Virus record (IMG/VR): IMGVR_UViG_3300036713_000142
Location: 1-33,044 of that record
DNA from: a virus
Lineage: Duplodnaviria; Caudoviricetes
Strand: one strand, 5' to 3'
DNA: 33,044 nucleotides
The notes under the pieces: generated by a model
The model's input: only the letters and a program-made list of their open reading frames with translations
What the model was told of the DNA's origin: nothing
Databases searched by the model: none
Position numbers and translations under genes: made by a program
In this document: piece by piece, positions 1 to 33,044 of the stretch
Layout: each line of letters starts with the position of its first letter
How positions within the stretch are numbered: position 1 is the stretch's first letter

Positions 1-7
1 TTAATAA

Positions 8-124
8 TTATTCGCAATCGTGAGTGTGAAAATCATCAATAAGAACCTCATCCAGACACACAGTGTCAAGCTCAGGGTAATCTTCGATCAGTTCGTGATA
101 CTCAGCAACAGTGATGATGGACAT
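8..124 (-). CDS. small acidic early protein (38 aa, MSIITVAEYHELIEDYPELDTVCLDEVLIDDFHTHDCE)
   Basis: Read manually: ATG at 124, TAA at 8-10. It starts 3 nt after the stop of the upstream gene and is too short for the ORF track. Confidence 0.55.
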   Translation of the reverse strand: MSIITVAEYHELIEDYPELDTVCLDEVLIDDFHTHDCE

Positions 125-127
125 AAT

Positions 128-442
128 TCAGGATTCGATGTTGGAAGGAGAGATGAAGTGGATGGATTCGTGGTCACACACTGTGAACTCTACATCACCA
201 CGATCAATGAGCTGATTAACCTTGTTCTGCGCCGCTGAGCGCCTCTGATAGGTGTGTTCTGTGACCTTGTGGGTCTTTAGGTCTGTGACCCTGATGATGC
301 ACTCTACAGACGACGGTAGCTCCCAGCCACCGACCTTCCACGACATAACCTCCTCGAATGTGTGAGGCACAAAGAAATCATCGGGTGAGTCCTTGTATTC
401 TTGCCAGTTGTTGGGATAGTAATCCTTGCGTTTACCACTCAT
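128..442 (-). CDS. conserved cyanopodovirus early hypothetical protein (104 aa)
   Basis: ORF 128..457. The likely ATG at 442 (MSGKRKDYYPNNWQEYKD...) overlaps the upstream stop. The NNW..Y / WELPSS motifs resemble the small gene usually found just before the phage RNA polymerase. Confidence 0.75.
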   Translation of the reverse strand: MSGKRKDYYPNNWQEYKDSPDDFFVPHTFEEVMSWKVGGWELPSSVECIIRVTDLKTHKVTEHTYQRRSAAQNKVNQLIDRGDVEFTVCDHESIHFISPSNIES

Positions 443-596
443 CGGTTTGTTTGACATTCAGTAATTGGTCGTTACGTTCACGGGACAATTCAAGAGCACG
501 CCATGCTGCCTGCTCTGAATCGGGTGCTAGGAGATACCAAACACCTGAACGAAGGGTAACTTCGAATTCACGAAGACCTTGGTGAGTTGTGTACAT
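432..596 (-). CDS. hypothetical early protein (54 aa)
   Basis: Part of ORF 432..641, ATG at 596 (MYTTHQGLREFEVTLRSGVWYLLAPDSEQAAW...). Tightly packed with neighbouring genes. Confidence 0.6.
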   Translation of the reverse strand: MYTTHQGLREFEVTLRSGVWYLLAPDSEQAAWRALELSRERNDQLLNVKQTDEW

Positions 597-733
597 GTGT
601 CGTTGAGTCCATGAATAAAGACGCCACTCATGTAGCCACATGTATACACAAAGGCTATAGATGCAGCCACTATGAGTGTGAAATACTGGAGATATTGTCC
701 AACGACAACATCACTAGGAACCTTGAAGTTCAT
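527..733 (-). CDS. small membrane protein (68 aa)
   Basis: Part of ORF 527..808, ATG at 733. Hydrophobic stretch YFTLIVAASIAFVYTCGYMSGVFI. Confidence 0.55.
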   Translation of the reverse strand: MNFKVPSDVVVGQYLQYFTLIVAASIAFVYTCGYMSGVFIHGLNDTCTQLTKVFVNSKLPFVQVFGIS

Positions 734-854
734 GATGTGAGATGCGATCAAGTCGATGGATGATGTTGAGTAACTGTGTCTTTGTGAGTAGTCCACGTTG
801 ATAGTCACGAATAGCAGTAGCCTCTAAGTCCTTGAGTTCTTGGGTAGTGTACAT
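714..854 (-). CDS. hypothetical early protein (46 aa, MYTTQELKDLEATAIRDYQRGLLTKTQLLNIIHRLDRISHHELQGS)
   Basis: Read manually. The ATG at 854 overlaps the upstream TGA (TGATG coupling); TAG at 714-716. Confidence 0.65.
   Translation of the reverse strand: MYTTQELKDLEATAIRDYQRGLLTKTQLLNIIHRLDRISHHELQGS
741..788. repeat. direct repeat, copy 1 (partner 1698-1745)
   Basis: GATGCGATCAAGTCGATGGATGATGTTGAGTAACTG (36 nt) is identical at 741-776 and 1698-1733, and extends to 48 nt with 2 mismatches. Confidence 0.95.
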
Positions 855-997
855 CAGGCAGCCTCAAGATCAAGTAGTGCTGCCTCAAGTGCATCACATC
901 TGTTACCCCAAGTTACTCGGGAACTCATGTCATCAGCAAGCATTAGTTGCTCCTCAGCATATGCAAGTTGTTGTTTGATGTAGTCGATATCAGTCAT
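854..997 (-). CDS. hypothetical helical early protein (47 aa, MTDIDYIKQQLAYAEEQLMLADDMSSRVTWGNRCDALEAALLDLEAA)
   Basis: Read manually, with stop/start coupling at both ends. A second copy at 1747-1869 differs by many synonymous changes, which supports coding status. Confidence 0.75.
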   Translation of the reverse strand: MTDIDYIKQQLAYAEEQLMLADDMSSRVTWGNRCDALEAALLDLEAA

Positions 998-1164
998 CAT
1001 TCAGCAAACTCCTCAACACGTTGGACATAGTACACATCAAAGTGTGGATGCAGTTGTTTACATACAGCCTCAGCTTGTGCAGCTGTGTCCCTGCAATACA
1101 ACAGCGAATCATTGCGCATCTGTTTGGTATCGTAACCAACAACACGCCAAACTAATTCAGTCAA
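997..1164 (-). CDS. hypothetical early protein (55 aa)
   Basis: Part of ORF 997..1206. TTG at 1164 is preceded by AAGGAG 7 nt upstream. Confidence 0.6.
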   Translation of the reverse strand: MTELVWRVVGYDTKQMRNDSLLYCRDTAAQAEAVCKQLHPHFDVYYVQRVEEFAE

Positions 1165-1321
1165 TCCAGTTCTCCTTTGGTGTAGTGGATAGGTAGTAGT
1201 AAGCACGTCCGTGATCAGCTACTTGATACTCACGTAGCATAGCGTATGCTTCGCTACGAGTAGCGTACTCATCACAGGTCTCATTGTAACGACCCTCTTG
1301 ACGATTGATGTAGTAAGTCAT
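1157..1321 (-). CDS. hypothetical early protein (54 aa, MTYYINRQEGRYNETCDEYATRSEAYAMLREYQVADHGRAYYYLSTTPKENWID)
   Basis: Read manually. The ATG at 1321 is coupled to the upstream TGA; stop at 1157-1159. Confidence 0.7.
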   Translation of the reverse strand: MTYYINRQEGRYNETCDEYATRSEAYAMLREYQVADHGRAYYYLSTTPKENWID

Positions 1322-1650
1322 CAGGCGTCACCATCTACAAGGTCGGATGCAATGCCGTTGATGTACGACCACACAATCAGGTTAACTTGCTCACGAATAG
1401 AGGTAGTCTCACGAGCAAACACCTCTAGCCAGTCGTCACCGTACATGTCGTACATGTAGTCCTCGATGTCATCTTCGTACTTGAGGAAGAACTCCCACGT
1501 TTGTGTGTAGTAGATGTGGTCGTGAGCTACACCTGAGGCACAGCCATGATTAGCAATCTCACGGAGTGTGTCCATGTCATAGGAAGACATGATGGACTTG
1601 GCAGCAGGCAGCTGCATGAGAGGTGAAGGAGCGAAAACAGTTGTAGTCAT
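1321..1650 (-). CDS. acidic early protein (109 aa), possible Ocr-like DNA mimic
   Basis: Clean ORF with 19 D/E versus 5 K/R and an HIYY motif; second gene of the early region. The function is inferred. Confidence 0.75.
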   Translation of the reverse strand: MTTTVFAPSPLMQLPAAKSIMSSYDMDTLREIANHGCASGVAHDHIYYTQTWEFFLKYEDDIEDYMYDMYGDDWLEVFARETTSIREQVNLIVWSYINGIASDLVDGDA

Positions 1651-1692
1651 GAGTGAATGAATGATTGGGTGAATGAAAGTGTTGTTAATCAG

Positions 1693-1913
1693 TTAGGGAT
1701 GCGATCAAGTCGATGGATGATGTTGAGTAACTGCGTCCTTGTGAGATAGTGCAGCCTCAAGTGCATCACACCTGTTGCCCCAAGTTAGCTTGGAGTACAT
1801 GTCATCAGCAATCATGAGCTGCTCTTTAGCATACTCTAGTTGTTGTTTGAGGTAGGTAGTGTCAGTCAATCCAGTTATCCAGTGGTTGGTCAGATAGGTA
1901 GTATTAGGGATGC
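1693..1913. repeat. internally deleted duplicate of 741-1198, flanked by the 10-bp direct repeat TTAGGGATGC
   Basis: 1698-1745 matches 741-788, 1747-1869 matches 875-997 and 1862-1903 matches 1157-1198. TTAGGGATGC occurs at 1693-1702 and 1904-1913. Confidence 0.9.
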
Positions 1914-2133
1914 TCCCAAAGCATACAGCCCGGTCGCTGTTGACCAGGTTAGCATTGACCCAGAACCCAAGGCTCATGTTCTTGTTGAGCATGAGGTTGA
2001 GCATAGCACGGCGGGATACGTTCTCGTAGTAGTACATGCTGCCGTCCTTGAAGGTCACGAGTGCGTTTGCGTCCTTGAGAGACACTAACATACGCTTGAC
2101 ACAACCGGAGGAACGACGAGTGATGGTACGCAT
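1705..2133 (-). CDS. KTSC-like early protein with a mosaic C-terminal extension (142 aa)
   Basis: ATG at 2133. The pattern SS...LVTFKDGSMYYYENV...L...SLGFWVN matches KTSC-type domains. The C-terminal ~65 aa derive from duplicated downstream sequence. Confidence 0.7.
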   Translation of the reverse strand: MRTITRRSSGCVKRMLVSLKDANALVTFKDGSMYYYENVSRRAMLNLMLNKNMSLGFWVNANLVNSDRAVCFGSIPNTTYLTNHWITGLTDTTYLKQQLEYAKEQLMIADDMYSKLTWGNRCDALEAALSHKDAVTQHHPST

Positions 2134-2139
2134 TGTGAT

Positions 2140-2400
2140 GTAATGTGGACGCACTCAGTGTGCGCCAAGACCACGCTCACCCAGTCGAAGGTGAGACCAC
2201 AGCTGGCTGTGTCGTGGTTGCCATGAGCAATGTGGGCACGGAGTGTCCGCACCCTTGAGCGTGTGGCTCCGCTGTACATACTCTCTCTGCCACGCCTCGC
2301 AGTCAATGACCCATGCTGCTTGTCGATACCCAGCGGTTGCTCCGCTAACGGCGTGCTTATTCGGTTGTCGAGGTTCTGCCGAAGGCTGAGCCATCGGTGC
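2140..2400 (-). ncRNA. candidate structured early leader RNA
   Basis: GC-rich stretch without a convincing ORF. Hairpins at 2332-2346, 2234-2254 and 2176-2195, with G-U pairs that work on the minus strand. Confidence 0.35.
2358..2376 (-). promoter_or_regulatory. rrn boxA-like antitermination motif GAACCTCGACAACCGAATA
   Basis: Resembles the cyanobacterial rRNA-operon boxA (GAACCTTGA(A/C)AAC). Lies about 30 nt downstream of a TAGGAT -10 candidate. Confidence 0.45.
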
Positions 2401-2408
2401 TTGAAGCC

Positions 2409-2695
2409 ATCCTACAGGGCAGGTGGCTGGTTTGAGGGAGGGAGTGGTCAGCTGGTCGGTTGGCACAGTGCCGAAGCGGCGACGAGCTGTATTCAGTTGG
2501 CGGTGTCTCTCACTCTCTTGGTTGAAGTTTCGAGACTCTCCTCACCCTTAACAGGGAGAGTCGAGATACTCAACTACAAAAGAGAGTGGAGGTGTCATGG
2601 TAGCAGCTGATGGTGGTGGACAGTGGCAGCAAGTGGCACATAGTACAGCCTCTCTCCAGTGGTGGCAGTGGTTATCAGTGCTGCTTATGGTACAG
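2409..2695 (-). promoter_or_regulatory. cluster of candidate host-RNAP early promoters
   Basis: Minus-strand TAnnAT hexamers at 2409-2414 (TAGGAT), 2597-2602 (TACCAT), 2640-2645 (TACTAT) and 2687-2692 (TACCAT); three are preceded by CTG. No good -35 elements. Confidence 0.3.
2511..2588. other. long imperfect inverted repeat
   Basis: Nested arms CACTCTCTT/AAGAGAGTG, GTTGA/TCAAC and GACTCTCC/GGAGAGTC. Confidence 0.75.
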
Positions 2696-2946
2696 TGCTA
2701 TCGCTGTAATCCGTTGGTATGACTAGGTTTCTCAACGTTCTCAATAAGGGCTGGACAGATTACTTGACACTGGCACCTCACGTGTCAGCATATGCACACA
2801 CAGTATCATCGCGTGGTTCATCTTTCGCGCACAGGCACACACGCGCACACCCGCATGGGGGAAACTGCCGCCGTCCCACTACATAATAGGCTTGAGAAAT
2901 TTCTGTCAAAAAGTCAACCTACCTTCAAAAGCCTCTACAAGCCCTT

Positions 2947-3240
2947 TCAACGCTCATCATACATGTCGATATACCAAGGAGCAGTTATACGCACGCTAGA
3001 GAGGCTCTCAGACGTGTCTGACGGGCTTTCAACAATAACCGGACCAGCATCATACGACACAATCTCTTCATTATATTGTTCAACTGCCATATCTACCTCA
3101 GTTTTTACCCGATTATCTATCAAAATCTGTTCACACCAAGAAAGAAAGCCCAGAAGAAGGTTATCAAACACTACGACATACCTTCTCCAAGCATTAAACA
3201 GTACTTTAAACTCAACTAGTCTTAATCTTTTCTGTTCCAC
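2947..3240 (-). CDS. hypothetical protein (97 aa)
   Basis: ORF overlapping the thyX stop; last gene before the non-coding region. Confidence 0.65.
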   Translation of the reverse strand: MEQKRLRLVEFKVLFNAWRRYVVVFDNLLLGFLSWCEQILIDNRVKTEVDMAVEQYNEEIVSYDAGPVIVESPSDTSESLSSVRITAPWYIDMYDER

Positions 3241-3860
3241 ATTGCTTCACATACATTTGGTATTTGCAAATAGAGAATGTCTTTTACTTGTCCTGCAATA
3301 ACTGCGTGTTCTTTTTGTGTACCATTACCACATCTCAAATCACAATAATGCAACCAAGATCTAACAGTACCATTCATATACATCCTGGTTGGAGCAGCCA
3401 TTGGCAGTACTTCTCTTGCACATTCTTTAGCTACACCAGCTCTAATCAGGTCTTTATACAACCCATAACACTCCGAATACAAACTACCAATACGGAATTG
3501 ATAATTCTTTTTCAACACCTCATCAAAGTCATCAACACTGTTCTGTCTATTCTTTAGGTCTTGAGTTCTAAGTTCAGGGATTGATGCATACTCAGTTACT
3601 TCTGCATACCGTTGACTAAACTCTTGAAAGCTAAAGGAACGGTGTCTAAGTATTTGTGCAGCAATACTACGAGTTGTATTAATTTCTACACACATATTAA
3701 CCATTTCAAAAGGTGACCAATGATTATGATTAATAAGATACTTAATTAGTTTAGCACTGGTCTCAGTGTTTGATTGATTGGAAGGATTAGATACCCTTGC
3801 CATATAACTAATTAGTTCTTCAGCATTGGGAGTGATGTGTACGAGTTTGGTGGAATGCAT
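3222..3860 (-). CDS. thyX: flavin-dependent thymidylate synthase
   Basis: HWSPFE, the ThyX motif RHRSFSFQEFSQRY, AKECAREVLP and TQKEH. Likely ATG at 3860. Confidence 0.96.
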   Translation of the reverse strand: MHSTKLVHITPNAEELISYMARVSNPSNQSNTETSAKLIKYLINHNHWSPFEMVNMCVEINTTRSIAAQILRHRSFSFQEFSQRYAEVTEYASIPELRTQDLKNRQNSVDDFDEVLKKNYQFRIGSLYSECYGLYKDLIRAGVAKECAREVLPMAAPTRMYMNGTVRSWLHYCDLRCGNGTQKEHAVIAGQVKDILYLQIPNVCEAMWNRKD

Positions 3861-3923
3861 ACAGTAGTATAAGTAGTGACAGGATTCAAAAGGATGGAGA
3901 GAATCAGTACTCACTGGATTCAT

Positions 3924-4087
3924 AACTAGTTAAATAAATAGTTTACTAACTAGTTAATAAAAGTAGAGTAGATGAATGTTCAAAGAGGGAGAGTTGTGTC
4001 TTTTTGGATCCTCCTCGCTGAACATTAGTAAAGAAAGAGGTAGGAATGATTGTCTTCCACGATAGTGGGAGATAGTCATTCCTCCTC
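3924..4087. other. three consecutive inverted repeats in the terL-thyX spacer
   Basis: AACTAGTTA/TAACTAGTT (3924-3955), AATGTTCA/TGAACATT (3975-4026) and a 19-bp stem at 4042-4060/4065-4083. Confidence 0.8.
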
Positions 4088-4140
4088 TCTCCAGGATTCG
4101 GGTCCACCCTTCCCTCCTCCTGTATACATGTGGGATGTTC

Positions 4141-5871
4141 CTAAACCCAGGTAGGCACTGACTTTTTACCAGCTAGTTGTCTAGCTTGTCTACGTTGGTC
4201 TAAATTCATGCCAAACACCATATGATTAGCTGCTGCTTGAGGGTCATCTAGCCATTCATCTTGCATATCTTGCCACTCTTCCTGGCGTCTCAGTTTGACT
4301 GTTTCATAGGCAGAAATAGCTAGTGCATCTGTGTAATATTTTACACCTTGTGCTAGGCAATCTAATCTGTCGTCATGTTTTACTGCACCTTTCTCCCGAC
4401 ACATGCGTGACATCTGATAGAACAGCATATATAGGAGTCTGTTTTCTGGTGCTTCGTCCTTATTCGAGTTGAAGTCCCATTCCACCACTGAGCGATTAAC
4501 AATAAGCTTATGTTGATTAAGAACAGGCTCAAGGGTATCAATAATACGGTCTTCTTTTCGGACATTAGCTCGAACCTCTTCAATGTCAATAGCTTGTTTG
4601 GTCTGTTGAAGGTGTTTACGGAATAGTTCCGCTACAATACCATCACCAAAGTTTGTCTCAATAAGAAGTTTAGTTACACCAAACTTTTTACAACCTCTCA
4701 GGATGTCTAGCAAAGTGTTGTCACTATAACCATCCTTGTAGGCACGCATTTCATGGAGATAGATAAAGCCATTACGTTGACTAAGAAAAGCTGCAGCTGT
4801 TTCATCAGTACCACGACCTGATGGGTCAACACTGCAAATAGTTTCAGTGTATGGTAACCACTCACCTTGGAGTTGCATTGGTTTGTAGAAGTAATCACCA
4901 GGAAGACCAACAGTTGGTAGGTCTTTAATTACATTGCTGGGATCGCTACACCACACCACTGAGTCGGGACATTCAGCTGGGTTAACTGCTGTAACAATAA
5001 GGTCAGACATCTTAAGTGGAAACTTCTCAGCATCACTCAAGGTTGTATCTAGCATAAATTGTAGCATGAAGTTGCTACGACCCATTGATGCTTCCCGTTC
5101 AATCAAGTCTTCGTTATCAAAACGATCAGGGTCTGTTACATCCCAAGCTTCTACACCAGCATCAATATCTTCTTGGATTTGTGGTGCTAGGAGTCCTTCA
5201 TAATTGGATAGTTTACGTGGATACCGTGCTGGCCAAACAAAAGGTTTGTAGTTACGTTCAGCAAGCTTACGATAAATAGTAAAGGTTGTCTGTGGTGTAC
5301 CAAGGTACATAATTCGTGAGTCTTGTTTAGGTGTAAGGATAGACTCAGCTTCTGTACATAGTTGAAGGAGTTTCTCCCTCATCATTTCTGTCATTGAGTT
5401 ACCAGGAACTTCAATGTCATCAAGAATCATTAGGTCTGCACGACTACCAGTTAGCTGACCAGTAATACCCACGGACTTAACAGAAGGTGCTTGGTGAGGT
5501 GAACATTGAACATCAAAACTAATACGTGACCAACGTGCATCATCAGCTTTTGGTCGTAGGTGTGCTAGCCAAGGTGTTTCAATAATTAGCTTTTGTAGAA
5601 AGATAGACATGTTATCAGCACGTTCTTTTGATGCTGAGATAATCATGATTTTCTTTTCTGCATTATTGAAGAGTGTCCACAAGACGAAGGCTCCAGTAAT
5701 CCATGATTTACCGACTCCTCGGAATGCTTGGATCTGTAGTCGTTTTGGTCCGTGTTGTAAGTAGTCAGCAATAGCGTATTGAGCACGTGTTGGAGATGGG
5801 AGATCTAGCTGTTGCCACAGTGCTTGAAGAAACAGCTTAAAATCGTCTCTAAGGGCTTGTAAAACGTCCAT
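4141..5871 (-). CDS. terminase large subunit (T7 gp19-like DNA maturase B)
   Basis: Walker A region AFRGVGKSW, GSRADLMILDDIE, nuclease motifs VDPSGRGTDE and HDDRLD. Confidence 0.97.
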   Translation of the reverse strand: MDVLQALRDDFKLFLQALWQQLDLPSPTRAQYAIADYLQHGPKRLQIQAFRGVGKSWITGAFVLWTLFNNAEKKIMIISASKERADNMSIFLQKLIIETPWLAHLRPKADDARWSRISFDVQCSPHQAPSVKSVGITGQLTGSRADLMILDDIEVPGNSMTEMMREKLLQLCTEAESILTPKQDSRIMYLGTPQTTFTIYRKLAERNYKPFVWPARYPRKLSNYEGLLAPQIQEDIDAGVEAWDVTDPDRFDNEDLIEREASMGRSNFMLQFMLDTTLSDAEKFPLKMSDLIVTAVNPAECPDSVVWCSDPSNVIKDLPTVGLPGDYFYKPMQLQGEWLPYTETICSVDPSGRGTDETAAAFLSQRNGFIYLHEMRAYKDGYSDNTLLDILRGCKKFGVTKLLIETNFGDGIVAELFRKHLQQTKQAIDIEEVRANVRKEDRIIDTLEPVLNQHKLIVNRSVVEWDFNSNKDEAPENRLLYMLFYQMSRMCREKGAVKHDDRLDCLAQGVKYYTDALAISAYETVKLRRQEEWQDMQDEWLDDPQAAANHMVFGMNLDQRRQARQLAGKKSVPTWV

Positions 5872-5898
5872 AGGTATATTCTATTATGTTGGTGGGTA

Positions 5899-5929
5899 AA
5901 GGCGCCTTGTTGGGGCACAGAGACGCCTT
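5899..5929 (-). promoter_or_regulatory. stem-loop upstream of terL
   Basis: AAGGCGTCT...AGGCGCCTT 9-bp stem with a G-U pair on the minus strand. Possible processing or translation-control site. Confidence 0.4.
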
Positions 5930-5939
5930 AGAGAGAGTA

Positions 5940-6782
5940 TTAACTAAACTCAGAGTAGTAGTTTTTAATCTGAGACTTAATATCGGACCACATATACTGT
6001 GAACGTGAGTTAGTTTGTTCCAACGTTGACTCCATCAAAGACATAAGTTCTTTTTGAGGAAGGTTACGGTTTTGCATGAGAAAGAATGCCATCTTTTCAT
6101 ACTCAGGTTGAATACGTTGAATGTATGCATCAACCATGGAGATACGTTCAGATAAGGATCTGTTTTCAATGTTTAATTTGTTACGCTGTAGTTTAGCTGC
6201 AGACATTTGTTCCCAACGATGGAGTACGTTGTGAACTTTTTTAGGCAAATCTAGACGATTAAATTGACTGTTACCAAGCATACGCATATGTTCCTGTTCA
6301 ACGTGGCTAACAAGTTTTGTCACTTCTTTTGGTTTAAGACCAGGTGTAAAAACACCATATTGGTCAAGACCCATGTTGTGATGAGCTTCTGTGCCTGGCA
6401 TTGCGCCAACAGCAAAGGTATCTTCACCACTTGTTAAAAGTTCACCACGAGTGTTACGTGTAATATCCTGTTCTTTACGACCAGCTTTTCTAGCATCATA
6501 AGCATCAATTTTAGCTTTAAGAGTACCAGCATATTTTGGGTTATCAATCTGTCGAATTAGAACTGGTTTACCAGCATTTTTACCACGTTGTCCTTCATAA
6601 ATTTTACTACCAGCATACAGTGCTTCTTCAACATTTGTAGGTTTAAATCCAGGGATCTGGCTTTCAAGTTGAAGCATTGCACCTGTAGGTCTAGGACCTT
6701 TAAGCTTTTTAACAGTAGCTTTAGCAACAGGATTTGTTACTACATCTATAGCACCTTTAAATAGTTCAGAAGCAATGCTCAT
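5940..6782 (-). CDS. hypothetical protein with an AHH/HNH-like nuclease motif (~280 aa)
   Basis: EAHH...GNSQFNRLDLPKKVHNVLH resembles the AHH..N..LP..H...H pattern of HNH-superfamily nucleases. Confidence 0.6.
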   Translation of the reverse strand: MSIASELFKGAIDVVTNPVAKATVKKLKGPRPTGAMLQLESQIPGFKPTNVEEALYAGSKIYEGQRGKNAGKPVLIRQIDNPKYAGTLKAKIDAYDARKAGRKEQDITRNTRGELLTSGEDTFAVGAMPGTEAHHNMGLDQYGVFTPGLKPKEVTKLVSHVEQEHMRMLGNSQFNRLDLPKKVHNVLHRWEQMSAAKLQRNKLNIENRSLSERISMVDAYIQRIQPEYEKMAFFLMQNRNLPQKELMSLMESTLEQTNSRSQYMWSDIKSQIKNYYSEFS

Positions 6783-6784
6783 AA

Positions 6785-7366
6785 TCAATACCCACGTCCA
6801 CGACGTTTCTTCATCCGCTCCTCCATAGCTTGACGAAGTTTAGATTTAGTGTTTGGCTTTGCAGCTTGTGCGGGTTTTGCAGGTTGACCAGCTTTTGCAG
6901 CTTCGTATTTGTTAGCACTACGATATGGACCAACACCTTGCATTTTAGGTTCCTTACCTTGACGTTTTTTAGATTCACGCTTCATCTTTCTCAATTGCTT
7001 TAAAGTTTCAGCAATAGATTTGCGTTTCTTGTCAGATGTAGGTGCAGATGTAGGTTTAGAAGCTGTGGTTTTAGCAGGTGCGGGTTTAGCAGGTGCTGGC
7101 TTAGAGGCTGGCTTAGGTGCCGGTCTAGAAGCTGCTGGTTTAGAAGCTGTTGACTTAGAGGTTGCAGGTTTAGCAGGTGCCGGTTTAGCAGCTAGTCTGC
7201 CTAATGCGCTTTTAACAGTTTCAGAGCCTTTCAATTCAGAAGGAATCTCGCTTGGACGATACCACCTACCTTGAAGATAAATGAACTTGTTACCTTCTTT
7301 AGTTGTAATAGCGCCTTCTTGAGGTTTGCCGCTAAGCATACGGCGTGCATATTTACGAGTAGCCAT
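6785..7366 (-). CDS. Lys/Ala/Pro-rich basic protein (193 aa)
   Basis: Clean ORF with tandem KPAPA/KPAAS repeats and basic termini. Confidence 0.8.
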   Translation of the reverse strand: MATRKYARRMLSGKPQEGAITTKEGNKFIYLQGRWYRPSEIPSELKGSETVKSALGRLAAKPAPAKPATSKSTASKPAASRPAPKPASKPAPAKPAPAKTTASKPTSAPTSDKKRKSIAETLKQLRKMKRESKKRQGKEPKMQGVGPYRSANKYEAAKAGQPAKPAQAAKPNTKSKLRQAMEERMKKRRGRGY

Positions 7367-7371
7367 GTTGA

Positions 7372-7698
7372 TTAATTAATATGTTGAAGAATTAGTGATT
7401 CGCGGGATGTTATCCCAAATGTAGCTCTCATCCACGTGAGCCAATTAGTACTTCCTTTGTCCTGATTACATTTCCAACAGCTGGGTACAAGATTTGATGT
7501 AAGGTCTTGCCCTCCATAACAACGAGGGCGAACATGATCCAGAGTAAGTTCGTGTAATTCATAAGTTTCTCCGCAATAAACACATTGACAATTGAAATGT
7601 TCCTTAATGGCTCTACGCCAAAGTCTTTTAGCTTCAGGACTTGTCATGGTTATTAGGTTTTGTAGATAGTGATCAGGACTTGGAAGCAGTGGAGTCAT
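7372..7698 (-). CDS. HNH endonuclease
   Basis: CVYC...TLDHVRP...GG...NLVPSCWKCNQDK. Confidence 0.92.
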   Translation of the reverse strand: MTPLLPSPDHYLQNLITMTSPEAKRLWRRAIKEHFNCQCVYCGETYELHELTLDHVRPRCYGGQDLTSNLVPSCWKCNQDKGSTNWLTWMRATFGITSRESLILQHIN

Positions 7699-7955
7699 TA
7701 GGCGTATTTACCTCCCATGCGAGGACGCCTACGATTTTTTGATTTAGACTCAAGTTTGCCTTTGTTATTTCCGGTGTGGCTAGCATCTTTACCATCACCG
7801 TTACCATATGTGCCTAGTTTTCTATTTAGTTTGTTTGCAGCAACGCGAATCTTCAATCCTTCGCTAGACTTGTTGTATTTAGCTTGTTGCTTTAGTCTAC
7901 GACGGTTAGCTGCTGGGTTTTTGTCGTAGTAGCTCTGGGTTTTACCTTTTGCCAT
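7698..7955 (-). CDS. conserved basic hypothetical protein (85 aa)
   Basis: ATG at 7955 (MAKGKTQSYY...). Contains a GNGDGKDASH motif and directly follows terS. Confidence 0.75.
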   Translation of the reverse strand: MAKGKTQSYYDKNPAANRRRLKQQAKYNKSSEGLKIRVAANKLNRKLGTYGNGDGKDASHTGNNKGKLESKSKNRRRPRMGGKYA

Positions 7956-8190
7956 ACAACCTCGTTTGAACAAGTTCAGGATCTACTTTGGGCATAATAG
8001 TTGCGAGCTTATCCAACGGGTTACCATCGTATGCAACACCGCTAATATCGTTTTTAACAAGCCACTCTATCGCGGCTTTGATGTCTTGTGTAGTAGCTTC
8101 ACCCGATTTAACTCGGTTTAGAAGTTCGGTTGTCACTAAATTGTGCAGCTGGTTAAAGGCATCTTCAGTAGCTTTTTTATGCTGTGCCAT
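7942..8190 (-). CDS. terminase small subunit (T7 gp18-like)
   Basis: KATEDAFNQLHNLVT...GEATTQDIKAAIEWLVKNDISG resembles cyanopodovirus DNA maturase A. Confidence 0.85.
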   Translation of the reverse strand: MAQHKKATEDAFNQLHNLVTTELLNRVKSGEATTQDIKAAIEWLVKNDISGVAYDGNPLDKLATIMPKVDPELVQTRLYGKR

Positions 8191-8605
8191 AATTTCCTTT
8201 AGTGTATAAATATTGTAACGCTTTTACTAAAATCTCGGGATTATCAGAAAAAAGCCCAAGACCAGTGTTACAGCGATGGCAGAGTAAGCCTCTTACTTTA
8301 CCTGTTTCATGATTATGATCTATATGAAACCTACCTTGCCCATTTGGATCGGTAGATGCGCAGATTGCACACTTACCGCCTTGCAGAGCAAGGAGTTTAT
8401 CATAATCTTCAATGGTAATTCCGTATTTAGTCTTATAAAGATAAGAACGGTGAGTATTAGGATTTTGTCTATACCGTTCTTTTTGCTCCTCATTTTTACA
8501 TACCTTACAACGTGTTCTATATTTTTTAACACCTTTGTCTGTAAAAACGGGAAACTCATCAAAAGACTTTTCTACCTTACACTTAGTGCAAGTTTTCTTA
8601 GCCAT
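8177..8605 (-). CDS. endonuclease VII-like protein (putative free-standing homing endonuclease)
   Basis: N-terminal CxxC..CxxC, then YGITIEDY..QGGKCAIC..IDHNHETGKVRGLLCHRCNTGLG. AT-rich gene. Confidence 0.9.
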   Translation of the reverse strand: MAKKTCTKCKVEKSFDEFPVFTDKGVKKYRTRCKVCKNEEQKERYRQNPNTHRSYLYKTKYGITIEDYDKLLALQGGKCAICASTDPNGQGRFHIDHNHETGKVRGLLCHRCNTGLGLFSDNPEILVKALQYLYTKGNYGTA

Positions 8606-8852
8606 TTTTCATAATTACTTGGTCAAGTTTTTCTTCAATACGAACCATTTGTGCTTCCATTTTATGAAAAGCGTTCTCAAAGTCCGCCTTAAAGACATAA
8701 TGCCTAGCCATTGTCAGTTCAGCAGTGTCTACACGACGATCTACTTCATTGATTCGGTAATGAACATCATCAATACGCCTATGTAGACGATTAGTTAGGG
8801 TTGCTAACCCTGTTATTACAGCAAGACCTGCCGCTACTCCTGCTTCAACCAT
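8598..8852 (-). CDS. small membrane-anchored coiled-coil protein (possible lysis accessory)
   Basis: Hydrophobic N-terminus followed by a heptad-like region; coupled to the endolysin gene. Confidence 0.7.
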   Translation of the reverse strand: MVEAGVAAGLAVITGLATLTNRLHRRIDDVHYRINEVDRRVDTAELTMARHYVFKADFENAFHKMEAQMVRIEEKLDQVIMKNG

Positions 8853-9405
8853 ACTGATCCATTAGTTTAATTAGCTTATGTGAGTAATCCGGATCAGTGG
8901 CGTATCCTTCAGACTTCAGAAGATAGGCACATTCGTTACGAGTTTTGGCACGATTGACACCTTTATATGTTTTGAAATCCTTATACCAGTAGTCTACAAG
9001 CTCTTTGATGCAGTCATATGGTGTTGGATAGTCCTTAAAGGAAGCTTGGATAGTAACAGGACCATATCCATAGTCTTCCCAAGTAGTTTTAACGGTACCA
9101 GGACCTTTGATACCAAAATAGTTATTTTTACCAGAAGTAACTGTACCAAATGCTGACTCAAGAGCCCATTGTGCAGCTACTACTTCGGGAAATTTAGCAC
9201 CAGCGGTGGCTGCTGCAGCTCTGATGCCTTCCCAAGAGTTATTATGTGTATCGGGTTGGGCGGGTCCATTGCGCCATGTAGAGACCCACGTGGCATCATC
9301 AGAAAGACCGGCAGGACCTAGTAGTTGTTCTAGTTCCTGCACGGCTTTGAATTGATGAGGCAACCCTTTATAGTTTTTAATTACGTCAAAAAGGTTGATA
9401 CTCAT
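8845..9405 (-). CDS. endolysin, GH73 glucosaminidase family
   Basis: AQWALES, NNYFGIKG and GYATDPDY motifs. Confidence 0.9.
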   Translation of the reverse strand: MSINLFDVIKNYKGLPHQFKAVQELEQLLGPAGLSDDATWVSTWRNGPAQPDTHNNSWEGIRAAAATAGAKFPEVVAAQWALESAFGTVTSGKNNYFGIKGPGTVKTTWEDYGYGPVTIQASFKDYPTPYDCIKELVDYWYKDFKTYKGVNRAKTRNECAYLLKSEGYATDPDYSHKLIKLMDQYG

Positions 9406-9407
9406 GG

Positions 9408-11279
9408 TTAGGGAGTGGTCATGGTTTGGAGGGAAGAGTCAGGGAGGCGTTCCGGGAAGTAGGTGAGGCGGGCGATAATTCCGTTTAACTGTTCGTTTGT
9501 ATTATCAGTCCTTCCTCCAATGGTTATAGAGCTATAAGTGGTGGATCCGTGCAACGACGGAACGCTAGAAGTTATCGCAGGATTGGATACAATTGATAAA
9601 GTGTTTTCATCATATCCAACAGCGATTTTCCCAAAGGCGTCGTAGTGTTCTTGTCCATTGGCAATGGTAGGGTTGTTAGTTCCGTCAAAGGCATTCCATC
9701 CATTAGAGTCAGAAGCTTTCGTGCCAATTAAAGCTCTTGCGCCAGCTACGCCAACAACACGCGAAGAATTTGAACCTGATGAACGACCTCCACGAGCTAT
9801 TGCAAACCAGCTTCCTGGACCTTGGTTATAAAACCCACTAAAATTACTCCCAGTAATACTCGCCACATCCGCCGACCGTGTTAGTGCTGTGCCGGTGGTT
9901 GGGATGTAGGAGGTTGGGAAGGATCCTTCTTCTAGTTGGGCTCCCCAAATGGTGAGCACATCGCCAACGCCGCTTGCATCAGGCAACCCATAAGTAGTTA
10001 CTTTATTTTTGTTTAAAGCAACTGTTGCTTCAGTAACTAGAGAACCAGAGTTAACAATAATTGTTGCAGATAATCTGTACCATCCATTTGGGTACTCCTC
10101 CACCGTTCCGACAAAACTTGAAGCTCCCTGCTGTATTGTTGCCGTGCTCGGTTGTTTTGTGGCTGCATCAAACAGCAGTAGTGCCCCAAGGTTGGACCCA
10201 TAAATTAAAACAGAGAAAGATATTTCAAATTTAGTCCAAACTGAAAATGTGTAGGTTCCAGCCGGTAATTGGGTTCCAGGTTTTCCGTTATATGGATAGG
10301 TTGCACTATTGCCAGTCGTTTCAAATTCTGCGGCGTTAAAAGATCCATCAGGACTTAGCTGAGTACTTACGTTATTAGTGATATTGGAAAGAAGCCATCC
10401 CGAAAAATCATTACTAGTTTTTAGATTATTAGTCCTACTCTCCTCAATCAACAACCCAAGGCTCTCACCCGTCGTTGGATCGTGATCGAAGCGTGGTGCG
10501 GCGGAAGGTAGGTTGGTGGTTGGGATGTAGGTGCTAACCGGACCTTCTTCTACTTGAATACCGAAAGCAAAGACATAACCAACACTATTGATGTTGGTAC
10601 TTGAATCAGTAGCAGTAATTTGTAAATTACCAACAGAATCGCCCGTTGAATCAAGAGTAAATCCGCAGCGATACCATCCGTTACCTACTGAGGTTGCAAA
10701 AGCGTTACTTATAGGTGCTGCTGCTGGGCTTACATTGACAAAATTACCTGTTTGTAAATCAAACCAAACACGAGGATTATCTGCCCAAACCACCGGGCGG
10801 AGATAAACATATCTGCTGCTACCTTGTTTGAAGTATCCAGAAAATGTAACCGCAGATGAATCGTTTACACTTATTGAAAGTGCACTAGCACTGTCAATGC
10901 TTACTGCCGTTGTATTAAAAGGGCTAGTTGTTGTTGCTGTAGAAGTACTAGGTACAGCCCAGCTCGAAAAAACCTCGCTATTTGCTGTAAGCGCGTTAAC
11001 CTTAGCCGTCTCAATCAACCCGTTGCTATTAACAAACGTGCCAGCACTCAAATTGCTACCACTCATACTCCGCTGGTGGTCAACCAACGGTGTGCCCGTC
11101 ATATAATCATTCAGGTTCTTACCTTCTGCAAACCTCAGATCAAGACTAGGAACGACACCTTTGGCATCGCTGTATAGTTTGTTTTCACCCTTGGGTGTGT
11201 TTGTACAGGTTAGAGGGTTGGAAAGAACCACTTTTCCAGGTGATCCCAAATAGTCGGGACTCCATACCATAGTCATCAC
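9408..11279 (-). CDS. tail fibre/spike-associated protein with two tandem beta-sandwich modules (623 aa)
   Basis: Repeated NGWYR and G(A/I)Q(L/V)EEG..(S/T)YIPTT motifs, plus GLLIEESRTN. Ser/Thr/Gly-rich. Confidence 0.8.
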   Translation of the reverse strand: MMTMVWSPDYLGSPGKVVLSNPLTCTNTPKGENKLYSDAKGVVPSLDLRFAEGKNLNDYMTGTPLVDHQRSMSGSNLSAGTFVNSNGLIETAKVNALTANSEVFSSWAVPSTSTATTTSPFNTTAVSIDSASALSISVNDSSAVTFSGYFKQGSSRYVYLRPVVWADNPRVWFDLQTGNFVNVSPAAAPISNAFATSVGNGWYRCGFTLDSTGDSVGNLQITATDSSTNINSVGYVFAFGIQVEEGPVSTYIPTTNLPSAAPRFDHDPTTGESLGLLIEESRTNNLKTSNDFSGWLLSNITNNVSTQLSPDGSFNAAEFETTGNSATYPYNGKPGTQLPAGTYTFSVWTKFEISFSVLIYGSNLGALLLFDAATKQPSTATIQQGASSFVGTVEEYPNGWYRLSATIIVNSGSLVTEATVALNKNKVTTYGLPDASGVGDVLTIWGAQLEEGSFPTSYIPTTGTALTRSADVASITGSNFSGFYNQGPGSWFAIARGGRSSGSNSSRVVGVAGARALIGTKASDSNGWNAFDGTNNPTIANGQEHYDAFGKIAVGYDENTLSIVSNPAITSSVPSLHGSTTYSSITIGGRTDNTNEQLNGIIARLTYFPERLPDSSLQTMTTP

Positions 11280-11878
11280 ACACCTCCAACGGTGGGACGC
11301 TCATAAGAAGTAATAGTGGCGGGACGATCAGCACCAAGCAGACCACGGCTAACCAACAGTTGGAGACCGTCAGTCACACGTTGGTCGTCAAGAGCAACAC
11401 GTTCAGCGTTGGTCAGTTCAACAACAAGAGCTTGGACTTCATCAGCAGCAGCGTTCTTAGCCTCGGCTGCGTCAATCTCAGCTTGGTTATCGGGAGTACA
11501 TGCAGCTTGGTAGGAAGCAACCATAGCTTCATACAGGTCAGTTTGTTCCTGAGTAGGGTTTTCCAGGGCTGCATAAGCAGCTACTGCATCATCATACATC
11601 TGTTGTTCTTCAGCGGTAGGAACACCACCAATTGGATCAGGTACGACAACACGATCAGCTGCTGCAGTCAAAACATCATTATATTCAGTTGGAGTAAAGC
11701 GTGCAAAGAATGCAGCGCTGGTAATGACACCGTAGCTGTTGGCATCGGCGTAACGCTTACCGTCTTGGGTGAGGAGCCATTCAGCATAGGCTTCAGGCGT
11801 CAGTTTGGCACTGTTAGCGGCAAAGATAAGACCGTCAATCGTGCGAGTGTTAGTGATAGTAAGAGAAAGAGTATCCAT
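11276..11878 (-). CDS. hypothetical tail-region protein (200 aa), possibly a fibre chaperone
   Basis: Acidic, Ala-rich helical ORF lying between two fibre-like genes. Confidence 0.75.
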   Translation of the reverse strand: MDTLSLTITNTRTIDGLIFAANSAKLTPEAYAEWLLTQDGKRYADANSYGVITSAAFFARFTPTEYNDVLTAAADRVVVPDPIGGVPTAEEQQMYDDAVAAYAALENPTQEQTDLYEAMVASYQAACTPDNQAEIDAAEAKNAAADEVQALVVELTNAERVALDDQRVTDGLQLLVSRGLLGADRPATITSYERPTVGGV

Positions 11879-11891
11879 AGTTAGTAATTAG

Positions 11892-12818
11892 TTAGCCGAT
11901 GAGCCAAGAAGTACCGTCAGAAACGACAGGTACACTATTTGCACCGCCGCCGACAGCAGCATCCAAGAAAGTAGTTGAGTTAGCGTCTGTTACAAAAGCT
12001 CGAGCACCAGCTCCCGCTACATTAGCTGCAGGAAGACCACCGACAGTTGTTGCTCCAGTAACTGGAACATAAATTCTAGCAGAACCTGTTCCTAGGTTTT
12101 CAGGTTTAGTATAGCAAACATTAGTATCCCAAGTAGTGCTCAGACGCTCATAATTACTAGCGTCGGTGTAGGTGTTATACAGGCGGTACGTTTGGGCGGC
12201 GGTGCCGTTGCGTTGGGCGAAGGTGTTGGCGGCATCCCTACGCAAAACTGTATCTAGCGTTAGCGTCGAGGATGTAACTCCACCAACGGAGGAAAAACCG
12301 AACGAACCAGATGAATAAAGACCTACTGAACCTGTATTGGTTCGTGCGGCAAAAGCTGTACCAGCTAACGTTACACCAGCAGCAGTAAAATCACCAGCAC
12401 TGTTAACTGAACATTTGCTGGATCCATTCGACTGCAAATCAAGTAGGTTGCCTGAGCCAAGTGGTGCACCACCTGCACCGTTGTCAATATTGACTTTAAG
12501 ACCTGTGTAAGTACCGCTTGCGCTAGTCCAATCCAGCTCAGCATTCAAATCACCCGTACCTGCCAACTGTCCAGCATTATTATACTGGATGTTGCCGGTT
12601 GCTCCAGAGACGAGACCAACAGTGCCTGTTTGATCCGGGAAGCTAATTGTACGGTTAGCAGTAGGTGTAACAGCTTGAACAGTGGTAGTAAAAGTACCAC
12701 CACTATCAAGAGTAAGATCACCGTTAACATTCAACGAACCACCAGAGAAGCTCATGTCTGAGCTACTAGCCATTACGTTGTCAAAGTTACCAGTGAATGG
12801 ATTAAATACTAGAGCCAT
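11892..12818 (-). CDS. tail fibre-like protein (308 aa)
   Basis: G/S/T-rich, with PTANRTISFPDQTGTV and a C-terminal GARAFVTDA..VPVVSDGTSWLIG, typical of cyanophage fibres. Confidence 0.8.
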   Translation of the reverse strand: MALVFNPFTGNFDNVMASSSDMSFSGGSLNVNGDLTLDSGGTFTTTVQAVTPTANRTISFPDQTGTVGLVSGATGNIQYNNAGQLAGTGDLNAELDWTSASGTYTGLKVNIDNGAGGAPLGSGNLLDLQSNGSSKCSVNSAGDFTAAGVTLAGTAFAARTNTGSVGLYSSGSFGFSSVGGVTSSTLTLDTVLRRDAANTFAQRNGTAAQTYRLYNTYTDASNYERLSTTWDTNVCYTKPENLGTGSARIYVPVTGATTVGGLPAANVAGAGARAFVTDANSTTFLDAAVGGGANSVPVVSDGTSWLIG

Positions 12819-12820
12819 AA

Positions 12821-13138
12821 TTACGATTTAGCAACGGATACAAGGTTCCCACTAGAATAAGTGAGAGTAAGTGTAGCTACAACATAACCACTGGAACCAC
12901 CAGTTTTATAGATAACATCTTGAGTACCTGTTGCTGGCGTCGCTACTGGATTAAATTCAATGTAATCATGTTCAGGAATGCTAAGCCCAGTAACAACTGC
13001 ATCTTGACCGTAAGTACTAGTGTTACCAGCATTTACAGTATCTCGGTACCAACCGTTGGTTGGACCTGAATAAATCCAAGTTGTATTGCTCTCCGTGTAT
13101 TCATCCAACGGAGAAGGATTTGGAGGAAAGTTAGGCAT
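12821..13138 (-). CDS. small virion/tail-associated protein (105 aa)
   Basis: Starts NFPPNP...TWIY, like fibre-associated proteins; tightly packed with neighbours. Confidence 0.7.
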   Translation of the reverse strand: MPNFPPNPSPLDEYTESNTTWIYSGPTNGWYRDTVNAGNTSTYGQDAVVTGLSIPEHDYIEFNPVATPATGTQDVIYKTGGSSGYVVATLTLTYSSGNLVSVAKS

Positions 13139-13338
13139 TAGTCTTTAAAGATTTGTTTGATTTTGTTGATTTGGTCGTCTTCACGACGCAAAGGCTTGAG
13201 AGCATTAATACCACTCAAGATGAGTTGTACAACACTGTTATCCCGAAGCTTGGAAGCTCCAATTAGTTCTGAGCCAAGAAAGAGACCCAGAAAGACAAGG
13301 GTCTCATAGCTCAGCTTGATGCCGAGAATGGTAAGCAT
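13138..13338 (-). CDS. small membrane protein, holin-like (66 aa)
   Basis: Hydrophobic N-terminal half and charged C-terminus. Confidence 0.65.
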   Translation of the reverse strand: MLTILGIKLSYETLVFLGLFLGSELIGASKLRDNSVVQLILSGINALKPLRREDDQINKIKQIFKD

Positions 13339-13360
13339 GATTGGTTAAGTGTGGAGGTTA

Positions 13361-13906
13361 TTAAGGTTCTTTGATACCGTAGAGGGTGAATTTACCAGTT
13401 ACAAGAGATAGTGATGAGATAATTTGAATACGATCAATTAGTTCTGTTGTTTCAACGTTATTGACAAAATGGTAGGCATAGCTTTGACCAGCAAGATTAG
13501 TATTATCTCTAGCTATAATAGATTTTGATCTACTGTTTCTAAGATTAAAGAAATCTACTTCAATGTTTGTAGCTTCAACAGAAATACCATTTCGACCAAT
13601 ATATTGACATAGAGTTGCCTCTGGATCGTTTGTGGCGGAAACATTTGCTCCTGCACTTATTGCAGGAAGATCGTTATCATATACCAAAGAACTAATATAA
13701 CCACCACCAACGTTACCAATTCTACAAGTTATTAGAAATCCCGCAGTACTGGTGGAAGAAGTAGTAACATTAGTAATAATTAATTTATAATTATTAAATG
13801 TATCATCAATGCCGTTTGTAAACTCTACAGTAGAAGTTGAACTAGTAACTTCAATAGTTTCAAGCGGAATCAAACCTGAACCAATAAATTGTGAAACTCT
13901 AGTCAT
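13361..13906 (-). CDS. tail-fibre-associated protein (181 aa)
   Basis: ATG at 13906 is coupled to the tail-fibre TGA. Beta-rich and ends GKFTLYGIK. Confidence 0.75.
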   Translation of the reverse strand: MTRVSQFIGSGLIPLETIEVTSSTSTVEFTNGIDDTFNNYKLIITNVTTSSTSTAGFLITCRIGNVGGGYISSLVYDNDLPAISAGANVSATNDPEATLCQYIGRNGISVEATNIEVDFFNLRNSRSKSIIARDNTNLAGQSYAYHFVNNVETTELIDRIQIISSLSLVTGKFTLYGIKEP

Positions 13907-14847
13907 CAGATAATCCTCCAACCAACAACACTAAGACCGCCATCTTGATTATCATCATACATAAGAGTAATAGTTTTAAGAGCAACATCAATGGTTAGAT
14001 CTGAAGCACTTGCCATAATGTTTTGCGGACTAGACACAATAGTATTAGTAAAACTACCAACACTGATTCGTACAGTATCTCCGTCAGTGCCTGTTGGAAG
14101 TGTAATGGTAACACCAGCAGCGGTTACTGTTACGTGCTCACCAATATTAATAGGTTGAGTTGGTGTTGTACTTATACTAGTCCGTGTAAACGGTTGAGTA
14201 GCATCAATAGTATTGATAGCTGTAGTCAACGTGTCGTTAACAGTTTTAAGGGCATTAGCCGTAGCAGCTAGTGTAGTGCTGGTACTATCTGCTGCGTTGT
14301 AGAGTTGAACCGTACCACGTGTGGTAGTGTTTGCTTGTTGAATCTTGGTGCCAGTAATTGCAAACGATGGATTATTACTAATATCCTCATCTCTAATAGT
14401 CAGATTCTCAATCTTACTAGTAGTTACAGCACCATCCTTTAGCTTTACACCCTCAATACTATTATCAAGGATATCACCAACAGAAGCTGCTTCAGCAATA
14501 TCTTGTGATTCTTCAGCTGAAAAATACGTTCGTTGGAAGTTATTGTTAAGATCCTGAGCACGAATAGCAGAACCTGCAGTAAAAGTTTGTGCAGTCTCTA
14601 GAGGTGTTACACGTGTTACTTTTAAAATTCCTGTACCTGGATTTGTAATCAAAGTAACAACAGCACCACTAAGATAACCAGCACCAGAAACAGGACTAGA
14701 TGTTTTAGAATCAATTGTATATTCAGTTGTAATAGTTAGCGGTACACCATCAATAGAAACTTGTAGGTCATCCTCATCTAGAAAAGGATAGTTTAGAGTA
14801 AATGGCGGTGATGTGACGCTAAGATCAAATGTTTGAGAAGTTGCCAT
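13906..14847 (-). CDS. tail fibre protein (T7 gp17-like N-terminal adaptor)
   Basis: YPFLDEDDLQVSIDG and AGSAIRAQDLNNNF N-terminal motifs, and the fibre repeat ANTTTRGTVQL..STTLAATANALK. Confidence 0.88.
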   Translation of the reverse strand: MATSQTFDLSVTSPPFTLNYPFLDEDDLQVSIDGVPLTITTEYTIDSKTSSPVSGAGYLSGAVVTLITNPGTGILKVTRVTPLETAQTFTAGSAIRAQDLNNNFQRTYFSAEESQDIAEAASVGDILDNSIEGVKLKDGAVTTSKIENLTIRDEDISNNPSFAITGTKIQQANTTTRGTVQLYNAADSTSTTLAATANALKTVNDTLTTAINTIDATQPFTRTSISTTPTQPINIGEHVTVTAAGVTITLPTGTDGDTVRISVGSFTNTIVSSPQNIMASASDLTIDVALKTITLMYDDNQDGGLSVVGWRII

Positions 14848-14849
14848 TT

Positions 14850-17800
14850 TTACTTAATAATAGAAAGAAGGTCTTCAATTTCGTTAGCCTTTTCACGGCT
14901 ACCCATCTTGCGGTATCGACCTGACAACGTTTCAAGACGGCTTTGTTCGTTAAGCTCACGAACTTCAGGAGTATCACTCATCAATTGAGCCCACGCATTA
15001 GATTTTGCTTTTTTCAAAATGTTATTAATAAGTGGTACATGGAAGGTTTCTGAAGTTTCGTAGCGACGACCTGCAGCACGATCTTCTTCCATATCAAGAA
15101 TTGATTTAATGACAGCTTTATCTTTGAAAAGAGTTTCAAGCTGAGCTTCAATGTTCTGCTTACTTACATAATACTGCCATTTAGACTTAAGTTCTGGATG
15201 ACCTTCAAGTGATTCATTATTAGGACCAGTATTAAAAGTCAACTTAAGATCTACTCCACTACGGAATAGCAACTCACGAGTAGGATTAGTAGCAGGATTA
15301 ATGTAGAAAGGATTAACAGCATTCATCAGACGGACAATTGGCAGACTATCATTGATAGGACGACCGTCAAGGATGTCATAACGATAAGGAAGTTTACCAT
15401 CTTTACCAGCAACTAGATCCAAGTAAAGGTTACGGTTACGGATACCATCCAAGAACCCTTTCTCTAGTTCACGCATACCCGGACTGACAAGCTTACCAAT
15501 CTCATTCCTCATACCACCAAGTGGAATTTGGTTGTTGACAAGGTTAGCTGCAACAGTAGGAAGACGTTGACCATTACTATAGAACAGTTCTTGAACTTGG
15601 AACATACCGTTCAAGAAAGTTTTGTTAATAATGTTTTGAGTTACCAAGAATCCAAGTTTACCTAGGTTATTACCAACCCATTCTTCACCCATAACTTTTT
15701 GGGAGTCAACAATGTCAGCAATAAAACTAAAGAACAGGTTAAATGGTTCAAGTGATTCGTAACTAACATACACATCACCGATCTTAACCGAACGTGGTTT
15801 CCATCCAAATTGCTGCCAAGCTTCACGGAGTTCACGATCCGGTGGACCATTACCTGTGATCTGACCATTGAGAGCCATCATAGCAGCGGTGCTCACAAAA
15901 CCATAACCTAGGGCTTCACGACCACGCATAGTAGCTTTGGCAATCTCCAAGTCATTAGCAGACTTAATGCCATACTTAACCATAACAGGATCGTCCCAAG
16001 CCTTAGTCATAATATCAACATTTTCTTTGATAAAACGATTAAGGATAGGAGTATGCTTACTAGTCATTTCCAAAGCATTAACACCTGTCTTCATGAATAG
16101 CATGAAAGGTTTAAGGTAAGGTGCCTTATCAAATGCACGATCCAACTCTCTAGCAAACCCAGTCAGCTCTTTAGTCATCTTAGCTTCATCAGCAGCATAT
16201 TTAGCCATTTCATCACTGAGTTGACCATCAGCAGTAAAGACTTTGCTTTCAAAATTAAGCTCAGCTGCACGCACCAACTTCTTCATGTCCTGATCAGACA
16301 CAACTTGTTGAGCACTCTTCAAACGATCCTTAACATCCAAGAAAGCAAGCTGACGTTGACGACCACGACCAATCAACTGAGAAAAGAAAACATCAGTAGC
16401 ACGCATAATACGTGGACCGTAGTTAAGGAATGGAAGTTTATTTGATTGATGAAGGAAGTTAGCCATAGCCATAGCTGCCTTATCACCGTCACTACCATAC
16501 TTATAATGGAAAGCTTTGAGTGCTTCAAATTCATACTCCTTAGGTGAGGTAGTTACACCACGCCATCCTTCGTTGTTTTGAGTATATCCACGGAAGTCTT
16601 GTGCAGCTTTACGCCAAGCATCACCCATAGATTCCCACATACCACCAAGAGCAGCAAAAGCACTCTCTGTTACTGCTCTATCTTCGCTACCAAGAGAGCC
16701 GATAATAGTAGATACAGGGCGCATAATGGTACCAATACCAGTACCTACAGCGGCACGTACAGGTGTTTTAGGACCACTCAGGATGCTATTAACACCCATA
16801 ATCTGCATCTCATTGATGATTTGGTTACGCATTTGCTTGTTACCATCACGATAACCATGCAACTTACGCTTCATAAATGCCTGCAAATCCTTGAATGTTT
16901 GAGGTTTGTTACCACCAACAGCAGAGAAATGAAGGAAAGTTTGAAGCAAACTATCATCTACATCATCTTTAAGAAGCTGTTTCAAGGTCTGTACTTCAGC
17001 TGCAACAGCATCAGATGCATCAGTACGAAGGGTAATATCATCAATGCCAGGACGGAAACGACGAAGGTTCCAACTAGACATCAAACTGGTTTCTTTACGC
17101 ATACGTGCAAGCGTAGCATAACGAGCAAGTACACCATCAATGATACTGCCTTGTGCTTTAACATCAACTTGATCCATGACGCTCAACGCAGCACGAGACA
17201 AGTCACGAGCACCAGTAAGCAGTTGACCCATAATAAGGTCAGTAGCTACTAGCTGTGCTTGGTTAAGAACACTAACACCTTCAATTTTGGTTTGCTTATC
17301 AGCCTCATCTACATAACGAAGCGTCTCAATAAACTCAACCAACTCCTCAGGTGATGCATCATTAACACGACTATGACCAGACTCATCAAGGAACTCACGG
17401 ACAGTGACAGCCATATCCAGGAAGTCTTGCTTTACTTCAGTAGGAGTATCACCACCATACAGTTTTTGATAGACTGGATCGACAACAAAGCCATCAGCCA
17501 GTTTATCAATTTCTTCCTGAGTCATACCAGGAGCACCATACTCCATACGACGAATCTGTGCTTCAGACAACGGACCACGTGGTGAGCCATCCTTTTGAGC
17601 AAAGTCGTTACGAATACGAATCTGATCCCGAACACCTTTCATAGGACGACTAGTATTAGTCAAACCTTGGTGGTCAGTTACATCACCACCTTCCATGTAT
17701 GCAGGGTTTTCACGAGGTGCACCTGCATCAAGGTCATCAAGGAGTTGATCTTCTGCAACATCAAGATTAGTCTGACCTTGCTTTTCAGCACGCCTGTTAA

Positions 17801-18863
17801 AGTTACGCTCTCCCCAATCAATACCAAGCTCCTTAGCTTGTTCCTGCATCAGGCTTTGCTTGGTTGCATCGTCCAACCTAGACCATTTAGCACCAGTTGT
17901 TTCTTCGTAAGTCTCTTTTGCAGAAGCTTCAACACGTTCTGTTTTGTAGACATACTCAAGTTCTTCAATGCTATCAGCTGCTTCCAAAGCTTTGTTTGGA
18001 AACATCTTAGACATTTCAGGGTCGGTAATGCGTTGAGTAGCAGCCTTACGACCCTTACCTACTGCACGTACACCTGCACCTGCAGCTTCAAGAACCAAGT
18101 CTGCTACAGCACCAATACCCAAACCTTCAACCATATTATACATAGTCCGTTGGGCAGGACTCATGTCATCAGTTGTAGCAAATGTACTGAGATATGGTTT
18201 CCAGTCAGGTTTAACATCACCCAATGTCTGAGCAATGTTAGCTTCTTGGGATTGATTGCTAATCATGTCATAGACACCACCAGCAATTGCACCACCTGCT
18301 ACACGACCTGCAAGACCAACTTTACCTGCTTTATCAACAAGATTAGCTGCTTTTGCTAAGCCTTGTACACCTTTGATGCCCCAACCAATCTTACCAACAC
18401 CAACAGCTCCGCCTGCAAATTCTACAAGACTGCGTAGTGTTTTGCCCCATACTGTTCGGTTAATAGGCTTAGCTGTAATCAACCAAGGTGCTTCAAACTC
18501 ATAAGGGTTTTCTTTGTCTGATTGATAGAATTCAGGATCAAAAAATTTAGGAACAGAAGCTACACTATTGTAAATATCAATAGCACCACCCAATAAAGCA
18601 TTGCCCAGTTCTTGGGCATTCTCTAGTGTTCCAAACTTCTTTGGATCCATTACTTCTTGGGAAGATTTAGGAGTCCCGTCTTCATTAGTTGTACGTTCGT
18701 ACTCTGCTTGAGAAGCCGCAGCTTCTTGGGCTTGTTGGTCTTCCAACAGTTGACGGGCTTCTACTTCCTCCCTCAATCGTTCTGCTTGTCCTGTGTCAGC
18801 CAACGCTGCTTGGTTGACTTCAATACCACCAGGATCATCAAATCCATAAAGGTCTATACTCAT
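14850..18863 (-). CDS. internal virion protein (T7 gp16-like ejection protein, 1337 aa)
   Basis: Size and position immediately before the tail fibre gene. Confidence 0.82.
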   Translation of the reverse strand: MSIDLYGFDDPGGIEVNQAALADTGQAERLREEVEARQLLEDQQAQEAAASQAEYERTTNEDGTPKSSQEVMDPKKFGTLENAQELGNALLGGAIDIYNSVASVPKFFDPEFYQSDKENPYEFEAPWLITAKPINRTVWGKTLRSLVEFAGGAVGVGKIGWGIKGVQGLAKAANLVDKAGKVGLAGRVAGGAIAGGVYDMISNQSQEANIAQTLGDVKPDWKPYLSTFATTDDMSPAQRTMYNMVEGLGIGAVADLVLEAAGAGVRAVGKGRKAATQRITDPEMSKMFPNKALEAADSIEELEYVYKTERVEASAKETYEETTGAKWSRLDDATKQSLMQEQAKELGIDWGERNFNRRAEKQGQTNLDVAEDQLLDDLDAGAPRENPAYMEGGDVTDHQGLTNTSRPMKGVRDQIRIRNDFAQKDGSPRGPLSEAQIRRMEYGAPGMTQEEIDKLADGFVVDPVYQKLYGGDTPTEVKQDFLDMAVTVREFLDESGHSRVNDASPEELVEFIETLRYVDEADKQTKIEGVSVLNQAQLVATDLIMGQLLTGARDLSRAALSVMDQVDVKAQGSIIDGVLARYATLARMRKETSLMSSWNLRRFRPGIDDITLRTDASDAVAAEVQTLKQLLKDDVDDSLLQTFLHFSAVGGNKPQTFKDLQAFMKRKLHGYRDGNKQMRNQIINEMQIMGVNSILSGPKTPVRAAVGTGIGTIMRPVSTIIGSLGSEDRAVTESAFAALGGMWESMGDAWRKAAQDFRGYTQNNEGWRGVTTSPKEYEFEALKAFHYKYGSDGDKAAMAMANFLHQSNKLPFLNYGPRIMRATDVFFSQLIGRGRQRQLAFLDVKDRLKSAQQVVSDQDMKKLVRAAELNFESKVFTADGQLSDEMAKYAADEAKMTKELTGFARELDRAFDKAPYLKPFMLFMKTGVNALEMTSKHTPILNRFIKENVDIMTKAWDDPVMVKYGIKSANDLEIAKATMRGREALGYGFVSTAAMMALNGQITGNGPPDRELREAWQQFGWKPRSVKIGDVYVSYESLEPFNLFFSFIADIVDSQKVMGEEWVGNNLGKLGFLVTQNIINKTFLNGMFQVQELFYSNGQRLPTVAANLVNNQIPLGGMRNEIGKLVSPGMRELEKGFLDGIRNRNLYLDLVAGKDGKLPYRYDILDGRPINDSLPIVRLMNAVNPFYINPATNPTRELLFRSGVDLKLTFNTGPNNESLEGHPELKSKWQYYVSKQNIEAQLETLFKDKAVIKSILDMEEDRAAGRRYETSETFHVPLINNILKKAKSNAWAQLMSDTPEVRELNEQSRLETLSGRYRKMGSREKANEIEDLLSIIK

Positions 18864-21800
18864 TGTACTGTTTCACCATGTAAGAAAGTAAAGCGCCTGC
18901 CATCGGGCAGACCAATAGTTAGTTTTTCACCGTGTTCGGTTCTAACTGAAGAAATACGACGTGCTCCATTGCGAAGAACAACAGGTGTACCAGCAGGCAT
19001 AGCGTAATCCCATCCAAGATGCTTACCGTCTCTACGTGATGCACCAAACTCTCCACCACTAACTGTTACGCCTGCAGACAAAGGTGTGATACCTTCAGCT
19101 GTTTGGAATCCAATGTATTCATCAAGAGATTTACGACCAAAGAAAGTTCCTTTAACATCCTTTACATCTAGGTGAGAACCTGTAGAAGTAGGTCCAATGT
19201 TACCAACACGATAAACAATTTCTGGACGCATACGTTCTACATCAAATCGTTCATTTTGAAGGTTTGTTCGTACCTGCTGCATTGCATCGGCAATAAATGA
19301 AGGATCTACTTTTTGGAGACCTACCCATTCTTGACCTAAACCTTGAATAGGTATCTGTCCACCTTGTGCAAAAAACTTACCAGCTCTCCGATGCATCAAT
19401 GCAATACCAGCCTTATCTTGCGTTTCACGATTGTAAACATCGTCGGTAGAAATCACACCTTCATCAATTAAAGATTGAAGAGTAGTGCCAATAATTTGAT
19501 ACCTTCCTGTTGCATGAAGTAAACCCTTTCTTTGGAGTTCTCTAATTTCACCGACTGTTGTTTGATCGGAAGAGCGGCCAAACTCTTTACTAAATGTAGA
19601 TGAGCCATAAGCTACAGTACCTCCATTAGATCCACTCCTATTTAGAGCATCATAACCATCATTTGCTGGGTCAGTAGATCTAGACTCTTTACTAGCAATA
19701 AGATTAAGCATAGGTTCATATGCAACAACACCAGTAGCACCAGTTGCAATCTGTGTTGCACGTGTAGTTCTACTAAGGGATGGACGGTAAGTCAAAAGAT
19801 TACGCACTGATTGAGGAACAAATCCGTAAACTTCACCTGCAGGAGGCATGTTTTCAAATGTCTCACCAGCTAGTTCAAGTTGCCGTTCAATAATTTCATA
19901 AGGATTAAGTGTAGGGTACATCCTTTGAACTTGTAGCACAACAGAAGGTAGTGCTCCTCCAGTGCCTACTGCTTTTGCTTGTTGAACTTCATCGGGAGTA
20001 AGGATTAGATTTTTAGAGATGTAAGCATTATCTTCAACAACTTTTTGGCGAATGTTTTCTACACGCGCCCGTTGAGCAAGTTGCCCACTATCTTTACCTA
20101 AAATCTGGAACTTACCATTGATACCTGCTTCACGTTTAAAAGTACCTGTACCTTTTTCAATTTCATCAGAAACTTGCTTACCAGCTTCAATGTAAGCGGC
20201 AGAAGAGGTTGCACCGTCTTTAATCATTTGACGTGCTCTTTTATCAATTTCCGACTCAATGTAAGGTTCAAGTTGAGCCTCTTCCTTACCTTCTTTTAGT
20301 TGAGTAGTTGTGTTAAGCACTCCACGCAAAGAAGCTTTAGCACCACGAATAGCTGAATCTCGCTCTGTTTTAGCAATAGCAGAAGGATCTACAGCATCTT
20401 TTCGGTATGCCTCAATAGTTTCTTGAGAAAACTTACCATTCATGAGGTAATCCATGGTAAGAGTACCTGTATTCCTCATGTAATCCAACAGCTCAGTAGC
20501 TTCCTGAGTTGCAAGTTGCTCCTGATAGCGTAGTACTTGCGGCGGAGGTTCGTTAAATTCATTAATGTACATCTCTTCAAACTGATCATACATATCACGA
20601 ATTTCTTTTTCACTCTTACCAGCACGAGCTTCATAAAGAAGTGGTAGAGACTTTTGAATAAACTCTTCTTTTCTAATAGTTTGCTCAGATTGAAAATCGT
20701 TATACTGCTCTATATTATAATCTTGAATGGCATCTTGTATCTGTTTATAATCCCTTTGGTAAAGATCTTTAAACAGCTTTTCTTTTGTTGATCCTTTAAG
20801 GATGACTCCAGCTTGACCAAGGCTCTCTAAATCATTGATGGTAAACTCACCAACTTTAGCCATGTCAGTATAGATGCTAATAAGTTTAGCACGCTGACGA
20901 CGAAGACCAACTGGTGTACCACCTGAGGTACGCATAATCCATGCTTGAGAAGCATCGCCAAGACTTCTACCTAGGTTACGAGCTGAATCAATCTCAGTAC
21001 GCAGGTCTCGTGTTTCTTCCTCATCACGGATCAAAGCAAGCTGTTTATTCCTCTCATTAGCAAATACAGCATTCTCTCTTTCTTCAATCTTCCTCATACC
21101 AGGCATGAGGTATTCATTCAAGAAAGTCGAATCCATTCCTTTGAATTGCTCAAAGAATTCACCGCGAAGAATTGTATCAATAGCAGCCTTTACAGGCATA
21201 CCACCATTAATGGCGGTCTCCATTGTATAGGTCTGACCATTAATATCAAATTCACGGTCAGCATTTTCAGCACGGAATTCTTCAAAGGATTGAACACCTT
21301 GGGTAGCAAAAGCTTTCATAGCACCATACAGGCGCTGACCACTCAGGTTTCTAAGCTGTTCAACTTGTTCTTCAGATACACCACGATTCCGCAGCTGTTC
21401 AATAATAGCATTGTATGCGGTATCCTTAGATTCAATATCAGCTTCACCTGCTTTCAGTGCGGTGTACTCTTGCCATTTAGCACCAAGAGTATATACCAAC
21501 TGATAGCCTTCAATTTGCTTTTCAGTATCACGCTTTTCTTTCAGGTCAACCACCAGTTTGGAGATGCCTTCAGACAAACCCGCAAGACTTTCTAGGTTAC
21601 GCTCATACTTAGCTTGTCCAGAATCAACCCTGGCTTTCTCATTACGAAGCTTAGCCTGCTGATAAGTTTCACGATAAGTATCTTCGAGCCTTTTATTTAC
21701 TTGTCTTTGAGATTCTTCAATCTCTTGCTTACGGAGCATACCTTGTAGGTAAGCATCACGATTCCTTCGTTCCTGATCACGAAGATTTTCCATACCTCGC

Positions 21801-21904
21801 AAGGTACGTTGTCCATCCTGTAGGATTTTTGCAGTCTCGTCAGGTGCACGAAGTGGATCGAATGCAGTACGTTGGGCGTACCCTTTGTACGAAATTTGTT
21901 CCAT
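18860..21904 (-). CDS. internal virion protein (gp15-like) with C-terminal lysozyme-like and M23-like domains
   Basis: Helical N-terminal region. LIASKES..YDALN..ATGRYQII..EWVGL lysozyme-like motifs. STGSHLD, HLGWD and FLHG motifs. Confidence 0.85.
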   Translation of the reverse strand: MEQISYKGYAQRTAFDPLRAPDETAKILQDGQRTLRGMENLRDQERRNRDAYLQGMLRKQEIEESQRQVNKRLEDTYRETYQQAKLRNEKARVDSGQAKYERNLESLAGLSEGISKLVVDLKEKRDTEKQIEGYQLVYTLGAKWQEYTALKAGEADIESKDTAYNAIIEQLRNRGVSEEQVEQLRNLSGQRLYGAMKAFATQGVQSFEEFRAENADREFDINGQTYTMETAINGGMPVKAAIDTILRGEFFEQFKGMDSTFLNEYLMPGMRKIEERENAVFANERNKQLALIRDEEETRDLRTEIDSARNLGRSLGDASQAWIMRTSGGTPVGLRRQRAKLISIYTDMAKVGEFTINDLESLGQAGVILKGSTKEKLFKDLYQRDYKQIQDAIQDYNIEQYNDFQSEQTIRKEEFIQKSLPLLYEARAGKSEKEIRDMYDQFEEMYINEFNEPPPQVLRYQEQLATQEATELLDYMRNTGTLTMDYLMNGKFSQETIEAYRKDAVDPSAIAKTERDSAIRGAKASLRGVLNTTTQLKEGKEEAQLEPYIESEIDKRARQMIKDGATSSAAYIEAGKQVSDEIEKGTGTFKREAGINGKFQILGKDSGQLAQRARVENIRQKVVEDNAYISKNLILTPDEVQQAKAVGTGGALPSVVLQVQRMYPTLNPYEIIERQLELAGETFENMPPAGEVYGFVPQSVRNLLTYRPSLSRTTRATQIATGATGVVAYEPMLNLIASKESRSTDPANDGYDALNRSGSNGGTVAYGSSTFSKEFGRSSDQTTVGEIRELQRKGLLHATGRYQIIGTTLQSLIDEGVISTDDVYNRETQDKAGIALMHRRAGKFFAQGGQIPIQGLGQEWVGLQKVDPSFIADAMQQVRTNLQNERFDVERMRPEIVYRVGNIGPTSTGSHLDVKDVKGTFFGRKSLDEYIGFQTAEGITPLSAGVTVSGGEFGASRRDGKHLGWDYAMPAGTPVVLRNGARRISSVRTEHGEKLTIGLPDGRRFTFLHGETVQ

Positions 21905-21932
21905 TTAAATAGTTAACTCCAAATGTTTAGCA

Positions 21933-22769
21933 TCAGTCGCCCCAATCAATTCCTGCAGCAATGCTACCAGCACTTCCCAAGAATCCGACAGCTGCATTAG
22001 TCCAAGGTGATTCCAACCCTTTCATAGGTTCAGGTGGCATAAGAGGTTTCTTGATTTTCTGGAACTTAGACTTAGGCAGAGGAATAGGACGTGGAGGTTC
22101 AGGTAGAGCTTCAGGCTTAATCATACGATTTTTATCTGCAGCAATATCAGCTTCATACTTATCCATAGCAATCTTTCTAAGATTAGTCTTGTACTGTTTA
22201 TCAGCACTGACCATGGACTCTACAAGAATAGCTTGGTTACGACCACTCTGTGCTAGAATAGATTGGATACGTTTACCAGCAGATCTACCAGCTTGACCGC
22301 TGGCTGCAGCCTCACCTTCGGCTAGAAGTGTCTGGACAAAAAGATCTTGGTTTTGGAAAGCATTTTCAATACGCTGTTCTTCAAGAAATCTGTTTTCAGA
22401 TTCCATAGCAACAGCAGCTGCCATGTTGTTAAATCCTAGTTGCTTTTTATAAGTCTCTTCTGACTTATTATAAGCCTTCATCTGCATGCCGTATTCGTAA
22501 TCACGAATCGCCATTGCATGGTTGTAATCATTTAAAGCTGTCTGGTCACGCCATTGGCGTTCAGCACGCTCGTTCTTAATAGCTAAGCGCCTACCTTGCT
22601 TTGCATATCTGTAGTCTTGGCGGAGGTTCTTTTTCTCGAACTTCCACATCATCTCATTGTAGTCGTCTAGCTTTGATTGCTGACTAGATGCTTGGGCGCC
22701 GCCAAAGATGGACTGAAGACCTGCAATACCAGTTTGAATAGCAAACTGTGTTAATGGTTCAAGAGCCAT
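21933..22769 (-). CDS. internal virion protein (gp14-like)
   Basis: Ala/Gln-rich protein with hydrophobic Gly-rich termini, located after tail tube B. Confidence 0.78.
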   Translation of the reverse strand: MALEPLTQFAIQTGIAGLQSIFGGAQASSQQSKLDDYNEMMWKFEKKNLRQDYRYAKQGRRLAIKNERAERQWRDQTALNDYNHAMAIRDYEYGMQMKAYNKSEETYKKQLGFNNMAAAVAMESENRFLEEQRIENAFQNQDLFVQTLLAEGEAAASGQAGRSAGKRIQSILAQSGRNQAILVESMVSADKQYKTNLRKIAMDKYEADIAADKNRMIKPEALPEPPRPIPLPKSKFQKIKKPLMPPEPMKGLESPWTNAAVGFLGSAGSIAAGIDWGD

Positions 22770-22772
22770 ACT

Positions 22773-25412
22773 TTATTGCCTCGAATAATAACGTGGAGAA
22801 TACCTACCTTCCCAACTCATAGAAGTTACAGAAAGTGGAAATGGTGAATTACTAAATATTTTCAAATTAAAATTATCGTTACGTTGATGAATAGGAACAG
22901 TGTAAACAACCAACTCCTTGAGTGGCACATCACTAGCTAGATAGAAGTCAGCAAGTTGAACACTCTGAACTTCATGCCAATCAGGTCTACCTTGTGTCTG
23001 CAGTTTAAACTCAATACTACTAGATTGTTTAACAGAGAATTTGATTCTAGCAACAGTCAAAGATGCAGTATAATCTACAGCATTCTCAGACTTACGATAA
23101 TAGAACCTAGGTAATTCTACTTCCATGTCATACCTAAATCCGACATAAAAACGGTTCTGAGTAAAGTATTGTACTAGATCTGCTCCAACCTCAGGTTGAC
23201 ATGGATACTCCCATACACCCGAAACTGCAGATCTAACAGCATTGAGTATATAACCAGATTCTAAATCAGGAGTAGTTGGAGGTGCAGCAGAAGCAATAAG
23301 TGTAATAATTTCTCTATCAGTTACATCAGTGTAAGGTAAAGTAATTTCCAATTTACTGGTAACAGGATTATAACTAACATTGCTAGGCTCTGCATACATA
23401 TCTATACAAGTCTGAACAATCTGACCATCAGCAGTAGTGAGGATTGGATCTTCAGGAGCTTGGGTAAGGTTAGCTTTGATAATCGTGTACTTACCTTCCT
23501 GCTTAGTAACAGCAAAGAAATCATCACTATCTACCAAGCAGTACTGAACATTGCCAGCCATCTTCCAACGGAACCAAGCTTGCATGTATGTTTGTTCAGC
23601 GTCACCATAAGTACGGTAGAAGTAGATAAACTCATTGCTAGAGCTACTCATCAACACGAAAGAGTTCTGTGGTGAAGCTTGAAGGTTGTCAATAGTGTCA
23701 GGAACGTATTCTGACACAACCTTACCTACATCCAACACATCAGGGTTCTCTTCAAAACCTCGTGTCTTCATTGCATAAGTCCTAGAGTAACCAGGAGTCT
23801 TACTCATAAAGACTAGGTTAGTACCAACATCAACTGGGTCAATCAAAGTATCACACTCATAATTACTGAGTGATCTGATTGCCGCAGTAGATGGTGTAAT
23901 CACACCAGTATCAGAGAATAGGATAAATTGTTGACTATCACTAAACAACACCAAGCCCTGCGGTACAGGCAACACAAAGTTAAGTGTAGCAGGACGCAAT
24001 GCTGAGCAACTCAAATCAACAGGGTCATTAGCTGTTTGAGTAAGTGCTGTTGTATAGAAGAAGTTAAAGAAATCGCTAGTCTTACTGAGGATTACATTGT
24101 CATTAGACAGGAATCCAAGCCGATTGTTATAGAAGAATACTTCACGAATCGGGAAGTTAACAAAGCTAGGTAGACTGTTAGATTCATCATCACCAACCAA
24201 TCGCTGTTCCCAAGAGTTCTTTTCAGGACTACCAGGAACTGCTTCAATAGCTCGGAAGGTAAATGCATCCTTAGCTGTATTGACCAGCTCATGAGGCATA
24301 GTACGTGGGTTAAGATGAATAGGAATGTTAGGCTTTACAAACTCTTCCCAATAACCATCACCTGATGTACCATCCTCAGCAATGAATCGAACGTAGTAAG
24401 TGTCCTCAGCAGAAGCTGTGTTCTGAATAGTGACACGACGGTTATGGACGCTTTGTGTAGGAAGGTCAGAGATGTTGTTTACAGTGTTTGTAAACGCTTC
24501 AATAGAGTCACCACTGATACCACCTTTGGCAGTGATGGAGAAACTATTAGGTGTACTGCTAGGTGCTAGTTGAACTTCAATACTATCTTCAAGAATTGTA
24601 AACGTAAATCCTAATCCACTTAATAGTGTGCTGAGACCAGTTTGTGCAGGATAATTACCGTGAGCACCACCACTTCCAGATGGGTTAGCAGGGTTACCGT
24701 TAACAATCCAACCAAGAATTTCTTCTACATTAAGGATTGGTTCAAAATCATTTGAACCGAGGTTTGTGTTTTCACCATTACGTGTTGTAATGCTAGCTGT
24801 ATAAGGTGTACCATTGTAGGTAACTGTTACCTCATACGTTGCACCAAATTCAACATTGGTAACACGAATCGTACCTTGCTGACCTTCAACATAACCAAAG
24901 TTTCTGTATTCGGGACCAAAGGCTGGTGATGGGAATTGAGTAGCTTCGTCATTGGCAGTATCCAAGACACCAACGGTCTTTGTCTTATTAACAATAAACG
25001 TGGTATCTTGAACAGTCAGTACTTGAATATTATCCTTACTTTTATCATCTATTGATGGGAAAAGTAGATAAGAATTGGGATCATAAACAGCTGTAGTTAA
25101 ATATGATTCAGTAGTAACTGTAGCTTCAACACCTGTCTTAACATTCCAGATACGGATACCACTAGTTTTAACACAACCTAGGTACTGCTCGTCATCATCA
25201 CGATTAATGTAGAACCAGCGAGCATTATCCAACTCATCAGTTGTAGTTGTGAGTTCTTCAATGAACTTAGTACCCGGTCTTTTAGTAAGACCAAACGTTG
25301 GGTCAATATACGCATTAATACTATCTCTTACCTGACCAGGAAGTTTCTTATCATCAGGTTGCTTGGATACACCACCAAGAAAGTTATCTACTGTTTGTGT
25401 AATACTTGCCAT
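22773..25412 (-). CDS. tail tubular protein B (gp12-like)
   Basis: FLGGVSKQPD N-terminus, GLTKRPG, FYNNRLGFLS, QAWFRW and a WEGRY C-terminus. Confidence 0.94.
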   Translation of the reverse strand: MASITQTVDNFLGGVSKQPDDKKLPGQVRDSINAYIDPTFGLTKRPGTKFIEELTTTTDELDNARWFYINRDDDEQYLGCVKTSGIRIWNVKTGVEATVTTESYLTTAVYDPNSYLLFPSIDDKSKDNIQVLTVQDTTFIVNKTKTVGVLDTANDEATQFPSPAFGPEYRNFGYVEGQQGTIRVTNVEFGATYEVTVTYNGTPYTASITTRNGENTNLGSNDFEPILNVEEILGWIVNGNPANPSGSGGAHGNYPAQTGLSTLLSGLGFTFTILEDSIEVQLAPSSTPNSFSITAKGGISGDSIEAFTNTVNNISDLPTQSVHNRRVTIQNTASAEDTYYVRFIAEDGTSGDGYWEEFVKPNIPIHLNPRTMPHELVNTAKDAFTFRAIEAVPGSPEKNSWEQRLVGDDESNSLPSFVNFPIREVFFYNNRLGFLSNDNVILSKTSDFFNFFYTTALTQTANDPVDLSCSALRPATLNFVLPVPQGLVLFSDSQQFILFSDTGVITPSTAAIRSLSNYECDTLIDPVDVGTNLVFMSKTPGYSRTYAMKTRGFEENPDVLDVGKVVSEYVPDTIDNLQASPQNSFVLMSSSSNEFIYFYRTYGDAEQTYMQAWFRWKMAGNVQYCLVDSDDFFAVTKQEGKYTIIKANLTQAPEDPILTTADGQIVQTCIDMYAEPSNVSYNPVTSKLEITLPYTDVTDREIITLIASAAPPTTPDLESGYILNAVRSAVSGVWEYPCQPEVGADLVQYFTQNRFYVGFRYDMEVELPRFYYRKSENAVDYTASLTVARIKFSVKQSSSIEFKLQTQGRPDWHEVQSVQLADFYLASDVPLKELVVYTVPIHQRNDNFNLKIFSNSPFPLSVTSMSWEGRYSPRYYSRQ

Positions 25413-26056
25413 TAGCGATACAATGCACGGTACGGTTTGTAACTAACGTAGTAGTCACATCCTTGTGGGTGTCCAAAGAATGAGTAATCACCTTGATTGC
25501 ATTCATACTCAAGTGCCATAGCACGAGTGTATGCTTCACGTTGTTGTAGCATTTGATATTGAGTACTATCACCAATCACTCGTTGACTAAAGATACTAGC
25601 ACTACGTGCAACAATATAATCACGAATAGGAATAGGAAGGTCAATCAAATTAAAGTAACGTTTGATGTCACAATAAGGATCGTTTTCAAAGGTGAATGTT
25701 TGGTTGATACGGTCGTATAGTTTACCTTCACGACGTACAACATCAACAGTCCTGTCAGTATCTACGACATCAATCTGTAGATAGTTATCAGGGATAAGTA
25801 CCTCTTTATTAGAATTACGAGATACTTTTACTTTATAGTCAGTATTAAAAGTCCATCCTTCAGCCTGCACCTCTCTTGAAACCTGATGCAAGGTATTCAA
25901 AATAATCGCAACGTCCGGGTTGGTTACTTCACTAACTTGTGAACCATCCTCTAGAGTGATGTTCTGAGTTTCAATGACAGTAACAGGCGCCTGACCTACT
26001 GACGCCAGAATTTCATTAACAGCTTGTAGCTCAATTTGAGCGTTAGTAGTAGACAT
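25412..26056 (-). CDS. tail tubular protein A (gp11-like)
   Basis: ELQAVNEILASVGQAPV and VQAEGWTFN. Confidence 0.94.
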   Translation of the reverse strand: MSTTNAQIELQAVNEILASVGQAPVTVIETQNITLEDGSQVSEVTNPDVAIILNTLHQVSREVQAEGWTFNTDYKVKVSRNSNKEVLIPDNYLQIDVVDTDRTVDVVRREGKLYDRINQTFTFENDPYCDIKRYFNLIDLPIPIRDYIVARSASIFSQRVIGDSTQYQMLQQREAYTRAMALEYECNQGDYSFFGHPQGCDYYVSYKPYRALYR

Positions 26057-26077
26057 ATTAGCGAAGGAAATATGGAT

Positions 26078-26106
26078 AAAAAAAAAGGGAGAGCCGAAGC
26101 CCTCCC
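26078..26106 (-). terminator. intrinsic terminator downstream of the capsid operon (T-phi equivalent)
   Basis: GGGAGGGC-TTCG-GCTCTCCC followed by T9. Confidence 0.92.
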
Positions 26107-26121
26107 AGTAAGAATGAACAA

Positions 26122-26406
26122 TCAGGCAGCAACACGGCTTGCATCCAGTGCAGGAGTATCAGACTCCACACCAGCGTAAGCAAAGCGCATACCTTGAGTT
26201 TCAGAATAAACGTTCGAAGCGTTCACAGCAGAGCCATAACCACTAGCGGTCTTGGACACGGAACGACGAACAGCATGGTTATCCGACACAGCCAGGGTAC
26301 CATTATCAGAATAGGTAGTACCATAAGCACCACTTACGGTGCGGACTGCGGGATCATAAGTACCGGCAACACCATTATTACCAGCTGCAGTTGCAAGGTT
26401 AGCCAT
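26122..26406 (-). CDS. small post-capsid protein (94 aa), possible decoration protein
   Basis: Ala/Gly/Ser-rich ORF between the capsid gene and the terminator. Confidence 0.75.
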   Translation of the reverse strand: MANLATAAGNNGVAGTYDPAVRTVSGAYGTTYSDNGTLAVSDNHAVRRSVSKTASGYGSAVNASNVYSETQGMRFAYAGVESDTPALDASRVAA

Positions 26407-26413
26407 AATTTAA

Positions 26414-26581
26414 TTAAGGAGCATAGGGAAGTTCATTATCAGCGTCATTGGTCTTGATATTAGTAGCTGCACCAGTAGTCCGACCATACTCAATATGAGT
26501 AGGAGGATTAAGGGTCTCAGAAGTAACAAGACCAGCACCGTTGATCTGAACGATTCTAGAAAGACCAGGAACATAAGACAT
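26414..26581 (-). CDS. small post-capsid protein (55 aa)
   Basis: ATG at 26581 preceded by a GGAGG Shine-Dalgarno sequence. Confidence 0.7.
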   Translation of the reverse strand: MSYVPGLSRIVQINGAGLVTSETLNPPTHIEYGRTTGAATNIKTNDADNELPYAP

Positions 26582-26597
26582 AATAGTTCCTCCGTTA

Positions 26598-27650
26598 TCA
26601 ACCAGCCAGCAGCTCAATAGCAGCAGCAGGGTTCACCCAATCAGCACCCATAGCCATGCGACCAACGATGATGTCACCCTGATACATGGTCTTCACGTCA
26701 GAGCCAGTGGTCTGAATCTGAGGACCGATAGCTTCCACAACACCAGCTGCTTCCTTAGCATAGATAAGACCGCAGGAGTTGGAGAAGTCACCACCATAAT
26801 CATTGTTCTCACCAGGCACACGAGCAACGGTACCAGGAACCATGAAGGGCAAGTTGTTGGAGCGCCAGATCTTGATGCCAGCAATCTCATAGAGACCTTC
26901 ACCAGACTGAACACTACCAGCACTGTTACCGTAGTCACGGTTCAGAATGTTGGTATCAACCTGAGAGATCAGAGCGTAGTACTGACGAGGAGACATCACA
27001 GCATTACGACCTTGCTTGGGCACGTTCTTCTCATCGAGAATAGCAGCTGCTTCAAAGAAGGCATCCACCAGTGCTTGGGCATTGTACTCGTTACCAGCAC
27101 CAAGTTGGATCTGGCTACCACCAGGCTCAGGACCAGGAGCGGCAGAGATAGGATGAGCTTGACGTGCAGCCTTAGCGATCACACGGAAGATCTTTTTGTC
27201 GTAAGCTTCAGCCAGAGCATGACCGATCTTAGCAGAGATTTCCGAACGCAGACTGTAGTGAGCCAGGGTCTCATCAAGGTCATAGACGAAGGCGCTGGAG
27301 ATCAGCAGGTCGTCCATGACGATGGTCTTCTCAGCCACGGGAGGGTTGGAAGTACCCAGAATTGGAGTGCCAGGCTGGTGATAAGCAGCATCCATCCGAC
27401 CAGTGTAGATGAACTGAGCCGAACGACCGTTGCGAAGAGCACGGTTCATCACGGTGCCTTTAGCAATCGTAGCACTCTCATATGCCTTAATCATCTCGCC
27501 GGTAAACAGCTTGAGATAAGTAGCATACTTACTGTTGTAATCATTAATGTTATCAGTAAGACCAAGACCAGGAGTCTTGTTAATATTACCTGTTGCCGTC
27601 AGAGTAGTATTCGGCGGCACACCAGGATTTGCAGACCAAACAGAAGCCAT
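26598..27650 (-). CDS. major capsid protein (T7 gp10-like)
   Basis: LKLFTGE, GRSAQFIYTGR, DDLLIS and GHALAEAYD motifs. Confidence 0.96.
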   Translation of the reverse strand: MASVWSANPGVPPNTTLTATGNINKTPGLGLTDNINDYNSKYATYLKLFTGEMIKAYESATIAKGTVMNRALRNGRSAQFIYTGRMDAAYHQPGTPILGTSNPPVAEKTIVMDDLLISSAFVYDLDETLAHYSLRSEISAKIGHALAEAYDKKIFRVIAKAARQAHPISAAPGPEPGGSQIQLGAGNEYNAQALVDAFFEAAAILDEKNVPKQGRNAVMSPRQYYALISQVDTNILNRDYGNSAGSVQSGEGLYEIAGIKIWRSNNLPFMVPGTVARVPGENNDYGGDFSNSCGLIYAKEAAGVVEAIGPQIQTTGSDVKTMYQGDIIVGRMAMGADWVNPAAAIELLAG

Positions 27651-27787
27651 TGTAGTTAAAGAAAAGAGAAGTTATGTGAGTTTCTCTTTAAGCGCTTAAA
27701 GATATTAAGTTTTTATTTCTTCGGTAAATTCTTACGCTCACCGAACGCGTTCGGTATGAGGTGCCCGCCGTAGCAGATTCATACCAA

Positions 27788-27837
27788 TGGGTAAGGGAGG
27801 AATTGCACCTCCCAATGCCGCTTTTACGGACTACCCA
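27788..27837 (-). ncRNA. tRNA-like minihelix element
   Basis: GGGUAG...UUACCC acceptor-like stem stacked on GGAGG-UGCAAUU-CCUCC (5 bp plus a 7-nt loop), with one short intervening hairpin. Confidence 0.5.
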
Positions 27838-27845
27838 ATGTCCTT

Positions 27846-27908
27846 TTAGCGGACAATTGTTTTGTTGTACTTAACACCACGATAGGTGTAGGTAACTTGA
27901 ATAGACAT
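27846..27908 (-). CDS. DUF4278-like YRG peptide (20 aa, MSIQVTYTYRGVKYNKTIVR)
   Basis: Read manually. The YRGVKY motif lies directly downstream of the riboswitch-like fold. Confidence 0.8.
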   Translation of the reverse strand: MSIQVTYTYRGVKYNKTIVR

Positions 27909-27910
27909 AG

Positions 27911-27980
27911 TTCGTACCGATAAGCTCATGCGCGTTCCAGCCTTGAGCAACCCGTCCCACACGTGGGATGAACGTACGAA
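27911..27980 (-). ncRNA. glutamine-II (Downstream-peptide) riboswitch
   Basis: P1 CGUUC/GAACG, P2 UCCCAC/GUGGGA, pseudoknot GCUCA/UGAGC, and the CGUUCAUCC..GGACG..GGAACG signature, upstream of a YRG peptide. Confidence 0.8.
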
Positions 27981-27983
27981 ATA

Positions 27984-29039
27984 TTAACCAATTACCGGAG
28001 CACTATGTGTCGCCAAATCAAGTGGGAAGTTGTGAGCATTACGCTCATGCATAACTTCGAAACCAAGATTGGCACGATTAAGAATGTCAGCCCAAGTATT
28101 AACTACTTGACCTTGACTATCAATAATAGATTGATTGAAGTTAAGACCATTCAGGTTGAATGCCATGGTGCTTACTCCAAGCGCAGCAAACCAAATACCA
28201 ACCACAGGCCAAGCAGCGAGGAAGAAGTGAAGACTACGGCTGTTATTAAAGGAAGCGTACTGGAAGATGAGCCTACCAAAATAGCCGTGAGCAGCGACAA
28301 TATTATATGTCTCTTCTTCTTGTCCAAACTTGTAACCGTAGTTCTGGCTTTCTTGCTCGGTGGTTTCACGGACAAGAGACGAAGTGACAAGAGAACCGTG
28401 CATAGCACTGAAGAGTGACCCGCCAAATACTCCCGCAACACCAAGCATATGGAAGGGGTGCATGAGGATGTTATGTTCAGCTTGGAACACCAACATGTAG
28501 TTGAAGGTTCCCGAGATACCCAAAGGCATAGCGTCAGAGAACGACCCTTGCCCAAACGGGTAGACCAGGAAAACTGCGGAAGCCGCCGCAACGGGAGCTG
28601 AGTAAGCGACACAAATCCAAGGCCTCATTCCTAGTCGATAGCTAAGTTCCCACTCTCGTCCCATGTAAGCAAAGATGCCAATGAGAAAGTGGAAGACGAC
28701 GAGTTGGTAGGTCCCGCCATTGTAGAGCCATTCATCAAGTGAACCAGCTTCCCAAATTGGGTAGAAGTGTAGTCCGATGGCATTGCTGCTCGGAACGATG
28801 GCTCCCGATATAATATTGTTCCCGTACATAAGGGAGCCAGAGACGGGTTCACGTATTCCATCAATATCTGTTGGTGGTGCGGCAATGAAGCCGATAATAA
28901 AAGCTGTTGTAGCGACAAGCAAACACGGAATCATGATTGCGCCGAAATGTCCGACGTACAATCTATTGTTTGTGCTGGTTACCCAGCTCAGGTAATTATC
29001 CCAAATGTTTGAGCGCTGTTTTGTTAATACTGCGGTCAT
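27984..29039 (-). CDS. psbA: photosystem II reaction centre protein D1 (351 aa)
   Basis: [36 protein letters not shown] and [17 protein letters not shown] at 29039; no intron. Confidence 0.99.
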
Positions 29040-29355
29040 TGTAGAAATCAAAAACATCAAGTGCCTTATGGGCACGTCGATCTCCAAAATACGGCAGCAT
29101 CATATCAAGCAAACGGGTAACGTCTTTTTCATTTCCCACTTGCCATTTCCATGCGTCTTTAGTTTGGTGAGGACGACGCGGGCAATAAGTAATTTTATTA
29201 TTTATGCAGTTAGCCAATCGTGCAAATTTCATAAGAACATCACGATCTGTACTAACTAACTGAAGGTAGCAATAACCTTTTTTCTTACTAATGGAGATGG
29301 AACCTTCGCCCTCAAAGAGTCCAGACATCCATGCGGTATCCGCGAGTTGAGTCAT
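28996..29355 (-). CDS. single-motif LAGLIDADG-like endonuclease (119 aa)
   Basis: [15 protein letters not shown] motif followed by L.L.STD..VL, ..W.W.V and L...LPYF. Confidence 0.78.
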
Positions 29356-29357
29356 AT

Positions 29358-29654
29358 TTAATTAAGTCGTGTTACTTTTACAGGAGCCACTCCAGCACCC
29401 AGCATGCCAATGCGTTGTGCTGTTCCCTTGCTCAGATCTAGGTCTCTCCCGGGAATGAAGGGACCGCGATCTGTTACCCTAACTACTTCACATGTTTTGT
29501 AGCACACTTTAAGTCGTGTTCCAAATGGTAGAGATTTATGTGCAGCCGTTGGCTCCATCATATTATATCGTTCACCGTTTGCAGTACGGTTACCATGGAA
29601 TCCTGGACCATACCAGGATGCAATTACAGAGATAGTAGTTAGGATAGGAATCAT
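29358..29654 (-). CDS. RlpA-like double-psi beta-barrel lytic transglycosylase
   Basis: ASWYGPGFHG..TANGE..TAAHKSLPFGT..VRVTDRGPF..LDLS. Confidence 0.92.
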   Translation of the reverse strand: MIPILTTISVIASWYGPGFHGNRTANGERYNMMEPTAAHKSLPFGTRLKVCYKTCEVVRVTDRGPFIPGRDLDLSKGTAQRIGMLGAGVAPVKVTRLN

Positions 29655-29800
29655 TTCTTTTTAGCAGTTTTAGCAGCTCTTCGGAAGTTGGCAGCAGTAG
29701 GCGCACCTTTGCTACCGGGTTTCCGCATCTTCTCGCCGGAGCCCGCGGCGATTCTTTTCTTCTTGGCGTGGATGTTAGCGTAGAGACCTTGCTTAGCCAT
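29651..29800 (-). CDS. small basic cyanophage protein (49 aa, MAKQGLYANIHAKKKRIAAGSGEKMRKPGSKGAPTAANFRRAAKTAKKK)
   Basis: Read manually, with start/stop coupling at both ends. The GLYANIHAK motif is familiar from marine phages. Confidence 0.85.
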   Translation of the reverse strand: MAKQGLYANIHAKKKRIAAGSGEKMRKPGSKGAPTAANFRRAAKTAKKK

Positions 29801-29850
29801 CAGCGCTTCTTCCCGCCGCCGCCTTTATGTCCTTTTTTACCGCATGCCAT
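29800..29850 (-). CDS. 16-aa Gly/Lys peptide (MACGKKGHKGGGGKKR)
   Basis: Exactly fills the gap between hli and the next gene, with TGATG coupling. Confidence 0.55.
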   Translation of the reverse strand: MACGKKGHKGGGGKKR

Positions 29851-29852
29851 GA

Positions 29853-30029
29853 TTAAAATACTCCAGGAATAATTTGTCCAGTTAGTGCGTAAGCGCCAAT
29901 AGCAGCCACAAAGCCAAGCATAGCAAGCCGACCGTTGAGCAGTTCAGCACGTTCGTTATGTGGTACACCGTAGGGATGGTCAGTCATAATAATAGGTGGT
30001 TCTTTTGCGAAAAGGTTATCAGTAGTCAA
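29853..30029 (-). CDS. hli: high-light-inducible protein
   Basis: AELLNGRLAMLGFVAAIGAYALTGQIIPGVF. The start is uncertain (TTG 30029 or ATG 29987). Confidence 0.93.
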   Translation of the reverse strand: MTTDNLFAKEPPIIMTDHPYGVPHNERAELLNGRLAMLGFVAAIGAYALTGQIIPGVF

Positions 30030-30783
30030 GGTTAGATCTCTCAAGTTTAGCGTAGACATCCTGTCGATATGCAGGATCTGTGTCGTACCGTGGGTCAGCC
30101 ATAGCACGAACAACTTCGGATTGGCTACGGAAGGCATCAACTTTATCAGCTGCAGGTCGTCCAGTCAACAGTTGACCGTCAACACCGCTTGCATCTTGGA
30201 AGCGATAGGCAAGAGCTTGTACAGCAAAGAAGCAGGCAACAGGGTCACCTCGATCCATCACTGCATCATACATGTCAATCTCTTGTTCTGACATGTTCTG
30301 ACTAGCCCAACTTAGCATGTTTGCATATTCCTGTTCTCCTCCAACAATGTTTTGGAGAGCAGAAACATTCTCAGCACTAAGCTCTTGTCCTTCAGGTTCA
30401 CCTTGTTGTGAACGATAATCAAGATACATCTGAGCCAAGTCTGATGGATCCATGTTACCAAGTTTCTCCAAAGTTTCTTGGCTAAACTCTGATTGAGATT
30501 CTTCCCAAAGTGTATCAAGAAAAGAGGTATCAAGACTATCTTCTTCTACCTCTTCAGTTGGTTCTTCAACAGTAGTAGGTTCTTCAGGTTCAGGATCACG
30601 AGAACTAAACTTCTTTTGAAGTTCCATGTAAGCCTGTTCGAGTTCTTCAGCATCTCGAAACTTACCAGCCAACAACTCTTCCTGAGCAGACATTGCCTGT
30701 TCACCAATGGCTAGCGACTCTTGCTCTTCAGCAGTCAGCTCACCTTCGGGAGTTTCATTAGGATTGTACGTCAGTGTTGTCAT
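30019..30783 (-). CDS. capsid assembly scaffolding protein (gp9-like)
   Basis: Acidic protein with LLAGKF..AEELEQAY.EL, VGGEQEY..MLSWA and DPRYDTDPAYR. Confidence 0.93.
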   Translation of the reverse strand: MTTLTYNPNETPEGELTAEEQESLAIGEQAMSAQEELLAGKFRDAEELEQAYMELQKKFSSRDPEPEEPTTVEEPTEEVEEDSLDTSFLDTLWEESQSEFSQETLEKLGNMDPSDLAQMYLDYRSQQGEPEGQELSAENVSALQNIVGGEQEYANMLSWASQNMSEQEIDMYDAVMDRGDPVACFFAVQALAYRFQDASGVDGQLLTGRPAADKVDAFRSQSEVVRAMADPRYDTDPAYRQDVYAKLERSNLDY

Positions 30784-30979
30784 TTGCTTTGGCGTGGATT
30801 ACTTTGAGATTACCGAGACCAACAGTCTCTACATATTCAGTTGAACGACCCAGAGTTGGTGTACCAATCTTAGCTTTGGGAGCATACTTGTTCACAGGTT
30901 TAACTGGTGTGAACTCTGGTGTCGTCGGAGGTTCAGCTTTACTGCGCTGGCGGCGCTTCGGAGCTTGTTTGTTGTCCAT
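30758..30979 (-). CDS. hypothetical basic protein (73 aa)
   Basis: Overlaps the portal end and the scaffold start; NKYAPKAKIG motif. Confidence 0.65.
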   Translation of the reverse strand: MDNKQAPKRRQRSKAEPPTTPEFTPVKPVNKYAPKAKIGTPTLGRSTEYVETVGLGNLKVIHAKANDNTDVQS

Positions 30980-32510
30980 ATAGTTCGGGATTTTTGGATG
31001 GATCGTTTGCAGGAGCAGATGCTAGTTGACCAACTTGCTTGGTAAGTTCCATTTGCTGTTGTTGTTCCATAGATTGTGCCTGCTGATCTTGTACTTCTTG
31101 TACAGTCTTAACAAGGTTCAGGACATCAATACCTTGTGCAGCTGCAAGACGTTTGATTACTTCTTCAGGATTAACATAGGTCGCAATAGCTTCAGGACCC
31201 ATGGTCTGAGCAATAGTTGTAAGGAATGCACCCAAGCTTTCACGATCTTGTCCACGACCAAGTGCATTGATACCAGCCACAATGGTTGGCTTCACAAGGT
31301 CTTTGGGTAGGCGTGGAATCTGTCCTGTCTTTTGGAATACATTCAGTTTACGATTCAGATAAGGAACCAAGAACTCAACAGTCAGTAAACTAAATAGTCC
31401 ACCAAGCTGTTGTTCCAATTCCATCTGTGTCATACGAACTTCCTCAGCAGTAGTTCGTTCGGATTGCCGTACAGAAAGGATGAGGAAAGCCTCACTCAAG
31501 CGACGTTCAAGAGACTGCATTAGTTCATAAGCAGTCCTGAAGTCAGCAGTTTTACCTACCTGTACAACACCGATGTCATCAGGTCGTCCTTGAATGATTG
31601 CACCGTTGCCTGCCTGCGCCAGCGTTTGCGGTTTGGTAGTGCTTGAGGGTGATACCACGAACACAACCTTAGCAGCTGCTGCAGAGCCTTCTACCATAGC
31701 CTGAGAGAGTGCTTCAAGAGACTTGAGATCTCCGATGAACTCTTCAATTCTACCACGACCATACACCTCACCATCAACAGTATTGAAGCGAAGTACTAGC
31801 CAAGGGTTAGCATCAAGTGGTGCCTTACCCATGGAACCAGGAATAATTTTGTCTTCATATTCTTGGTACCAAATCATTCGGTTGTTATCCCGTTTGATGT
31901 GGGTATAGATGTCAGCCTCATCATTACGATCAGCGACTGTTCCTTCTACTTTGTTAGGCATGTCATCAGGAATCATACCACGTAGAAGCTTCTTATTGAT
32001 GCGTTCTTTTGTGACTATTTCAAGCACGTTGCCGTTGCCATCTCGATCTACAACGTAGCGATTCAGCGGATAAAGTTTAAGACCATCTTTACCCATGTAG
32101 ATTAGTGCATTACCTGCTACTACCAAATGCTTAAGAGCTTGGTGAATAGTAACACGGTCACTTGATGATGCAATAGCTTCAAGGATTGTTCGTTCAATCT
32201 TTGCAAAGCTTAGGTCAAGTTCAGACCTAACTGCAGGATCAAACTCCTGACCAAGTTTAGTATCATCAAGTTGTAGTTTGAAGAAGCTAGTCTGTGGAGG
32301 AACAAGGGCGAGCATCAACTTAGATGCAAGTGTTACTACACCCTTTGCTCCAACACTTTGCCAAGGTGTAGGGAGATACCTAGCACCTTTTTGATAATCT
32401 TCTTCACCACGAATCAAATAGGGCAGAGTTAGATCTGCCGCTTGTCTTGCTACGTCTAGAAACTGGGAACGATCACTGGCTAAATAGTCATACCTTTGTT
32501 TAGCAGTCAT
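30939..32510 (-). CDS. portal / head-to-tail connector (gp8-like)
   Basis: WQSVGAKGVVTLASKLMLAL, YGRGRIEE and ERTTAEEVR motifs. Confidence 0.97.
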   Translation of the reverse strand: MTAKQRYDYLASDRSQFLDVARQAADLTLPYLIRGEEDYQKGARYLPTPWQSVGAKGVVTLASKLMLALVPPQTSFFKLQLDDTKLGQEFDPAVRSELDLSFAKIERTILEAIASSSDRVTIHQALKHLVVAGNALIYMGKDGLKLYPLNRYVVDRDGNGNVLEIVTKERINKKLLRGMIPDDMPNKVEGTVADRNDEADIYTHIKRDNNRMIWYQEYEDKIIPGSMGKAPLDANPWLVLRFNTVDGEVYGRGRIEEFIGDLKSLEALSQAMVEGSAAAAKVVFVVSPSSTTKPQTLAQAGNGAIIQGRPDDIGVVQVGKTADFRTAYELMQSLERRLSEAFLILSVRQSERTTAEEVRMTQMELEQQLGGLFSLLTVEFLVPYLNRKLNVFQKTGQIPRLPKDLVKPTIVAGINALGRGQDRESLGAFLTTIAQTMGPEAIATYVNPEEVIKRLAAAQGIDVLNLVKTVQEVQDQQAQSMEQQQQMELTKQVGQLASAPANDPSKNPELYGQQTSSEAPPAQ

Positions 32511-32531
32511 TAGTTCTTAAAGATAATTAAA

Positions 32532-33032
32532 TTAAAGCAGACTTGTAATACCACGGATGTTCAGTGCATTCTTCAACTTAAGTCGATTCAGTTGACCTGT
32601 GCCAAGTTGAAGGAGTCGGTTGCGCTCACGTTTACCGCGACGACGCTTGAAGCCAAAGGCGCCAGGACCAGTGCCAGTAGAACCGAACATCAGACCACCC
32701 ATATCGGGAGTGGTTTCTTCAGTGGGTTCGTTGATGATGGGACCATCACCTTCTGCTGCAATTGGTTTGTCAGCAACAGCAGGAGGCTCAGCTGCTCCAC
32801 CACCTTTGCCTTTGCCTTTACCACGGCGACCACCGCCACCGCCGGTACCACCCATCCCTTTAATACCAAGGATAGGCTCACCACTTCCAGTAGCGCCGAA
32901 GTAGCGTTGACCACGTTGTAGACCAAGACCACGAAGTGCTTTTACATCTTTGCTACGTGGGTCAAGTGAGGATGGAATACCACCACCTGTACGACCACCA
33001 TTTCGATCTGGCAATGTATTATCGAAAACCAT
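32532..33032 (-). CDS. Gly/Lys-rich pre-portal virion protein, possibly 5'-truncated
   Basis: Sits at the position of T7 gp7.3-like genes and has a basic C-terminus. The frame stays open to the window edge. Confidence 0.65.
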   Translation of the reverse strand: MVFDNTLPDRNGGRTGGGIPSSLDPRSKDVKALRGLGLQRGQRYFGATGSGEPILGIKGMGGTGGGGGRRGKGKGKGGGAAEPPAVADKPIAAEGDGPIINEPTEETTPDMGGLMFGSTGTGPGAFGFKRRRGKRERNRLLQLGTGQLNRLKLKNALNIRGITSLL

Positions 33033-33044
33033 GTTGAGCAGACC

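Follow-up and report, generated by a model that had tools for sequence, protein, structure and literature searches.

The window—the whole stretch of 33,044 nucleotides analyzed here, taken from the IMG/VR record IMGVR_UViG_3300036713_000142—belongs to a T7-like cyanopodovirus whose capsid region is read on the minus strand. The leader of its capsid gene holds a T-arm minihelix, a real and widespread RNA element that has no Rfam 15 family. This minihelix is probably a tRNA-mimic punctuation mark for host RNase Z, perhaps joined by RNase P, at which the transcript would be split and behind which the hairpin H2 would protect the capsid mRNA. The minihelix folds, covaries, stands in a fixed register to H2, is exchanged with full tRNAs and with an unrelated hairpin (class C), and recurs at boundaries between early genes; the cutting, the identity of the enzymes, and the protection of the mRNA we infer. 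The reading as a tRNA mimic, made in a preliminary description of the window, is strongly supported by the stem covariation, by the tRNA residues of the T-loop, and by real tRNAs in the same slot and the same register.

By capsid, the closest cultured relatives of the window are S-CBP4 and S-CBP3 (77–79% identity). The minihelix lies between psbA and the capsid gene (Table 1) and ends 138 nt before the capsid start codon. The glutamine-riboswitch-like RNA downstream of psbA scores 21.8 bits against an Rfam cut-off of 35 and 18.7 bits against one of 33. The leader peptide with the YRG motif is presumably DUF4278-like; the Pfam score gives no backing to this, since the window peptide has no Pfam match, DUF4278 (PF14105, threshold 25.3 bits) included, and the corresponding peptide of S-TIP37 reaches 14.1 bits against PF14105, below the same threshold. 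Against phrog_5049 the window peptide gives an E-value of 0.009. The 23-nt insertion upstream of the minihelix repeats part of it and is absent from close relatives. The region 27700–27787, which covers H2, folds with a z-score of −3.24, and a RAGATH-30 match in the leader, found at a relaxed Rfam E-value, was not accepted (20.9 bits against 59.5). Sixty of 65 capsid leaders contain loop-less palindromes of at least 8 nt, where 23.4 would be expected, and these palindromes comprise 56 different sequences; the one overlapping the 3' arm of H2 could switch or dimerize the RNA. Elsewhere in the window, a LAGLIDADG-like free-standing ORF (28996–29355) overlaps the 5' end of the psbA frame.

Table 1. 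Features of the capsid leader and its surroundings in the window.
Feature	Position	Strand	Remark
psbA (D1)	27984..29087	(-)	
Glutamine-riboswitch-like RNA	27925..27977	(-)	below Rfam cut-offs
Leader peptide ORF, YRG motif	27846..27908	(-)	20 codons; 27 codons if from ATG at 27929
Extra hairpin within 23-nt insertion	27839..27855	(-)	
T-arm minihelix (class A), 49 nt	27788..27836	(-)	fold, conservation, covariation, covariance model
Acceptor-like stem, 5' strand, positions 1–6	27831..27836	(-)	pairing probability 0.97 in the window
Junction hairpin in place of D and anticodon arms	27818..27829	(-)	
T-arm: 6-bp stem 48:66 to 53:61, T-loop 27801–27807	27795..27813	(-)	
Acceptor 3' strand and discriminator	27788..27794	(-)	
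Hairpin H2, tetraloop and asymmetric internal loop	27751..27787	(-)	starts at tRNA position 74
Loop-less palindrome, overlaps 3' arm of H2	27740..27755	(-)	
Second loop-less palindrome, capsid leader	27685..27702	(-)	
T7-type major capsid protein gene	26598..27650	(-)	Gp10A-like, E 4e-76

The 49-nt minihelix folds at −21.1 kcal/mol, a value that one shuffle in 200 equals (z −3.11); folded together with its flanks, it has a z-score of −2.33. The base before the T-stem (position 48) pairs with position 66, giving a 6-bp T-stem stacked on a 6-bp acceptor stem. The preliminary description had assigned a 5-bp T-stem and a 7-nt acceptor strand paired at six of seven positions; the 12-bp stack stands, with a geometry of 6 + 6 bp. 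It had also placed the element at 27788 to 27837, which gives the sequence correctly on the minus strand but includes the base before position 1. The 7-nt T-like loop and the discriminator A at 27788 are present as described, and the window fold likewise has one small hairpin, within a 16-nt junction, instead of the D and anticodon arms. Among relatives this junction is variable—7 to 33 nt long and carrying either a hairpin or a D-loop-like stretch. The acceptor stem of the window features G1–C72, and its pair 3:70 is G–C. The T-loop matches tRNA at G53, U54, C56, R57, A58, and C61, with G instead of U at position 55. Scored against a covariance model that includes it, the minihelix reaches 56.3 bits.

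A tRNA gene was rejected because there is no cloverleaf: the junction of 16 nt holds a single hairpin, RF00005 is empty, and ARAGORN finds neither a tRNA nor a tmRNA in the window. A tmRNA was rejected on the same ARAGORN result and for the lack of CCA and of G3–U70, the pair being G–C in the window and of four types among relatives. Rfam gives no match in the window at the gathering score and none overlapping the minihelix at E ≤ 10, and none of the capsid copies scanned scores against the tRNA-mimic families of Rfam 15 (mascRNA, YrlA, C4, RF02926, RF03030, and others). A single T-arm is contained in 67 of 200 resampled windows; the case for the minihelix therefore rests on the relatives.

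The preliminary description had called for a covariation check across relatives, and both stems covary. In the T-stem, 99.4% of the cells are paired and double changes occur at four of six pairs. Full Watson–Crick pairing of the acceptor core (2:71 to 5:68) is seen in 61 of 79 distinct relatives; swapping the 3' strands between elements (1000 rounds) gives 10.6 on average and 22 at most. The core occurs in 28 different versions. The counts of stems, stop codons, and folds are based on 79 relatives since four of the 83 class A elements have short flanks and were left out. RNAalifold on a MAFFT sequence alignment recovers the T-stem only and no acceptor stem because MAFFT shifts the 5' acceptor strand by at least one column in some rows; for this reason, the acceptor stem was tested by the strand-swap null and by naming its pairs on the unfitted alignment. 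The latter yields 65.7% paired and double changes at four of four pairs, with lower values for slid controls. As a further control, bacterial matches with the same T-arm carry the acceptor core in 23 of 118 cases. The additional pair 48:66 is kept in 78 of 79 minihelices versus one of eight full tRNAs of the same slot. G52–C62 is invariant in 91 of 91 T-arm modules and, in contrast to most T-loop positions, was not demanded by the search pattern. G55, which is not tRNA-like, is found in 53 of the 91; a tmRNA with G55 was also met in the bacterial control scan (L513). A D-loop-like UGG in the junction accompanies U55 in 14 of 23 junction types and G55 in 0 of 40 (Fisher p 2e-8, kinship ignored). 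The outer acceptor pairs are less constant: of 48 stem types, 28 retain 1:72 and 28 retain 6:67, and −1:73 is paired in 18 of 79 relatives. The acceptor stem is predicted at a probability above 0.5 in eight of 79 relatives with flanks and in 43 of 79 alone, and forcing it costs a median of 1.7 kcal/mol; such predicted weakness in most relatives would count against cutting.

These changes in sequence at constant pairing also bear on a signal at the level of transcription, i.e., a pause, a terminator, or a promoter of the phage RNA polymerase before the capsid gene, which we regard as very unlikely. T7-like phages such as LUZ100 do carry a strong promoter ahead of the capsid gene, and the 5' part of the window minihelix may resemble the published Syn5 promoter. 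However, this likeness is gone in close relatives, and the LUZ100 promoter is located upstream of the tRNA at this place, not within it. An intrinsic terminator was likewise rejected: the minihelix is followed by A-UU-GG and H2 without a U run, and the minus-strand terminator scan does not report it.

In T7-like cyanophages, the slot ahead of the capsid leader is filled in 205 of 216 regions by one of three modules: the minihelix, a complete tRNA, or an unrelated hairpin of 12 bp. These regions comprise the window, 78 of 80 capsid-anchored viral loci, 17 cultured cyanophages, and 120 loci anchored on a downstream leader motif, which is blind to the minihelix; the sets overlap, and L010 and L011 (no upstream DNA) and CRP-227 are left out. 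A T-arm module is present in 110 regions and the class C hairpin in 95, with both together in none. Ten of the 11 other regions are truncated, and the remaining one, P60, has a variant outside the pattern. The T-arm modules amount to 91 distinct ones, 83 being minihelices and eight full tRNA-shaped RNAs. Among cultured phages, the minihelix occupies the capsid slot in P-SSP7, S-TIP37, Syn5, S-CBP3, S-SBP1, P-GSP1, P-SSP2, and S-CBP2. A BLASTN search against cultured phages returns mostly psbA matches and misses the minihelix. On a capsid tree of 79 rows, obtained by a quick search after removal of near-identical loci, the module label changes at least 17 times, at least 10 of them forced by well-supported branches. 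This exchange of modules implies a shared job.

Six of the eight slot tRNAs are called by ARAGORN, and that of NATL1A-7 is an annotated tRNA-Gly. Shrunken anticodon or D arms are seen in the slot tRNAs of L023 (2608–2677), L221, L270, and L287, with the anticodon arm shrunken or broken in L023 and L221; these four are possible intermediates between tRNA and minihelix. A slot with full and partly degraded tRNAs might also be the site of a decaying tRNA gene or of a functionless integration-site remnant, and tRNA-derived attachment sites have been described for T7-like cyanophages (PMC1079782). We consider such a remnant extremely unlikely: both stems carry compensatory changes, the 48:66 pair is new with respect to tRNAs, several divergent copies occur per genome, and the attachment site of P-SSP7 lies, in the available text of PMC1079782, next to the integrase gene and not at the places of the minihelices.

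The class C hairpin features a conserved 17-nt core and a helix of 9 + 1 + 2 pairs; in 56 of 66 loci its final base is left unpaired. Across these 66 distinct viral loci and L201, L203, L204, L210, L212, L215, and L217 in the capsid slot, the 12-bp helix covaries, the internal loop is almost invariant, and the apical loop has 6–8 nt; the loop is reminiscent of the hexaloop of the iron-responsive element. Class C has no Rfam family. It occurs once per genome, precedes the capsid gene in 74 of 77 viral matches with enough flank, and is confined to the capsid site in five cultured genomes. A conserved two-hairpin element without Rfam match often stands upstream of class C or of a slot tRNA (before class C in L024, L029, L042, L060, L062, L063, and L069). 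Since class C lacks a canonical T-loop, it would either be read by another enzyme, or the slot would need a stable helix only.

The latter idea leads to a compact module that tRNA-processing enzymes leave uncut and that acts by stabilizing the RNA or binding a protein, as a 3' barrier for the upstream message, or as a guide for RNase E at the A/U linker. The place taken by class C without a T-loop fits this reading, as does the linker, which is nearly always A followed by UU, and cyanobacterial RNase E is able to cut just 3' of a stem–loop (PMC10989914). RNA contigs bridging the site, described below, also agree with it. An uncut module is nevertheless unlikely: it leaves unexplained the T-loop residues and the tRNA-length ruler, the invariance of G52–C62 outside the search pattern, and the full tRNAs in the same register, and it offers RNase E a linker with just 1–3 single-stranded nucleotides before H2.

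The register between module and H2 is fixed. Of the 91 distinct T-arm modules, 70 have the H2 start at position 74 and 20 at position 75; behind all eight full slot tRNAs, it is at 74. Class C is spaced from the same H2 start by 10 nt in 59 of 66 loci and by 11 nt in the others. Within the T-arm modules, the T-loop is separated from position 72 by a constant 12 positions, and positions 74–75 read UU in 84, AU in six, and UC in one, with CC in 0 of 91. It follows from this register that a cut after base 73 would leave a capsid mRNA that begins directly with H2, regardless of the module in the slot. The H2 core itself is kept ahead of the capsid genes of pelagiphages, roseophages, P-SCSP1d, and RHEph01 (L460–L468, L218), all without a minihelix; the core is likely a protein-binding site. 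In pelagiphages, roseophages, and P-SCSP1d, no T-arm was found at the capsid gene, and matches to the pattern elsewhere are imperfect.

The window shows no second minihelix and no class C hairpin, and its early region has no second copy by pattern or model. The preliminary description had missed that relatives carry several copies per genome. The 120 loci matching the T-arm pattern divide into 62 of capsid-leader type, 16 tRNAs or tmRNAs, and 42 others. Contig G002, which encodes a T7-type RNA polymerase, features five minihelices in five successive gaps between small genes; G003 has five and G001 two. The T-loop pattern has 26 occurrences in ten cultured cyanopodoviruses; 25 are on the coding strand, and the backwards control gives 14 on both strands together. 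Thirteen of the occurrences are early-region copies with perfect stems in eight of the ten phages (S-SBP1 three; P-SSP7, S-TIP37, and P-SSP10 two each; Syn5, S-CBP3, S-RIP2, and NATL1A-7 one each), six lie in the capsid slot, and six are imperfect or without context. No early copy was found by pattern or model in S-CBP4, S-CBP1, and P60. When only capsid copies are used to build a covariance model, it detects the early copies at 16–33 bits and, across the whole P-SSP7 genome, gives three matches—the capsid copy and the two early copies. Position 74 of these three P-SSP7 copies lies at about 650, 1047, and 20681. Rfam assigns no family to five early loci at E ≤ 1.

The 13 cultured-phage copies together with those of G001 and G002 form a set of 20 early elements from 10 genomes. 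Their acceptor score of 5.25 exceeds that of all 1000 strand swaps (3.95 for swapped strands), base 74 is U in 20 of 20, and CC at 74–75 is found in none. A hairpin begins at positions 74–76 in 17 of the 20, compared with 3.8 in shuffles (maximum 9) and 2–8 at other offsets. The early minihelices always stand directly ahead of a hairpin and a start codon. No T7-type polymerase match was found in the records of L604, L611 (G003), L603 (G004), and L601 (G005), where minihelices precede small genes; the device is hence not confined to T7-like phages. The early region of the window has two further kinds of repeated or folded DNA: a 48-nt repeat (741–788 and 1698–1745, 96%) at two early gene boundaries has no stable fold, with one copy preceding a DUF7222 gene (in G001, the homologue of this gene comes after a minihelix), and a stable intergenic hairpin pair (455–545, z −2.98) stands ahead of an early gene and could be another kind of processing site.

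A scan of bacterial genomes shows no cyanobacterial version of the cassette, and four of its matches look like cyanopodovirus pieces within MAGs. The scans also met a viral element resembling the tRNA-like domain of tmRNA, closed by a short hairpin and without a message domain (L192), and a conserved T-arm element with G55 that ends near CCA in genomes of the Brucella/Ochrobactrum group and of rhizobia (L478, L479, L536, L557, L591); one of the latter lies near a tRNA-Thr, and those scanned have no Rfam match.

The position of the copies also bears on the idea of a stable RNA of about 50 nt that would work in trans, decoying host proteins that bind or cut tRNAs, with the mRNA end as a by-product. 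Cuts by RNase P and RNase Z together would free such an RNA, and the broken anticodon arms of the slot tRNAs L023 and L221 are what a decoy might have. However, the minihelix has no anticodon arm at all and a junction free to vary, and its constant place before a hairpin and a start codon follows a cis logic. A decoy small RNA, which the preliminary description had offered as an option, is less likely than processing because the element is swapped for two unrelated modules at one slot, in close kin for an unrelated hairpin, and recurs at gene boundaries; we consider it very improbable.

For the favored reading as a processing mark, the proposed course is as follows. Host RNase Z, perhaps joined by RNase P, would cut the long phage transcript at the minihelix, RNase P between 27837 and 27836 and RNase Z between 27788 and 27787. 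The capsid mRNA so released would start with H2, and this 5' hairpin may shield it from 5'-end-dependent decay by RNase E and RNase J. One polycistronic RNA would thereby yield separately stabilized messages, as with the RNase III sites of T7. All four enzymes—RNase P, Z, E, and J—are encoded by cyanobacteria (PMC10989914), and host RNase E is induced by P-SSP7 (PMC9692554). RNase Z cuts after the discriminator and binds the T-arm along with the acceptor stem, not the D or anticodon arm; a C following the discriminator (position 74) suppresses it (PMC7479834). The minihelix features a T-arm and acceptor stem with an unpaired discriminator and no CC following. RNase P applies a 12-bp ruler to hairpins of acceptor and T-stem (PMC11143913), which the stacked stems of the window match, and Y RNAs without a 7-bp acceptor stem are left uncut by this enzyme (PMC4201824). 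Of the two activities named in the preliminary description, the 3' cut by RNase Z is thus favored because of the fixed register to H2 and the absence of CC after the discriminator, and RNase P is less favored because no more than 28 of the 48 stem types retain the pair 1:72.

Assembled RNA-library contigs from eight runs show no stop at either predicted cut site, and contigs span the minihelix in three of them (X2, X8, X11). The ends expected by the preliminary description near 27836 and 27788 are therefore not seen among these contigs; the bridging weighs only weakly against cutting because some uncut molecules or DNA suffice for it. Contig breaks at 27859–27865 (X1, X3, X4) were rejected as cuts since they coincide with a 23-nt strain difference, 23 nt at 27836 being left out in four RNA-library runs. 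A slot tRNA with mapped ends nearby is found in the Pseudomonas phage LUZ100, whose capsid transcription unit includes a tRNA-Asn that begins at 20831; an RNA 3' end was mapped at 20828 (PMC10134795). This end may be a terminator because a hairpin and three U precede it. A tRNA-Asn ahead of the capsid gene is retained in both LUZ100 and RHEph01, two distant T7-like phages.

The account of the element in the preliminary description also missed its overlap with translation: of 79 relatives, 71 have the upstream stop codon within the minihelix, 34 of them on the 5' strand of the acceptor stem and 37 in the junction. A YRG peptide ends at that stop in 59 of 79 relatives, the choice of the upstream ORF being a heuristic that favors YRG peptides. 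Among 20 loci of relatives scanned, five carry a Glutamine-II riboswitch above the Rfam cut-off. As a tentative extension, phage-wide tRNA-mimic punctuation by RNase Z and P could be combined with gating of the capsid cut by nitrogen status. Glutamine would bind the riboswitch, ribosomes would then translate the short YRG peptide, and a ribosome stopping inside the marginal acceptor stem would unfold the mimic and so set the amount of processed, stabilized capsid mRNA. The stop inside the element in most relatives and the weak acceptor stem speak for this gating, and overlaps are expected anyway in compact genomes, which speaks against it. We rate it low because the stop codon of the window is displaced by the 23-nt insertion to 9 nt upstream of the minihelix and because the upstream stop lies outside the module where this is class C or a tRNA.

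Several known systems resemble punctuation by the minihelix. The mascRNA and menRNA of MALAT1 and NEAT1 are shrunken tRNA mimics with reduced D and anticodon arms, at which RNase P and RNase Z cut a long RNA; they differ in being eukaryotic, in having a 7-bp acceptor stem, and in setting the 3' end of the upstream RNA, and they have no Rfam match to the window. In coliphage T7, RNase III sites between early genes split the polycistronic RNA and are, like the minihelices, repeated processing marks between the early genes of a T7-type genome; these sites are long hairpins, whereas the minihelices carry a T-loop and a tRNA ruler and also precede the capsid gene. The closest parallel in layout is given by the t-elements of plant mitochondria (Forner et al. 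2007, PMC1920247), which are likewise tRNA-like cis elements with a conserved T-arm at mRNA ends; the minihelix, too, places a conserved T-arm in a tRNA-like fold beside an mRNA boundary. According to PMC1920247, canonical tRNAs and simple acceptor-like stem–loops do the same job among t-elements, and the downstream mRNA receives its 5' end from RNase Z, with the ends mapped. By comparison, the minihelix belongs to a bacterial virus with host enzymes, is 45–60 nt long versus about 74 (PMC1920247), and features a 6-bp T-stem, a common G55, a dedicated 5' hairpin after it, an overlap with a stop codon, and predicted ends only. Mimicry of acceptor stem and T-arm is common to the tmRNA domain, C4 antisense RNA, M3 RNA, and the 4.5S precursor (PMC11143913) and is likewise a property of the Y RNA YrlA (PMC4201824). 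These RNAs stand alone and are matured for their own function, whereas the minihelix is embedded in mRNA at gene boundaries; it has neither a tag frame nor an Rfam match.

In the literature, no description of the minihelix was found, and the alignments of Weinberg 2017 and Fremin 2023 and the transcript papers on P-SSP7 could hold part of it; the available texts of PMC1079782, PMC4646655, PMC7885011, PMC11475235, and PMC5737381 do not mention it. Fremin et al. 2023 (PMC10690425) report five candidate structured RNAs no more than 25 nt from PHA00201 capsid genes, some of them marine. These candidates, compared by position only, more probably correspond to the leader's 3' portion, given that 138 nt separate the end of the minihelix from the start codon.

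The podoviruses concerned are abundant in the ocean and include the model phages P-SSP7, Syn5, and S-TIP37. If the proposal is true, these phages borrow the tRNA maturation of their host to cut mRNAs and to cap them with 5' hairpins. This would explain how very unequal amounts of protein arise from single long transcripts and how mRNAs survive under the RNase E induced by P-SSP7. A role other than decoding would then also account for the single tRNA gene that some T7-like phages keep before the capsid gene (NATL1A-7, LUZ100, and RHEph01). The ends are predicted with single-nucleotide precision in cultured, genetically tractable phages, and the 50-nt module could serve as a portable processing tag for cyanobacterial expression.

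What the first reader, a model, noticed from the sequence alone, without database searches (positions are those of the whole stretch)
27846..27980. Glutamine-II riboswitch and 20-aa YRG peptide between psbA and the major capsid gene
Seen: 4 nt after the psbA stop, the minus strand reads UUCGUA-CGUUC-A-UCCCAC-GU-GUGGGA-CGGGUU-GCUCA-AGGCUG-GAACG-CGCA-UGAGC-UUAUCG-GUACGAA-CU-AUG. This gives P1 (27970-74/27933-37), P2, a pseudoknot (27944-48/27924-28) and an extra outer stem UUCGUAC/GUACGAA that covers the nucleotides just before the AUG of MSIQVTYTYRGVKYNKTIVR. Known: Downstream-peptide (glutamine-II) riboswitches precede DUF4278/YRG peptides in marine cyanobacteria and their phages, so the class itself is not new. 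Inference: the phage can sense host nitrogen status from inside its late operon, and either produces a regulator of nitrogen metabolism or tunes expression of the nitrogen-expensive capsid gene downstream.
Basis: partly seen in the sequence, partly recalled or inferred. Interest (0 to 1): 0.8.

Follow-up and report, generated by a model that had tools for sequence, protein, structure and literature searches.

The report
Phage-specific variant glutamine riboswitch cassette
A virus of marine cyanobacteria carries an unusual version of a known glutamine-sensing RNA, below the curated database thresholds and with a conserved helix folded over the start of a tiny gene, so the virus likely makes that peptide only when its host is rich in nitrogen.

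Summary
The element is real. The window is a T7-like cyanophage fragment (nearest isolate S-CBP3). The RNA keeps every glutamine-contacting base of the glutamine-II crystal structure but is not canonical. Its long-range pair is G19:C41 (type-I polarity) instead of C19:G41, the 99.5%-conserved A33:G42 is C33:G42, A20 is G20, and P2 has an internal loop. It misses both Rfam thresholds (18.7/33 and 21.8/35 bits), as do 10 of 10 variant loci tested, while 10 of 10 canonical phage copies pass. The variant turned up only in phage context. Its outer helix (P0), pairing the 5' flank with the pre-AUG region, covaries: own flanks -11.1 versus swapped -6.0 kcal/mol, 0 of 10,000 permutations. P0 is mostly missing from canonical phage and host copies. 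The upstream stop codon sits 8-10 nt before C1 in 19 of 20 variants, whatever the gene. The 20-aa YRG ORF shows coding-type conservation. Best reading: a glutamine ON switch for the peptide, possibly gated by upstream ribosomes. Capsid tuning is disfavoured and a GS/PII role is unsupported. Binding and switching are untested. New variant of a known kind.

The parts
27984..29036 (-). psbA (D1); its stop codon 27986-27984 lies 9 nt before aptamer base C1 and its last base joins the predicted extension of P0
   Evidence: ORF list and Pfam Photo_RC E 4.5e-88; fold; spacing. Start at ATG 29036 assumed.
27974..27980 (-). P0 5' arm (UUCGUAC, includes C1); predicted extension 27984-27982 pairs with 27909-27907 over the AUG
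   Evidence: MFE and centroid; covariation across variants
27970..27974 (-). PK helix 5' strand C1-C5 (C1 is a ligand contact in PDB 6QN3)
   Evidence: sequence mapped on PMC6698751
27955..27968 (-). P1 hairpin, 5 bp plus tetraloop
   Evidence: two pairs with compensatory changes
27951..27954 (-). linker strand C17-G18-G19-G20; G19 (27952) is predicted to pair with C41 (27932), the type-I polarity
   Evidence: 88 C:G, 6 G:C, no mismatch among 94 loci from a pattern that left these positions free; G23-C60 in type I
27924..27948 (-). P2 (27948-44/27928-24, plus G32:C43 and C33:G42 across an AG/A internal loop) enclosing the loop U34-GGAACG-C41 that forms PK with C1-C5
   Evidence: three P2 pairs with compensatory changes; fold
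27911..27917 (-). P0 3' arm (GUACGAA), positions -9 to -3 before the AUG
27846..27908 (-). 20-aa YRGxxY ORF, one DUF4278-like module; unannotated in S-CBP3
   Evidence: third-position variability 0.41 against 0.20 and 0.24; 649 synonymous against 299 non-synonymous pairwise codon differences among 18 variants; 12 of 14 relatives hit DUF4278 below cut-off
27650..27825 (-). separate conserved structured leader of the major capsid gene (T-arm-like hairpin, covarying multi-stem, long palindromes); neighbour, not part of the riboswitch
26598..27650 (-). T7-like major capsid protein gene
   Evidence: Pfam Gp10A-like E 4.3e-76

Best explanation
This is a phage-borne variant of the glutamine-II aptamer joined to a covarying outer helix over the start of a 20-codon YRG gene, and it likely works as a translational ON switch that lets the peptide be made when host glutamine is high. 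Without ligand, P0 closes a multiloop around P1 and P2 and masks positions about -13 to +1 (helix shown by covariation; masking predicted). Glutamine and Mg2+ would stabilise the PK helix in a pocket whose contact bases C1, G18, C39 and G40 are intact and whose long-range pair has type-I polarity (binding inferred from structure). PK formation would pull C1-C5 into the P2 loop and strain or peel the inner end of P0, freeing the start (inferred from geometry, not reproduced by 2D folding). The peptide is a single DUF4278-like module that likely acts on the partner of the host's own nitrogen-replete YRG proteins; that partner is unknown.
For: All pocket bases named in PMC6698751 are present. The 19:41 pair is kept as C:G (88) or G:C (6) in 94 of 94 unbiased loci. 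P1 and P2 show compensatory changes: 98% of cells paired, 5 pairs changed on both sides, 0 of 500 shuffles on three of five measures. P0: own flanks -11.1 against swapped -6.0 kcal/mol, 0 of 10,000 permutations, z below -2 in 21 of 23 flank pairs (one of the 23, L008, was a mis-sorted canonical copy). With one representative of each of 14 flank families: -9.2 against -5.2, 0 of 20,000. In the intermediate subtype P0 covers a GGAG directly, -10.6 to -16.7 kcal/mol in six loci. In 12 of 22 variants only 3 nt or fewer separate the P2 end from P0, and in most the inner 5' partner is next to C1; in the window it is C1 itself. A host type-2 element is an ON switch in a reporter assay. The ORF shows coding-type variation. 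RNA-library contigs cover the element, one with no differences (presence only).
Against: No binding, switching or translation data exist. The element fails both Rfam cut-offs. In a 2D model, blocking the aptamer core does not open the start region (unpaired probability 0.28 to 0.28), whereas blocking the 5' flank does (0.53). The window's own P0 is among the weakest (-8.4 kcal/mol, z -1.9) and its linker is 6 nt, long enough to let P0 partly coexist with PK. The invariant PK, G19:C41 and GC/GC pairs in alignment A1 were fixed by my search pattern, so they are no evidence; two of the five measures did not beat shuffles. The G:C flip may be one evolutionary event. The window has no clear Shine-Dalgarno sequence. 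A33:G42 is called important and 99.5% conserved, so its change could alter affinity.
Confidence: 0.55

Rival explanations
1. Ribosome-gated switch: P0 is opened mainly by ribosomes terminating at the upstream gene (here psbA), and the glutamine-bound fold only keeps it from re-closing, giving an AND gate or plain translational coupling.
For: The stop codon lies 8-10 nt before C1 in 19 of 20 variant flanks with an upstream ORF found (22 examined), for psbA, scaffold, a short lysine-rich gene and others. P0's 5' arm occupies that gap. Blocking the flank, not the core, opens the start region in the 2D model. That a terminating ribosome unwinds several bases past the stop is recalled knowledge.
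Against: The same 8-10 nt gap occurs in 41 of 82 canonical phage copies, most of which lack P0, so it may reflect genome compaction. Coupling alone does not explain the invariant pocket.
Confidence: 0.22
2. The cassette tunes capsid output: translation of the short ORF remodels the structured capsid leader just past its stop, relaying nitrogen status to the major capsid gene.
For: In many loci the T-arm-like hairpin begins about 5-15 nt after the peptide stop. The cassette sits in the late region near the capsid gene in most loci.
Against: The estimated spacer exceeds 230 nt in 28 of 79 loci, many with inserted ORFs; the leader stays with the capsid gene. L026 and L165 carry the cassette upstream of psbA. 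The peptide's Y-R-G-x-x-Y residues are conserved, which a pure leader would not need. A 23-nt indel lies right after the window's peptide stop.
Confidence: 0.1
3. The changes at positions 19, 20, 33 and 41 have shifted ligand specificity or affinity, or made the fold ligand-independent, so it is no longer a glutamine sensor.
For: Three positions near-invariant in RF01704 differ; G19 stacks on the ligand side chain by analogy; 0 of 10 variant loci pass either Rfam model.
Against: All hydrogen-bonding bases are intact, and G-C at this pair is the native state of the glutamine-I pocket, described as virtually identical. The regulated ORF family is the same.
Confidence: 0.1
4. Chance resemblance or decayed relic.
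For: Folding z of only -1.57; sub-threshold Rfam scores.
Against: Dozens of distinct copies with compensatory changes and an intact ORF on three capsid lineages; 0.01 matches expected by chance.
Confidence: 0.03

Closest known systems
Glutamine-II (Downstream-peptide) riboswitch, Rfam RF01704, PDB 6QN3 (PMC6698751, PMC6212724, PMC2864571)
   Same: P1-PK-P2 pseudoknot architecture, bases C1, G2, G18, C39, G40 and G35-A38, position directly before a short YRG ORF; canonical copies occupy the same locus in P-SSP7, S-TIP37, S-CBP4 and others.
   Different: G19:C41 for C19:G41, C33:G42 for A33:G42, G20 for A20, an RG/A internal loop in P2, score 18.7 against cut-off 33, and a covarying P0 that is rare in canonical phage copies (z below -2 in 6 of 89) and not seen in host copies (0 of 64).
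Glutamine-I (glnA) riboswitch, Rfam RF01739, PDB 5DDP
   Same: CGG linker and GAACGC end, giving the G23-C60-type long-range pair; slightly better score (21.8 bits); a start-masking helix has been postulated for the Synechocystis gifB element.
   Different: No three-way junction with P3 and no E-loop; the element has the type-II P2 pseudoknot. Below cut-off 35.
DUF4278 (PF14105) small proteins and the N-terminus of IF17 (GifB)
   Same: Y-R-G-x-x-Y module; 12 of 14 related phage peptides hit PF14105 at E 0.0001-0.05.
   Different: Host proteins mostly carry two or three modules; the window peptide has one, gives no Pfam hit, and none of the 15 tested reaches the curated cut-off. It has no counterpart of the IF17 C-terminal part reported to be needed for GS binding.
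Phage glutamine riboswitches reported in myoviruses (Melnitz, PMC9004378; S-CREM1, PMC9964418)
   Same: Phage-encoded glutamine aptamer.
   Different: Those are described as glnA-type elements in myoviruses with other neighbours; the passages read mention no YRG peptide and no outer helix.

Membership tests
Glutamine-II riboswitch RF01704 | Score at or above Rfam gathering threshold (33 bits) | tested here: not met
   18.7 bits; 0 of 10 variant loci pass, 10 of 10 canonical phage loci pass at 36.6-57.6
Glutamine-II riboswitch RF01704 | P1 hairpin, P2 helix and PK pseudoknot between C1-C5 and the P2 loop | tested here: met
   PK strands are complementary but invariant, so not supported by covariation
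Glutamine-II riboswitch RF01704 | Ligand-contact bases C1, G18, C39, G40 and triple partner G2 | tested here: met
   27974, 27953, 27934, 27933, 27973 mapped on PMC6698751
Glutamine-II riboswitch RF01704 | Long-range pair C19:G41 | tested here: not met
   G19:C41; pairing kept with opposite polarity
Glutamine-II riboswitch RF01704 | cis Watson-Crick A33:G42 (99.5% conserved) | tested here: not met
   C33:G42 in the window and in 30 of 36 distinct G19:C41 elements; 6 keep A33:G42
Glutamine-II riboswitch RF01704 | Short YRG/DUF4278-like ORF directly downstream | tested here: met
Glutamine-II riboswitch RF01704 | Selective L-glutamine binding and ON switching | not testable with these tools
   needs probing, ITC and reporters
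Glutamine-I riboswitch RF01739 | Score at or above 35 bits; three-way junction with P3 and E-loop | tested here: not met
   21.8 bits; the P3/E-loop part is skipped in the alignment
Glutamine-I riboswitch RF01739 | G23-C60 long-range pair | tested here: met
   G27952 and C27932 align to the consensus CGG and GAACGC
DUF4278 (PF14105) | Pfam curated cut-off 25.3 bits | tested here: not met
   no hit for the window peptide; best relative 22.9 bits
IF17-like GS inactivating factor | C-terminal arginine region that binds GS; GS inhibition | tested here: inconclusive
   the 20-aa peptide corresponds only to the YRG module; no alignment to IF17 and no binding prediction were run

The most novel reading that the evidence does not exclude
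T7-like cyanophages have evolved a phage-only hybrid glutamine riboswitch, a type-I pocket on a type-II scaffold, wired as an RNA AND gate. A ribosome finishing the upstream late gene (psbA) opens the anti-start helix, and glutamine binding holds it open. A one-module DUF4278 effector is therefore made only in nitrogen-replete, actively translating infected cells. The mobile cassette would supply the first defined expression platform for the glutamine-II class.
Probability: 0.25. Interest if true: 0.78.

Novelty: new variant of a known kind. Interest (0 to 1): 0.58.

Why it matters
The glutamine-II structure paper leaves the expression platform as a guess. This variant offers a concrete, covarying start-masking helix with natural compensatory versions to test. 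It shows a riboswitch subfamily that Rfam cut-offs miss, including in the cultured phage S-CBP3, where neither RNA nor peptide is annotated. It also shows that riboswitch-plus-YRG cassettes are common in T7-like cyanophages (about 1300 stored stretches estimated for the loose pattern; 94 of 120 sampled were real). That makes it directly testable whether podoviruses read host nitrogen status and what DUF4278 modules do.

Tried and rejected
Rfam at gathering thresholds: nothing in the window. RAGATH-30 at 27683-27741 (20.9 bits, cut-off 59.5): rejected as chance. A Syn5-like phage promoter after the peptide stop (primer sequence seen): rejected, because the look-alike is part of a 23-nt indel missing from close relatives. 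Sigma-70 and terminator scans were at shuffle level. No tRNA. Variant in hosts: strict pattern gave 3 genome matches, all chance coding. A looser pattern gave 15 matches; 14 lacked a YRG ORF and one duplicated a phage-context element. The covariance model gave 6 of 151 family genomes at 22-25 bits against 74.7 for the window, none with the variant core. A loose pattern in 401 genomes matched at about control level; the one convincing match lies among T7-like portal, scaffold, capsid and tail genes (L482); the other matches were judged by eye from the listing and 14 were not listed. A very loose viral pattern was noise: of 99 of its 120 loci scored, one hit, an already known contig. The 2D 'core blocked' test did not reproduce switching. 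In one search an earlier in-frame ATG was picked for L141 and five intermediate loci, which understates their P0; one search gives the other reading. ESM Atlas for a 34-aa relative gave only sub-0.9 leads, with DUF4278 at 20% in one cluster. RNA contigs cannot show level, strand or transcript ends. No complex prediction was run: the peptide is under 30 aa and I claim no partner. Earlier scan findings: none.

Full report
Setting. The window is a whole 33,044-nt virus record. On the minus strand it runs portal, scaffold, hli, several small genes, psbA, the element, the major capsid gene and tail genes. The nearest annotated records are the T7-like Synechococcus phages S-CBP3, S-CBP4 and S-TIP37. 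A degenerate core pattern is expected 0.01 times by chance in the window, but the fold energy alone is unremarkable (z -1.57).

Rfam. Nothing reaches a gathering score. In permissive mode the element aligns full length to RF01739 (21.8 bits, cut-off 35) and RF01704 (18.7 bits, cut-off 33). As a control, 10 of 10 canonical phage loci passed RF01704 and 0 of 10 loci of the window's type passed either model. The miss is therefore a property of the subtype.

The aptamer. I mapped the element on the crystal numbering of PMC6698751 (parts 1-4 of 5 of the text read, supplement not read). C1, G2, G18, C39, G40 and G35-A38 are all present. Three near-invariant positions differ: C19:G41 is G19:C41, A33:G42 is C33:G42, and A20 is G20. 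P2 becomes two G-C pairs, an AG/A loop and five pairs. G-C is the polarity of the type-I pair G23-C60 (Rfam consensus), and the two pockets are described as virtually identical. A viral scan that left positions 19 and 41 free returned 120 loci; 94 had the element and a YRG ORF, 88 with C:G, 6 with G:C and none mismatched. Variant-specific scans gave 42 viral loci, 44 metagenome loci (largely the same sequences) and 9 loci for an intermediate form. Together they hold 36 distinct G19:C41 elements, 30 with C33:G42 and 6 keeping A33:G42. On 24 aligned variants 98% of cells pair and five P1/P2 pairs change on both sides. PK and the 19:41 pair are invariant there because my pattern fixed them.

The outer helix. 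P0 shifts register between loci, so I tested it without an alignment. For 23 distinct flank pairs (22 variants plus one mis-sorted canonical copy) own flanks gave -11.1 kcal/mol and swapped flanks -6.0; no permutation of 10,000 reached it, and 21 of 23 had z below -2. The window's own type was one of the two misses (-8.4, z -1.9). With one representative per flank family (14) the result held: -9.2 against -5.2, 0 of 20,000, own partner best in 6 of 14; two of these had a misplaced start codon. Canonical phage copies gave -5.3 against -4.8 (16 of 10,000; z below -2 in 6 of 89), so a minority, S-TIP37 among the borderline cases, have a similar helix. Host copies gave 0 of 64. In the intermediate form P0 covers a GGAG. 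The 3' arm covers roughly -13 to +1, and in 12 of 22 variants only 3 nt or fewer link it to P2. Since C1 lies at the far end of P2 in the bound stack, the inner P0 pairs and PK are likely exclusive there (inference). The window has a 6-nt linker but uses C1 itself in P0. Against this, a 2D model at 25 C showed no opening when the core was blocked (0.28 to 0.28) and opening when the 5' flank was blocked (0.53). The upstream stop lies 8-10 nt before C1 in 19 of 20 variants with an ORF found, whatever the gene, but also in 41 of 82 canonical copies. Ribosome gating is thus a serious but unproven rival.

The peptide. Around YRG, variability is highest at third codon positions (0.41 against 0.20 and 0.24). 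The tyrosine at +5, which I did not select for, is present in 83 of 83 stretches. Variants differ by 649 synonymous and 299 non-synonymous codons in pairwise counts, which are not independent events. Twelve of 14 relatives hit DUF4278 below the cut-off; the window peptide does not hit. Host proteins behind the canonical switch mostly repeat the module two or three times. DUF4278 covers the N-terminal part of IF17, reported as dispensable for GS inactivation but stabilising (PMC6316151, passages), and PirA is reported absent from marine picocyanobacteria (PMC8092223, passages). I therefore commit only to a single-module mimic of the host YRG proteins with an unknown partner.

Distribution. Of 48 variant loci, 45 have a T7-like structural gene within the fetched flank and all hit at least one window gene. 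Host searches found no cellular copy. The one real match in a genome assembly sits among T7-like genes (L482). These searches cover one genome per species or samples of a family, so this is 'not found', not 'absent'. On a quick capsid tree of 73 sequences (not the careful method) the variant label needs 4 changes, 3 forced by well-supported branches, and canonical S-CBP4 nests among variants. The cassette likely moves between phages at this locus. Contigs of RNA libraries cover the element (records in X1, X2 and X12), which shows presence only.

Capsid. The estimated peptide-to-capsid spacer exceeds 230 nt in 28 of 79 distinct loci, and two cassettes lie upstream of psbA. A second conserved structure stays with the capsid gene; 10 of its 15 predicted pairs show compensatory changes in 29 sequences. 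Direct capsid control by the riboswitch is therefore unlikely.

Prior art. P-SSP7 is in the 2010 Downstream-peptide alignment (supplement search), and canonical copies occur in at least 25 phage records. In that alignment file the strings diagnostic of C41 had no hit in this motif, against 260 for the canonical form. Gap placement could hide some, and I saw only 2 of 10 passages for a fourth string. Nine literature searches listed no paper on this variant or its outer helix. The library lacks most subscription papers, Ames and Breaker 2011 and Ren 2015 were not read, and the supplements of PMC6698751 and PMC6212724 were not opened and may bear on this. Other papers were seen as passages or named sections only: PMC6212724 (passages and sections 17, 20, 21), PMC2864571, PMC9004378, PMC7885011, PMC12379486, PMC9964418, PMC6395800, PMC5393176, PMC4646655 and 10.1101/2025.10.05.680603 (95).

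Verdict. Real; works most likely like a glutamine-II translational ON switch; not filed as an RF01704 member because three defining features fail. New variant of a known kind, interest 0.58.

Noticed in passing
window 27650-27825 (-): Conserved structured leader of the capsid gene in T7-like cyanophages: a T-arm-like hairpin (T-loop pattern in 44 of 79 loci; an alternative hairpin in many others), then a covarying stem with an internal loop (10 of 15 pairs compensatory), then palindromic hairpins. Fold z -3.83; no Rfam hit near threshold. It may be an undescribed RNA motif, such as a processing signal or translational operator.
   Followed up: partly
window 27685-27702 and 27740-27755: The two longest perfect palindromes of the whole window (18 and 16 nt) both lie in the capsid leader; relatives carry different palindromes at similar places. 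Protein-binding sites or self-complementary loops are possible.
   Followed up: partly
window about 27823-27845: A 23-nt indel just after the peptide stop, absent in close relatives and in two RNA-library contigs; with it the region folds into a tRNA-like shape lacking the anticodon arm.
   Followed up: partly
window 28996-29355 (-): Free-standing LAGLIDADG endonuclease-like ORF directly upstream of psbA (Pfam LAGLIDADG_3, E 8.7e-07); one RNA-library contig skips 29003-29356, consistent with a mobile homing gene.
   Followed up: no
window 29358-29654 (-) and 29651-29800 (-): An RlpA-like DPBB_1 protein (E 2.6e-24) and a 49-aa lysine-rich ORF; relatives of the latter sit directly upstream of the riboswitch in S-CBP3 and several loci.
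   Followed up: no
L482, L483, L485, L487, L488, L489: Intermediate subtype with G19:C41 but A33:G42 retained and P0 covering a GGAG; a plausible step between canonical and window forms.
   Followed up: partly
canonical phage loci, e.g. L001, L003, L021: Many canonical phage copies carry a conserved 5' flank that could pair with the P1 3' strand plus C17-G18, a possible anti-aptamer helix distinct from P0 (seen by eye).
   Followed up: no
genomes G053, G090, G118, G163, G181, G214, G229, G254 (listing): Several genomes of the searched cyanobacterial family show sequences that look like type-I (glnA) aptamers with an E-loop, although type II is described as the picocyanobacterial form.
   Followed up: no
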